Assembly (NCBI GenBank): GCA_000004985.1
Contig: GG738849.1
Direction: 5' to 3' (one strand)
DNA from: Naegleria gruberi
Lineage: Eukaryota
DNA: 64,000 nucleotides
The translations under genes were made by a program, and so were the position numbers. Shown piece after piece: positions 1-64,000 of this stretch. The notes under the pieces are model-generated. The model was not told the origin of the DNA. It ran no database searches and was given only the letters and a program-made list of their open reading frames with translations. Position 1 is the stretch's first letter. Every line of letters starts with the position of its first letter.

Positions 1-129
1 ATCATACATTAAAACACGCAAATAATCAATCAGACATATTATTAACAAAAGTGATGAGTTTAGTATCAAAGCTGCTTCATCTTCTTGATATTTTGTTTGA
101 TTATTAAAAAACTAGCCGTTAAACAAAAA

Positions 130-390
130 ATGCTTTCACAAACAAACAGCAAGGAATTGTCCTCTCTGATACAACTCAAGCAAAATGATCAGGTGGGAAG
201 GTACTATGAAGTTGTTGCTTCATCATCTACAACTTCATTTGGAAAATTAATTCTCCACGAAAAGCCTTTCTGTTTTATTATTGATGATCGGGAAAGAACA
301 CACTGCTGTAATTATTGCTTCAAGGCTAATATCAAACTCTCCCGATGCAAGGCTTGTAAAGTCTCTCATTATTGTTCCATGAATTGTTAT
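130..390 (+). CDS. SET and MYND domain (SMYD-like) lysine methyltransferase, exon 1 (N-terminal SET part plus MYND zinc finger start)
   Basis: The true ATG is at 130; the 85..129 extension in the ORF track comes from an alternative TTG start. The MYND Cys pattern is CCNYCF...CKACKVSHYCSMNCY. The GTAAGT donor is at 391. Confidence 0.7.
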
Positions 391-466
391 GTAAGTTTTG
401 TTCTTAAGTTATCATCTCTAATAATTGTTTATCCAATTAATTGAATATTAAATATTAATTTAAAAG

Positions 467-1106
467 CATTCCGATCACCATTTGAAAGAATGTAAGGCAC
501 TTGCAACGCATCCAAAAGTAACCAACTCGATTCGATTACTGTTAAAATGTTTCCTATCATGTTCGGATGAGAAACAATTTGAAATGATTCAAAATCTTGC
601 TCCTTCATCTTCATCTGATGAGAAGGTTGAAGATAATCTCATCAAGTTGGCTATATTATTTGCAGATTATGTGAAGGATGTTGATTTGTCGAGTTCTTTT
701 CTTGATAATAGGAAGGAAGATTTGGATTTCATCTACTTGCTGCTATTGAAATTACAACGAAATACATTCTCAATTTGCAATGAGGAAATGAATGCCATAG
801 GGTCTGGAATTTACCTGAAAGCCTCCATGTTTAATCATAGTTGTGTTCCAAATTGTGCAATTTTATTCGATTCAGATAAGAATTTGTATGTGAGGATTTT
901 AAATCCTTCATCGCTGCTTGAGGAGGGAACACCACTGACAATTAATTATGTCGACCTCATGGATTTAACAGCTAATAGACAGAAGAAATTGAAGGAACAG
1001 TATCATTTCACTTGTACTTGTCCTAGATGCCTTAATAGTAATGAGGAAGTGAATGAAAATGTTGACAAGATGATATCAATAGCAAATGAGCACAGAAAGA
1101 ATCAAA
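467..1106 (+). CDS. SMYD-like protein, exon 2 (SET domain core)
   Basis: Acceptor AG at 465-466 keeps the frame of exon 1 (phase 0). The MYND ends ...HSDHHLKEC. The SET signature NHSCVPNC and post-SET FTCTCPRC are present. The GTAAGT donor is at 1107. Confidence 0.7.
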
Positions 1107-1155
1107 GTAAGTAATATTATCGATGCAAAACTTTCTAAATTTTCACTACAAACAG

Positions 1156-1547
1156 ATTTACAAGAGGCAGTTAATTATTTCCAAAGAATTGTTTCAAAGA
1201 AAAGATCTAGTCCATCTCTATTTCATGAAATTTATATGGGCATTGCTCTGAATTCTCTCACTCACTTGAATGTAGACTTGTCAGATTTTAAGAAGGCCTA
1301 CGAATTTGGAATTGAATCATTGGAATATTTTGAAAAGTATTACCCACCATTTTATCCATTATTGGGACTTCAATATTTGACATGTGCCAAGTTGGCTAGT
1401 TATTTGGAAGAAAATGGACAAGCACGTTTGAAAATTAATTCTAGAGATCTTTTCCATAAGTGTTTTGCAATTTTAAATACTTTATTTAGGAATGAGAATA
1501 ATCAACCATTTAATTTGTTGATTGAAAATAATATTTCATTACCTTAA
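1156..1547 (+). CDS. SMYD-like protein, exon 3 (C-terminal TPR-like region)
   Basis: A 49-nt intron spans 1107..1155 with acceptor AG at 1154-1155. The phase-1 junction joins codon A|AT and continues the ORF frame of 1086..1547. Confidence 0.6.
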
Positions 1548-1623
1548 TTTATACTTAGACTCTTTTCGAGGTAGTGGTTTGTTATTACAATATGATACAT
1601 CCTAGGATTAAATTACAAATAAT

Positions 1624-3441
1624 TTAGACCATCACTGGTTCTGTTGGTGGTTCAGTTGCCACCTCTGTGGTACTGGTAGAAGCTGGAGGTGGAATGTTTC
1701 TTCTTGGTGTTTTTAGGATATCTGCTGGTTTCTCTTCATCATCATTACTCGATTGACTTGTGAAAAAGTTATTGGCCCATTTTGAAGCTCTTTCACCATA
1801 AATAATCTCGAAGGCATCTACATTGAAGGTCATGTAAGATGAAAATGCAACAATAACCACCATACAAGCATCTAGGAAAATATTTCTTGTTATTCCAAAG
1901 AATAATCCAATCACATCAAATCCAAATGAATAGGTAATCAGACACAACAAGACAACAATCCAAGTAATGATGAAAATCACTGTCACACCAAGAATAAACT
2001 TGGTGAAACGATATTCAAATACTGGTCTATCGTCCATCTTTCTCAAGGTCACCAAAATTTTCACACCATAAAACGAGAAACCAATAGTAAAGGTCATCAT
2101 GTAAACTAAACCAGCACATGACAATACAATGTAAGCATAACCATAATTACCAGTGGCAACAAAAACAATCAAGGCAATGACTATTGAAACTATCAAGCAA
2201 GAATAAAAGATCGAGAGAATAATCTTATTGTACAGTGAGAGACCTTGCTTTCCATCCTTTCTATTCGAAATATCAATGATGTGAGACCACAAAATAACCA
2301 AAGAACTATATCCACACAAGCAACACAATGCAGTCAATGCTCTGAACAATCCAGAAAAGTAAACATCAAAGAATGGTTTCAGAGAATTGAAATTAAAGAT
2401 AAATCTGAGAAAATTCTCAATCGTTCCACAAGTTGCTGCCAACAACAACCAAAAAACTGGATGACTCACAATATCAAATATATGCCTAATTGAGAATAGT
2501 ACCTTCTTGTATGTTTCCACATTCAGTTTGTTCAGTTTCTTCTTTAGTGTGAGAATTCTCTCAGCAATTCTTGGAATGGAAATGAATAAAAGTAAAATTA
2601 CAAAGAGCGAAGCATAAATCAGAGTGAAAACAATGACAGAATATCGATAGACGAAAGCTGTTTGATAATCCTGATAGAAATCACTGCATGTAAATCCAAA
2701 ATACGAATTGTCATAATTCTGATAATTACACCAACAATTGAAAGGTAAATTCATGGTTGATTTCCAAGAAGCTGAATCAGAATTCCATATAGAATCCATA
2801 TAATACTTGAATATTGTTGTAAGATTGGCCACTTTCATATAAGTATCTTTTGTAGTATTCGAGTCCAGTAAATTATTATTCGAAAGATAATTTAAATAGT
2901 CCCTCTTGAATAATTCTGTTACAATAAACGATGAATCAAACATTGCCAAACTCTTCACTGGTGCTGCTTGATCATTTCCATTACAATGAGTATTCAACAA
3001 ATTCAATACTTTCGAATAATTATTTCCACCAAATAAACTACAATTCTGCAAATTCTCCCTAAAGTCTGATCTCTCACAATATAAACAATAATTCATCACC
3101 GAATCGAGTTGACTTCTTTGTGTCTTGTTATTCAAATCCCATAGATTCGAATAAAAAGATGATGGTTTCGAACACAATAATTCTTGACAATTAATTTCAT
3201 CATTTTCATGTTCATTGCAATAATCCAAGTAATTAGTGTCGAAAGCATATAGTTTAGGATAATAGAATTGGTTAACCGGCGGCAGGTCTAAACATTCATA
3301 TGTCGGATATTTTAATTTACTAACAGAAAAGGATGATGAAGATTCGGCTTGAACTTTTGTCATCATGCTGACGAAGAATAGGATGCTAATTAACAAGTAT
3401 ACGAAACTGTTATTCGAATTGATTAGAATACTTGTCGACAT
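1624..3441 (-). CDS. Seven-transmembrane receptor-like protein with N-terminal signal peptide and large Cys-rich, N-glycosylation-rich ectodomain
   Basis: Single 605-aa ORF. The N-terminus is hydrophobic (FVYLLISILFFVSMM). An ectodomain of about 290 aa has many Cys residues and NxS/T sites. Seven hydrophobic helices follow, then a Pro/Thr-rich cytoplasmic tail. Confidence 0.5.
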   Translation of the reverse strand: MSTSILINSNNSFVYLLISILFFVSMMTKVQAESSSSFSVSKLKYPTYECLDLPPVNQFYYPKLYAFDTNYLDYCNEHENDEINCQELLCSKPSSFYSNLWDLNNKTQRSQLDSVMNYCLYCERSDFRENLQNCSLFGGNNYSKVLNLLNTHCNGNDQAAPVKSLAMFDSSFIVTELFKRDYLNYLSNNNLLDSNTTKDTYMKVANLTTIFKYYMDSIWNSDSASWKSTMNLPFNCWCNYQNYDNSYFGFTCSDFYQDYQTAFVYRYSVIVFTLIYASLFVILLLFISIPRIAERILTLKKKLNKLNVETYKKVLFSIRHIFDIVSHPVFWLLLAATCGTIENFLRFIFNFNSLKPFFDVYFSGLFRALTALCCLCGYSSLVILWSHIIDISNRKDGKQGLSLYNKIILSIFYSCLIVSIVIALIVFVATGNYGYAYIVLSCAGLVYMMTFTIGFSFYGVKILVTLRKMDDRPVFEYRFTKFILGVTVIFIITWIVVLLCLITYSFGFDVIGLFFGITRNIFLDACMVVIVAFSSYMTFNVDAFEIIYGERASKWANNFFTSQSSNDDEEKPADILKTPRRNIPPPASTSTTEVATEPPTEPVMV

Positions 3442-3921
3442 ATTTTCTTCTTGTTGTTTATGAAAACATCATAATCAGGCAGTCTCTCCAAACATACTTT
3501 GGCCATTCGCTTTATTGTCCATTTTGATGAGTCATTGCCAATTTATGGTCGTGAGAGTGTATCTCTCAGATGTTATTAGAAAGTTGGAGAATCTTTTAAA
3601 TGTCCAACAAATGCCAACTCTGAAGTTTCGTTGGAGAGTTCTTATTGCTATTTAGTTAGAATTTGACAATGTTTATTGAGTTGTTGTTGGGTGATGATCA
3701 ATGGAGAAAGGAAACTAAACTAGTTTTCCCTTACTTTCCAAAAAGAATCACATGGTGATTAAACTTATAATTCTCTAATAAATAATTTATTGTGATTCAA
3801 ATCAAATTGTTTATTGCAGAAACCTCAATAAGAAATTTTATTCGAAAGTTATTGACATTCCTACAACACACAACCTGAAAATAAACCAACTCTAATAACT
3901 GTCTGTAATCACATCTCAAAT

Positions 3922-5433
3922 TTAATACAAATTATAAATAAACAATTCCTTCTTTTGTTTTTTCGATAAAATTGAACTCTTCACAGCTCTCCTCTCCACA
4001 ACTCCCAATAATTTACCTTTCCAACACACAAACAATGAATCTAAATGAGTATTCTGATAGAGAATTTGATGAGCTGTGTGGACATCATTCGATTCACTTA
4101 AAACTACATCACAACTTTGATAGTCAATGAGAAGAGATCGTTTCTGGTTGGTGAAATCTCGTTTCGTCTTGTCAGTTTCTTGTTGATTTTCAGATAATTC
4201 ATTCCTTTCAACAATTTCCTTCTTTTTCAAGTATTGTTCAATGAGGGAATTCTTTGAAACCTTTCCAAGTAGAATCAAATCCTTTCTATTATTGATAATT
4301 GGAATAATTTCAACAGTTGAGCTTTTCAATTTTTCCAATATAAACTCCATCACTTCAAACGAAACTTCCTCCTCCAGAATAAACTCCATCTCATCAAAGG
4401 GTTTCATAATAGTCACAAGTTTCAACTCATCTGAATCAGTTTGCTGTTCCAACATGGCATTCCACCCTCTCAAATCAATTACAATATTATACATGCCCAA
4501 TGAAAAGTATTTTGTAATACTCAGTGCAATGACACTTGCAATGAGAGATGGAATATGGGCCCCTCCTCCTGCCATTTCGAGAAATATTACAACTACTGAA
4601 TAGGATTGAGTAACACAGGCAGCACTTGCCACTCCACCAACGAATGCATAAGCTCCAGGTTGTAGGAATTGTTGTTTCTCAGTTTCGTATATGCCAAACA
4701 AGTAGGGAAAACCATTTGGTGCGAGTATGGAAATGATTTCACCCATGATTCGTCCAACAATGGTGCCTAGTAAAATAATGCCATTGTAGGAGCCGCCTGG
4801 AATTGGAAGGACAATTGTGAAAATGATGAGGAAGAATTTGATGACTAGTAAGATGAATAAGGATTCGAATACTTCTGTTGGAGAATTGGTAAACCAATTG
4901 TTTTCTAGGGAAAGACTTTTCGTACTCATCAAATCTTTAAAGAGATTTCCATAGGAGAGTGAAGTGAATTTGCCAAATAAATCTGGGTAGCTCAGTATAC
5001 TTGTCAGTATACTAAACACAATGGTAAGAATAATCTTATTCTCAAATATTTTGAAAATTCGTTGCTTACTTGTCAAATTACTTGTCAAATCCATCCACAA
5101 AATTAAACTTCCAAATTTATCTTTGAGTTTCATCAGGAAAATGTTAATTTGAACGAAAACTATTCCCATCACTCCAATCAATACTCCCAACAATGCAAAT
5201 AAGAGAATTTCAAATGAAGTATATGCAGGATTGACTATCTGAATATCCCAATAAGTTTCATAATCAATATTCAATGTAATGATAGAGTTGAGCGACCTTG
5301 AAACAACAGCACTCAATGTTGCCACAAAAAAAGCTTTGAAATAAGTTCTCATTGAATAATAACCACCCACTAATTCAACTGCAAAGAGAACTGCTCCACA
5401 AGGTGCTGCAAATGCAGCTCCAACTCCAATTGA
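3922..5433 (-). CDS. CLC-family chloride channel, exon 2 (remaining pore region plus C-terminal CBS-like region)
   Basis: A 44-nt intron spans 5434..5477 with acceptor TAG. The exon begins SIGVGAAFAAPCGAVLFAVE, which matches the GxxxGxxxxFxAPIGGxLFxxE motif. It is in phase with exon 1. Confidence 0.7.
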   Translation of the reverse strand, partial: SIGVGAAFAAPCGAVLFAVELVGGYYSMRTYFKAFFVATLSAVVSRSLNSIITLNIDYETYWDIQIVNPAYTSFEILLFALLGVLIGVMGIVFVQINIFLMKLKDKFGSLILWMDLTSNLTSKQRIFKIFENKIILTIVFSILTSILSYPDLFGKFTSLSYGNLFKDLMSTKSLSLENNWFTNSPTEVFESLFILLVIKFFLIIFTIVLPIPGGSYNGIILLGTIVGRIMGEIISILAPNGFPYLFGIYETEKQQFLQPGAYAFVGGVASAACVTQSYSVVVIFLEMAGGGAHIPSLIASVIALSITKYFSLGMYNIVIDLRGWNAMLEQQTDSDELKLVTIMKPFDEMEFILEEEVSFEVMEFILEKLKSSTVEIIPIINNRKDLILLGKVSKNSLIEQYLKKKEIVERNELSENQQETDKTKRDFTNQKRSLLIDYQSCDVVLSESNDVHTAHQILYQNTHLDSLFVCWKGKLLGVVERRAVKSSILSKKQKKELFIYNLY

Positions 5434-5477
5434 CTATCATAATTGTCAAGTCATGTGAAATAAATTGAAAAACTTAC

Positions 5478-6542
5478 AACTCCACATAAAATTAATTGTT
5501 GTCTCAATCGTTTTGATTTTTCAATTGGTTTGAAAATCTTCAATTTAATCAAGTACAATATGAAAATTGTACAAATGTGAATGGTTGGACCCATTTTACC
5601 CAAAACCATCTGAGATCCAACAACCATGGCCACAGTTACAAGTTTTACAATAAATGTTTGTAAACTCATGGCATCTTTCAATTCGGCTCCATTCAAAATT
5701 GCCTTAATATGGGATACTCCTGAGCCCTCTGCTGATGGTGCAATCAATACAACCATCAATAATGTAATTACAATGAAAAATAAATTGAAAATAATCCAAA
5801 CTAGTAATCGAACTCCAAATAAGGAAGAATCAATTTGTTCTACAATTGTTATCCGTCCTTGAAACATATATCTCAATATTAAATCATGCACATAGGCCAC
5901 CACTCCTCCAAAAACACTAGCAATGGTCAATAGCACCCAAATATACTTCTTCTCCATTAAATTCTTCTTCCTCTTCTTGTGTTCTGCATACTGCAAGTCG
6001 TGTGTCAATTTCACAGTTTTGAGTGCCTTGTAATTATTATCATCAAAGTCTGAAATGATTGATAGTGCTCCACCAACAATTGTTTTGTTGCTTTCAAAGG
6101 TTGAATTGTTGGAGCTAATCACGGAAACTGCTGATGGAAACGCCACCATTGAAGGTGGTTGCATCAGAGAGTTGTTTGATTGTTGTATTCTTGTTGTTGG
6201 TTCTTGTTCTTGTTGCAGCTGATTCATAGATGTGAGAATTTGTGTAGTGGCCACTGCTGTTGAAGTTGTTGTTGTTGGAGGAGTTTGGTGGTCATGATGA
6301 ATAATAACAGCATGTCCTTGATCCTCGTCTAACTCCAAGTCAACTATCACTCCCTTGTCATTCTTTGAGTCGTCCTTTGCATTGCGATCCTCATCTCTTT
6401 CTTTTTGGGTCATGTGTTGGATACCACAAAGTTTTGTTGTTTTTTTAGTTTTAGATTTATGGAATGTCCCACCCTCTAGTGAACACAATTGAAACTGATG
6501 CCATTTTGGTAGCCATGTACTGATTTGAATTTCTTTTGGCAA
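5478..6542 (-). CDS. CLC-family chloride channel / H+-Cl- exchanger, exon 1
   Basis: GSGV (GSGIP-like) and GKMGP (GKEGP-like) CLC motifs are present. The GTAAGT donor is read on the minus strand at 5477..5472. The ORF track reads through into the intron to a TGA. Confidence 0.7.
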
Positions 6543-6680
6543 TATTACGTTCCATTAATTGGTGACTTTTTTTTGGTTGACATGTTTGTTGTGAACATAC
6601 AGTTTCATGTTCCATGGAACAAACACACATGTATTCATGTATTATTGAACTGTGTTACAAGGTCAGCAAAAAGAGTGAGT

Positions 6681-7134
6681 TTAATTATTTAGAGAGCCGT
6701 AGGCATACTTTCTTTGTCTGGATCTTAAATAAAAGAAGATGAAGGCAAATAATGTGATAATGTTAGTGACCACAAGGACTGGAGTGATAACAATGAATGC
6801 TGTTGTTACTTCTGCATTTCCACGTTCGTATTTACCAGAGCAAACTTCCAAATTATAGTTTCCACAAACTAGACACCAATCATCTACAATAGAGTTGGCT
6901 TTAAGGACCTTTTCAAAAGTGGTAAGTGGACAAAATTCATCTGGACAGCCCAAACTCTTCAAAGTGAGTGGTGTAAAACTATCATCATCGTATCCGTGGT
7001 TGTAAACTAATCTTACTGCCTTTGAACCATCACTCATAAGATGCAACTCAAATCCTAAATTGGAACCATATGGTGGATGACCACCCATTTGTTGGTAATC
7101 ATTTACAAGCTTCAAGCTTCCAGAAATTGCTTGA
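6681..7134 (-). CDS. Histidine acid phosphatase, exon 2 (C-terminal part with transmembrane anchor)
   Basis: A 51-nt intron spans 7135..7185 with acceptor TTCTAG. A phase-2 junction restores AT|T. The C-terminal hydrophobic helix is VITPVLVVTNIITLFAFIFFYL. Confidence 0.5.
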
Positions 7135-7185
7135 CTAGAAATTTGAAACATTCGAAAATTGATGATGAATATTGCTGCTACTTAC

Positions 7186-8129
7186 ATGGTTGAATCGTGA
7201 GCACTATAGTGCACATACTTGTCCTTCTTTTCGTGCATGACTTTGAGTAAATTCTTATTGAACATACTCATTCCTTCCCTTCCCATCACATAATAGCTGA
7301 AATTCAATCTCAATAATTCGTTTCTCAAGCTCTCCAAAGTTGACCAATTATCAATAACCCATTGTAATTTCAATACTTTGTGAGAATATTGAGTTTGCAA
7401 CAAATCAAACAAAATATGTAAATCAGTATCTGGTCTACCACTCCAACCAGTAATCTTGTATAAATCATCAATAAAAGTTCTATACTTGCTAATGGTATTC
7501 TTATACTCTTGAGTGTTGATAACATCTTTGGTACGTTGTTCGACGCTGTTGCATAATTCAAAACCTCTCAACGTAGCATCAAGTGGTTTCGATTCAGAGT
7601 GAATTGGAATAGCTTGTGTTCCATTAGGTAATGCAAATCCAAGAGATGGTTCAGAAGGATTAACAATTGATTGATATCCAGTTCCTTGTTTAAATAATCC
7701 CATAGAAGCACTCCAAATTGACATTATTGTTCTATCAACATCTGTCGATCTAAAATAATACATTGTTTGATTGTAATTGGTTGAAATTCCATCAATTCTA
7801 GAACTAGATGATTCATTCAAATATCTTCCATACAATACATTTCCCATGTGATTACATTGTTGTTGTCCAAGTCCAGTTAACTGCCCCTCCTTCAATCCAA
7901 ACACATCATACCAATTGAATGGGTCTGTCGGAACAAAATCATTCTCATGAATTGTTGTTCTATCACAATGTCTCGATACCATCTGTACTTGTAATAATTT
8001 TACTGATTGCAATCCTCCCAATACAACATCCAAGCAACAACACACCACCATCACACCCACCATCATGCTCATCAGCAAGACTGTTTGCGACTTGTTGCTC
8101 CTGAAACTCTGCAAAGTTTGAAGGGACAT
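7186..8129 (-). CDS. Histidine acid phosphatase (lysosomal/prostatic acid phosphatase-like), exon 1
   Basis: The N-terminus is a hydrophobic signal or anchor. An RHCDRT motif (RHGxRxP-like) is present. The C-terminal AHDST motif is split by the GTAAGT donor at 7185..7180. Confidence 0.6.
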
Positions 8130-8408
8130 TTTTTTTACAGTTCACTCGTTTTGGACGCATCGAGCATGTCGCTTTTTTGATTCGGGCAACAACAAAGGCC
8201 AAAATCTTCATGTTTTGTGATTGAGTGATTGGTTGAGGTGGGTTGGATAATTTTTGATGATTGTGAATTTCAATAGATTTTTGAAAGATTTTTTCATCTT
8301 AAATGTTGGTTGTATGCTTTGGAATAGTAATTCTTTCATTTGTTCAACAATGGGTCTCTTATGTATTAAGATCATTCCCGCCAAAATTCTCAAAGTTTAG
8401 ATGAAAAT

Positions 8409-9599
8409 GTGGTGGTCTTGTTGCCACTCAATTCTTTCCCTCAAAAAAAAATGAAATCACATCTTCCTTACATTTCATGTTTGTGTAATTCTCTCAAAGA
8501 ATCTACTGATCAATTTGTTTCATCATCGAGTATTAAAATACCAAGGCTTGATTGTTCACTTTCGAATTGTGAGAATGAATTGATTTGTAAATGCTATTCG
8601 GATGGAAAGGTAATTGTAGAGAATTTTAATAGGGATGGCTATTTGTTGAGGCTGAAGGAAGGAGAAGGCTTTAGATATGTTTCGTGTGCTTTCGGATTGA
8701 TTTCTAATAGAAGATTGATGATTCTTGCAAGATCAGACAATATGTTGATTATTCTATTAGAAGGCTTGAATGACAATATTCGAGTGTTTAATCAAATCGA
8801 ATCATTTCTGGTTCCATCTTCTAGTAATGTCTCTTGTCTTGATGTGAATCAATTTAGAGGTAGTAATCTCATTATGAATAGTATTATAGTTGGATGTTAT
8901 GATGGCAGTCTCCATGTATTCACATTGATGTTAAGCAATCAGGATCAATTACTTGTTGCCCATCAACCATTTCCCAATTTTGAGGGCCACAAATCTATTG
9001 GAATCTTAAAGGTTAAGGAAGAATCTAATACCATGATGGTTATTGGGAGCTCAAATACGAACTCTTCATTGCTGTATATTGCAAGAACGGATGGTGTATT
9101 GCAAGTGTGTAGGTTGACAACAATGAGAACGTTAGAAAGTGTAACCTCAGAGATTGAAACTATCAAATGTATTGCAATCAATTCATGTGCTTGTGCATTA
9201 TCATTCTGCGACTTGTTAATAGACAGGGAAACTGTTAAGGTAATTGCAATTTCTGGAATTGATTACTTTTCCATTTATTATTCAAATGATAACTTTGCAA
9301 ATTATGGAAAGATTATTATTAATTTACCAATCCACAGGGTGATTACTTCCATTCTTGCATTAAGGTTAGAAAGAGAGGACAAGGACATGCTAAGTTTATT
9401 ATTTGGTGATGAGCTTGGTCAACTATATAGAGTCAAGATTACAGATCTCAAATGTCCCTCAATAACAATCGAACCAAAGAATCTTCTTGGCACTCCCCAA
9501 TCCTCCTCCATGGTCATGCAAAGTGTCCTAGTAAGAAGATCATCCGACAAGAACTCAATCATCTTTACAACAAGAAGAGACGAAACACAAACATTTTAA
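8409..9599 (+). CDS. Hypothetical protein (beta-propeller-like, no recognised signature)
   Basis: 396-aa ORF. The probable true start is the internal Met MKSHLPY near 8451. I recognise no diagnostic motif. It has alternating hydrophobic strands and Gly/Asp turns. Confidence 0.4.
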   Translation: MVVLLPLNSFPQKKMKSHLPYISCLCNSLKESTDQFVSSSSIKIPRLDCSLSNCENELICKCYSDGKVIVENFNRDGYLLRLKEGEGFRYVSCAFGLISNRRLMILARSDNMLIILLEGLNDNIRVFNQIESFLVPSSSNVSCLDVNQFRGSNLIMNSIIVGCYDGSLHVFTLMLSNQDQLLVAHQPFPNFEGHKSIGILKVKEESNTMMVIGSSNTNSSLLYIARTDGVLQVCRLTTMRTLESVTSEIETIKCIAINSCACALSFCDLLIDRETVKVIAISGIDYFSIYYSNDNFANYGKIIINLPIHRVITSILALRLEREDKDMLSLLFGDELGQLYRVKITDLKCPSITIEPKNLLGTPQSSSMVMQSVLVRRSSDKNSIIFTTRRDETQTF

Positions 9600-9746
9600 A
9601 CCCTCTTCCTCAACAATATTCTCCCAATCCATTCTTTCAACATATGAACACTCCATTAATTGATTGATTCTCAATGATTCTTCTCACTATTTAGGAAAAT
9701 GGAAAACCGTAGTTGATAACAATTTATTAATAAAACATCAAAAAAA

Positions 9747-11063
9747 ATGTTTCCACCCAAATCACGGTCCATGCCACTCGTTCCAACAACATCAAATTCT
9801 TCTTCTCCATCATCGACGGAGAATGATAGTGGCGCCACTAAATACTTTACCAGAGAACAGGTTGCTGAGCACTGTACGGAACAAGATTGTTGGATGATTT
9901 GTCATGGTTTGGTCTATGATGTGACTCACTATTTGAATGAACATCCCGGAGGTGTTCCTCTGATGATGAAGAGTGCTGGAAAAGATTGTACGAGTGATTT
10001 TGAAGCCATGTTTCATAGTCCAAAGGCTAGGAATATTCTTAAACGATACAAGGTTGGAGAATTGGCTCAAGCTCCATCATCATCGAGTTATAGAAGAAAT
10101 TTGTCAGCCAATTCGGCAGTACCTGTCACTTCTCCAAATAACTTATTGTCTCCATTTTCGATACCTTCTGGAAAAGTGGAACAAGTTAATCCGTATAATA
10201 TGAAGAATCGTTCGAGTGGATTTAAGGAACCAGTTAAAACACAAGTAGAAGTGGAAAAGAAGCCAATGGCTGTCGTATCAACATCATTATTTATGAATTA
10301 TAAGGTCATGCTGGTTCAGAATATTACACATGACACAAAAGTATTCACAATGAAATTACCAGTAATTGGAGAATATCTTCCTCTAAAGCCAGGTCAACAT
10401 ATTCAAATTGCATTTCCAGATGAAACTTCTGAAAATTCTCTTTTAGTTCGAAAATACACTCCAACAAATGTGAATAATAGAGGATATTTTGAGTTGACTG
10501 TCAAATTATACCCAGAAGGAAAAATGTCACAAAGATTAGCCAAAATTAAAATTGGAGATGTTCTTTCTGCAAGAGGACCGTTTGGAATGGAGGATTTTGC
10601 AACACGAATTACCAATAGTGATAATTTAATAATGATTTGTATTGGAAGTGGAATTACTCCAATGTATCAAATGATTAAGCATGTTGCAAAAGAAAGAGAA
10701 GAAGGTACCATTATGAAATTGAAAAATATGACTCTATTATATGGCAACAAGACATTACAGGACGCTATTTTTGAAAAGGAATTGACGCAGCTTTCTAAGG
10801 AAGTGTCAAACAACAATTTTGATTTTATTGTGGAACACAAAATCAGTAGAGAAACACCAGAAGATATTGCCAAGAGTGCAAGTGATACATCTAAAAATGT
10901 GCGATATAGTACAGGTAGAATGGATCAAGACTACTTGAAGGATAAGGTTGGCAATTTGTCGAATAGTTTATTCCTTATTTGTGGAACTGATGATTTCTGT
11001 AACTCTACAAAACAACTCCTCCTGAATGTGGGATATAATCAATCTTCCATTCACTCATTCTAA
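9747..11063 (+). CDS. Cytochrome b5 domain fused to NADH-cytochrome b5 reductase-like FAD/NAD oxidoreductase (Ncb5or-like)
   Basis: A b5 heme motif HPGG is present (LNEHPGGVPLMM). The FAD-binding motif is RKYTP (RxYTP) and the NAD-binding motif is GSGITP (GxGxxP). It is a single exon. Confidence 0.7.
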   Translation: MFPPKSRSMPLVPTTSNSSSPSSTENDSGATKYFTREQVAEHCTEQDCWMICHGLVYDVTHYLNEHPGGVPLMMKSAGKDCTSDFEAMFHSPKARNILKRYKVGELAQAPSSSSYRRNLSANSAVPVTSPNNLLSPFSIPSGKVEQVNPYNMKNRSSGFKEPVKTQVEVEKKPMAVVSTSLFMNYKVMLVQNITHDTKVFTMKLPVIGEYLPLKPGQHIQIAFPDETSENSLLVRKYTPTNVNNRGYFELTVKLYPEGKMSQRLAKIKIGDVLSARGPFGMEDFATRITNSDNLIMICIGSGITPMYQMIKHVAKEREEGTIMKLKNMTLLYGNKTLQDAIFEKELTQLSKEVSNNNFDFIVEHKISRETPEDIAKSASDTSKNVRYSTGRMDQDYLKDKVGNLSNSLFLICGTDDFCNSTKQLLLNVGYNQSSIHSF

Positions 11064-11220
11064 TCCTCGCCCCCTTTATATCCATACTTGGTTTCCAATT
11101 TTTGTTTCAACCCGTGACGTCTGTATTTTACACCTGAAATTTCCATCATTGTTTCTAAATTTTCATAAACAGATTCAATTGCTGGTTCAAAATTTTCTCC
11201 TGTTTCACTTTCTTTCAGTG

Positions 11221-11444
11221 TCATACCACTTTGTTCGAGTGCAATTTCTGATGTAGTATGGTATTAAATTCTCTCAATAAAAGCATTACTGCCTCAATAG
11301 TGGAAATTCTTCCCTCTACCTTTCCTGCACGTACTAGACGGAACACATATTTATAATCTTCTGGTAAATCCACTCTGATTCTCTTTAAATTTTTAAAGCT
11401 TTCTTTTCTATTGAGCATTCTTGCGTCATTCCAAGTACCATCAA
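11221..11444 (-). CDS. DTW domain protein, exon 2 (contains DGTW motif)
   Basis: A 51-nt intron spans 11445..11495 with acceptor TCTCAG. The splice gives ...HMFI-IDGTWNDARMLNRKE, which restores the eponymous DGTW motif. Confidence 0.6.
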
Positions 11445-11495
11445 CTGAGAAAATGAGATTGAAATCAATTGTGATAGAAGAATTTTAAAACTTAC

Positions 11496-12486
11496 TAATA
11501 AACATGTGAAAATGGAAATCATTAACATCTGAAAGTCTTTCCTTCACTGCACTGTTAAGATTGGAATAGAATGAATCCAATTCCTTTGGTAATGTTTCAC
11601 CTATTGTTGTGGAATCATCTGACGGATACAGAACATAGGCAAAATGATTTGCCGATGGTTGTTTGGTCATCTCAACAAGACTATCAATGGCATGTTCATG
11701 CATATCATGTTGTTCAATGTACATGTTCGTTGTTTGAGCTTGGTCACTGTGCAAGAGAATTTTACAACTATTTGTCGACTTGTGGAACTCCTTCTTGTGA
11801 ATGAGAAAATGTAAATGAAGATTGAGTTCAATCTTTTTCACGTCAACAGTCTGAGATTCTACCACCTTTTCCCAATGTGGATTAAATGTAAATGGCTTCA
11901 GCTTTCCACATAGGCAATGATTGAAATGCATCCAACAATATTTACATCTAGTATCTGCACTTTCTACTAATTTTTCATACAAGTTGTTATATACGAAATA
12001 TTTCTGTAATTCCTCATGTGAAAACTTTGCAATGGCTTCTTTCTTATCTACTTTTCCCAATTCTTGATTCATTATAGCATCTTCTGTTAGAAAATCAATT
12101 GTATTCCTATAACTCGTATTATAAATTTGTTCCAAGCCTTCAAAATTTTTCAAATCAATTTTTCCATCAATTCCCAATTCCATTTCTCTTAATTTCTTAG
12201 CAGTAGGTTTTCTTAAATTTAAACAAGATGAATGAAACTCTCTTCCAATAGCACCAATAGCACTCTTGAATATTTCCAAATAATAATTTCCTTTGAAATT
12301 TCTAATTGAATTTTCAAATCCAATTCCTTCTCCGATTCTTGTTGTTACAATTTTATGTTGATGTTGTTTTTGATATGGATAATATTGCCGACCACAAATA
12401 TTATTATTACTCCCTTTCTGCTGCGACAATAGAAAAGAACAACAACTTTGATGAATGAATTTTTTTTGATGTTGAAACTTGAACAT
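11496..12486 (-). CDS. DTW domain protein (DTWD1/DTWD2-like tRNA acp3U transferase family), exon 1
   Basis: CKYCWMHFNHCLCGKLKP gives the C-x2-C...C-x-C pattern of DTW proteins. The GTAAGT donor is at 11495..11490. Confidence 0.6.
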
Positions 12487-12656
12487 TTTTTTCTAATCTT
12501 GCAAACATTTTGATTGTTGTTATTAATTCCCTCAATTCATGATGATAATAATCGAGGTATTCCGATCAGAACAATTATCAGAATCAAGGAGAGGGTTTAA
12601 TTGTTGTTGTTGCAATTTAATGATGAAAAATTTCATTTCTAGCTTCTAATTTAATT

Positions 12657-14711
12657 TTGATTGAAAAAAAAATGCTCAACTCATTTCGGAATCAACTTTC
12701 ATCTTCGTTTGTGAAGGGAGTACTTCGGAAGAGAGGTTCAACTTGTTGCTGGATACAGTGTGGACCTAGAATGGTGGCGAATAATAATAGTATAATAATA
12801 GGATCAACTAGTCAAGTGGTTTCTAATTTTTCTACAATTAATACAAGTTCACTCAAAGACTTTTCGGAAAAGTATTTGGAGAGTGAATTGATTCGATTGG
12901 ATCAACAAAAGAAAAGGCAAGGGAAATCTAGAGGTATTTCATCACACTCACTTTTGGAAGATGACGAAGAAGAAGAAGAAGGAGTGAAAAGTATTTCCAA
13001 GAAGACCTCTTCACAACACAATGATCCATTTCTTCAAAGTAAAGAAGCTACTGAAGCCTATTCAAAATTCCTCAAACTCAATTTAATGGGACCTATCTGT
13101 AAAGCATTGGTACATTATATGAAATTTACAGAACCAACCGAAATTCAAAATAGTACCATTCCAAAAGGATTGAAAAAGAGTAATATTGTTGCGAGTGCAA
13201 AGACAGGTACTGGTAAAACTGCTGCCTATTCTCTTCCAATAATTCAAAAAATAATTACTGAGAGAATGAGAAGAAGATTGGCTCCACCTGGAGAGAAACA
13301 AATTTACAGCTTAATTTTGTGTCCAACTAAAGAGTTGGCTGAACAAGTTTCTGAACATATTAATAACTATGTGAATTATACATTACAAGTCATGAAACAA
13401 GAGGAGAGAATTGATGAAAATTTCCAATTCAAGATTGGTTTGATATTTGGTGGTGCCTCTAAAATTACACAATTGAAAACAATTAATAATGGTTTGGATA
13501 TTCTCATTGCCACCCCTGGTAGACTTGTGGAATTGTTAAAGAAGGATGACGATTTAAAGTTGAATGATGTTCGTTATTTGGTATTGGATGAGTGTGATAG
13601 AATGTTAAACATGGGATTTTTACCAGAACTCAAATATATTTACAATCACCTTCCAAAGCCAAGTAATGAAAGAGATGAAATGCAAATTTCCATGTACTCT
13701 GCAACTCTTACCAAGGATGTAGAGGATCTCATTTGTAGATTTGCTCCAACACATGCCCTCTTCAACTTGAATCAAGAATTTAGTATTCCAGAAAAGATCA
13801 AACACATCAAGTACTCTGTAAGCAAGAAGGAAATGAAATTCAAGTTACTGCTCTATCTTCTCAAGAGAAAAGGTTCCTTGAGAGATAAGAAGGTACTCAT
13901 ATTTTGCAGAACGAGAGAAAAGGTTGAAAGATTGGCACAAAATCTTGCCACGAGAGGATACAAAGCTGTTGGTATTCATAAGGAAAAGAGTTTATCATTC
14001 AGAACTAATGCCATCAAATCATTTTCAAGTCAAGAAGAAGGAGAGTGTCAAATTCTAATTGCCACTGATGTTCTTGCAAGAGGTATCGATGTTCCTGATT
14101 TGCCTTGTGTTATCAATTATGATGTTCCTGCCAAACCAGAAGATTATGTCCATCGTGTTGGTAGAACAGGTAGAGCAGGTAATGAAGGTTTAGCCTTCTC
14201 ATTCATCTCCAAGACACCAATTCTCATCAAAATTGGTGGTCGATTGGTCGAACTCAATGAGGAACATTTTATCAAATCAGTTGAACAATTCATCTCCCAA
14301 AAAGTTGAACACAGAAAGATTCCAGGGCCATGGAATGATACTGCAATGGAAAATCTTGGTGAGGAAATGAAACGTGTGGAAGAAATCTCAAAGAAGAGAG
14401 CACTCGAAATTCTCTCCAACAAGCAAAAGAAGAGTGAAAAAAAGAAGCAAAGTGAAGAGGATGCCAAGATGGTTTCTGCCTTCTCTGAAAGTTTCAATAA
14501 GATTAAGCAAAAGGTTGAGCAAACTAAAACTCTCACTGAATCCGATCTCAAGTACGCTCCAACTCTTCGTCACTTTAAGCAAGGCAGATACGAAGATGTA
14601 ATGAAGGAATTTGAAGTGAAGAGAGCCATCAAGGAGGGTGCCATCAAGAGAGTAAATACCAACTCTAAGAGTAAGAAAAAGAAGAAGAAAAAGTTTATCT
14701 ATCAGCTTTAA
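12657..14711 (+). CDS. DExD-box ATP-dependent RNA helicase (DECD variant of motif II), possible mitochondrial targeting
   Basis: Helicase motifs present are the Q motif FTEPTEIQ, I AKTGTGKT, Ia PTKELAEQ, Ib TPGRL, II DECD, III SAT, V ARGIDV and VI HRVGRTGRAG. There is a basic amphipathic N-terminus and a lysine-rich C-tail. The likely start is the Met at 12672. Confidence 0.8.
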   Translation: MIEKKMLNSFRNQLSSSFVKGVLRKRGSTCCWIQCGPRMVANNNSIIIGSTSQVVSNFSTINTSSLKDFSEKYLESELIRLDQQKKRQGKSRGISSHSLLEDDEEEEEGVKSISKKTSSQHNDPFLQSKEATEAYSKFLKLNLMGPICKALVHYMKFTEPTEIQNSTIPKGLKKSNIVASAKTGTGKTAAYSLPIIQKIITERMRRRLAPPGEKQIYSLILCPTKELAEQVSEHINNYVNYTLQVMKQEERIDENFQFKIGLIFGGASKITQLKTINNGLDILIATPGRLVELLKKDDDLKLNDVRYLVLDECDRMLNMGFLPELKYIYNHLPKPSNERDEMQISMYSATLTKDVEDLICRFAPTHALFNLNQEFSIPEKIKHIKYSVSKKEMKFKLLLYLLKRKGSLRDKKVLIFCRTREKVERLAQNLATRGYKAVGIHKEKSLSFRTNAIKSFSSQEEGECQILIATDVLARGIDVPDLPCVINYDVPAKPEDYVHRVGRTGRAGNEGLAFSFISKTPILIKIGGRLVELNEEHFIKSVEQFISQKVEHRKIPGPWNDTAMENLGEEMKRVEEISKKRALEILSNKQKKSEKKKQSEEDAKMVSAFSESFNKIKQKVEQTKTLTESDLKYAPTLRHFKQGRYEDVMKEFEVKRAIKEGAIKRVNTNSKSKKKKKKKFIYQL

Positions 14712-15866
14712 TGTAAATCATAACCAGAAAATACAAAGTAATTAACAAGAAAATTGTCATGTCTAAGGGATTTTTGAATTCTTCTACTTTTGTATGAGCT
14801 TGGAGGAGGTGCATTCTCGTCATGTTTGTTATGTTTAGATGAAGATTTTTGGGACTTGATCTTTGCTACATTTGTCATATCAATAAAGTCAATTACTGTT
14901 CCTTTCATTGTTTGGCTAGTAGTAGTAATGTTTAGTATAAAAAGAGGATTCTTCTAACTTGAAATTGGAAAGAAGGTTCGAGTTGTGAATTTTGTTTTGC
15001 AGTTGTTTGACCAAGTCTCCACCAACGCCACCACTCCTTGTAATAGTAATTAGATATAGTGCACACCCATAAAAATTCCATTCATTTTGATAACACACAT
15101 GATCCACAATACCCAAATAGGTAAAATATTAATTAAGAGAAATACTGTATAAATGGTGGCCTGCACCGGTTGAATTTGATCATGTAAACCTACTATTCAC
15201 AGCAATGAATTAATTGAAAAGGGCCAATTTTGCATTGCTGTTCTGCTAAATGGTATTCACTTCATCATTTCGAATGAAAATAGGTCAGACCTCATGTACA
15301 AACTATTCAATACCACACTTATTAATGAACCCCAAAACAATGAATACAGTGAATGTGTGCTGCTAATTTGAATAGCCATCGAATAACTTCAAGTTCAATT
15401 CATACAAGTGGACTTTGGTTCTGTTACCAAGTTTTTGATGTTTGTATGCAATCCCTCTTTCATCAACCTAAAATATTATTCTTCAATGTGGAGTTGTGGA
15501 GAATATGGTAAGAAAATTGTTTTTCATCATTTCCCGATGTTTGTCTGCTGAAAATAATTATTCATCAGTGATGAATATTGTATTTCCTAGAGTGATTCAA
15601 GGTCTTCAATAATAATTAATAACTTCAATTATGAAAATGATATGCAATAGGAACAATTTACTTGTTCAATATCGAATTATACTACAAATTCCATGTTGAA
15701 TATTTAATGTATTTGCCTCCAAAGCAAACAATATTTGTGTCTGTTGTGATGGTTTTCTTTTGCCTAGTAGGGTTGCGAAGCAGCAATAAATATTTCATTG
15801 TAAACTACCAGTCGTCAAGGCCAACCCCAACTTTTTAAAAATTGTTTCTGAAAAAAATATCTCAAA

Positions 15867-16208
15867 ATGCTCCCATCCACTTACACCAAGGATAAAGTCG
15901 ATGAATTGGCTTGCACTTATGCTGCTTTCATCCTCCACGACGAAGGTATCAACATCACTGCTGATAAGATCAAGACTTTGACTGAAGCTGCTGGTGTTAC
16001 CGTCGAACCATTCTGGCCTTCCGTCTTCGCTAAATTCTTCAGCAAGCACCCAGTTTCTGACATCTTGTCCAACATTGGTGGATCAGCTTCATCTGGTGCC
16101 GCTGTTGCTGCTTCTACTGATGCTCCAGCTACCGCTGCTGCCGTTGAAGAAAAGAAGCCAGAACCAGAAGAAGAAGAAGAAGAAATGGGTTTCGGTGGTC
16201 TCTTCTAA
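15867..16208 (+). CDS. RPLP1: 60S acidic ribosomal protein P1
   Basis: [23 protein letters not shown]...[11 protein letters not shown] is followed by an Ala/Ser-rich hinge and [20 protein letters not shown]. The terminus is MGFGGLF rather than the canonical MGFGLFD. Confidence 0.85.
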
Positions 16209-16471
16209 ATCAACCAATCTAATAAAATATATAAATTATAAAAACTAGTAGTTGATGAACATTGGTGATTTTAATATGGAGTTAGTATGGAAATGATAGT
16301 TAACACAATTTGGAGACGTTATTTTGTCAATATTTTCACAATCAGTGTTAAGCTAAGAAAAACCATTTTAGTTGTCTCGAGGTCTTTGAGATACAATACG
16401 TAATTAAACAAATCTCTTTAATTTAATAATATTTATTTGGTTCTATGTTGAGGAAAGACTTTAGGATTATC

Positions 16472-19400
16472 TTAGTGGATCAAGTGAGACAAATCTTCAA
16501 TATTCTTAACAAGTTCTTCCAAAGTGATTTGTTCTTGATGATTATTCGACAATTCTTCAATGACTCGTTGTTGAGTTTCAAAATCAAATTCCAAGAAGGA
16601 TTCCACAAAGTCACCATCAATAAAACCAACCGAGTCTTCTCTAGTTCTCTCCGATCTGTATTGACGATAGGTTTCACGAGAAATATTGGCCAGACCAGTC
16701 ACAACACTACTCATAGCCTTTTGAATCTTTGTCACAAATGCAAAAGTCTCTGGAGGTAATTGAGCCAAAACACCAATACCACCACTAATGGTACCAAAGA
16801 GAGCAGTCTTTACAGGTTGAGTATTAATGTCAGAGGATGAATTGGCTTGGTCAAGTCCAGGAAGGGATGATTCAGCACCAAATCTCATTCCAATAAATCC
16901 AGGTTGAATTCTATTTACACGATCAGAGCAGTAATACTTGCCGACACGAACAAGTTGTTTTCTTTCTTCTTCAGAGGCAGCCTCATCATTCTTTTTAAGT
17001 GTAATCATATTTCCTTGTTGATCAACAGCAACATATTCACTCTCATTGAGCATGAGGGAACAACTTAACCAAGAGTATTGATAATCCTTAGAAATGAGTC
17101 TGAGATTACCAGAGACATGTTGTTCTTCTGGATTTTCATAAACGAATAAATGTACAGATTTCATCATGTCACCAATAAGAATAAAGTCTCCATGACTATC
17201 AATATCAAGAATATAGATACCTCCACTACATGAACATTCTTGGACGAGATCCTTATTATCACCATCATCAGATTCAGCCCATTTGAAGAGCATAAGTCTA
17301 CCAGAGACACCAGCCAATAATTTTCCATTGAATGAGTGGAGAACCATGACAGCTCCCTTAACATCTTTTTCAGCCTTTAGTACGAGTTTGTCATCTTGAA
17401 CTTGAAGAACGAGAATTCTTCCCTTTGATGGTTCCTCTTCATCACCTTCAGTAATTGCTGTACCAACAATAAAATATTCATTATCGTCATCTGTGAACTT
17501 GCATGAAATAATGGATTGACCTAATTCATTACCTTCAAGACGGATTTCTGACTTTTTCTCAAAGTTGTTTTCATCCAAGGAGAAGATGGCACTAGTTTCT
17601 GGGTTTTCGAACTGAGTAATTAAAAGACCATAAGCCTTGGTTGAAGGTTGATGGCAAATCTTAGTTGGTTGAGCGTGTAATTGGACAGTCTTAATGTGAA
17701 GTTTTTGAATTTCATCAATTTGACCAATGAGGATGGAATTTTCATTAGCAATGGCAATGTGGAATGGGAAACTTTCGTGATTGAATGAACACATATCATT
17801 AACTTCTCCCAAATTAACATTAGAATATACAAGTTTTTGATTTCTGCTGTAAATAATGGTTGGTCTCTCAGAGGCAGCAAATACGTTCAATTGTCTGTCC
17901 TTGGAAATAAATGGTCTCAACATGATTGGCTTACTTCCAGCAACAATTCTCTTCTTATCAGTCAAAATGCCCATACCTCTATCCATTTTGAAAGTGAACA
18001 AATGACCATCACCAAGGCCACACATTAAATAATTAATACCTTCAAAGGTTGGCATTAAAATGGATCTCGGTAAAATTTCTCCTCCCAATTCTTGAACAGT
18101 GAGAATGTCAAAAGATGGAAGTGTCAATACTCTGACAGAAATTTCTGTCCACATACCAACTGCACAAACAGTAGATGATATTTTACCTTCTTCAGGACTA
18201 ATGTCAATGCAAGAAACTTCATAATCCAATTTAGTTTGTTGAATTTGTTTCAATGATTGAGCAGAAATTTCAATATATACAAGTTTTCCTTCACCAAGGG
18301 ATACTACCAATTGAGTTGGATTTGATGCAGCAAGACTGATGGTGCCACTTGACGGTTTCCATTCATCAATCAATTCCAAAGTATGAGAGCTTACTAATCT
18401 TGCAGTTTTATCGGTAACTTGCAAGTAATTATTTCCAATAACAGTATCACACAATACAGTGGTTGAATCCACATCAAAACCAGGAATCTTAGCTTCTCCA
18501 ATTTCTTCGTTATCAACTGAGGAAATAAGAGTTTGTCCGGTAAAAGACATGACGAGGTACTTTTCTTCTCCAGTTTCAGTTTTAAGGGACCATATACGAT
18601 TTAAACCAACCAAATCAGAAATGGTGGTCAATTCTTCAATACCAATACCATTCTTGATAATTCGGAGTGAACCATCCTTAAAGGCACCTGAACATGTAAC
18701 AATTTGACCTTGACCTTGTTTATCGGCATCAACAAAACAAAAATCTACAATAGGTCCAATATTAGAATAGGTTTGGAAAACTTCAAAGTATGAGTTGGTT
18801 TCTGGGTTCAATTCATCACTAATCCGTATGACTTGTGAGTCTCCATAATTTGATCCAATAAAAACGTATCCATTATCCAAGTAAGAAATGCATGATGAAA
18901 TTGATGTAACTCCGAGCTCCTTAAGAGTCAATCCAGTAACTTCGCTATCAGAAACTTGTAAGCTTAATAAATATAATTGACCCGATTGGTCACCCAAAAA
19001 CCATCTAGTATTATCTAACTTTCCATAAGAACGGATAGCCATACGTGAGTTGGCTGGAGATGCCACGGAATGATTCTTATTAGATTCGTTAATGTATGAA
19101 ACTTGAGCCTCTCCAACACAAATTACACCACCCAAAGGAGCAGGGACTGGAATTAAAATATTGGCTCCATGATCAACATTTAATTGATTGAGGGATGATT
19201 CTTCCATGTCCTTGTCAAGAGTTTTAACTTCATACGTTTTAACATGTCTTGATCCAACATGGTCTTGATAGAGTAAAGCAAAAGTAGGTCCAGATTTGGA
19301 TTTTGATCCTAAACTTTCTAAGAAGGCAATATCAATAACATTCAATTCCTCCAATCTAACATTGAAAGCCTCTTTAAATTGATGTTTGTTATTTTCGAAA

Positions 19401-19602
19401 GGAATAATTTTTAACAATCCTTCATATATTGAGAGTGCAACAGCACGACAGAGAGGATCAATTGTTGTGATGGAGCCACTTTCACTTCTTCTTCCGACAG
19501 GGTCATCTATGGAACCACTGGAAAGTGTTTCTATTTTCCCATCAATAAATCCAAGTGTAAAGAATGTATCTTCAATTGTAATAAAAAGTAAATCTTGTTT
19601 TT
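16472..19602 (-). CDS. DDB1: DDB1, exon 3 (bulk of the three beta-propellers and C-terminal domain)
   Basis: Long collinear similarity to DDB1: FKDGSLRIIKNGIGI, LPSFDIL, GGEILPRSILM, and the C-terminal ...FIDGDFVESFLEF. Acceptor around 19603-19604. An open frame continues upstream of the ORF-track start at 19417. Confidence 0.85.
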
Positions 19603-19654
19603 CTCCCTAATAATATCATGATGAATATTAAAAATTATAGTTTTAACAAACATA

Positions 19655-19764
19655 CTGATGGTCTGAATAAAGACATGGTATCAATTCTTCCAGGTGCTTC
19701 AAATTCAACCACGGAAGAAACACCTTCTTCGCTCAATCTATTTACTTGAAGATATTGATTTTTA
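19655..19764 (-). CDS. DDB1: DDB1, exon 2
   Basis: Acceptor AAATAG, then KNQYLQVNRLSEEGVSSVVEFEAPGRIDTMSLFRPS, which matches the DDB1 region AKNTRLEIYVVTAEGLRPV...ELFRPKG. The GTATGT donor is at 19654. Confidence 0.6.
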
Positions 19765-19811
19765 CTATTTCCAATATTAATATCACACGATCACAAAAAT
19801 CATCAACCTAC

Positions 19812-19912
19812 CACATGATTAAATTGATATCACTTGGTGATGTAAAGTTTCCGGAAGCCGAACAACCAATTGTGGTAGGCTTGTAAGCGTAGGAAACATA
19901 ATTGAAGGACAT
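19812..19912 (-). CDS. DDB1: DNA damage-binding protein 1 (DDB1), exon 1
   Basis: MSFNYVSYAYKPTTIGCSASGNFTSPSDINLIM corresponds to the conserved DDB1 N-terminus ([25 protein letters not shown]...). The GTAGGT donor is at 19811..19806. Confidence 0.65.
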
Positions 19913-20120
19913 TTTTTTAATTTTAAAAATTTAAAAATTGCGCTTCAAGTATTTATGCTTACCAATATTTATGTTGCATAATTATTATTATTTTATATTA
20001 ATTATTTTCAATTTAAATCAATATTACAATTAAATTTTCCGATCAATAATCGAATGATTCACTAAGGAGAAGATATTTCTCAACAGTAAAAAAAACACGA
20101 GTTCATCCTCCCTCAACAAC

Positions 20121-20439
20121 ATGAACAAACAAGAAATTAAGGAAAAGTGGGAAGCTGCCTACAAGCTTGCTCTCAGTCTCACTTCAGATAAATTTACCTA
20201 TCATAGCACGAAGGATAATGTTGCCATTAGTAAGGCCGATGATGAGAGAGGAACCATCGTCAGAGGAGAAGTTACTATCCACGACTGCAAAGCTGATGAT
20301 TATATTGACTTATTGATCGTCAAGGATTTGAATACTAGAAAAAAGATTGATCCAAAGACTCGTACTTTTGAAGATTTGGATTCATTTACTGATGAAAGTG
20401 GATCTTACAAAATTAGATATTATGTTGCTGCTTCACCAA
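20121..20439 (+). CDS. START (StAR-related lipid transfer) domain protein, exon 1
   Basis: N-terminal half of a START/Bet v1-like fold. The GTAAGT donor is at 20440. Confidence 0.5.
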
Positions 20440-20491
20440 GTAAGTTGTAATGTCATTATACGATTGAAGAATATAATTAATCGAAATTAAG

Positions 20492-20808
20492 GCATGATGG
20501 TTTCTGATCGTGATTTCCTCTATGTTGAACATCATTTCCGTGAGGGTAATTCTTTCATTCTTGTTACCACTTCTGTTGATGGATCTTTCCCTTGTGACAA
20601 GTCAACTGGCGTAAGAGGAACAAACATCTTCACATTTTTCAAATTGTCTGAATTGGAAAATGGTGATTTACATGCTGTATTCAGTGGTCTTGCTTGTCCT
20701 AATGGCCTCATCCCTACAGCTATTTCCAATAGTGTTGTTTATGAAAGACCATTAATTCTTTCTGCTGCTGCCAATGTATTGGGCAAAAAAACTTCAAGCT
20801 CACAATAA
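20492..20808 (+). CDS. START domain protein, exon 2
   Basis: A 52-nt intron spans 20440..20491. The phase-1 splice gives ...AASP-SMMVSDRDFLYVEH (START SxRDF motif) and GVRGTNIFTFFKLSE. Confidence 0.5.
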
Positions 20809-21048
20809 AGCGAAAAAAAACAAGAAGAAGAACTTTGGAATTATTAGCTTCAGTATAGGTTTTAATAAGAAGAGGGATGGATGAATATTTTTAAAAGTTT
20901 AATTATTAGATATTTAATGTCAACTAATCTCAAGAGTTTCTAAACATTAATTAATATAATCAATTTACTGTCTAATTTATCTTAAGTTCCAGCTAGAAGT
21001 ATTTTGTAAAACCAGTAAATCAGAACTTGTTGGTACTATTTAAAAAAA

Positions 21049-21996
21049 ATGTTATCACACACATCGACCATCCCACCACCACCGTCATGTGTTCCAATTT
21101 CTCATCCACTACAAGATCACTGCAGATTCGGTAGAGGATTTGTTAGTTTATCCGATGTAACTTTAGATCAAATACCATTGCATAGGATTATATTGTGTCA
21201 ATCAGGATTGTTCAAACGTTATTTTATGGAACATCCTAATGAGAGGGAACTGGATTCGAAAATATTGTTTAATTTATCATCATCTGATTCTTGTAGTGAA
21301 TTTAGTAGTGAGGCAATTGAAATTGCTCTCAATTTTGTATATGAATCGGGTACTATGAGTCCAATTTTGAGGAATGAGGAGATTATTACACAAGTTTTTA
21401 GATGGTTGTTAAAATTGGAATTTTACTCAACCTTATGTTATGTTGTTAAAAGTATTGATTCAAGTGTAAATGATAGTATATATTTTAGAATGTATGGAGA
21501 TTTATTATTGATTCCAAATTTTGGACGTTCGAGTTGGGATAATTCTAATATCACCGAGATGCAAAACACTCTCGAATTAAAGATTATTGGAAATTTACCA
21601 ATTAATTATGAGATTGTAAATGAGGGAATTAAAGAGTTTGGATTTGCTCAAATGGTTGCCCTCATTGAACGAGTTCTTTATCACAATTTGGACTTGTCTG
21701 ACATTGTTAGAATTATTTGTGAATGGGCCAAGGATAACAAGGAGAGGACATTAAGTCTTGGCGAATTGTTAATGATTTGTGATCAGGCTAAGAATATTCC
21801 ACGTGTTCCTAATGTTGTCTCTGTACCTCCACCACCTCCACCTCCGCCACTACCACTTACGCTTAGACCTGTTACCAGACCAGTAACCACACGCATTGGT
21901 GCAGCTGTTAGTTTTCCATCACGTAATCCTCCTAGTTCATTACGTCTTTTTGACGATGATGACGATGAGTCAGATTTTGATGACGACGATTGGTAA
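21049..21996 (+). CDS. Putative BTB/POZ-like domain protein with Pro-rich and poly-Asp C-terminus
   Basis: DVTLDQIPLHRIILCQSGLFKRYF resembles the BTB N-terminal consensus. The C-terminus has PPPPPPPLPL and DDDDDESDFDDDDW. Confidence 0.35.
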   Translation: MLSHTSTIPPPPSCVPISHPLQDHCRFGRGFVSLSDVTLDQIPLHRIILCQSGLFKRYFMEHPNERELDSKILFNLSSSDSCSEFSSEAIEIALNFVYESGTMSPILRNEEIITQVFRWLLKLEFYSTLCYVVKSIDSSVNDSIYFRMYGDLLLIPNFGRSSWDNSNITEMQNTLELKIIGNLPINYEIVNEGIKEFGFAQMVALIERVLYHNLDLSDIVRIICEWAKDNKERTLSLGELLMICDQAKNIPRVPNVVSVPPPPPPPPLPLTLRPVTRPVTTRIGAAVSFPSRNPPSSLRLFDDDDDESDFDDDDW

Positions 21997-22077
21997 CAAT
22001 GATCAATATTATTGTCTATTTAATTTGTAAATATTTTGTTTTTATAGATTTATAGACCTATTATAAACACAAATCTA

Positions 22078-23421
22078 TTAAACAACAGTTTTCATGACAT
22101 AATATTCAAGATCACCATGTGCTTCAATGAAGGCCAAGATTTGGTCGTTGAAGTAATTGAGGAGAACATCAGGAACTTGAGTCATTTCACAACAAATTGT
22201 CAACAACCAAATCCAACGTTCAACACCATCCTTACAGAATGAAGTCCAACACTTTTCGAATGGATATTCAGTTTCAGAAACTCCATTCTTAACCAATTCT
22301 TCCCAGTACAATCTAACCAATTCCTTTGAATGTTGAACGAACAATTCTGGCTTGATATCAGAAATCAAAGTTTGAACCAAATCAGTGGTTGGAGTGCAGA
22401 GACCAACTTCAGTCCAATCCAATGCGTCAATCTTCTTTGTAGCAACATCAATAAGGAAATTACTACCATGGAAATCTCCATGACACAATGCAAATGGTTC
22501 AGCATTAATTGATTCTTGGAAAGATTCCCAAGAAGCCTTTTCCATTGATTTTTCAATTACATTAAGCAACTTTTCAGATAGCTTGAAAACAGTGCTCTCA
22601 CTACTTCTCTTCTTGGCAGTTTCCCATCCCTTTCTTGTTTTGGCCATACCTTCTTCCCACAATTCTCTATCTTGTTGATTGTAGAATTTGGCAGCCTTCA
22701 AGAATTCATATTGCAACAAGGAACGATTATTCCAATTGGAAGCATGAATCTTGGCAATATTGAGGTACATTTCCTTCAACATGTCCAAAGGTTGTGGTAA
22801 TTCAAAGTCATATTTACCAACACCCCAAATTTGATTTCCAAAAACAATGTTCAAACCAACAGTTTGAGGTTTCTTCAAATCTTTCATCAAGATGACATAT
22901 TCACCAACTTGACCGTTTCCATAGGCATACAAGACATGAGGAGCTGGTCCAGCAACAACCTTTTCTAACAAGTCACTTGCATAAAAGAGAGCCTCTCTGT
23001 GTGGCTTCCATGAGAGAACAGTTTGTCTACCTTGTTCACTGGCATCACTTCTCTTGAGAATGAAAGTGGTTGGAAGAGTTTCAGTAGCATTATTTCCTTC
23101 ATAAGAAACGACAAGTCTTCTCATCACACCATTGAATCCTCTATTTTCACCCAATTCTTCCACAACAACATTGGAAACCTTTACACCTTCTTGAGGAATG
23201 ACTTGTTTATCCTTGAGGATGAATTCCATCCACTCGGAAGAAACAACATCATCACCTGGTCTTGGTGCTAAATGATCTTTAGTTGGATGAGAACTAGCAA
23301 CTCCTCTGATATCAATACAAGACATTTTTTTGATTTGGTTTTTAAGCGCTTGGGTAAATTTCAACTTGCTTACAGGTGTGTTTTTATAGGAAAATGGCCG
23401 ATGTTCTTCTGGTACTGCCAC
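22078..23421 (-). CDS. Aminoglycoside phosphotransferase / choline kinase-like (APH/ChoK/EcKL family) small-molecule kinase
   Basis: Brenner catalytic motif LCHGDFHGSNFLID (HGDxxxxN) and DWTEVG (DxE-like metal-binding motif). Single 447-aa exon. Confidence 0.65.
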   Translation of the reverse strand: MAVPEEHRPFSYKNTPVSKLKFTQALKNQIKKMSCIDIRGVASSHPTKDHLAPRPGDDVVSSEWMEFILKDKQVIPQEGVKVSNVVVEELGENRGFNGVMRRLVVSYEGNNATETLPTTFILKRSDASEQGRQTVLSWKPHREALFYASDLLEKVVAGPAPHVLYAYGNGQVGEYVILMKDLKKPQTVGLNIVFGNQIWGVGKYDFELPQPLDMLKEMYLNIAKIHASNWNNRSLLQYEFLKAAKFYNQQDRELWEEGMAKTRKGWETAKKRSSESTVFKLSEKLLNVIEKSMEKASWESFQESINAEPFALCHGDFHGSNFLIDVATKKIDALDWTEVGLCTPTTDLVQTLISDIKPELFVQHSKELVRLYWEELVKNGVSETEYPFEKCWTSFCKDGVERWIWLLTICCEMTQVPDVLLNYFNDQILAFIEAHGDLEYYVMKTVV

Positions 23422-23675
23422 CTCAGCTTGATTCTAATTGTTATCCAAGCAGCAGCATTCATGGATGATTGTAAAATTTGAGGAACACACTACGGCTCTG
23501 AAATACGATCAATTTCAGAATTTTCATCCGCCTTCGAGCTCCTTTGGATGTGAGAAGTATATTTGTCATTACTGCAAACTACACACCTCAGAAAGATACT
23601 AGAGCAAGAAATGAGCTAAAACATGTGCGACGAGAAAAGCAAGCCAAAAAGAATCTCATCCGCAGAGAAATAAGT

Positions 23676-23683
23676 AAAAAAAA
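23676..23683 (-). terminator. Pol III oligo-T terminator downstream of tRNA-Arg
   Basis: A T8 run on the minus strand lies immediately 3' of the tRNA. Confidence 0.5.
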
Positions 23684-23686
23684 GGA

Positions 23687-23758
23687 TACAAACGATGGGG
23701 CTCGAACCCACGACCCTCGGATTCGAAGTCCGATGCTCTTCCTCTGAGCTACGCCTGC
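23687..23758 (-). tRNA. tRNA-Arg (anticodon TCG)
   Basis: Cloverleaf read on the minus strand: GCAGGCG-TA-GCTC-AGAGGAA-GAGC-A-TCGGA-CTTCGAA-TCCGA-GGGTC-GTGGG-TTCGAGC-CCCAT-CGTTTGT-A. T-loop GGTTCGAGC. The acceptor stem has three G-U pairs. A downstream T8 run is present. Confidence 0.6.
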
Positions 23759-23854
23759 TTCCATTTAATTCTTTAACCAAAGAAAATTGTTTTTAAAGAA
23801 TCCAACATATTTAATAAATCTTTACTATTAAGATAGCAAAAACAAGCAAAAGGC

Positions 23855-23928
23855 TACAGCGAGCGGGGCTTGAACCCGCGACCTTAAGCGTGTTAGGCTT
23901 ACGATCTAACCAACTGATCTATCGCTGC
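23855..23928 (-). tRNA. tRNA-Val (anticodon AAC)
   Basis: GCAGCGA-TA-GATC-AGTTGGTTA-GATC-G-TAAGC-CTAACAC-GCTTA-AGGTC-GCGGG-TTCAAGC-CCCGC-TCGCTGT-A. The cloverleaf is canonical, with D-loop AGTTGGTTA, T-loop TTCAAGC and a G1-U72 pair. Confidence 0.75.
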
Positions 23929-24078
23929 TGCTTACAGTTTTTCAAACCTTAATTAATTACTGGCCTTATATTATATATTAAATCAGAGATAGCATTAATA
24001 CATAATTAAATAATATCCCCAATGAACAGGAAACTGTTGGTAATGTACAACATTTATTTACAAATATAAACAATATGA

Positions 24079-25059
24079 TTAGCAAGAAAAATCAACAATA
24101 TATCTTGGCAATACTTGATTCTTATCATAGAAAACCAATTGATCATCACCAGTTGTGCTAGTTGCAAAAATTGAGTCACACTGATTCAAAATGGACGAAT
24201 TCAATCTTGGTTGAGGTGTGGAGCAGGTTAAATATTTACCAATGGCCACTTCACACAAGACAATTCTTCCCTGACTGTTTTGTGGAATTTTGGAACAATC
24301 GGAGAGGTAGATTCCTTGTCCATAATTTCCATTTTCTAATGAGAAACCATCTGAAACCACACTGTTCAACTGAACAGCTCCTTTGAATTTGAAAGTTGTT
24401 GGAGATTTGGAATCGACAAGTTGAGAATTCTTTACAATGAACGCCTTTCTCAGAGTTGGATTATCAATTTTCTCAATTCTATAAACGTGATGATGACTTC
24501 CCAATTGGGTTTGTAACAATTCTCTAATTGCTGAAAATTCTTGACTCGTTCCAGCAATTTCAACAAGATTATGTCCAGTAAATGAAGCACCAACAGTATT
24601 TCCAGCATACATTGAAAATGGAATGTTTGAATCAAGTTTAGGAGTGGCTGAATTGACCAAAGAACCTTTTCCAGCACAATTACTGCAGGCATAACCTAGT
24701 CCATAACCTTGTGCGCTTCCCTTTCCTTGACATTTAGGGCAAGCAATGTGATTCAATGGTTTGTCTCCACTGCCATTGCAACCAGTGCAATTATATCCTA
24801 AACCATAACCTTGCTGGGTTCCCTTACCACCACATCCGAAACATGCCTGAACTAGTAAAGATTTCTCACCCTTTTGTTTACAGGCAGTGCATGGATTTCC
24901 TAATCCAAAACCTTGTTGAGTTCCCTTACCACCACAACAGAAACATGGTTGCACATTGACAGATTTCTGTCCAGTGCCATTACATGTGGTACATTTATAT
25001 CCTAAACCATTACCTCCACATGCATTTTTTAAAGTTGAGTAATTCTGTGGTACCAACAC
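24079..25059 (-). CDS. DnaJ-type CxxCxGxG zinc-finger repeat protein fused to a PARP-like (mono-ADP-ribosyltransferase-type) catalytic domain
   Basis: The N-terminus has seven CxxCxGxG modules (CTTCNGTG, CFCCGGKG, CTACKQKG, CFGCGGKG, CTGCNGSG, CPKCQGKG, CSNCAGKG) interspersed with QQGYGLGY. The C-terminal region RIEKIDNPTLRKAF...GQGIYLSD...RIVLCEVAIGK...QLVFYDKNQVLPRYIVDF is collinear with PARP10/14-type catalytic domains. The start may be an alternative codon or an unannotated upstream exon. Confidence 0.55.
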   Translation of the reverse strand: MLVPQNYSTLKNACGGNGLGYKCTTCNGTGQKSVNVQPCFCCGGKGTQQGFGLGNPCTACKQKGEKSLLVQACFGCGGKGTQQGYGLGYNCTGCNGSGDKPLNHIACPKCQGKGSAQGYGLGYACSNCAGKGSLVNSATPKLDSNIPFSMYAGNTVGASFTGHNLVEIAGTSQEFSAIRELLQTQLGSHHHVYRIEKIDNPTLRKAFIVKNSQLVDSKSPTTFKFKGAVQLNSVVSDGFSLENGNYGQGIYLSDCSKIPQNSQGRIVLCEVAIGKYLTCSTPQPRLNSSILNQCDSIFATSTTGDDQLVFYDKNQVLPRYIVDFSC

Positions 25060-25307
25060 ACTATGAAATAATCATTCAGGTTGAAAGGTTAAACGATGTT
25101 TTGTTTTACCCGATTGGTTTGTCGATTGAAAGATTGTTACAACCTATATCATTGAAGTAACCTTCTTAGTTGTTATGGAAATGATCCGTTCTTGAAATAT
25201 CCTTTTTGTTGTTGAGATGGTTTTTTAACAGTCCAGAATGTTACAGTTTAGATTTTACATAATTTAAATTTACAGTTAATATTGTAAAAGATTTAGCATA
25301 GTCTTAG

Positions 25308-27062
25308 TTAAATTTTTTCTCGTTGTTCTTCAATAACATCATCTCCGTGCAGATCCTGAATGGAACCATTATTGTAGGCCAGTAATTCAATTTCATCTGA
25401 TTCATTGTGAGGATGATGTTCATTATATTCATCGAATTCATGCCTCATTTTAGATTCTTCCTCTTTCTTGGCATGATATTCCTGTATCTTTTTAGATTCT
25501 TCCTCATTCATCTTTTCGAGAACTTCCTTTCTGATTAAAAACTTTTGGAAATACTTTTTATCCAACTTGACCAACCAGTGATCTTGTTTGTCCAATATGG
25601 TTGGTGGAGCAATTTCTGGTTTCTTAATTTTCATCACCTTCAATAGTGGGAATGTTCCACCACCCAATACCAAGATGGTGAAGAAAACAGTGGCCAATGT
25701 AGTGGTAAATATATACTCTCCATTTCCACCATGACTCTTTAATTGCATTGATAATGCAAAGGCAATAGCTCCACGCAGACCAGCAAACCACATGACGAAT
25801 TGGAATTTGAAACTAATCTTTCCAGTTCTGTACATATTCAATATGCCACTAAGTGGTACAATATTCAAAAATCTTCCCAACAAACACAATAAAATAGTGA
25901 AACAAATTAATGGAATATGCCACTTGTTGTTATCAAAAGCAAATAAGGCAAATCCAACGTAGAGGAATGTAAATGTTTCACAAATCATTGCCAAAGAGTT
26001 TGATGTTGATAGAAGAGCATTGGATGATTGCTCTGATAGATTTGGAACCGAATAGTGTGACATTAAAACACCAGAAATCAATATTGTCATAATGCCAGAT
26101 AAGTATGGCAATGAAACCAGGTAAGAAAAGTAGGCAAGCACAAAGAAAATTGACATTTCCAACTTTGGAGAGTGTCTAAGAGCTCCATATTTGAAAATCA
26201 ATGCTGCAATCACACCAAATATAATTGCAACAAGAACAGAACCAATTGAAACATAACAAAATTGAGCAGCTCCTTTCAGAGTTACAATCAACAAGTCATC
26301 TTTGGTTGCATCTTTAAATTTCTCAAAGGTTTCGTACAGTACAATAGCAACAGCATCATTGACAATACTTTCACCAAAAACCAAATAGTGCAGAGTTGTT
26401 GGAACACCCAAAGCACAGAAAATGGCCAATGTCGCCACAGGATCCACAGCAGAAATGAGAGAACCAAACATCATACATTCAATCAAGGTCAATTGTAAAC
26501 TCAATCCATAATATCCCAAAATATATAATCCACATCCAACTACGACTGAGCTGATAAATGTTCCAAATACTGCATACAATATAATACCTCCAATATTACC
26601 AAAGAATCCACTCTTGTCCATAGTAAATCCAGCATCGAAAATAATGGCAGGTAAGAGGAGTGAGAAGAAAATTCCCGGATCGAGTTGTGTAAATACCTGA
26701 TGATGAATCCATGTCGAAGGAATGGCATACTTGGCAATAACACCAACAATCACACCAATACACAATACACCAATACTTTCCGGAAACCAGGCTATATGAA
26801 AACGATGTAAAAAGTACATGACCACCATCGAAAGAATCAAACAACTCCACAACATGATTAATTGAACACCAGACTCTTTCAAGTTTTCTACACAGAGAGG
26901 ATTTTGTGGTAGATCCGATTTGTCATCCGATGATGTCAACAACATGTTTTGTAGTGTTGGTTGATTTGTGTTGGTTTGCTGTTCACAAATCACACAACCT
27001 GCAACCAGTATTAGCACAATAAGTACCAACCAAATGAATAATTGACTACCTCTCCATACCAT
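25308..27062 (-). CDS. Na+/H+ exchanger (CPA1/NHE family, endosomal Nhx1/NHE6-9-like)
   Basis: NHE signatures are present: FFSLLLPAIIFDAGF and FGESIVNDAVAIVLY. It has about 12 TM helices and a C-terminal hydrophilic tail. Confidence 0.8.
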   Translation of the reverse strand: MVWRGSQLFIWLVLIVLILVAGCVICEQQTNTNQPTLQNMLLTSSDDKSDLPQNPLCVENLKESGVQLIMLWSCLILSMVVMYFLHRFHIAWFPESIGVLCIGVIVGVIAKYAIPSTWIHHQVFTQLDPGIFFSLLLPAIIFDAGFTMDKSGFFGNIGGIILYAVFGTFISSVVVGCGLYILGYYGLSLQLTLIECMMFGSLISAVDPVATLAIFCALGVPTTLHYLVFGESIVNDAVAIVLYETFEKFKDATKDDLLIVTLKGAAQFCYVSIGSVLVAIIFGVIAALIFKYGALRHSPKLEMSIFFVLAYFSYLVSLPYLSGIMTILISGVLMSHYSVPNLSEQSSNALLSTSNSLAMICETFTFLYVGFALFAFDNNKWHIPLICFTILLCLLGRFLNIVPLSGILNMYRTGKISFKFQFVMWFAGLRGAIAFALSMQLKSHGGNGEYIFTTTLATVFFTILVLGGGTFPLLKVMKIKKPEIAPPTILDKQDHWLVKLDKKYFQKFLIRKEVLEKMNEEESKKIQEYHAKKEEESKMRHEFDEYNEHHPHNESDEIELLAYNNGSIQDLHGDDVIEEQREKI

Positions 27063-27227
27063 GATAATATCTTGATATTTTTTTATTGATTCTTAGAAAT
27101 GGATTGTGCTGTCTGTTTTGATTCAATGTTGAATCCATTTCTATTGCCAAAAGTTGATACCGAATTGGTCAACCTATTTACAGAAGAGTGAAAAGACTGG
27201 TGATACGATAATTGTAATTAAGAAGGA

Positions 27228-30059
27228 TTAAATAACAATATCCTTTGCTTTTGGTTTCTTGATGTGTCTCATATTTGCAGAGTTTGTTGAATAAATAACT
27301 GGTGGCATGAAGTAAGGTTTAGGAATACCCAATTCATCATCAGGAATGTAAGCATTTGGCCTCTTAATGGCAGTCGTTCTTGTGATAGTTGAAGGAAGTG
27401 ACGATTCAAATTCAAGTCTCTTCTTTCTATCTGCCATTTGCTCCTTCCATCTTTGTTTGACTTCTTCCTCGTGTGCCCATTCTCTTTCAATTTCCTCTGT
27501 TGGTGGTTCTCCTCGACTCATTCTGTCACGAGCCTCATCTACCATGGATTTTATCTGCTTATTCTCAGCTTCTAATCTCATAGTTTCTGTTCCATAAATT
27601 GACAGCTCTGAAACAGTTGATTTCATCTTGTTTGTAGTTTGCTCGATTTTCTTTTGAATAAAGTTAAGATTGACAGACAAGTCAAATGATTCATCTCTTC
27701 CTTTCATTGCCAATTTTCTTAACTTATCAGATGATTTAGTGATTCCCTTCAGAACAAGATTCTTTTCCATGAGTTGTTCTCTTCTCTGATTGAGTTTTTC
27801 TTCCAAATCTTGAATCTTGTCTTGTAACTCTTCTTCGTTGACAGAGTCTGTTCCAGGCAGCTTCCTCCACCTCTCTAAATTTTCTGGCCTTTCTAATTCT
27901 TCAGATAATTTTTGACCTTGTGTATTAAGTTTTTCAATATCAACCTTCAAATCCTCTTCCACTTTGAGCAATGATTCATACTCTGGAAGATTTTTGAATA
28001 ACACTTCCAACTTTCTCTTTTCCTCTTCCAAATCCAACTTTAGGCCTTTAATTTCCTCATCTCTCTTTCTCATTTCAATTTCACCTTCTTTGATAATTTT
28101 TTCTTGGGCATTTGCTTTTTCATAGAGAATACACAATTCATCGTTTCTGTCGATCAATTGAATACCAGTATAGTTTCTGTCTTGCACACCTCCTTCATAT
28201 TTCTTTTTCAATAGGGCCATTATTTCTTCAGCCAAGTTAATATCAGCATTTAGCTTGTCAATTTCCATGATGAGCTCAAGATTTTGTTCCTCCTTTTGCT
28301 TGGATGCCAATCTCTTTTTACTGAATTCACTAAGCATGCTAGCTTTTGTGGTGACTTCATCTTCAACTTTTCTTTTAACTTGTTTGAGTTCTTCCGATTT
28401 TTGTTGGTTTTGTTTTGTTAAAACCTCAAGTTCATTCTCCAAAATTTTGTTCTTTTCTCTAATTTCAGCATGTGATTGAGCACTGTCTTGAATTGCTTTA
28501 GCGTACTTGTTTCGTTCTCTTTCCATCAATGAGTATGATTGTTGCAAAGCAATGTACTTGTTTTCAATTTCTGTCAAGTTCTTATACAGCTCACCATTTG
28601 AAAAGTGGCAAATTTTGATTTCACCCACAGCTTCCATAAAGTCTCTTTTCTTTTTGGCGGCTTCTCTAGCCTTTCTCTCTCTTGCTGCTTCAAGATTGGA
28701 TATGACCTTATTCATTTCCCCTTCTTGGTCATCAACAACTGCAATTTTGTTTTCTAATTCATCTGTTTCCAGGTTTCTTGTTTTTAATTTTTGAGCCAAG
28801 AACATGTATTCTGCTTCCCCTGTCAGAAGTTCATGAATTAATAAGTCTACATCTCTCTCGATTTCAATTTTCTTCTCCTTGGTAGTTTCCAATTCTGATT
28901 GCAACATTTGCTTTTCTGAAGAAAGTTCCTCCACCATTTTTGTAAGCTTATCAATTGCAGATTTGGTATGTTCAAGTTGGAGTTGAGCATTATATGCATC
29001 TCGACTGTACATGTTTTCTTCGTTTTCTAAACTTTGTTTGTGTTTGATTTCTGTATTTTCCTCTTCAGCAGTAGTTTTTAAAAGTAAGTTCAATCTCACT
29101 CTTTCCAACATTTCCTCCTTTCCGTGGTCTTTCTCGAGTAAAAGTGTTTGCCTCATTCTGTCTATATCCTCTTGAAGTTTAGATGCTCCAATTTTGGCAC
29201 TATCCTCAAGCATGAACATATTATAGTGAATTTGTTCAAAATCTATCTTTTTGGTTTCTATTTCATTAATTTCTCTATCAAGAAGATCAAGTCGGTCAAC
29301 AAGAGACCTCACTTCATCATATGAAGCCTTGCTAGCTTTTCTAACAATTTCGGTCTGTCTCCTTTCTCTTTCTGGTTCTTCCTTTAATCTTTGAAGTGTT
29401 TTTTCCAAATCTCTTCCCTGAGTTTTTAGAGTGTTATCCAAATCATATTTTGAAGCAGCAATATCCTGTTCGAGTTTTATCTTTTTTTCTTCCTCCTTCT
29501 TTTTTCGTTCTTCAATTTCCTTAATTCCTTGTTTCAGCTGTTTGATATTATTTTTACAATTTTCAACAATAGGTCTCTCCTTGGCATTTTGTTGTTCAAT
29601 TAGCTCTCTTTTTTGGTCGTCAAGAATTGCAATTTTTCTTTCGAGTTCAATGACAGATGTCTGTGTGACTGCCTCCGATTCGTTCATAAGAGCAGTTTGA
29701 TTTTCTGCCTTCATTAAATCTTTTTTAAGATCTGCAATGTATTGAGTATTCTCTAGTTTGAGTTTTTCCAATTCTTTAATCTTTCTTTTTTCTTCTAAAA
29801 ACTCCTTGTTGAGTTGTTTACCTTGTTCTGTGATACCTGCTTCCTTTTCCATAGTTTTCAAAAGATAAGACTCCAATTCCAAACCCTTCTTTTTAAAATG
29901 TTTATAATCTTTAGGATCTATTCCTGCTATTCTATCCAGTTCGTTTACTACCCAGTTAGCATCCGAACTGAAAGTTTCCAGAACTGAAGAGCTTGCTGTT
30001 GAATCCGTCACGCCTTCAAAACCTTCCATTTTTTTATAATGTTGTTTGAGATAAAACAC
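27228..30059 (-). CDS. Large coiled-coil protein (about 940 aa; possibly cytoskeleton/cilium-associated, unassigned)
   Basis: Almost entirely heptad-rich E/K/L/Q sequence. The C-terminus ends PKPYFMPPVIY. The likely start is the Met at 30029 (MEGFEG). I recognise no catalytic motif. Confidence 0.45.
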   Translation of the reverse strand: MFYLKQHYKKMEGFEGVTDSTASSSVLETFSSDANWVVNELDRIAGIDPKDYKHFKKKGLELESYLLKTMEKEAGITEQGKQLNKEFLEEKRKIKELEKLKLENTQYIADLKKDLMKAENQTALMNESEAVTQTSVIELERKIAILDDQKRELIEQQNAKERPIVENCKNNIKQLKQGIKEIEERKKKEEEKKIKLEQDIAASKYDLDNTLKTQGRDLEKTLQRLKEEPERERRQTEIVRKASKASYDEVRSLVDRLDLLDREINEIETKKIDFEQIHYNMFMLEDSAKIGASKLQEDIDRMRQTLLLEKDHGKEEMLERVRLNLLLKTTAEEENTEIKHKQSLENEENMYSRDAYNAQLQLEHTKSAIDKLTKMVEELSSEKQMLQSELETTKEKKIEIERDVDLLIHELLTGEAEYMFLAQKLKTRNLETDELENKIAVVDDQEGEMNKVISNLEAARERKAREAAKKKRDFMEAVGEIKICHFSNGELYKNLTEIENKYIALQQSYSLMERERNKYAKAIQDSAQSHAEIREKNKILENELEVLTKQNQQKSEELKQVKRKVEDEVTTKASMLSEFSKKRLASKQKEEQNLELIMEIDKLNADINLAEEIMALLKKKYEGGVQDRNYTGIQLIDRNDELCILYEKANAQEKIIKEGEIEMRKRDEEIKGLKLDLEEEKRKLEVLFKNLPEYESLLKVEEDLKVDIEKLNTQGQKLSEELERPENLERWRKLPGTDSVNEEELQDKIQDLEEKLNQRREQLMEKNLVLKGITKSSDKLRKLAMKGRDESFDLSVNLNFIQKKIEQTTNKMKSTVSELSIYGTETMRLEAENKQIKSMVDEARDRMSRGEPPTEEIEREWAHEEEVKQRWKEQMADRKKRLEFESSLPSTITRTTAIKRPNAYIPDDELGIPKPYFMPPVIYSTNSANMRHIKKPKAKDIVI

Positions 30060-30103
30060 TACAAAAACGGCGGGAAAAAGAAAACAAAACTAAAAAGTTC
30101 AAC

Positions 30104-30176
30104 CGCCCCACGTGGGGCTCGAACCCACGACCGTTGGATTAAAAGTCCAACGCTCTACCGACTGAGCTAGCAGGGC
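30104..30176 (-). tRNA. tRNA-Lys (anticodon TTT)
   Basis: GCCCTGC-TA-GCTC-AGTCGGTA-GAGC-G-TTGGA-CTTTTAA-TCCAA-CGGTC-GTGGG-TTCGAGC-CCCAC-GTGGGGC-G. Close to canonical eukaryotic tRNA-Lys(UUU). The acceptor has two G-U pairs. Confidence 0.65.
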
Positions 30177-30386
30177 TGCTCGGATATGTTTATTTTATTT
30201 CCAACATGACAATAAGTAATACCGATTATTTGTCAGGTTATTAAAAGTAAATATTTTCAGATCTTGATTCATAGGTTAATCAAACAGTTTTGATGGTGGT
30301 TTTTTTCTTCCTTGTTTTTATGAGAGGAATGAAAGATAAAAATAACTCTGTATGAAAAATACAATTAAAAAAAATAATACATCATC

Positions 30387-31166
30387 ATGTCCCGTTACGA
30401 TAGAGCCATCACAGTCTTTTCTCCAAATGGTCACCTTTTCCAAGTTGAATATGCTATGGAAGCTGTGAGAAAAGGTAGTACTGCTGTGGGTGTTAGAGGA
30501 ACAGATATTGTTGTTTTGGCTGTAGAAAGAAAAACTGCTGCCAAGTTGCAAGAAACACGTTCCGTAAGAAAAATTGTAAAAATCGATGATCATTGTGCAT
30601 TGGCTTTTGCTGGTTTGACTGCTGATGCTCGTGTTTTGATTAACAAGGCAAGATTGCATGCTCAAAGCTATGCTTTACAATTTGAAGATCAAGTATCTAT
30701 TGACTACATTACACGATATATTGCTCAAGTTCAACAAAAATACACTCAAAGTGGTGGTGTCCGTCCATTTGGTATCAGTACTTTGATCGCTGGTTTTGAA
30801 CCAAACGGAACTCCTACCTTATCACAAACTGATCCTTCAGGTACATTCTCTTCATGGAAAGCTAACACTTGTGGAAGAAACTCAAAAACTGTCAGAGAAT
30901 TCCTTGAAAAGAACTATGATACTGATATTTTAGGAACTGAAAGTACTCAATCTAGTGAAGAAAGAACTGTTAAACTTGCCATCAAGGCTCTTCTTGAAGT
31001 TGTGGAAAGTGGAAGCAAGAACATTGAAGTTGCTGTTTTAAAGTTTAAGGAACCTCTTCGTTTTTTGGGCGATGATGAAGTCGGAAAGTATGTTGAGGAA
31101 ATTGAAGCTCAAAAGAAGCTTGAAGAAGAAACCAAGAAGCAAAAGAAGTCATCCCAACAACAATAA
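30387..31166 (+). CDS. PSMA7: Proteasome subunit alpha type-7 (alpha-4)
   Basis: [38 protein letters not shown]...[12 protein letters not shown]...[22 protein letters not shown] is near-collinear with the PSMA7/PRE6 family. A K/E-rich C-tail follows. Confidence 0.9.
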
Positions 31167-31352
31167 GTTGTACATAACATGTATTATATCCTCAATTAAA
31201 CAAATTATGAAATTTAAATTATCTCAAGTTACTTTTTTATTTGTTTACATATTTTTTATTTTTGCAAATTTCTTTGTGGAAATAATCTCTGTAAATGTTG
31301 GCATAAGAGCTTAAATTTAAAAACTGGTAGAAATTAAAAAAGTAGACCATTT

Positions 31353-34300
31353 TTATTCATCTGAATCAATCAAAAGATGGGCTTCTCCAATGCCAAGTTC
31401 CTTACTCACAATCTTGAACATTTCCAACAAAACTGCCGAGATGGATTCTTTGTTACTATTGTAGGAAATAAACTCGCACAAAACTGGGAATAATCTCACA
31501 ACCAATCCTTGATATCCATTCAAAGCTAGTGATTGATTTTCAGAAAGTTCAGATAACTTATTAAGCTCAGAGTACAGTAAAGGATTTACCCTGATAGATT
31601 TGAGTTCAATGAGTGTATTGTACAATTCTTGTCTTCTGTGTTTTGGCAGAGGGCAATTACCACTTCTCTTATCATCTTGAATGAATTGATTCAAAATGGA
31701 TTTGCATCGCTTGAATAAAATTGGTAAAACAAATCTTCCCAAATCTACTTCATTACGTTCAGTCTCTGTCAAATCTTCTTCTTTAGAAGAAACATTTTCC
31801 AACTTTTGTGTGGCATTGGAAACAAAGTAGAAGAGTGTTTTGAGAGAATGTTTGGCAACCTTCTTTGGGGCTAAATGTGTTGCCTTCTCCAATATCATGA
31901 GCAATCTCTTTTTAACTGTGGTGGCATCAATGTGTACTAAAACAAATTTAGAAATGAGTTCTGTCAGTAAAATACTTTCATCAGTTTCCTCTTCAGTTTC
32001 AGCATTATCCTCTTCACTACTGCTATCCTCATATTCCTCATCCTCGTCTGTTGATTCAATATAACTTTCATGGAATAGGAATTCTTCAATAGCGATACAC
32101 AAATCTTTCCATGTTTCCTCATCAACATCTTTAACAAAACTGTCTTCTGGAGAAATAACACAAGCCTTAACGACATTTTCTAAACCCTTGATGGAGGATT
32201 TCCATAAAAAGTAGCTCTTTTGATTGGATTGTTTGACAAACTTGGTTTGAATCATATCGCCCAATAACTGAATAGTTTGCTTAAAAAGCTTTTGTCTAAC
32301 AGCTGTAGGAGCTTGCAAACAACAACACTCAAGCAAAGTTTTTTGAAGTAAAACAGCATACTTGACAGGTGTCTCTATTTGTCCCTTTCTAATTGAATTC
32401 TTAGAAGGAAGATGATTGCTTAAAATATCAAAAATGTATTCTCTAGTTTCGTCAGAGAATGAACTAATTTTACAAACCAAATCCATACAAGATCTTTGCA
32501 CGGCAGATGGGAATATTATTACATTTACAGCTGCAGGACAAACTAGAAATTGGTCAATAAGATAATTAATAACATTTCTAATATCCTCTTGAGTGAAGAT
32601 ACTTTCACCTCCATTTTGTTGTTGTTCATATAATTTTCCAATACCATCTAATAGTTGAGTTATTGTATCCACATTTACAAATGATTCTTTCTTATCATTA
32701 GTGACATACTTGGAAAAATCTGCAAGTGTATGCCAAATTTCCCAAGCACCCTTCCACAGATTTTGCTTAATTTTACCTCTTGTACAGCTGATCATATCGT
32801 ATAGATTTTTAACAGCTGTCATGGCAATTTCTGATGTTTTGGAGAGGACAGACTTGTGAATAAATAATGTAATATCGTTGCATGCCTTATCAACAAATAA
32901 TGGAATTTCAGAAAGGATAGTTTTTCCGTGTTCACAAACAACTCTAGATACGAAATCAATTACCAAGGCTCTTGTTTCGCTCCATTGTTTAGCGGCAGTA
33001 TTTCTTGTGTGGTGAACAACAATTTGTTTCTTCTTTTTCTTTGAATCATCTGACTCAATTTGAGCATCTTTTCCTGCTGTTGGGAGCTCAAAATCTTCTA
33101 AACTGGTCTCAGCAGAGGTAGCAGCTTCGTGTGTCATGTCGAGAATCTTCAAGAGAATGTCAGAAATACACTTTTCCCATGTCTTTTTGATGAGTTGATC
33201 TCCTTGTGAAACCATTACAAATGATAGGATTTTAAGGGAAGAGTTTCTAACGTCAGGTCTAGAGTCTACAGTTGCTTCTCTGAGCTGCTCATAAAGAGTC
33301 AACCACAATTCATCAACTCTACTCAAATCACCTTCATTTTCTCCTGCCTCTTTATCATCTTTGTAAGTGTCTTGATTCTTTACTTTTGGATATCTGTCAG
33401 TTAAAAATTCAGCACTACTCATAAATAAATTGATGGCAACAAAACTTAAATTCAAGTCTGAGGCATCTCTTTGTTTGACATATGCACTGATTACAGTGAA
33501 AAACTCTGTAAGACATTCAAATCCTAATGTTGGTAAATATTCTTTGGAGGCTATGGATTGTACGCACTTGAAACCAAGTGGAATTAATTTGGCTCTATTT
33601 ACAGTGCTATTTGCTGACTTCTTTTTCGAGGTAGGAAGAGCAGCACATTCTTTTAACAATGGAAGCAAAACAGTCCAGGCTGTAGTGAGCTTGTGGCCAC
33701 ATTTACCAATAAGACTGTTAAGAGTTGTCAAAAGTTGTTCTCTTGTTTCCATATAATCACATGATGATTGGAAAATATCCATGAAAATAGTAAACACAAT
33801 TCTTTCCAAATCTGGAGATACTATCTCATTACTTTCCAATTCTCCGTCCTTGTTTCCAAATCTTACGCTATATTTGTTATTCTCAGGTCTATACATTGAG
33901 ATGATAACTTCATAAACGAAATTAATAGATGATTTACGAGTATGTTCATTTTCATTCTCTACCAACCATAGAATGTGAGAGGAAAACAGAGGCCATGTTT
34001 TCTCTACCCTATTCATATTGACTTGAACAGTTTCCAAAATTTTTTGTGCTGCAAATAATCTACTTTCACCAAGGAGGGCATTATTGGTTGTATCTTGTGA
34101 CAATCTGCACAATGACTTCAACATTACAAGAACAGATTCATCACTCAAGTGAGAGGTACTCATGAATAAATTTTGTAAAGCTGCAAACAAAATATTTAAA
34201 TCTTCTTGTTCACTTTCTGGTGCTGATGTGAAAGGCATTCTTTGGTTGAGTAGCTTATCAATTACCAAGAAATTCTTAAGCAACAAGTACCAACTGCTCC

Positions 34301-35426
34301 CCAACAATCCACCAAGACAGTGAGCAATATTGAACAATATTTTCATGACCAATACAGATTTTCTATTGAGGTCATCCATTTTCATTGTTACATCGGTTGG
34401 GCTGTTAGCACTATTTGCAACAACTGGTTCATAAGTTGTGTAGAATAGATCGCTAGTATTACTAAGATTAGAACTGGAATAGGTTCTTCTGGATAATTTG
34501 ATTTTTGGGGTAAATTTACAAAGGTTTGTCAAGAAGGCATCTCTTGGTGCTGATAATCCAGTAATTCCGCATGTATGAGTAAATAAGAGGTAGTTTCTCA
34601 AAATTGATTGAATATTTTCATCACCTTCACAAACCTCTAAGAGAATATACAATAAAGTTAATGTTGGCGCCCAAACAAGGTTTACAAATATTGAGCATAT
34701 TTTTTTCTTTTCCAAAGATTCTTCAGTATCTTCATCAACTTGGTTTTTCTTGATAGGACCAGTTGGTTTCTGAATACCTGACATGATACTCAGGGAAGTT
34801 ATTAATCCAGTGATACACTCTAAACAAGCACCAATTGATTCTCCAAGAGAAGGTGAATAGGTAGTCTTGTCAACTAGAATATCTAGTCTTGAAGTTTGTT
34901 TTTGTGTTAAATCAAAATTGCTTAACTTTGCAGATAAGCTACTGCTTCCTGTATTAATTGGTTGAGTATTCTTCTCGGCACTCATCGGGTCTGTTGGAGT
35001 ACCTGGAGTGGCTGATGTATTATAGTTGAGTAACTGTTGTACATAGGTAGTGACAGCACTAGAAAGTTTTGTAATAATATGTCCATCAATATTCAATTCA
35101 CCATTCTCAGATGATGAAGGTAGAGATTTATGAATATGAATCAATAATTCATAATCATAAAATATACTTTTCAACACTTCTAAAGCCAATACCTTGTTGC
35201 ATTGATTGGAAGATTTTTCAATAACATCTCGCAAGTGATCACAAATGACAAGAGTAAAAGTTTCAAAATGAAGAACCAAACCAAATGAATTGATTACAGA
35301 GCTTAAAAGCTTGTAAACTCGAAGCATTAAAGAAAAATTTGTAGAACTTCCATTAGAAATATTACTAATATTTGTCAATAAAAATGGTGTCATTCTTTGA
35401 CTGATGATATTCTTGAATAGATCAAA
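31353..35426 (-). CDS. MON2: MON2 homolog, exon 4 (main body)
   Basis: A 48-nt intron spans 35427..35474 with acceptor CTTACAG. Conserved blocks match MON2: SAPRDAFLTNLCKF, NIAHCLGGLLGSSWYLLL, RPDVRNSSLKILSFV, HHTRNTAAKQWSETRAL and RSGNCPLP. Confidence 0.8.
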   Translation of the reverse strand, partial: FDLFKNIISQRMTPFLLTNISNISNGSSTNFSLMLRVYKLLSSVINSFGLVLHFETFTLVICDHLRDVIEKSSNQCNKVLALEVLKSIFYDYELLIHIHKSLPSSSENGELNIDGHIITKLSSAVTTYVQQLLNYNTSATPGTPTDPMSAEKNTQPINTGSSSLSAKLSNFDLTQKQTSRLDILVDKTTYSPSLGESIGACLECITGLITSLSIMSGIQKPTGPIKKNQVDEDTEESLEKKKICSIFVNLVWAPTLTLLYILLEVCEGDENIQSILRNYLLFTHTCGITGLSAPRDAFLTNLCKFTPKIKLSRRTYSSSNLSNTSDLFYTTYEPVVANSANSPTDVTMKMDDLNRKSVLVMKILFNIAHCLGGLLGSSWYLLLKNFLVIDKLLNQRMPFTSAPESEQEDLNILFAALQNLFMSTSHLSDESVLVMLKSLCRLSQDTTNNALLGESRLFAAQKILETVQVNMNRVEKTWPLFSSHILWLVENENEHTRKSSINFVYEVIISMYRPENNKYSVRFGNKDGELESNEIVSPDLERIVFTIFMDIFQSSCDYMETREQLLTTLNSLIGKCGHKLTTAWTVLLPLLKECAALPTSKKKSANSTVNRAKLIPLGFKCVQSIASKEYLPTLGFECLTEFFTVISAYVKQRDASDLNLSFVAINLFMSSAEFLTDRYPKVKNQDTYKDDKEAGENEGDLSRVDELWLTLYEQLREATVDSRPDVRNSSLKILSFVMVSQGDQLIKKTWEKCISDILLKILDMTHEAATSAETSLEDFELPTAGKDAQIESDDSKKKKKQIVVHHTRNTAAKQWSETRALVIDFVSRVVCEHGKTILSEIPLFVDKACNDITLFIHKSVLSKTSEIAMTAVKNLYDMISCTRGKIKQNLWKGAWEIWHTLADFSKYVTNDKKESFVNVDTITQLLDGIGKLYEQQQNGGESIFTQEDIRNVINYLIDQFLVCPAAVNVIIFPSAVQRSCMDLVCKISSFSDETREYIFDILSNHLPSKNSIRKGQIETPVKYAVLLQKTLLECCCLQAPTAVRQKLFKQTIQLLGDMIQTKFVKQSNQKSYFLWKSSIKGLENVVKACVISPEDSFVKDVDEETWKDLCIAIEEFLFHESYIESTDEDEEYEDSSSEEDNAETEEETDESILLTELISKFVLVHIDATTVKKRLLMILEKATHLAPKKVAKHSLKTLFYFVSNATQKLENVSSKEEDLTETERNEVDLGRFVLPILFKRCKSILNQFIQDDKRSGNCPLPKHRRQELYNTLIELKSIRVNPLLYSELNKLSELSENQSLALNGYQGLVVRLFPVLCEFISYNSNKESISAVLLEMFKIVSKELGIGEAHLLIDSDE

Positions 35427-35474
35427 CTGTAAGACAAAGTATTAATTAAATAATAAATAATTAATTGTACTTAC

Positions 35475-35942
35475 TGTTGTAAAATATTTTCCATAATGTG
35501 ACAGTACTGAATCAACCAATTCAAGAATAAAATTAATATCTATATTTGAAATTCCAAGCCATTCCCCTGTTTCACCTTGAATAGTAGCACAAAGATCATT
35601 AAAATACAAAAATGCATTCTTGAATTGATTAGATTCCTCATCAATGGATCTTTCCAATTCTTCATTAGTCTCTGGATTAATTTTAGGTTTTAAAAATTCA
35701 AAAATTGATATTGTAGCTTGACGAAGAGTGGCTTTAGCAGTCATGTCAACATTTAAACTTTTAGATCCTTCCAGTGAATAGCATAATTTTAACAATTTTG
35801 AGAGTGTAATTTGATTAAGTTCATAACCCTCTCGTGCAGTGAAAATTGCCAAGACTAACTGAAGAATTTTAAGTTGCACATTTTCCTCTGTTGTGTGTTG
35901 TCCTAATCGACTGACTGTTTCTACAATAATATTCAATCCAGC
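35475..35942 (-). CDS. MON2: MON2 homolog, exon 3
   Basis: A 43-nt intron spans 35943..35985 with acceptor CATCAG. The phase-0 exon begins AGLNIIVETVSRLG. The GTAAGT donor is at 35474..35469. Confidence 0.65.
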
Positions 35943-35985
35943 CTGATGGTGATTGTTCGGAATTTGTGAAAAGCAATAAACCTAC

Positions 35986-36113
35986 CTCGGGTACAGCACC
36001 ATATAGTAAAAGTTGATGAAGTGAAGATAGAGCAGTCACTATTAATTTTGTTGTTTTGCTTTCGCAAGCTATAAGAAATGGTTTAACAATATCCTCATTA
36101 TTTCCTTTAATCA
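35986..36113 (-). CDS. MON2: MON2 homolog, exon 2
   Basis: An 86-nt intron spans 36114..36199 with acceptor TTTAG. NNEDIVKPFLIACESKTTKLIVTALSSLHQLLLYGAVPE matches [33 protein letters not shown]. The GTAGGT donor is at 35985..35980. Confidence 0.65.
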
Positions 36114-36199
36114 CTAAATAATAATAACAATAAATTCCGAAGATATTTTCCATCATCAAAATATTCACTTTAATCCACAAAATAAAACAGACCACATAC

Positions 36200-36371
36200 A
36201 CTGAATAACTTGATCAGATGAAATACCTTGCTCTTCCATCTTTTCTTGTATCGATCTTAGTTGTCTGACACCACGATCAGCAGCATCTTTGATTGCCGGA
36301 AACTTCTTCTGTTGTGCTTCCACAGATAAAGATCTCAACTCACTCTGTAGTACCTTGAGAAGAGAACTCAT
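36200..36371 (-). CDS. MON2: MON2 (Golgi/endosome ArfGEF-like scaffold) homolog, exon 1
   Basis: MSSLLKVLQSELRSLSVEAQQKKFPAIKDAADRG matches the MON2 N-terminus ([29 protein letters not shown]). The GTATGT donor is at 36199..36194. Confidence 0.65.
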
Positions 36372-36574
36372 TTTTTGATTAAAAAAAAGAGCTCGAAATA
36401 TTTAAATTGATGATATTATTAATACATTACTCTGCTACCTGGTGATGAAAAATATTATGTAAATTTATGTAAATTGGTATTGATAATAATTTATTTGTGA
36501 TTTATGTGATTTAAATTGGATGATTTAAAAAATTGGCGTTACGTAGCTTGTTGGATTTATTTTAAATTGGTTTT

Positions 36575-37207
36575 TTGTATGTGATCGAAAATGGCGGGAA
36601 TCAAACTACAAAAAAATGCAAAAACATGAGAAGACAACCACCTTCGTCATCGCCCAATAGTAGTAAACCACAACAACAATCAACATCTGCAAATGTGCAA
36701 CAACAATCAAATAATATAGTTCCTAATGTAGCCGTCAGTGAAACTAGTAGACAACATCCATTTTTCTTGCAAGGAAAAGATGAGCCCATCCTTTCCGAAT
36801 CACTGCCTCCAAAAGTGAGAGGCCAATGCTTGGGAGAGATATTCCTATGCTTGCATTGCATCAAGTGGATTACATAATAATAATAATAATTTTGCAATTC
36901 ATCCAATTTGGTGGGGAAGTGATGACAGATCTGTGTCACTTATTCCATCCAGCAATGAATCAAACAGCAAGGAGGATAAATCCAAAATCTCTGTAAGATA
37001 TCCTGTGAAAACAACAGAGGATATATTTAGAATATACCTGTCGAGTATGTAGTATTCATGCAATTTCATTAATTTACACAATATTAGATTCAAAGATTTT
37101 ATCATTGGTGATTGTGGATTGTTCAAGCCAAAATATTATTGCTGAAGCAGCAGTACCAGTTATTCAAATTTCATCATCAAATGCTATTCAAAAAGAGTAA
37201 GTATCTC
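36575..37207 (+). CDS. Probable 5' exons of the multi-C2/IQ-motif protein gene (structure unresolved)
   Basis: A Q/S/N-rich ORF, probably starting at the Met at 36627 (MRRQPPSSSP), is followed by further open segments in other frames that are joinable by short introns. A GTAAGT donor at 37208 links into the downstream exon. One candidate intron is only 25 nt, so the model is uncertain. Confidence 0.3.
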
Positions 37208-37243
37208 AATATCATTTTCTGACCCTCAATAGATGGTTCAACG

Positions 37244-37709
37244 CTAAAAAAGGAAATGAAATTATTGCAAGTATTCAAGTGACAATAGCATTGGATTATT
37301 TTCTTCAAGTGACATCTTCTTCCCCTCAAAAACCTGCAAAAATTCAGAAAGAAATAGAAAGTGACTCAACAAGAGAAACAGAAAAGAAGCAAGAAAAGAA
37401 AGAACAGAAACCACAAGTACTGAAACACTACGATACAGATCCAGCAGAGGATGAAAAAACTGAAAAAGCTCCAAAAAAAACCGTATCAAAGACAGTAACA
37501 ATACGGGAGCCTTCAAGCAATAGCTTTGAACCAAAAAAGGTAACTGATCCAATTGACGATCTAATTCAGAATGCAAATATGCTAGAAAATGAAGTGAAAA
37601 AGTATTTATCAGAAAGCAATGTACCATTTTTCGATATACACTCTTTTAATAACAGAGAATCTACGGATGAAGTTCCCTTCTTCTTGAGGGATCAGGAGGA
37701 AGATGATAA
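37244..37709 (+). CDS. Multi-C2/IQ-motif protein, internal exon
   Basis: Acceptor CAATAG at 37242-37243 follows a 36-nt intron (37208..37243). The exon is K/E-rich. The GTAAGT donor is at 37710. Confidence 0.5.
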
Positions 37710-37751
37710 GTAAGTATTCTTAATTCATCTGAGCATTTTAATTCTTCAAAG

Positions 37752-38091
37752 TTTCTCTGCTTCCATATCAACGATTTCTCCACGAGCTAGTTTTGATGAA
37801 ACCCATCTCTCTGAGGAAGAGCCTGAGGAAGAAGAAACCCTTGCTCCTCCAAAAATTCCAATTCAACCTCCCCAACCTGTAATATACCACTTTTTCCAAT
37901 CACCTCCTCCTCAACCTCAATATCCAACCAAAAATAATTCACCTACCATTGCAGAGAGAAAGGTAAAATCACCTAAGGAAGAAAAATATACCCCTGCTGA
38001 GCCTAAACCAATAGCAAGTCAGGAAAATCCAGTCTTCAGACACCTCCACACTCACATTCATGTTGATGAAAAACCACCAGTTAAAACCAGA
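37752..38091 (+). CDS. Multi-C2/IQ-motif protein, internal Pro-rich exon
   Basis: A 42-nt intron spans 37710..37751 and contains an in-frame TAA. The exon continues the same frame (PPKIPIQPPQPVIY...). The GTAAGT donor is at 38092. Confidence 0.55.
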
Positions 38092-38133
38092 GTAAGTATA
38101 GATTTATTCGATTAACTGTATTAATAAGAATAG

Positions 38134-40959
38134 TTCAGTATAATGTTTCACATAATTTCTGCCAAGCTAACCAAACGAATAGAAGAAAAGGATAACTGTA
38201 GAATCAAGGTGGATTTTAAACTCCCTTTTGGAAAAGATAGAGGAAAGAGTTCCCAAAACATCATAGTTACCTTCGATGAAGATGTTCGAGTCAACACGTA
38301 TGAGATATTTTCCTTCTCCAACCAAAATGTATTTCTCCCAAAGTTTAGAGATTGTTGTATGGTTATTGAAATATTTGACAATTTCAACAATTTTCTTGGA
38401 CTCAATCTTCTCAATCTTAATATTTTCTATGAGGCATTTTCTTTTGAAAAAAATTCTCAGTACATGTTTCCAAATAAGGAGGAACCAGTGATTGGACATT
38501 ATGGAGCATTTTCATGTAGCAATCCTGTTTCGGATGAAGTGATTTTGGAAATGAATTGCGTGCTGGCATTCGGTACAGAGTTCCAGGTCAAGGGATTCCT
38601 CAATTATCAGAGAGCTGCAATGACGATTCAGAATTTCGTAAGGTCTTCCCTCTCAAAATCCAGAGATAAACATCCTGAAGAAAGAGACATGATAGAAGAT
38701 AACAAACGCTTTAAACCAAGACCAAATGATGAAATCGAACAACCACGAGAAGAATACGAAGAAGAGGAACAGTATCACGAAGAAGATCAATACCCTATTA
38801 CCGAAAGCCAAGATATTGTTCATCCTATCTCTAAACCAAGTTCTCGAAATCACCAAGGTCAACAACAACCTGTTAATATACCAAAATGTATACCTCTTCC
38901 TGTGTTGTCATGTTTGACGGTGAGAATCAATAGAGCAACTGGATTGAAAGAGGCTGCCATTAAAGTGGGCTCATACAATTCACACCTTAGAGCAGCATCA
39001 CAAATTGGTGTGAATCCATTCATTGAGTTTGACAATATTAGTGGAGGTAAACCCATTCAAACACCAATATTAGCCAAAACATTTTGTCCAGTGTGGGACT
39101 TTGAGCATACTTTTGAGATATTTATTGATGAGTCAATGTTCCATACTTTGAATCATGATGAGATCATTTTCAAAGTTTTCCATAGAATTCCTCAATCTAG
39201 GATTGTCAGTCCCAATACCCCAACAGTAATTCAACTTGGAACAGTTGCGATACCTTTAAAGTATCTATTGAAATGTAAGAATGGTATTTCAGGTTGGTTT
39301 GATGTTTATGCACAAGATGAATCCATTGTTGGTACTGTAGATATTAGTATGACCTTTGATGAGAATACTGTTAACAACCTGTTTTTGAAAGAGCCTAATT
39401 CCAAAGTGGTTCAATCAAACAAACCTTCCCATTCCATTTGCAGGTTTACTATTGTCATTGAAGAAGTGAATATACCAACAGAGGTTACAGAGAGTCTAGT
39501 GCCATTTTACATGTCAGAACAAGAGCAACCAATACCTTGCTTTTTCTTTTTATCTTACAGATTGTTGGGAGAAGATTCTGTCATTGATAGCAGGCTGTAT
39601 AAATCTTCAACTAATGTTTCAAAGACAATACTACATCATACTACAGAGTTTAAGAAGGTTATTGACTCCAAGTTCAAGAAGTTGGTAGAAAAGGAAAAGA
39701 TGACAATACAAATTTATTGCTCTATTGATAACGGAAAACCAGCAGACGAGCAAACCATTAGGAAAAGAGCCAAACTCATTGGTTGTGTCTATATTGACTT
39801 GAAAAAGTTGTTTGAAAAGGGAAATCAAAAAACAGCCTATATAAGTGGAATTTACAATATTATTAACACTGAATCGGATAATCTCAATAATGGAAATGTT
39901 AAAATCAAACTAGGATGTGAAAAGATCAATTTTGGAGAACACCAACAAAAGATCAGAGAAAGCCTCATTCTCAACAGTAATAACTTTAAAAATATTGGTG
40001 TTCAAGCCAATACGAGCTTTTCTCTTCAATCTGAAGATGACTCTCAATTTATAGAGCAAATGGAGGAGCCAGAAGTTACTATGGATGAAAAAGCTCTGAA
40101 AATAACAGAAGAGTACTTGAAGGTTCAAAGCACTTCAAGAAAGAGAGTCAAGGTTCAAACAACATTCTCTCCTAATCAATCTGTAATAGAAGAACCAGAG
40201 GTCAATAGTCCAGTAATTCCCTCCAAGGCACCTTTGAACTATCTCAACATTAACATTGAAGAGGCTAATTTACCAAAAATTTATGGATATCATGGTGTAA
40301 AACCAAGGAATCCATACTCTTTTGTGAGACTTGTTCATCCAACTGGAGATTTGGAAAAGAGAGAGTACAGAACCAGATCAATTGAAAATGAGTGCAATCC
40401 CCACTGGGATGAATACTTACAACTTCCAATATTTTCTCAAATTGAAAATCTTTCCCTTCAAGTTTTCAGCAAGGACGAAAGCAAAGATTACTTGATAGGT
40501 ATTTCTAATATTGATCTATCTGGTCTGTGGTATGGTCTGAAAAAAATAGATGGTTGGTATCATATTGAAGACGCTGAAAAGTCGAAAATTGTTGGACAAA
40601 TCAAGATTAGTATTTCACCCGAGTTGTCTGTAAACAAAATTTCATCTCCCCAACTAGTGTTCAATAGCATTTCCATTCCAGAGGTTGACTATAAGGCATC
40701 TCTAGGAAGAAGTTTTGATAGACACTTACACTCCCTTATTAATAAGAATCAACCTTCTCCAAGCAATGGTGATTATAATACTCCTTCGGCTGGTGCATCA
40801 ACGCCAATCATTGAAGATAATATTAGCAATAAGGAAGATACTGACATAAGGGAAATCCCTGCATCCTTATACTCTAGCATGAATAGCGTAAATTTGGAAC
40901 GCGAAAAAGAAAAACTGAAAAATCACTTGCTTGACCTAGAAAACTTGTTGAATAAATGA
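38134..40959 (+). CDS. Multi-C2/IQ-motif protein, last exon (IQ motif plus at least two C2 domains)
   Basis: A 42-nt intron spans 38092..38133 and contains in-frame stops. The IQ-like motif is AAMTIQNFVRSSLSKSR. A C2-like block is LTVRINRATGLKEAAIKVGSYNSHLRAASQIGVNPFIEFDN...FCPVWDFEHTFEIFID. A second C2-like block is LNINIEEANLPKI...NPYSFVRLVHPTG...RTRSIENECNPHWDEYLQLPIF. Confidence 0.6.
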   Translation, partial: FSIMFHIISAKLTKRIEEKDNCRIKVDFKLPFGKDRGKSSQNIIVTFDEDVRVNTYEIFSFSNQNVFLPKFRDCCMVIEIFDNFNNFLGLNLLNLNIFYEAFSFEKNSQYMFPNKEEPVIGHYGAFSCSNPVSDEVILEMNCVLAFGTEFQVKGFLNYQRAAMTIQNFVRSSLSKSRDKHPEERDMIEDNKRFKPRPNDEIEQPREEYEEEEQYHEEDQYPITESQDIVHPISKPSSRNHQGQQQPVNIPKCIPLPVLSCLTVRINRATGLKEAAIKVGSYNSHLRAASQIGVNPFIEFDNISGGKPIQTPILAKTFCPVWDFEHTFEIFIDESMFHTLNHDEIIFKVFHRIPQSRIVSPNTPTVIQLGTVAIPLKYLLKCKNGISGWFDVYAQDESIVGTVDISMTFDENTVNNLFLKEPNSKVVQSNKPSHSICRFTIVIEEVNIPTEVTESLVPFYMSEQEQPIPCFFFLSYRLLGEDSVIDSRLYKSSTNVSKTILHHTTEFKKVIDSKFKKLVEKEKMTIQIYCSIDNGKPADEQTIRKRAKLIGCVYIDLKKLFEKGNQKTAYISGIYNIINTESDNLNNGNVKIKLGCEKINFGEHQQKIRESLILNSNNFKNIGVQANTSFSLQSEDDSQFIEQMEEPEVTMDEKALKITEEYLKVQSTSRKRVKVQTTFSPNQSVIEEPEVNSPVIPSKAPLNYLNINIEEANLPKIYGYHGVKPRNPYSFVRLVHPTGDLEKREYRTRSIENECNPHWDEYLQLPIFSQIENLSLQVFSKDESKDYLIGISNIDLSGLWYGLKKIDGWYHIEDAEKSKIVGQIKISISPELSVNKISSPQLVFNSISIPEVDYKASLGRSFDRHLHSLINKNQPSPSNGDYNTPSAGASTPIIEDNISNKEDTDIREIPASLYSSMNSVNLEREKEKLKNHLLDLENLLNK

Positions 40960-40960
40960 T

Positions 40961-41800
40961 TTATTTTGAGAAAATTAATCTAAGAATGTAAAAAACGAAT
41001 AAGAGAATGATAATGGCAGCCAAGTGCAACATGTATGGATACTTGAATTGATACAAATCATACAAATGTTTGAGGTAATGTACAATGACCTTTCCAGAAA
41101 GTTTGCTAAACCCGTGCAATCTAACACCAAAAGCAAAGGCATGTTCAGCATGCTTTTTAACACCAGCCTTAGCATATAACTCGAGGGCAATCTTAAAACC
41201 AATTGGGTTAACAGAATTCAAAAGAGCTCTTTGATAAACTGATTTTGGTAAAGCGAAAAATCCAGACATTGGGTCAGAAAGTGGAGTAAGTGGTCTAGCC
41301 AAAGATCTAGCACCCTTTGAAATGATTTGACGATAGAGTGGCCAATTACTATCAACACTCATAGATCCACTTCCATATCTTGTTCCTAAAACGAATTCTA
41401 CTGCATTATCCTTAAATAAATATTGGAACATTTTTGGTACATCTTCAGGTGGATGTTGAAGATCTGCATCCATACACATCAAATATTGACCCTTTCCTTC
41501 ATCAAATCCTCTCAAGACAGCACTACTCAAACCCTTTTCATTGGTTCTTACAATAATTCTCAAGTTTGGATATTTAGTTTTATCCTTTGCCAATTCATTA
41601 ATAATATCATCACTTCCGTCCTTTGAATTATCATCAACAACGATCACTTCAGTATTACTTCTGATGAGTTTTTGTTGATCAAGAGTTTTAATTTCTTGTG
41701 TTTCCACAGCATCATAAATACGAGTGACCAATTCCTTCAAGTTGGCAGCTTCTTTAAAGGCTGGAATAACAATAGTAACGAGCACACTGCTTGAGGACAT
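40961..41800 (-). CDS. DPM1: Dolichol-phosphate mannosyltransferase, yeast-type with C-terminal TM anchor
   Basis: Near-collinear with fungal Dpm1: VIVVDDNSKDGS, IIVRTNEKGLSSAVLRGF, MCMDADLQHPPE, GFKIALEL, FSKLSGKVI, and a C-terminal hydrophobic helix. Confidence 0.85.
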   Translation of the reverse strand: MSSSSVLVTIVIPAFKEAANLKELVTRIYDAVETQEIKTLDQQKLIRSNTEVIVVDDNSKDGSDDIINELAKDKTKYPNLRIIVRTNEKGLSSAVLRGFDEGKGQYLMCMDADLQHPPEDVPKMFQYLFKDNAVEFVLGTRYGSGSMSVDSNWPLYRQIISKGARSLARPLTPLSDPMSGFFALPKSVYQRALLNSVNPIGFKIALELYAKAGVKKHAEHAFAFGVRLHGFSKLSGKVIVHYLKHLYDLYQFKYPYMLHLAAIIILLFVFYILRLIFSK

Positions 41801-42097
41801 TCTCCGATAACAATATTAAAAGAAAATAAATTGTTGATGAATAAAAGTAAAGCCTTGGCGATTCAAAGCTTGCTTAATTTTTTTTTGAAAGAAGAGGAAG
41901 ATTAAAGTGCGTGAACAGGAAACACGTGTTAGTGGTTAATGTTGGTTTGTAGATCTTTTGATAAGTGGGAAAAAACAATTATGAGTGTTGTTGTTCAGCA
42001 CTCACTTTACAAAGAAGTATTAGCTGCTCTCTTGTTCAATCAATTTCCAATCAGTGCTCTTTTACTATCGAAATGGACACAAGAGATTGTTTAAAAA

Positions 42098-42616
42098 ATG
42101 AAGAGGGTTTTGGTTACGGCAGCTTCATCATCGAGGAGGACGTCCCTATTAGTAGTGCCCTCATCATCATTATTGAAAATTGGAATTTCGAATAAATGTC
42201 CTTCTCAACAAATAGTACAATTATTGAACAAAACAAGTGGCACAGTGCTATCATCAAAATATTTTCACAATAATTTATCGGAAACATCTTCGATCAAGAA
42301 GAAGAATTTCCTCTCCTATCCTTCTTCATCTTCAATAACATCATTACGTAATTTTTCCAAGAGAAATCCAATCACTTCATCTCCAAATTCTTCCTCCGAA
42401 CAACAAGGTCAAGAGTATGATCCACAAAAAATCAGTAGAAATGCTGTTGTGAAAGCCATTGCTGGTAACGCCTTCATTACTGGTATCAAATTTATGGCTT
42501 ATCTTTCCTCTGGAAGTGCAACCATGTTGGCTGAAACTTGCCACTCTCTCATCGACTCTTTAAATCAAGGATTATTATTTCTGGGTATTAAACAATCATC
42601 AAGAACTCCGGATCAG
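42098..42616 (+). CDS. Cation diffusion facilitator (mitochondrial MMT1/MMT2-like metal transporter), exon 1
   Basis: The N-terminus is an R/S-rich presequence-like region. HSLIDSLNQ is present (CDF HxxxD site). The GTAGGT donor is at 42617. Confidence 0.6.
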
Positions 42617-42697
42617 GTAGGTATCTTTACCATAATATTTATTATTATTTACTATTAATTTATTATTAACTTATATTACTGATGGACTTGATAAAAG

Positions 42698-43708
42698 AAA
42701 TATCAATATGGATACGGAAGAGCTCGTTACTTTTATTCACTAGTTAGTGCATTGGGTATTTTCTGGGTAGGCAGTTTTTCCGTCATGTATAATGGAATTC
42801 AAACTTTGATACATCCAATTACAGAAAGTTTTACATCAAATAATGTAGCTACTGAGCACTCTTTGACAGAGTCGATAGCTGCCTCTCATCATCATTTAAT
42901 TGACAAGGAGTCTTGGTCTTATTCACTATTATCAAATTTTATGCCAGATCAAATGGTCACTACAATGATTTGTAATTATGGTCTAGTCACACCAGTGGTA
43001 CTCTTTATTTCATTAATAATTGATGGAGGAGTTCTTTTGAGTGTAATCAAAGATTTGAAAGAAGAAAAACCAAAAGATATGGGAATATTGACCTACCTCA
43101 AAGGTATACAGGATCCTATGGTATTGGCTGTACTTCTTGAAGATTTGGCTGCCTGTTTGGGTGTTTTTATTGCCTTTGGTGGAATTGGCATGTCAGTGTA
43201 CACAAACAATCTTGTCTATGATACAGTTGCTTCATTGGCTATTGGTGGTTTATTAGGAGTCGTCTCTCTTTCCCTCATCGAACTTAACAAGAATTATTTA
43301 ATTGGTAGAAGTATTGATAGTAAGACCGAAGCTAGAGTTAGAGAAATTCTAATGAGAAGGGAGTCGATTGAGGCTGTCTATGCAATTCAATCACAGTGGC
43401 TCAGTCCAACCAGTTTTAGTATTACTATTGAAGTTGATTTTAATGGTCACTATTTTTGTAAAGTACTCAAAGAGCTAGGATATGAAAAGGAGTTTATCAG
43501 AAAGGGTAAAGATGTTAAAGAACTTATGAAACTCCTCAACTGGTATACTGAAGATGTTACCAAGGCTATGGAGAGAGAAATTATTGACATTGAGGATGAT
43601 ATCAGAAGACAAATTCCAGAAGCAACATTTATAGAGTTAGAACCTAGTAGTAATTTGACAAATTTCAGAATTGTTGAATACTTGTTGAGCGATTCTAGAA
43701 GAGATTAA
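42698..43708 (+). CDS. CDF metal transporter, exon 2
   Basis: An 81-nt intron spans 42617..42697 with acceptor AAAAG. The exon begins KYQYGYGRARYFYSLVSALGIF (CDF signature), with a second HHHLIDKES site and a C-terminal cytoplasmic domain. Confidence 0.6.
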   Translation, partial: KYQYGYGRARYFYSLVSALGIFWVGSFSVMYNGIQTLIHPITESFTSNNVATEHSLTESIAASHHHLIDKESWSYSLLSNFMPDQMVTTMICNYGLVTPVVLFISLIIDGGVLLSVIKDLKEEKPKDMGILTYLKGIQDPMVLAVLLEDLAACLGVFIAFGGIGMSVYTNNLVYDTVASLAIGGLLGVVSLSLIELNKNYLIGRSIDSKTEARVREILMRRESIEAVYAIQSQWLSPTSFSITIEVDFNGHYFCKVLKELGYEKEFIRKGKDVKELMKLLNWYTEDVTKAMEREIIDIEDDIRRQIPEATFIELEPSSNLTNFRIVEYLLSDSRRD

Positions 43709-44029
43709 AAATTCTTAATGTATTATTAATACTGTATGGCTCAATCTCTTTCAAATACATTCAATGTGTTCTCAACAATATTTTGTAAAATGGTCTATTT
43801 TTGGCCAAGATGTTTGTTGCCTACATTGCACGTTTAAACTTCCAAGTCCTTTTGTTGATGATTGAAAAAGGTTACTCTATTGAGATGAAACAAAATTAAA
43901 AAAAACGCTTCTTCGTCTCCTGTTGAATCTGCTAATAAGAAACAATAACTTCCCGAAGAGAGCAAGTCTTTGTATATAACCGTGTTATTGTATTATATAA
44001 TATTTACTAGTATTATATTTTTGTAAATA

Positions 44030-47000
44030 ATGTCTGGAGTTGGATCTTGGTTTATAGGAGGATTCTCCAGGCTGACAGATCCTATTAAAAAAAGAATATT
44101 TAAATTCGTGATTAAAAGACTTCTCGGAAGGTTTATTGAAGAACCCGATCTATCACAACTAGATGTTCAACTACCAGGTTCTCAAACACATAGGAAGGCT
44201 TCACATATTTCTGGACAACAAACAGATCAAATAGCCTCTTTTGATTTTGAATTGAAGAATGTACAACTCAAAGTTAAGGAGATTAACGAGAATATTCTGA
44301 TGCACAACAGTAAACTATCACAATCATCAGACAAGGATGGAATACCATTTATACTATCGAGTGGATATATTGAAAAGATTTGCGTAAAAATACCTTCCCT
44401 TATGGATATTATGAAGGAATCAATGATATTAGAACTTAATGGTTTAGAAGTGCAATTACAATTTAATGGTATGAATGAGGATTCTGGTTTTGGTAATGCT
44501 GCAAACTCATTCTTATTTCATTCGACTACATTTCATGATCCAAATGTTTTAGCAACGAGTATTCTTTTAGGTGATGTTACTAAATCTGATATTGCTCACG
44601 AGTTTAAAGATTTGGAAAAGGAAGATTTTGAAGAAGAAACAGATCCAATGAATTCCAGTATGGACAGTTCAACTATATTTAGTGATACAAAACAAGAAGA
44701 TACTGTTGGATTCAATGAGGGACATACAATTATTTCCCAAGCTGTTGAAAGAGTAATTTCTCAGCTCAAAGCCTTCGTTACCAATGTAACTGTAAGATTA
44801 GAATTTCCAAAACCAAGAACTACTGCTCCAATTGATACTCCAGTTCGTATTAAGAAGGAACAACGTTTGAAGAATGTACTTTTATTGCACTTCCCTAGAT
44901 TGGAATATTTGGATGAAACACCTAAAACAGAATCATGGCCATCTAAATTCACATACTCATTCATATTTAAAGGAATATTTCTTCAAGTGTTTGAAGAGTA
45001 TCACTCTTCAGGGTATAAAGTAGATAAGGATGATGAATCAGACTTTCCATCATCAAGTGTTAAACGTGATATGAATTCTTCATCAGATTTTACACCAACC
45101 TCTAATTATATTGTAAATACTCAACCTTCAAATACACTCGACGAAGGTAACACTATTTTTTATGGAGAAACAGAAAATAACAAGATCAAGGTCAATATAA
45201 GACCTTCAACGAACGCAATGAATGGCTCCATATTTGGTACACCCTCACCAACATTTCCAATACCTAATTCAAGTTCTAAAATTGATATTGAATTTGACAT
45301 TACTTCGATTCACTCGGTTATCACACCTAGTCAAATGGATATTTTATTGCAGATATTTGAAACTTTGAATAGTCGAGGAATTAATGTTGGATTTGATTCG
45401 TTTGCTACATCCTCAAAGGAAGAAAAAGAAGCTTCACCAGAGTTTAAGAGTTTCAAAAGTGACCATTCTACTGATCAAATAGGTACGAATGCCATGCTTC
45501 AAAGTATCGAAATTCCAATCACTACAAAAATGTCAGAAACTACTCTCATCAAATATCAAGAAAAGTTGGAGAGGACCAAATTACATGAGGAAGAGGTTGA
45601 TTCTGAAAATTTCCAATTCCATACATTCGAAAGTGAACCATTTTCTGATGAATCTGAAACAGAAGAGCATCAAATTCCAGAAATTAGAAAACCTGCAGGT
45701 ACACCAAAAAAGAAAACAAGCCCTCCTATTGAAAAATCTCCAATGAAAAATGTAAATCACAGATTTCTTACAATACCAAAGGCAACAGATACTCCAGCAT
45801 TTGGCTATAATGATATTAACTTATCTTCCAGTTCTGTTCCATGTATTAACTTTAAGATTGACATCAAACTAAAGGCAGCAACATTTAATTTACTCTATGA
45901 AGATGCAAATTTGGGTACAATGTGGAGAACCTTCTTCCGATCACATGATCAAAATTCTGGACCAGACATACCTGGAATAGGGCATCTTTCATTGAGGTTT
46001 GTCAATGGAATTTCGTGTGGTGTAGCTTTTAGTACTGGTGGCATTGTTACTAATGACAATTTCTCAGGTATTGAGCAAAAGAATATCAACAAAACTGATA
46101 CCACTTTCCATTTGACATTTGGGGATGTTCAACTTTCGGAAAGATTATGTAAAGAGTCTTTTGGAGGAAGACACATCTATTCAGAGTTGAAGGTTTTAGA
46201 GTTTTTGAACAAACCAAAGGATTCATCTGATCCAATCATTGACTATACTTATCATTTCAAAAAACGAGAAAACCTAGTCAAACATACACTCCGAATTAAC
46301 AGTCAAATCCAACTTAGTTTTGATCCAGGATTCCTTCAAAGAATGAACAAGGTGTCAAGTAGACTTTTCTCAAAGTCATCTCTATTCACTAAAATCTCTG
46401 AAAATGCAAATACAAGTCAGTATGGAGCTGTCAATGCATTTAATGAAAATTTTGAACAGGCTATTCTAGATGACTTGGATAAGGATCAAACACAAATAGG
46501 AGCACCTCAGCGTGTTGCCTTTGATATTTTAACATGTGGCATTTTGATTGATATTTTATTGCCAAAAGAGGCAGAGAATGGTGAGACTGTATTCCAATCA
46601 ACCCACTCATATAAGCCAGATCGTCTCCGAATTGATTGTAAGGAGATTAAAGTTAAGGCTTCCTTTAGAGAGGATGGAAATCAAATGTTGATAGACAATG
46701 AATTATATCAAGACAGAATCCAAATCGATAAGAATGCAACAATTATACCTATTATTGTTGGTGAAACTAATTTGATACTCATTGAGAAAAAGACTGGCAC
46801 TAGTATCGTTAAGATTAGACCAATGAAGATTTTCGCTACAATCAAACCTTCTGATGAAAATCATTCTATGGAGGAAGATGTACTATACAAGTCTTATATT
46901 TCAGTGCCTGAGTCCGTTTCATCTGACTTTTATGATGAAGTAGAACACTCATCATTAGATTCTTCTGTTGAAGAGTTTAATGGAGAAGATGATGAACAAG

Positions 47001-50000
47001 ACATTAGTGAAGATAAATATATTGATCCATCACAGCATGAAGAGGACGTGGACTTCTCAATTGATTCAATTGAAGATACCATAATTGGTAGCAAGGCATT
47101 GGAAAAATCCAAAATTTCTATTATTATCGATCTTGCAGAAAAGAATTCTAAATCCTCTGATTTTAGTATTGAGATTAGCAGAGAACATTTCCAAAAGTTG
47201 AATGATTTTATTTCTAAAATATCTCAAGCTCTCTCTGCTGTGTTCGATGAAAACCAAGCCCACAAGAAACCTTCTCCAAAGACGATTGATTCCAACCCAT
47301 CTGTGGCCATCAAATTCACAAGTAATAACTTTACCGTACGTCTATTAGATACCAACATGAGCAGAAATTGTGTTTTGAAGTTCAAAAAACTAAACGCGCT
47401 GTTAGTTATGTTCTCTAATTGGATTTCCAAGGATAACCAAAAGTGCACTCTTATCAATGCATACATTTCAAATGAGAGCATTACATTTTATGATGAAATT
47501 GCTAACTCACGTAGCTATATTTTACGCAGAGAGGATAAACTTGTAAAGGGATTTAGACAAGCCAAGAATTGCACAAACATCTCTGTGAATGTTGAGCTCT
47601 ATAACAAGTCCATCTCTGTTCAACCAAAGATATTTTTCTCTGGACTCTTCTTGGGATCCATGTTCCCTACCGAGGAAAATAATTGGAGAAAATTCTTGAC
47701 TCAATTCTTTGCCAGTGATTCCAAGACAGAACAAAAGATGATTCTCGACATCAAGACAGTTCTTCAAGACTGTGCTCTTGACTACCAGCCTAAAGACTCT
47801 GGAAATAGGCTGATACTTTTGGTGGACAAGCTTGGATTCCATACACACCTTAATTTACCAACACCATCAAAGAACACTATCTATGATATTAATTTTGAGG
47901 GTATGAGTTTACTATTGCACAATAACTTTGTCCACGATATTCCAAAATATCTACAAGAAGAAATCAAAAACAAGAGAATACCAAGAAGTGAATTTGGTTT
48001 CATCAATGAGCTTCACTATCTTTGCTTTGTGACAATTGCAAGCCTTGACAAACTTAATCTCAAATTCACACAGAGATCTGTCTCTGTCGAGGAATCACAG
48101 GCATCCTTAATCTTTGCATCCTCAACACAAGTAGATTTATTGGGACAGAGTAGTATTTACAAATCTAAAATTGTTAGCAAATTTGCTCTTACTGACAAGG
48201 AGAAGGAAATATTTAAACATAAGGAGCCAATCACTAAATTAGAGATTTCTGATGGAACCCTTATTGTGAACCTTTGTAAAGATTCATTGTCAACATTACA
48301 AGATGTAATCAAACAAATGACAGCACAATTTGCAACTCCATCATCAAGTGAGCAAAAGGTAACTGAACCAGAGAACCCTATTGTGATTAGATATCCTTCT
48401 CTTGAAGAGATTGATAACCCTGTCTTTACATCAAGCACTCCACAAAACTCTGTGAACATCTTTGAGGGAGTCAATGATTTACAGTTTGGTTTCTCTCCAA
48501 AGTTTACGAATAGTGCCGTCACAGAAGGAGAATATGCATTACCAAATAGAAAAACAAACACAAGAACTTTACCTTCTTCCAATAACTCATCAGCCTCAAA
48601 ATTATCAAGGGAAGACAGTGGAAAGACCTTGACTCCTGTCAAGACAGAACCACAACCAACTGGACTAATGTCTTGGGTTACCTCTCTCATGAATGATTAC
48701 TTGACAGAAGATGACTCAAAACCGCAACAGATTAAACCAACCATAACACCTGGATCAACATCTTACTATCCACAAACATCATCAGACGATGAAGACGACG
48801 ATGTTATCGTCACTAGTATTTACAAAGATGGGGTTGGTAGTAGTACCATGCTTGGTCAAAAGTCAACAAATACCAAGACATTACTCTCCTCCTTCATTCA
48901 AGAGCATACCTACTTTCCAACCATTAAGAAGGAAGATTTAGAGAATGATTCACGTCTACCATTAGATTATCCAACACCATCCTTTGAATTGGTACTATCA
49001 AAGTGTAATATTCTGTGTCACATTTTTGGAGGTAAAGATTGGGCTGACAATTCAGAAAGCGATCAAATGAACACTAGCCAATCTTCCACCACCTCTTCCA
49101 CTTTCTTACAATTTGGTGATTTAATACAATCCACCAGAGACCACACAAAACTGGTACAATTGAATCTGAACGATTTGTTACTGCAATACGATACCTTCCC
49201 TAATAGTGTTGCCAACTCTAATGTTTCTAGACTTTCATTTTCTATTACTGACATTGAACTTTTGGATAAGTTGAAAGAGTCAAACAGAAATAAGATTCTT
49301 AAATATTGGGAGACTGAATCTGAGCCTAGAGAAACTGACAGTAAAATGATTAGTCTTCTTCATGAGGTGATTAGACAAAAGGGTGCAACAAATGCAAATG
49401 AAGTTAGATTGGATATTGATATTCTGCCAATTCGTCTCAATGTTCACCAATCCACAATGGAATTTATAATTGAATTTTTTACATCTAATAAGGATGAAAT
49501 TCCTACCACACTACAAAATACTACAATGGAGGAAACAAAACCAACCTACTTCCAACAAGTTCATATTAGTCCAATTCAATTCAAAGTCGATTATCAACCT
49601 GTAAGAGTTAATCTTGATGCAGTCAAAGAGAATGGAATTACATCCTACAAGTCTGTAGCTCAAATGGTAAATCTAGTCCCAATTAACGGTGCTGAAGTCA
49701 AGATTAAACCAATCCAACTCAATGGTATCAGTGGCATTGAAGAGGTTGTTTCAAAATCTACAGCTCTCATTTTGGATTCAATTGATACTGGTGATATTTT
49801 CAGAGCATTATTGGGAATTATGCCTATCAAATCAATGTACAGCATTGGTACAGGTGTTGCTGATTTGGTTGTTCTCCCAATTCAATCCTATCAAACAGAT
49901 GGTCAAGTGCTGAGAGGATTAAGAAGAGGATTATCATCCTTTGTTACCAATCTGTCTGTTGGAACCGTACAACTTACCTCTAATGCTGCTACAGGTGTTA

Positions 50001-50377
50001 ACTATGTAGTTCAGAAAACTGATCAATATGTTAAGCAAAGCAGTGGTCTTGGCAAATTTATTAATTATGATTATGTTCAAGATGATGATGGGGATATTAG
50101 AACAGTACCAAACACTCCTCCACCTGCTGATGAAGATTTGCCAACCAATATTAACAATGCCATTCAAAGAGCTTACAGAGATATCAGCACTGGATTTGAA
50201 GATGCTAAACTTGCTGTCATTGCCATTCCAAAATCTGGTAATGTGTGGACTATTCCAAGAGTTGTACTCTCACCTCTGGCTGGTATGACAGGAGCTATCT
50301 CTAATCTTATGATTGGTATCAGAAGTGAAGTTGATTCTTCTTACAGACAAGAAAACAAAGACCTTTACAAAAAATAA
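44030..50377 (+). CDS. ATG2: Autophagy-related protein 2 (ATG2; chorein_N / lipid-transfer family), single 6.3-kb exon
   Basis: The N-terminus DPIKKRIFKFVIKRLLGRFIEEPDLSQLDVQL matches the chorein_N/ATG2 N-terminus ([29 protein letters not shown]). The C-terminus GTGVADLVVLPIQSYQTDGQVLRGLRRGLSSFV matches the ATG_C motif. Length is 2115 aa. Confidence 0.7.
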   Translation: MSGVGSWFIGGFSRLTDPIKKRIFKFVIKRLLGRFIEEPDLSQLDVQLPGSQTHRKASHISGQQTDQIASFDFELKNVQLKVKEINENILMHNSKLSQSSDKDGIPFILSSGYIEKICVKIPSLMDIMKESMILELNGLEVQLQFNGMNEDSGFGNAANSFLFHSTTFHDPNVLATSILLGDVTKSDIAHEFKDLEKEDFEEETDPMNSSMDSSTIFSDTKQEDTVGFNEGHTIISQAVERVISQLKAFVTNVTVRLEFPKPRTTAPIDTPVRIKKEQRLKNVLLLHFPRLEYLDETPKTESWPSKFTYSFIFKGIFLQVFEEYHSSGYKVDKDDESDFPSSSVKRDMNSSSDFTPTSNYIVNTQPSNTLDEGNTIFYGETENNKIKVNIRPSTNAMNGSIFGTPSPTFPIPNSSSKIDIEFDITSIHSVITPSQMDILLQIFETLNSRGINVGFDSFATSSKEEKEASPEFKSFKSDHSTDQIGTNAMLQSIEIPITTKMSETTLIKYQEKLERTKLHEEEVDSENFQFHTFESEPFSDESETEEHQIPEIRKPAGTPKKKTSPPIEKSPMKNVNHRFLTIPKATDTPAFGYNDINLSSSSVPCINFKIDIKLKAATFNLLYEDANLGTMWRTFFRSHDQNSGPDIPGIGHLSLRFVNGISCGVAFSTGGIVTNDNFSGIEQKNINKTDTTFHLTFGDVQLSERLCKESFGGRHIYSELKVLEFLNKPKDSSDPIIDYTYHFKKRENLVKHTLRINSQIQLSFDPGFLQRMNKVSSRLFSKSSLFTKISENANTSQYGAVNAFNENFEQAILDDLDKDQTQIGAPQRVAFDILTCGILIDILLPKEAENGETVFQSTHSYKPDRLRIDCKEIKVKASFREDGNQMLIDNELYQDRIQIDKNATIIPIIVGETNLILIEKKTGTSIVKIRPMKIFATIKPSDENHSMEEDVLYKSYISVPESVSSDFYDEVEHSSLDSSVEEFNGEDDEQDISEDKYIDPSQHEEDVDFSIDSIEDTIIGSKALEKSKISIIIDLAEKNSKSSDFSIEISREHFQKLNDFISKISQALSAVFDENQAHKKPSPKTIDSNPSVAIKFTSNNFTVRLLDTNMSRNCVLKFKKLNALLVMFSNWISKDNQKCTLINAYISNESITFYDEIANSRSYILRREDKLVKGFRQAKNCTNISVNVELYNKSISVQPKIFFSGLFLGSMFPTEENNWRKFLTQFFASDSKTEQKMILDIKTVLQDCALDYQPKDSGNRLILLVDKLGFHTHLNLPTPSKNTIYDINFEGMSLLLHNNFVHDIPKYLQEEIKNKRIPRSEFGFINELHYLCFVTIASLDKLNLKFTQRSVSVEESQASLIFASSTQVDLLGQSSIYKSKIVSKFALTDKEKEIFKHKEPITKLEISDGTLIVNLCKDSLSTLQDVIKQMTAQFATPSSSEQKVTEPENPIVIRYPSLEEIDNPVFTSSTPQNSVNIFEGVNDLQFGFSPKFTNSAVTEGEYALPNRKTNTRTLPSSNNSSASKLSREDSGKTLTPVKTEPQPTGLMSWVTSLMNDYLTEDDSKPQQIKPTITPGSTSYYPQTSSDDEDDDVIVTSIYKDGVGSSTMLGQKSTNTKTLLSSFIQEHTYFPTIKKEDLENDSRLPLDYPTPSFELVLSKCNILCHIFGGKDWADNSESDQMNTSQSSTTSSTFLQFGDLIQSTRDHTKLVQLNLNDLLLQYDTFPNSVANSNVSRLSFSITDIELLDKLKESNRNKILKYWETESEPRETDSKMISLLHEVIRQKGATNANEVRLDIDILPIRLNVHQSTMEFIIEFFTSNKDEIPTTLQNTTMEETKPTYFQQVHISPIQFKVDYQPVRVNLDAVKENGITSYKSVAQMVNLVPINGAEVKIKPIQLNGISGIEEVVSKSTALILDSIDTGDIFRALLGIMPIKSMYSIGTGVADLVVLPIQSYQTDGQVLRGLRRGLSSFVTNLSVGTVQLTSNAATGVNYVVQKTDQYVKQSSGLGKFINYDYVQDDDGDIRTVPNTPPPADEDLPTNINNAIQRAYRDISTGFEDAKLAVIAIPKSGNVWTIPRVVLSPLAGMTGAISNLMIGIRSEVDSSYRQENKDLYKK

Positions 50378-50380
50378 AAA

Positions 50381-53146
50381 TCACTCAAATAATATTCTTC
50401 TCCTTTGATCTGTAATATGTCTATCATAATTTTGATTAGAAATGGCTTTGCCTCTAGTTTCTAAATCCAGTTGATTTTGTAACAATTTGTATTCCTCATC
50501 CTGAGTGAGCCTATGCTGATATCGTTCATACTTGCCCATTTCCTTTTGTACTTTGGATTTGAAAGAAGTATCATCTTGAATAACTCCACTATTTCTAAGA
50601 AAGTCTCTTGTTTGATTTTTCTTCTTGTCCCTTTCATTGCTTACCTTCTTTTGCATGTAAACCTCCACTTTGTTTTTAAACCAATCCTTTTCTCCATCTG
50701 TTTTACAAATAAAAGTTTCAATGTGTTTAAAAGCTGCCTTTCGCATTACTTGATGTCTCTCTTGCTCAAATTGTGAATCAATGTTTTGGGAAACAGCCGA
50801 CATTTCTAAAGTACTATCTGTATAAAATGATTCGTATTCAAGTGTTTCTTGTAGAGATGTCACATAGCTCAAAACAAAGTGCTCACCCTCACTTTCTTTC
50901 GTGGATTTGTTTTTGATTATGTTAGTAATACAATAATCCCTTACGAGCTCTATTCTTTCCTCCCATTTATAGGGAATATAATATAACTGTGATTCTGAAT
51001 TCTCATCCAACTCGGAGTTTAAAACATAATTACTAATCTTTTCAATTAGATTTTGAATAACATGTTTTTTCTTAACTACTTTCAGGTCCAACAGTTCTTT
51101 CAACTTTTCCTCATCATCATTTCCTTTGAAAATCCATTCAAACAATAATGTGGAACTCTCCAATTCTATATCTGATTTTGTGAGATAGGGTAATATATCA
51201 CTGTATCGACTACTTGTCTCAATATATTGGGTTGCCTTCTTGAGAAGATTCTGTACAATGCTCAAATTATGAAGAGGACCCTCTGAGGAAATTAAATGTT
51301 GGAATTTAGAGAAAGGTACATCACCAATTTCCTCCTTGATAGCTTTCAGAAATTGAAAAGATCTAGCTTGTATTTGTTCCATATGATATCGTTCTACTGA
51401 ATTTAGATCTCTAAATGTTTCAATATCATGTCTTGTAATTGTTTCAAGATTTTTGAGAAATGACGGGTAGGATAATTTCAAATTCTCACCCAACATTTTG
51501 GGAATTTCGTCTCTTCTCTCCAAAAAACTTTCCAACTCCATATTCGATAGCTTTACCTTGACTCTATCTAGAAACATATTCTTAAATTCGTTGGATAAGT
51601 CTTCAGGACGAATGTATTCATTAGAATCGATATGAGGTTTGAGAATTGATTTTTCCAATAAACCTTGATACTTCTTATGTTTGTGGTATTCCAATTTTTT
51701 CAATAGAATTTTAGTAATCATTTCGCTCACAACTTGTTTGTGTTCGGTTGATTCCCAGACACTCTCCAGATTTTCAAGATGTTTGAGTCGGTACTGTAAC
51801 TCTTTCTCCTTTTGCTTGATCTGTTCTTCCTTTTTCTGTATGATCTTTTTTGGATCTCTATATAATGGAATCTGTATATTGATTGGACCAACAATATCTC
51901 TATATTGATTCATCCAATTATCAATTTCCCTCGACATGTTTGATGATCGACCCATACTATTAATTCTACTGGAGAAGGTATTATTATTCCAATATGATAA
52001 GCTATTGTTATTATTGCTTTGTAATTGAGTATCATCCATCGAAATGGAAAAATCCTTCTTCCTCTCATTATTTCTATTCTTATTCTGCAAATAGTTAAGA
52101 TAAACTTTTTTGGAAAAATCCACAATTCCCTTGTAGTGAACTCTCTTACTATCTCGTTGTTTGATTGGTTTTTCTGTCTTGTCTATAATATTATTAACGC
52201 TCTCATCATCCAACATTTGAATACCAGGAATTGGTATTAATCTTCTTTGAAGTAGCTGCATAATTGTCATTGAAATAATTTTCAATGCTCTCTTAGAAGT
52301 ACTCTCTCCTGATTGTTGTACAGCTGATGATTGGTTACCATGTCGAGAGTGAATATTGCTCAACTCTGAGGAAATGTTCTCCGTTTCTGATTTTAATCTT
52401 TTCAGTTCTGAAACTATAAATTGAACCAAGGATCTACCATTTTGAGCATTTGGAAGAAACTTATCAATAGCAATTTCCAACAACTCTTTCGGTATTCTTC
52501 TGTATTCCCTTTCTTTTAATTGAAGTTGATAGAGAGCTGTTCTAAGTGCATGTTTAAATTCGTACAATGTAATACTGGTTTCTCCCATCACATTTAACAA
52601 AATTTCAAAAACCTCAGTCTTCAGTTGTTCCCAAATCAAATCCATATTTTGATTTTCAATTCGGCCAGAAGAAGATTTTGAAGATGTCATTTGAGTATTC
52701 TTCCAACTTGAATATTGAGTGTTAGATTGTAACCATTCATCCTGATCATGAAAAAAGTCAACAACCTCTCCATTATTCCACATTAAATTATCCATCATTT
52801 TCCTGATATGATTTTCAATTTCTTCCATTCCTGATTTCTTTTCTAATTTTCTGGAAATGTATCGTGTTAGTTTTTGATATAGTTTTTTGAATTTGGGATG
52901 AACAGAAGGTGAATCACCTTGTGATGACGTTAAACTAAATAAATAGGGACATGTTTTAATTAATATTTGGTTCGGAATTTGATTACCAATAGAGGTTGAT
53001 TCATCATTTTCTTCTGATAATTCTTGTTTGATAGAAGATTGTAAAATCCTATTAAATAAATATTCATTATTTCCTTCCGATGATTTCTTGTTGTTATTAA
53101 CAATACTATTAGATAAATCGTCTAACCAATTATCATTCTCGCTCAT
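50381..53146 (-). CDS. Hypothetical 921-aa protein (helical/coiled-coil rich, no recognised domain)
   Basis: Complete ORF from Met to stop. It is N/K/E-rich with coiled-coil segments (QIKQKEKELQYRLKHLENLE). Its stop codon lies 3 bp from the ATG2 stop on the opposite strand. Confidence 0.45.
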   Translation of the reverse strand: MSENDNWLDDLSNSIVNNNKKSSEGNNEYLFNRILQSSIKQELSEENDESTSIGNQIPNQILIKTCPYLFSLTSSQGDSPSVHPKFKKLYQKLTRYISRKLEKKSGMEEIENHIRKMMDNLMWNNGEVVDFFHDQDEWLQSNTQYSSWKNTQMTSSKSSSGRIENQNMDLIWEQLKTEVFEILLNVMGETSITLYEFKHALRTALYQLQLKEREYRRIPKELLEIAIDKFLPNAQNGRSLVQFIVSELKRLKSETENISSELSNIHSRHGNQSSAVQQSGESTSKRALKIISMTIMQLLQRRLIPIPGIQMLDDESVNNIIDKTEKPIKQRDSKRVHYKGIVDFSKKVYLNYLQNKNRNNERKKDFSISMDDTQLQSNNNNSLSYWNNNTFSSRINSMGRSSNMSREIDNWMNQYRDIVGPINIQIPLYRDPKKIIQKKEEQIKQKEKELQYRLKHLENLESVWESTEHKQVVSEMITKILLKKLEYHKHKKYQGLLEKSILKPHIDSNEYIRPEDLSNEFKNMFLDRVKVKLSNMELESFLERRDEIPKMLGENLKLSYPSFLKNLETITRHDIETFRDLNSVERYHMEQIQARSFQFLKAIKEEIGDVPFSKFQHLISSEGPLHNLSIVQNLLKKATQYIETSSRYSDILPYLTKSDIELESSTLLFEWIFKGNDDEEKLKELLDLKVVKKKHVIQNLIEKISNYVLNSELDENSESQLYYIPYKWEERIELVRDYCITNIIKNKSTKESEGEHFVLSYVTSLQETLEYESFYTDSTLEMSAVSQNIDSQFEQERHQVMRKAAFKHIETFICKTDGEKDWFKNKVEVYMQKKVSNERDKKKNQTRDFLRNSGVIQDDTSFKSKVQKEMGKYERYQHRLTQDEEYKLLQNQLDLETRGKAISNQNYDRHITDQRRRILFE

Positions 53147-53231
53147 TGTATGGTTAATGCATTTTTATAATTTAAATTTTAGTTATTTATTTCCTAGGGC
53201 TGTTTAATGATCGAATTAGCACACTTATGGC

Positions 53232-54029
53232 TTATTCTTCATCAGCAGCTTCTTCTTCTTCATCAATCTTAGGAGCCAAATAGTAACGAATATAACAATC
53301 TTCAATAAACTTGAATTCAACCAACAATGGTGATTCCTTTGAGAGGTACAAACCAACTTGATTACTCAAGGAGGCAGATTTACAGAAAGTATTCAAGTAT
53401 TTCAAAGCAAATGTCAAACTGACAGATTCCTTCAATTGAATTGAAGTAGATTCATCACTCTTGTCAGCCTTTGTGTTTTCTCTGACAGTAATACTTCCGC
53501 TACCTGATTCACCAGTTACAGAGAATTTAACACCATCCTTGTTGACAGAAACAGTGACAGTATCACCAATAGTTTGCAAATCAGAACAAATCTTCTTGAA
53601 TTCAGCTGCTGGCATGGTAATTTCAGCAGTATAATCTGGTTCTGGAATGCCAACTGGTTCGGCATCAATTTCGATCAACTTCATTTCAAATTCACTCATT
53701 CTTTCTCCATTCTTGCTTTCGAATGTAAGAGCGAGGTTGTTTGGTTCATCAGAAGCCTTCAAGGAAATGGCATCATCCTTACCGGCACACTTTAACATCT
53801 TGTTCATGGCTTGCATGCTGATACCCAAGACAACATTCTTATCACATCTGTATCTTTCAAAGGCGTCCTTCTTGAGCATGAGGTGAACAAGAGAGACGTG
53901 AGCAGTGTCCATGGCTTGAAGGGCCATACCGTTACTATTACAATCAAAGTTAGCATCATTGACTAATTCCTTGATGGCATCGAGGATCTTCTTGAGGATT
54001 TCACCTTGTTGGAGTTTTGCTTCGAGCAT
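53232..54029 (-). CDS. PCNA: Proliferating cell nuclear antigen
   Basis: MLEAKLQQGEILKKILDAIKELVNDANFDC...LTFALKYLNTFCKSASLS...YYLAPKIDEEE is collinear with PCNA along its full length. Confidence 0.9.
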   Translation of the reverse strand: MLEAKLQQGEILKKILDAIKELVNDANFDCNSNGMALQAMDTAHVSLVHLMLKKDAFERYRCDKNVVLGISMQAMNKMLKCAGKDDAISLKASDEPNNLALTFESKNGERMSEFEMKLIEIDAEPVGIPEPDYTAEITMPAAEFKKICSDLQTIGDTVTVSVNKDGVKFSVTGESGSGSITVRENTKADKSDESTSIQLKESVSLTFALKYLNTFCKSASLSNQVGLYLSKESPLLVEFKFIEDCYIRYYLAPKIDEEEEAADEE

Positions 54030-54267
54030 TTTGAATAAATTATATGGTGATTATTTACACGGTTTGTGTGTTTGAATTTTTTTTGATTTTTAAAAAAGTT
54101 TAGCGCCAACTCGATTCCTTTTGACTGCTAAATTTTTAAATTTTTAACGTAACGGACGTGTGAACAGGCGCGAGCGGGAGAGTTTTGTTTTGTAATGTGA
54201 CAGATTTCAGCAAGTACAGTTAAAAACCACCATTTTACAAACTTTATTGATAACGGAGAACAATAAA

Positions 54268-55209
54268 CTAAATATTTTTTTTTATTATCCACTTATCAAA
54301 TGGTGGTTGAGATTTCATAGTATTCAATTTGATAACGTAGGTGGATTCTCTCTTTTTAATTTCGTGGTATGTTTTCATGTTTGGTTCCTTGTTTTCCAAT
54401 AGTTGAGCCAGTTCTGCACTCAGTTCCTTTCTTTTAATACAATTAATGAAGGATTTAAAGAAGATGTGTTTAGATAGTTGAGTGGCTGCTTTTGGAGTAT
54501 TTTCATCCTTCTTGGTTGTTCCTTGTTTGTGACCTTTCATACCAATAACAACTTCCTCAACATGAGATTGATTTTCCTGTGCTAAATTCAAGTAAGATCC
54601 TATACTATATCCACTGCCTTTTATCTTTGTTTCTGAAGCTCTATCAGAGAAATGTGGAATATTCGATACACCTTCCTTAAATAAGTAAAACGAAGGAGTC
54701 TTGGTACTTAATTGGTCAACTCTATCAACAATTGATTGATTCAATCGTTGTTGTGTGAGTTCCAAATCCAATTTAGATTTTTCACTCAACAATATTAAGA
54801 ATTTGTCAACAAAAATTGGTTCAAAAAAGTTTGATAATAATGATCCTTGAATTCCTACAACATTCCACTTTGTAATCTTGTCACTGCAGGACATGCTCTG
54901 ATTTCTTGAGCCTCCTCCAGGTTTTAGACGAACTAGATTGATAGTTTGATCCTCTCCAAACTTTTCATGAGTGCATGAATCGTTATGAATAATTTTAGAA
55001 CCAGTTCTACCTTCCAGTATTACCTTCTTTCTTTGTTTTTGGTTCTGATGAGTTTAGTTCTGTTTCATCTAGTTTCCGTTTCATATCATTCGGTTCAACA
55101 TTTTCAGACTTGTTGAGCTGTTCTTCATTATTTGCCTGGCTGTTTTGTTCAATAGTTTCACTTCCACTACTGACAGTACTAGGAGAATTAACAATTGAAC
55201 AATCCCCAC
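54268..55209 (-). CDS. ADAT1: ADAT1-like, exon 3 / C-terminal region (contains a reading-frame discontinuity near 55010-55060)
   Basis: A 50-nt intron spans 55210..55259 with acceptor TTTTCAAG, restoring PC-GDC (the PCGD Zn motif). Downstream [32 protein letters not shown] matches ADAT1 ([30 protein letters not shown]). The upstream part of this region, however, is in a different frame that stops at a TAG near 55012. Confidence 0.5.
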
Positions 55210-55259
55210 CTTGAAAATAATTCTTCTAATAAAATTATGAAAACAATCCAATAACATAC

Positions 55260-55623
55260 ATGGCAATTCTGTTAATATCATGTATAATTCAAAATTATTC
55301 TTCAATTTCCACCTCTCCACTTCTTCTACCCAATCAAAATATTCCGAACACTTTCCACTCTCCATTAAATTGTACATAAATTTCATAAAACTTCTCCTTG
55401 CCATAACTTCAGCATGACAATCATGAAGTAAATATCCATTATTGATATCCTTCTCAATCAAGTCATGTCCGATACATTTTGTACCTGTACCAATCGAGCA
55501 GACAATGAATTTCTTTTCTTGTGGGATTGAATTATTAGAGCAATCCACTAAAACGAGAGCTGCAAAAATTGTAAATTCACTTCCTTGTGGTTTTCCTTTT
55601 TTTGTCACTTTGTCTGAATAAAA
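55260..55623 (-). CDS. ADAT1: ADAT1-like, exon 2 (deaminase core)
   Basis: A 42-nt intron spans 55624..55665 with acceptor CTATAG. KKGKPQGSEFTIFAALVL, GTGTKCIG and the Zn-ligand motif HDCHAEVMARRSF are present. The GTATGT donor is at 55259 after TELPC. Confidence 0.7.
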
Positions 55624-55665
55624 CTATAGGTAAATAATTAATTGATAATTGTGTTTGAAACTAAC

Positions 55666-55731
55666 TTTAAAAACATGCTTCATAAGATTTCCGAAATGAT
55701 GAGTTGTACAACCGTCATTATTAAATGACAT
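55666..55731 (-). CDS. ADAT1: tRNA-specific adenosine deaminase 1 (ADAT1/Tad1-like), exon 1
   Basis: ATG at 55731..55729. MSFNNDGCTTHHFGNLMKHVFK is followed by a GTTAGT donor at 55665. Confidence 0.45.
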
Positions 55732-56074
55732 TTTTTATATTTATTATTCTTTAAGATATTATTCTCAACAACTTGTTGCAAACTATTCTTTAATATACAT
55801 CCATAATGAAAATCGATTCAATATTATCCATCACTGAAAACAATTGTATTGAGAGGAGAAACAGACAACAATAGAAGTTGTTTGCTTGAGTAAGGAGCAA
55901 TATTTAAAAATAATATCAAAAAAAAAATTGTACAGCACAATCTTCCTCCCTTTTGTATTCAAACTTTGAACAAGAGAGCATTTTGAAGATTTAAATCACT
56001 TCCGCATTAAAAATAGTATTAATATTACTAGTGTGTTATTGTTAAATAGATTACTTTGTTGCGAATACTTTAGA

Positions 56075-58254
56075 ATGGCTGACGATTTATTGGATGGAAT
56101 TGATGATCTTTTTGATGACGATGATATTTCAAACCTTTTATCCTCAACAGATAATACTACACCAAGTCAAAATATACAACAACCCACACAAACATCACAA
56201 CAAATTCCCCTACCAAGACCTTCATCCTCTGTTTTAAATCATCAACCAATCAATGTTCCTACAGTAATCACATCAAACATGAGGTCATCATCCACTACGA
56301 TCCCAATGCCTCAACAACAACAACCCTTTAATAATGCTTTTAATAATAGGAGTAGTCAACCATTTATTAATTTCCACGGAATGAATCCATCTCATAACGT
56401 TATCAATCCTAACCAAATGCATACCATGAACAAACCAACAATGACTCAACAGGAATATCTGAATTTGATGAGAAATCCAAATCAGAACTACATACCTTCA
56501 AATCCTTCTTCATCCAATAACAATAATAATTTTATGAGGATGAATTCACTCCCCCTCAACCTTCCAAACATTAATAGCAACAATAGTAATACTGCAACAC
56601 ACAATCCTTACCTCATGCAAGTGGCTAATCTCAACAAACAACAACAACTTGTCAAAAGTTTTACAACTCAACAACCACAAGGTAAATACTCCTCCTCAGC
56701 AACTGCACAAGTAGCTCCACCAAAACCATCTATTCCTCTCCATTCTGTCATTAACCAAATGGGAGGAAATCCAAAACTCCAATTTTCAACAATGGTCAAT
56801 CCACCACCTTCTTCTGCTTCTGGTAATGCAAAATTGGCTCATTCATTCTTAAATTCTATTCAACAACTCAATACACCAACAGGTGGCGTAATACCTCCTT
56901 CTTTTTTCACATCAGCCCCATCAGCCCCAATTCAGATCACTCTACCAACAAGCACAAAGGGATTTCTTGAAATTTCAGCTGGTACAAAGTTAGGAAAGAA
57001 ATGGCCTAAACTTTTGAGTGAAATTCCAAAAGTTGAGATCACTGTTGTAAATAATAGAATATGGCAATCTTTGACCTCATCTCCAAACTCTAATGCTGAA
57101 AATAATTCCATCAGATGTTATGTTCCAGATTTTGGTTCAGAGTTTGATGATTTTGATGATGATGATCTTGATGATGAAGAGGACGATATGCTATCAGACG
57201 ACGAAGAGTTCAATAATATGGATGAGGAATCCTTTGACTTGAACAAATTTAATTCTAAAACCAAAAAGAGTCAAGGTATGAAGAGAACAAGGTCTGGAGA
57301 AAGACCAAGACAAAAAAGTAATGCGTGTGTCTATTTATTTTCTCCGAATAGAGAAGCATTTGGATATATTAGTTCTCAAGAGTATAATAATTGCTTTGTT
57401 CCTCTTTCTAAACACAAAGTAATCATGATAACTGTATCTCCACTTCCAAGTACTGATAATTCAGGAAGATTTTTTGTTTCTCTCAAAGTTTATCTTGTCA
57501 AAAAAGCCCTTGTGACTGATAAGAATATTCTCGAGTCTAATAATGATTCTAATGATTCCAATAACAATATTTTGACAACAGCTGTTGATGGAATGGCTGA
57601 TGAGCAAATTAGAATCTATAATATTCGTAAAAACTTTTTGAAAAAGTTATTCGAAATTTTAGATAGAAATAATTGTTCAACAGGTGCTTCTTCCTCTTCA
57701 GATTTAACTGAATATGATTCTAGCAAAGTGAGAAAGACGAGTGAATCTGATATTAATGCTTCTAGAATTAAACAAGAGGAAGAGGATGATCTTGATGCCC
57801 TCGATGACACTGATTTGGATGAGTACATTATTCAAAAAGCACCAGCTTCCAGCTCTACAAGCAGTTCTAACTTGGATATCCAAGGTACTGATAAGAGTCT
57901 AGAGAAGCAACTCGAAGAGTTGTACGATGAGATTGAAAAAACAATTGTTGATGATGAAAATGCAGAGAATGATTTTTCTGATGAGGAGGAATCGAGTCAT
58001 CACGAAATTGAAATTCCTGACGATACACTCTTAACGGCTGATCTTAGAAGTTATCAAAAGACTGCTGTGAAATGGATGCTTAAACGTGAAAGAATTGGAG
58101 AAGATAAAGTCAAAACCACACCCAAGTTACACTCCCTTTATCAAGAAAGAAAATTCCCAGACGGAACAGCATTTTACTTTAATCCTCTTAATGGTATTAT
58201 AACATTGACATTTGTTCCTGCTCCACCTGAACCAAAGGGTGGTATTCTTGCTGA
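56075..58254 (+). CDS. SNF2-family DNA-dependent ATPase (Rad5/Rad16/Ris1-like subfamily), exon 1
   Basis: ATG at 56075 (MADDLLDG). A long N/Q/S-rich low-complexity N-terminus and acidic stretches are present. The exon ends ...LRSYQKTAVKWMLKRE...GGILA-D. The GTAAGT donor is at 58255. Confidence 0.7.
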
Positions 58255-58302
58255 GTAAGTTTTTATTTTCGAATACTGGTTACTAATTTAATAATTTTTT
58301 AG

Positions 58303-60151
58303 TGAAATGGGTCTTGGTAAGACTGTAGAAGTAATTGGCTTGATTGCCTCCAATAGAATGAAAGGAAAAAAGAATACACAAAAAGTTGGTGACAAGTATC
58401 AATCTCCTGCTACTTTGGTTGTAACTCCATTGACTATTGTTGACCAGTGGAAGCAAGAAATTGAAAAGCACACAAACAATCAACTCAGTGTATACGTTTA
58501 TCAAGGTAGTAGGCGTATCAGAGATGCACCAACACTTCTCAAATATGATGTAATTATTACCACATACAACACACTTAGTTTCGAGTTTAGTCAAACTTAT
58601 ACACCAGCAAAAGAAAGGTCCAACGCAAAAAAGAAACAAACGAAGGATACATCAATGCAGCAACCTAGTCCAATATACAAGATGAAATTTTTCAGAGTTG
58701 TTCTCGATGAAGCTCACAATATTAAAAATAGAAAGTCTCTTCAGGCCAGGGCTACAGCAGCTGTTGATGCAGAAAGAAGATGGGCAGTCACCGGTACACC
58801 AATTCAAAATCATATTGATGACTTATTCTCACTATTCCACTTCTTGAAAGTTAATCCACATGGAGATTGGAGATGGTGGTCAAGGTTTATTGGCAAACCA
58901 TTCGAAAAGAAGGATAAGAAGGCTATTGACGCTCTTCAATCTGTTATCAAGAAGTTGGTCATTCGTAGAACAAAGAATAAGAAGATTAATGGTAAAAGAA
59001 TTGTCATGTTGCCACCAAAGAGAATCGAGACAGTCAATATACAATTTACTGAGGCAGAGAGTAATTTTTACAAATCTCTCTACGAGTACAGCAAGGGTAA
59101 ATTTAACGAGTTTGTTAGAAGTGGAACTGTTCTTAAAAATTATGCAAACATTTTGGAAATGCTTTTGCACTTGAGACAGGTTTGCAACCATCCAGCTCTC
59201 ATCATTACAAGTTTCCAGAAGAAATCTGAAAAATCAACCATGAATGGCTTCTTGGAAAGTTTTGAACAAAAGAATGCCTTTGAAGTATATGATTCTATTT
59301 TACCAATGTTACCTCAAGTTTTAAAACTTAATAAGGAAAAGAACAAACCAAAACAAAATTTGGAAGATGGCATGATTTCCTCTCAACTCAAAGCTATTAA
59401 TGTTACTAAATATATGAGGACTAATTGGAGATCGAGTAGTAAGATTGGAGCTCTTATAGAAAAATTGAGAGTTTTAGAGTTGGGAACTAAATCAGTTGTG
59501 TTCTCACAGTGGACATCCATGTTGGACTTGGTAGAAGTAGCTCTCGAAAAATCTAACATTAAATTCGTCAGACTTGATGGTAAAATGCAAAGAAAAGACA
59601 GAGATGATGCAGTACAAAAATTCAAATTTGATCCTCATATTCAAGTTTGTCTTATTTCCCTCAAGGTTGGTGGTACAGGGTTGAACTTGGTTTGGGCTAC
59701 ACATGTATTTTTATTAGATCCATGGTGGAATCCTGCTATTGAAGAGCAAGCCATTGATAGAGTTCACCGTATTGGTCAAGATAAGCCTGTTACTGTTTTC
59801 AGATTCGTTGTAAAGGATTCAGTTGAAGAACGTATTTTGAGTTTACAAAAGAGTAAGACTAAAATTGCCAATGAAGCGCTCAATCTTGGTGGAAGTGATG
59901 ACGAGGAAGAAGAAAATTATACAACCTATACAACATCATTCTTGGGTGGCTCATTTGGTGGTGGTGCTTTGAAGAGCAAGTCATATGACTCTGATGAAGA
60001 ATATGAGGATGACGATGAAGACGAATTCAATGAAGTAACTGTAGATGACTTGGAGGATGAAGAATCAGGATCTGGTGGTGCCATGTTTGGCCATACCAAG
60101 AAGGATGCTCAAAAAATACGTATCAAGGATTTGTCTACAATCTTTGTTTAA
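58303..60151 (+). CDS. SNF2-family ATPase, exon 2 (helicase motifs I-VI)
   Basis: A 48-nt intron spans 58255..58302. The splice restores GGILADEMGLGKT. Motifs present are DEAHNIKN (II), TGTPIQN, LRQVCNHP, the HELICc region LDPWWNPAIEEQAIDRVHRIGQ, and an acidic C-tail. No Cys-rich RING insert is present. Confidence 0.75.
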
Positions 60152-60242
60152 TAAAACAAGAATTATTGTCTACAATCTCTTTAATTCTAATAAATGTGAA
60201 CTGAATGACACAAAAGAGGAAACATAAAATTATGATAAAAAA

Positions 60243-61091
60243 ATGAGTCAACAGCCTTTTTTCCAGAAGGTTACACAGGCAAGAAAGAGCAAGTCTTCTG
60301 TTCCGAATACATCTACAAGCTTTTTTTCCACTTTAAATGCAACACTCCAAAACGATACAAGCGATAGGGATTTTTTGAATTATTTTAGTCTGAGTGAAGA
60401 GGATCACCAGAGAAGTGATGAAGCCCTTGGTCTTCGTACACAACATGATCCAGAAGCTAGTACACCATTAGCACCAGAAGATGATGAGGATGAACCTGTG
60501 GGGGATGAGGAAAACTCTCCAATATCACAACCAACACCTAGGACAAGACCTAGGCATCCAAACTATGGAATGAAAACAGTGAGGCAAACTTCTGCCTCTT
60601 CATCAAATAATCCAAATGAAAAACGAAAAAGAAAGCAAAGGTGGCTTCAAGAAATTCGAAAATATCAAAAATCAACTAGGAATCTCATTCCAAGGGCATC
60701 TTTAATTAGATTAATCAAACAAGTTACTGCCGAATTATCTGAGAAAATTCCATACATTAGACAGCTTGCTGGTGAAGGTGCAATTCGATGGAGAAAGGAT
60801 GCTCTTGCTGCTCTCCATTCAGCAGCAGAAGATTTTTTACATGAATTTTTAACACTTTCTAACTATGCCACATTGCATGCCAAAAGAGTTACACTCATGG
60901 GTAGGGATTTAAAGCTTGTACAAAATATTAATAGGGAACACAATAGACATAGTAACAATGCTGGAGGAAAGAAACAAGCGTCATTTCAAGAAAGACCAGC
61001 AAGGAAGAGAAAGGATCCCAAGCGTAAGGACCTTTCAGAGTCAGTCCCAGAAAATAGTGATGATTCTATGAGAGATGAAGAGTCCTCATAA
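60243..61091 (+). CDS. Histone H3 variant, CenH3/CENP-A-like (divergent long N-tail, extended loop 1, C-terminal extension)
   Basis: The histone-fold block is EIRKYQKSTRNLIPRASLIRLIKQVTAEL...ALHSAAEDFLHEFLTLSNYATLHAKRVTLMGRDLKLVQNINRE, against H3 [29 protein letters not shown]...[36 protein letters not shown]. The N-tail is about 150 aa with no H3 similarity. Confidence 0.65.
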   Translation: MSQQPFFQKVTQARKSKSSVPNTSTSFFSTLNATLQNDTSDRDFLNYFSLSEEDHQRSDEALGLRTQHDPEASTPLAPEDDEDEPVGDEENSPISQPTPRTRPRHPNYGMKTVRQTSASSSNNPNEKRKRKQRWLQEIRKYQKSTRNLIPRASLIRLIKQVTAELSEKIPYIRQLAGEGAIRWRKDALAALHSAAEDFLHEFLTLSNYATLHAKRVTLMGRDLKLVQNINREHNRHSNNAGGKKQASFQERPARKRKDPKRKDLSESVPENSDDSMRDEESS

Positions 61092-61230
61092 TTTCAAATC
61101 ACTTTGTAAATAGCCTTTAACTGTAACAATATCAAAAATTGTAAAATATGTTCATGTATGTGATCGAATTTTAATACCCGCCATTTTTTCTTCACTTCCA
61201 GTGTTTGTTCGAAATGCTAAATTAAAAAAA

Positions 61231-62326
61231 ATGTCTGAACACTGCTCACTTTCGGAACAACTTGCGACCATACTAGTGCTACGAGAGGAAAATTTACTCT
61301 CTGAACCAAAACGAACGGACACTGTGGAAGTAACAATACCCGATTATTTTTCAAAACATTATAATAGAGTTTTAAGAGATCCTCTGGGGGAGTATCGTTC
61401 TCTGATTGAAGTACAATCGGTTGAAGAGGCTAATAGTTTTATAACATTTTCTAAACAAATCTTTAATCAAGTCTCTGTGGAGAATAATATAGTAGAACCA
61501 TCAAATTATAAATTAATATCAAAATCAGAAATCACAAGACAGTCACCACTTCTCCAAGCGTTAATGGTGAAAAGACAACACGAATATATTGCACCAAAAA
61601 TTGTAAATGTACCTTCATCTGTTGTTCGATCAACAACTCCGAGCTTTGAAAATGTAAATAGTAATAATTCAGTTGTACAGCAACAACAAATAGGAAGGAA
61701 GCCTATTCGATCATCTCACAACAACAAGTCTTCTGATGTTATGGTCATTGATGATGACGAGGAAAAACAACCAAAAAGTTCCTTCGTGACAGCTAAACAA
61801 TTAGTGAAGAAAAACAAGGGTAGTAATAGTAAGGATATTATGTCTGATGATGAAAATGAAGAGGAAACAATCAAGAAAAAGACATTGAGCGACATTAAAA
61901 ATCCAACCTCTAACTATCATCCAGTCACTTCATTGACAAGAAATTGTGGAGAAAATACAGGTGGAACGAAAAGGAAAAAGTTTGTGCCACCTTTGAAAGA
62001 TAATGGCAATAATAATAGTAATAATAATAATAATTCGAGTTCAAATTCAGGAGAAAAGCCTGCAAAAAAGAAAAAGAAAGGTGCTGATGATGAAAAGGCT
62101 CCTGATTTATCTAAATTATTTGAGGATGGTGAAATACCAGAGGAGTTGTCACATCTAGATCCTAAATTGATTGAGACAATTTCTAATGAAATTTTGGAAT
62201 CTAAAGTATCTGTAACTTGGGATGATATTGCTGGTTTGGCCTATGCAAAGAAATCAGTGCAGGAGGCTGTTATTTGGCCCCTAATGAGACCAGATTTATT
62301 TACAGGATTAAGAAAGCCTCCAAAGG
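61231..62326 (+). CDS. Meiotic-clade AAA ATPase (katanin p60 / fidgetin-like), exon 1
   Basis: ATG at 61231 (MSEHCS). The N-terminus is non-conserved with a poly-N/S run. The exon ends WDDIAGLAYAKKSVQEAVIWPLMRPDLFTGLRKPPKG. The GTAAGT donor is at 62327. Confidence 0.65.
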
Positions 62327-62383
62327 GTAAGTTATAATTTCTGTTTAAAATATTCAAATTTATTTAAAATATTAATGAAATAG

Positions 62384-63147
62384 GACTTTTATTATTTGGA
62401 CCACCTGGTACTGGTAAGACACTGATTGGTAAGGCTATTGCTCATGAGAGTGGATCAACCTTCTTTTCCATTTCTGCATCCAGTTTAACCAGTAAATGGG
62501 TTGGTGAAGGTGAAAAATTGGTGAAAACACTATTTTCTCTGGCTAGATATTTCCAACCTTCTGTTGTTTTTATTGATGAAATTGACAGTTTACTTTCTCA
62601 AAGAAGTGATGGAGATGCTGACAATGGATCTAGAAGACTCAAAACAGAATTTTTAGTTCAATTGGATGGTGCTTCTACAAATGATGACCAAGATAGAATT
62701 TTGATTGTGGGTGCAACCAATAGACCAGAAGAAATTGACGAAGCTGTCAGAAGAAGAATGGGCAAGAGATTGTACATTCCTCTTCCATCTAAGGAGGGTA
62801 GAAAGGAAATGTTTTTGAGACTTCTCGCCAAGAATCCTAATACACTCTCTGATGAAGAAATGGAAAAGTTAGTAGAACTCACTGATGGTTATTCGGGTTC
62901 TGATATCAAAAATCTTTGTGCTGAAGCTTCTATGTTCTCAGTTAGAGATCTTGGATCATTTATTAAGCATGCGTCAGCTGATCAATTGAGGCCAATTGAG
63001 TTTAAGGATTGTAGATCAGCCCTTAAATCAATTCGTCCTTCTGTAGCACAAAGTGATCTAGATAGATATATTGAATGGAATAGAACATTTGGTTCTTTTG
63101 ATTTTGATGAGAAGGAACAAGAAGAGTCATCAGCAAAAAGTGATTAA
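62384..63147 (+). CDS. Meiotic-clade AAA ATPase, exon 2
   Basis: A 57-nt intron spans 62327..62383. [12 protein letters not shown] (Walker A), VVFIDEIDS (Walker B), [14 protein letters not shown] and KRLYIPLP (katanin/fidgetin hallmark) are present. Confidence 0.7.
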
Positions 63148-63483
63148 AATTTTTATTGTGTATTCTTCATCTTAATCAATTAGCTACTCCAGATAATTTA
63201 ACAAAACTCGATGTCTGTCGATATTGAACTAGGTGAAAGGAATCCGAAACTTAAAATCACTTAATACCAACATTGGGGACAGAAAACTTTGTTATCCTTG
63301 ACTTGTTTTGCAAAACTCTGTTATTGATAGTTGAAGAATCCAATAAATCCAAGAAAACACTTTTCTTTGTTAATGCTAAAATATATTTCTGAATTTTTCA
63401 GATTTAACATTTCACCGATTCTTGTGATATTTTTCACATCATGCTGTTTTCCATAGTTCTTTGAAGGTTCCATTCTCATCAGA

Positions 63484-63990
63484 TTATAATAAATACTTTT
63501 TGAAATATTTCAATTTGCCATCACCATTGAAATAACATTCATAACAATGAGTCATAATATATGGTTTTCCAACATTGGTTGGACACTCTTCAATTAATCT
63601 CATTTCAACTTCTACTCCATATCCGAACCAATTGGGTTTAGTTTTGAATTTAGGTTCGAGTGTTGAAAGTGGATTATCCTTCCTAAAATTTTCGATACCT
63701 TGTTTAAAAACAATTTGTTCTGCCATTTGATGAGAGATGCGACTTCTACCTGCAGTTGAGAAATCAGACCAATCTTGTTTATCGTATTTTTCTAATTGTG
63801 ATTGCAGGAACGTTTCACATTCTAATTTAATTTTATCATCATGAGAGAGTGAATCGGCTGCTTTATCCGAATTATTTACACCAGTACTTGTTGATTCTGT
63901 GGCAGTCTGTGAAGATGTTGTTGATGGATCTTTTGTATCCTTTGAATTATTGGTTTGTTGTTGAAGCATTTTTTTATTGAAAATAGTCAA
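63484..63990 (-). CDS. Hypothetical 168-aa protein (Ser/Thr-rich N-terminus, C-terminal Cys/His cluster)
   Basis: Complete ORF. I recognise no motif. The C-terminus contains ECPTNVGKPYIMTHCYECYF. Confidence 0.35.
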   Translation of the reverse strand: MTIFNKKMLQQQTNNSKDTKDPSTTSSQTATESTSTGVNNSDKAADSLSHDDKIKLECETFLQSQLEKYDKQDWSDFSTAGRSRISHQMAEQIVFKQGIENFRKDNPLSTLEPKFKTKPNWFGYGVEVEMRLIEECPTNVGKPYIMTHCYECYFNGDGKLKYFKKYLL

Positions 63991-64000
63991 ACAGTCATAA

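Follow-up and report, generated by a model that had tools for sequence, protein, structure and literature searches.

An open reading frame (ORF) of 282 codons in Naegleria gruberi contig GG738849.1 raises the question of whether its product, a protein with an H3-like histone fold, an expanded loop 1 (L1) and a long C-terminal tail (C-tail), is a centromeric histone H3 (CenH3), and if so whether it is the one that serves the mitotic kinetochore. We analyzed it within a stretch of 64,000 nucleotides of that contig, referred to here as the window. The window gene is a genuine, intact N. gruberi gene for a very divergent CenH3-type H3 variant, and very probably it encodes a real, functional histone variant. 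In our assessment this variant is likely to be a fast-evolving, sub- or neofunctionalized duplicate of CenH3, and not the principal mitotic centromeric histone.

The ORF begins with ATG, ends with TAA and is uninterrupted; the probability that all of its 282 codons stay free of stops by chance is ~1e-9 in a window of 34.5% G+C. NCBI XP_002681626.1/EFC48882.1 and NGRU000526 represent the same gene in truncated form, as residues 125–233 of the window protein match exactly the 109-aa NCBI model entitled “histone H3, partial” (XP_002681626.1). Van Hooff et al. 2017 (PMC5579357) give NGRU000526, the same fold-only fragment, as a CenpA ortholog in their Dataset EV1, where three N. gruberi orthologs are named (NGRU000485, NGRU000526 and NGRU000478). 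Because of this entry the window gene is already catalogued as a CenH3 candidate, in the form of a fragment without either tail. The gene and its CenH3 classification are public; hence, their novelty is low. Exact look-up of the 282-aa product in protein collections and contig indexes gave no match, because the public model is the 109-aa fragment. The window holds a further ORF with a public counterpart. It encodes DDB1 (16472..19417, minus strand) and is identical to N. gruberi NEG-M XP_002681776.1 except for 11 residues, which correspond to a 33-nt stretch spliced out in the public model; this DDB1 is 75% identical to that of N. lovaniensis and 66% to that of Willaertia magna. Canonical histone genes were not found within the 64-kb window; that N. 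gruberi has a canonical H3 is taken from the literature.

A second allele is available from an independent metagenome assembly (ENA ERZ929261), a contig of which is 99.5% identical to positions 54641..63169 of the window. The gene call in this contig is likewise 282 aa long, with A77T and F198Y as the two differences from the window protein. Three synonymous and two non-synonymous SNPs separate the two ORFs, with no indels and no disruptions; five SNPs are too few sites and carry almost no power for a dN/dS estimate. The C-tail differs between the alleles by a single SNP, which is synonymous.

The histone fold of the window protein is of the H3 type. It matches the Pfam Histone profile (PF00125) over residues 99–226 with E=1.9e-21 and 77 bits (cut-off 26.4), and it has the H3-specific αN helix with EIRKYQKST at residues 137–145. 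The H3-like fold proposed in the earlier note is thereby upheld, with RKYQKST (residues 139–145) and HAKRVTLMGRDLKL (residues 212–225) both present. The model obtained with AlphaFold2 (AF2), run on the window protein with a 70-sequence alignment, shows the succession αN, α1, L1, α2, L2 and α3 at pLDDT 88–97 over residues 130–230 (Table 1). In αN the EIRK motif is preceded by Trp-Leu, as in the GWLKEIRK of human CENP-A. Arg-Trp precedes α2 at the place of H3 R83-F84, and within α2 the position of H3 Thr107 is occupied by Ser while the equivalent of His113 is kept. Three positions that are invariant in H3 carry other residues (I for Q68, W for F84, S for T107). H3 contacts DNA through residues that the window protein keeps, namely the equivalent of R83 and the K-R-V-T motif in L2, and the residues of the H3–H3′ four-helix bundle (His, Asp, Leu and Ile of α2/α3) are kept as well. 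Across the 70-sequence alignment Q142, H212 and D222 do not vary, and variation is almost absent at R182, R215 and T217. Helix α3 is predicted to run ~8 residues beyond the normal end of H3 α3. Alignment to human H3 gives an L1 insertion of 12 residues, in agreement with the expansion of ~12 aa claimed previously; the inserted block has a pLDDT of ~88, with a short extra helix predicted at residues 170–176.

Table 1 Features of the window gene and its product, in window coordinates.
Feature	Residues	Coordinates	Strand	Basis
Four-codon uORF (ATG ATA AAA AAA TGA), overlapping the main start codon out of frame		60232..60246	+	Sequence
Complete CDS, CenH3-like histone H3 variant		60243..61091	+	ORF, Pfam Histone, NCBI fragment match, second allele
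N-terminal tail	1–123	60243..60611	+	Composition, AF2, no Pfam match, stop-free run
Helix αN, includes KQRWLQEIRKYQK	124–143	60612..60671	+	AF2 secondary structure, alignment
Stretch under the truncated public gene model (109 aa, NEKRK...NINREH)		60615..60941	+	Identity to NCBI entry
Helix α1, Ile at the H3 Gln68 position	151–168	60693..60746	+	AF2, alignment
12-residue loop-1 insertion KIPYIRQLAGEG	168–179	60744..60779	+	Alignment to human H3; AF2
Helix α2	185–212	60795..60878	+	AF2, alignment
Loop 2 (AKRVTLM) and helix α3	220–240 (α3)	60879..60962	+	AF2, alignment
C-terminal tail beyond the H3 C-terminus, 48 aa	235–282	60945..61088	+	Alignment, composition, AF2, ortholog
Basic patch RPARKRKDPKRKD within the C-tail		60993..61031	+	Composition
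Acidic, Ser-rich end LSESVPENSDDSMRDEESS of the C-tail		61032..61088	+	Composition

Two tails flank this fold. The N-terminal tail (N-tail) had been described as ~150 aa long and unrelated to H3. The length was set somewhat high, as we count ~124 aa before αN, or 138 aa before RKYQKST. The unrelatedness stands: the N-tail shows no similarity to the H3 tail, no ARTKQTARK-type motif and no match to a Pfam family, and domain and structure searches with the N-tail alone gave nothing above noise. It is rich in Ser/Thr/Pro and in acidic residues and is predicted to be disordered (pLDDT 40–63). A stop-free run of 109 codons upstream of the next Met has a probability of ~3e-4 by chance in the 34.5% G+C window, and on this ground the N-tail is clearly coding sequence. 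The C-tail, previously described as ~45 aa of basic and acidic character, comprises 48 residues, first a basic patch and then an acidic, Ser-rich end that contains S/T-x-x-D/E sites. Its pLDDT is below 60, a low confidence that goes with predicted disorder, and a search with the C-tail alone found no Pfam family and no solved structure (PDB) above noise. With its 48 hydrophilic and charged residues (RHSNNAGGKKQ...DEESS), it differs from the short hydrophobic tail that is presented to CENP-C, a tail common to CENP-A and Cse4 and not a universal defining feature of CenH3s.

By sequence, the window protein is CenH3-like. Four sequence criteria for CenH3 have been given (PMC7052976): an L1 insertion of at least one residue, an unrelated N-tail, loss of the α1 Gln (H3 Q68) and a divergent fold. 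The window protein shows all four, with an L1 insertion of +12, its N-tail of ~124 aa, Ile at Q68 and 35% identity to human H3.1/H3.3 (H3 positions 44–132). A canonical H3 or H3.3 would be expected to exceed ~85% identity, and the substitutions I/W/S at Q68/F84/T107 and the +12 L1 also set the window protein apart from this class. In a search of solved structures, CenH3s score best (S. pombe Cnp1, 1.1e-14; Cse4, 3.4e-13; CENP-A, 8.4e-12), with the H3-type structures behind them (H3.3, 3.7e-11; H3.1/H3.2, ~5e-10 or weaker). A neighbor-joining (NJ) tree was computed from 84 fold columns with 200 bootstraps. The window protein lies well apart from H3.1/H3.3 in this tree, and this position together with the 35% identity excludes the H3.3-like placement that would have spoken against the original proposal. 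The nodes of the window protein all have support of at most 27%; only the pairing of CENP-A1, the N. gruberi paralog discussed below, with its Willaertia counterpart is supported (100%), and the N. lovaniensis ortholog of the window protein is not recovered as its sister. In the tree of van Hooff et al. (PMC5579357), NGRU000526 falls in the CenpA cluster, where it pairs with Trichomonas at a bootstrap of 11 on a branch of 1.24 substitutions/site.

The 140 nearest single-fold relatives, a biased sample consisting mostly of CenH3-like proteins, have L1 insertions from −1 to +19, with at least +12 in eight of them. After removal of obvious fusions, ~14 of the same 140 have C-terminal extensions of at least 20 residues, and a long L1 together with a C-terminal extension occurs in several relatives. 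Both features of the window protein are thus at the long end of known variation, and neither is unprecedented. The length of the L1 insertion is not conserved within Naegleria: the +12 of the N. gruberi window protein compares with +4 in its N. lovaniensis ortholog and with +2 in CENP-A1.

The best full-length relative of the window protein is N. lovaniensis XP_044545339.1 (C9374_008699), found with E=3.4e-17 by exhaustive HMMER search of 1.84 billion representatives and aligned over window-protein residues 21–280. The exhaustive search was needed, as a word-indexed homology search returned only four weak metazoan CenH3-like matches and missed the Naegleria relatives altogether. The next gene downstream of XP_044545339.1 encodes the orthologous AAA/Vps4_C ATPase (84% identity to N. 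gruberi in the AAA domain), and the orientation agrees with that in the window; XP_044545339.1 is for this reason the positional ortholog. The upstream neighbor differs from that in the window, and no histone gene was found beside the SNF2 gene, the upstream marker, in a JGI metagenomic contig (SNF2 64% identical) or in Acrasis kona; among the loci compared, the synteny is on the downstream side and with N. lovaniensis only. The best reading is that the CenH3 duplicate is at least as old as the split between N. gruberi and N. lovaniensis.

The two orthologs have in common the motifs K/RWLxEIRKYQKST, LIPR, WxxDA and LHxAxED, a long N-tail and a C-tail with an acidic, Ser-rich end, at a fold identity of 43%. 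The N. lovaniensis protein differs in its length of 359 aa, in an L1 insertion of +4 against +12 and in the retention of Gln68. Its gene has one GT-AG intron of 63 nt at the L2/α3 junction, with an in-frame stop inside, which the N. gruberi gene lacks. The N-tails of the two proteins show no detectable similarity and could not be aligned. After splicing, the N. lovaniensis C-tail has 49 aa and ends with DPNDGDYQEEDMENSEDESVLDDEE, which aligns weakly with DPKRKDLSESVPENSDDSMRDEESS of the window protein (E=0.021 in a pairwise test). From this 49-aa tail and the second allele we conclude that a conserved C-tail belongs to the architecture of the ortholog pair.

The histone for which a mitotic role has been documented in Naegleria is a different paralog. 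In a preprint (Kennard et al. 2026, doi 10.64898/2026.08.18.745565) that describes antibodies against residues 1–94 of CENP-A1 (XP_002682707.1), this protein forms ~159 nuclear foci per nucleus, which colocalize with CENP-C and follow the spindle microtubules during mitosis. The candidate list of the preprint was taken from van Hooff et al., and the two other N. gruberi paralogs are reported there as down-regulated in mitosis or below detection. As CENP-A1 is one of the three van Hooff candidates, the window gene must by elimination be one of these two paralogs. CENP-A1 is the full-length form, of 230 aa, of NGRU000485 and is encoded on another contig. It resembles the window protein in its long unrelated N-tail (~135 aa), in Trp at F84, in Ser at T107 and in the loss of Gln68; it differs in its L1 insertion of only +2 and in a short hydrophobic C-terminus (VAREAVYH). 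The CenH3 interpretation of the earlier note therefore holds for the sequence hallmarks, all four of which are present; for the centromeric role the evidence points elsewhere, the kinetochore-localized histone being XP_002682707.1. In the fold, the window protein is 39% identical to CENP-A1 and 39% identical to the third paralog, NGRU000478. The fold of CENP-A1 is 79% identical between N. gruberi and Willaertia, a more distant genus, against 43% for the window gene between two Naegleria species; judged by these identities, the window gene evolves very fast.

How such a protein might be used can be outlined from these observations. The principal mitotic centromeric role belongs to the slowly evolving CENP-A1 (XP_002682707.1). 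The window protein would pair with H4 and be built into nucleosomes, and its enlarged L1/α2 surface, the presumptive equivalent of the CENP-A targeting domain, may direct it to a chaperone or deposition site of its own. The CENP-A C-terminus binds CENP-C through hydrophobic residues (Kato 2013, as cited in the Kennard et al. 2026 preprint). The C-tail of the window protein would exit from the nucleosome face where CENP-A presents this short hydrophobic tail to CENP-C, and would offer instead a basic, NLS-like patch followed by the acidic, Ser-rich end. As a long charged tail replaces the hydrophobic docking tail, canonical docking of CENP-C is doubtful. Any centromeric function of the window protein is probably not mitotic. 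Use outside vegetative mitosis may be as a stage-specific or auxiliary centromeric histone, for which we see a little less than an even chance, or as a non-centromeric variant, to which we assign the same standing.

A more specific form of the latter, that the protein is a lineage-specific, divergent H3 variant that merely resembles CenH3, is conceivable by analogy with trypanosomatid H3V and Giardia H3B, and we hold it to be somewhat doubtful. Such a variant would mark other chromatin, for example telomeric, rDNA or heterochromatic regions. The missing mitotic up-regulation, which the preprint (Kennard et al. 2026) gives for this paralog by elimination, would suit it, and so would the atypical C-tail, the H3-like Gln68 and L1 insertion of only four residues in the N. 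lovaniensis ortholog, and the lack of phylogenetic support for any CenH3 clade. Against it, the Trp at F84 and the W-L-x-E-I-R-K motif, which are typical of CenH3s, are kept, and CenH3s outscore every H3 in the structure search.

It is unlikely that the window protein is a bona fide centromeric histone at mitotic kinetochores, acting alongside CENP-A1 or redundantly with it. In favor of this role, other organisms have CenH3 paralogs (Drosophila Cid, C. elegans HCP-3/CPAR-1, cereals) that as a rule continue to go to centromeres. The presence of all four sequence criteria, the CenH3s at the top of the structural-database matches and the membership of the gene in the van Hooff CenpA cluster (PMC5579357) favor it as well. 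However, the window protein ends in a long charged C-terminus and not in the short hydrophobic tail that CENP-C recognizes, its gene evolves far faster than CENP-A1, and kinetochore validation in Naegleria, as described in Kennard et al. 2026, used the other paralog.

We consider it improbable that the gene is a decaying duplicate, an incipient pseudogene still open by accident. The branch length of 1.24 in the van Hooff tree and the fold identity to H3 of 35% agree with decay, as do the uORF that overlaps the start codon and an expression possibly under the detection limit, to judge from what the preprint (Kennard et al. 2026) says of the paralogs. Relaxed constraint would also fit the very high divergence, the lack of recognizable N-tail homology and the L1 insertions of +4 versus +12. 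Decay is nevertheless difficult to reconcile with an open frame of 282 codons (~1e-9 by chance), with a second allele that is open too and has more synonymous than non-synonymous changes (3 versus 2), with an N. lovaniensis ortholog that is still in place, its intron spliceable and its fold intact, or with structural and DNA-contact residues that are kept in a confidently predicted AF2 fold.

The C-tail admits a bolder interpretation, which we regard as quite improbable: its conservation may set the protein apart as a functionally new subclass among CenH3-derived histones, with a nucleosome that excludes CENP-C. By folding back in cis, the basic RKRK patch could contact the H2A–H2B acidic patch or DNA, and the acidic, CK2-like end could be a phospho-switch or a handle for a chaperone. 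Were this so, the resulting “pre-occupied” nucleosome would exclude CENP-C and could mark centromere-like or ex-centromeric chromatin in stages that do not divide, such as the flagellate or the cyst, or in a cryptic meiosis. Least credible of all is that the C-tail is an artefact of a missed stop, a frameshift or an unrecognized intron that joins a downstream ORF, a mis-annotation that the earlier note had allowed for: the public NCBI model does end at NINREH without the tail, and an open run of 48 codons has a chance of ~0.03 in the 34.5% G+C window, which makes comparative support necessary, but this support is supplied by the ERZ929261 allele, also 282 aa and, like the window, without stop or frameshift, and by the N. 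lovaniensis tail of 49 aa with the same charge pattern and an ENS-acidic motif in common, while no plausible GT...AG intron follows α3 in the window and the NCBI model, which also lacks a start codon, is therefore simply a homology-trimmed fragment.

The preferred reading, a CenH3 duplicate that has departed from the principal mitotic role, has practical consequences. Naegleria, the centromeres of which are still without a map, is a key outgroup for reconstruction of the ancestral kinetochore. Three CenH3-like genes are present in the genome, and the window copy is unlike CENP-A1 in its very fast evolution, expanded L1 and C-tail. This three-paralog set bears on the design of antibodies and of ChIP experiments, and on comparative lists in which CENP-A is scored as present. 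The window-gene analysis demonstrates no new principle. Its additions are the 282-aa model in full, an ortholog in N. lovaniensis, the finding that the C-tail is conserved and the contrast in rate with CENP-A1. The practical gain is the corrected full-length model, which replaces the public fragment of 109 aa; the ortholog, once identified, is a further gain in that it reveals the C-tail as a conserved feature.

Divergent histones with an H3 fold are known from excavate protists. Trypanosomatid H3V and Giardia H3B resemble CenH3s superficially and are not known to be centromeric. Their comparison with the window protein is a functional one, the demonstrated sequence relationship being the H3 fold; H3V is mentioned in PMC7052976. 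A second comparison is with lineages in which one genome carries several CenH3 genes.

Such sets include Drosophila Cid1-5, C. elegans HCP-3/CPAR-1 and the α and β CENH3 of cereals. Their members evolve at unequal rates, have stage- or tissue-specific expression and have been localized, whereas the window paralog is known from its sequence and its non-mitotic expression class. Human CENP-A, S. cerevisiae Cse4 and S. pombe Cnp1 are like the window protein in having an L1 insertion and a divergent N-tail, in the loss of Q68 and in the change of F84 to W; the Cse4 N-tail, of ~130 aa, is also similarly long. The differences lie in L1 and the C-terminus. L1 insertions of canonical CenH3s have two to six residues compared with 12 in the window protein, and their C-termini end at most ~6 residues after α3, where the window protein continues into a charged tail of 48 aa.

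The gene immediately upstream of the CenH3-like histone gene encodes a Rad5-like SNF2 helicase that occupies two long ORFs separated by 48 nt; a short intron probably accounts for the split. At only 489 aa, the model held for this helicase at NCBI (P0127) is a second truncated public model, adjoining the truncated model of the histone itself. In DDB1, the public N. gruberi model XP_002681776.1 lacks 11 residues, GAESSLPGLDQ (33 nt, window ~16847..16879, - strand). The genomic ORF is open through these 33 nt, and the omission may be a spurious predicted intron.

Features of the histone-gene region, of the remainder of the window and of the N. lovaniensis contig (L006, PYSW02000035.1)
Feature	Sequence	Coordinates	Strand
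DDB1 ORF	window	16472..19417	-
tRNA-Arg(TCG)	window	23687..23758	-
tRNA-Val(AAC)	window	23855..23928	-
K/E-rich, coiled-coil-like ORF, 943 aa	window	27228..30059	-
tRNA-Lys(TTT)	window	30104..30176	-
SNF2 helicase, first ORF	window	56033..58258	+
SNF2 helicase, second ORF	window	58307..60151	+
Four-codon upstream ORF (sequence ATG ATA AAA AAA TGA)	window	60232..60246	+
AAA/Vps4_C ATPase (katanin/spastin/fidgetin-type)	window	61201..63147	+
GT-AG intron of histone ortholog, 63 nt	L006	10892..10954	
AAA/Vps4_C ATPase counterpart	L006	11242..13240	

Out of frame with the histone gene, a four-codon upstream ORF overlaps its main start codon; this small ORF is unchanged in the second allele carried by contig L003. 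This contig belongs to a set of three (L001-L003; ENA ERZ929261 / Logan ERR1078381, project PRJEB11402) from a public "metagenome" assembly, with 99.5% identity to the window region. The set covers the entire SNF2-histone-AAA stretch as well as the PCNA gene (window 53232..54029). Such identity indicates that the sample contained either a second haplotype or a strain resembling N. gruberi.

Elsewhere in the window, the marked strand skew at 28-30 kb (AT skew -0.33, GC skew -0.21) is explained by the 943-aa K/E-rich ORF, for which no Pfam match was found. Two of the three tRNA genes are separated by 97 nt.

In N. lovaniensis, the 63-nt intron of the histone ortholog lies at the junction of loop 2 and helix alpha3 of the histone fold. 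The intron contains an in-frame stop, and the N. gruberi gene has no intron at this junction; the difference is an intron gain or loss inside the genus. The AAA/Vps4_C ATPase adjoins the histone gene on its downstream side in both species, its position being kept. Between the two ATPases the AAA domain shows 84% identity, while the N-terminal half shows only ~50%.
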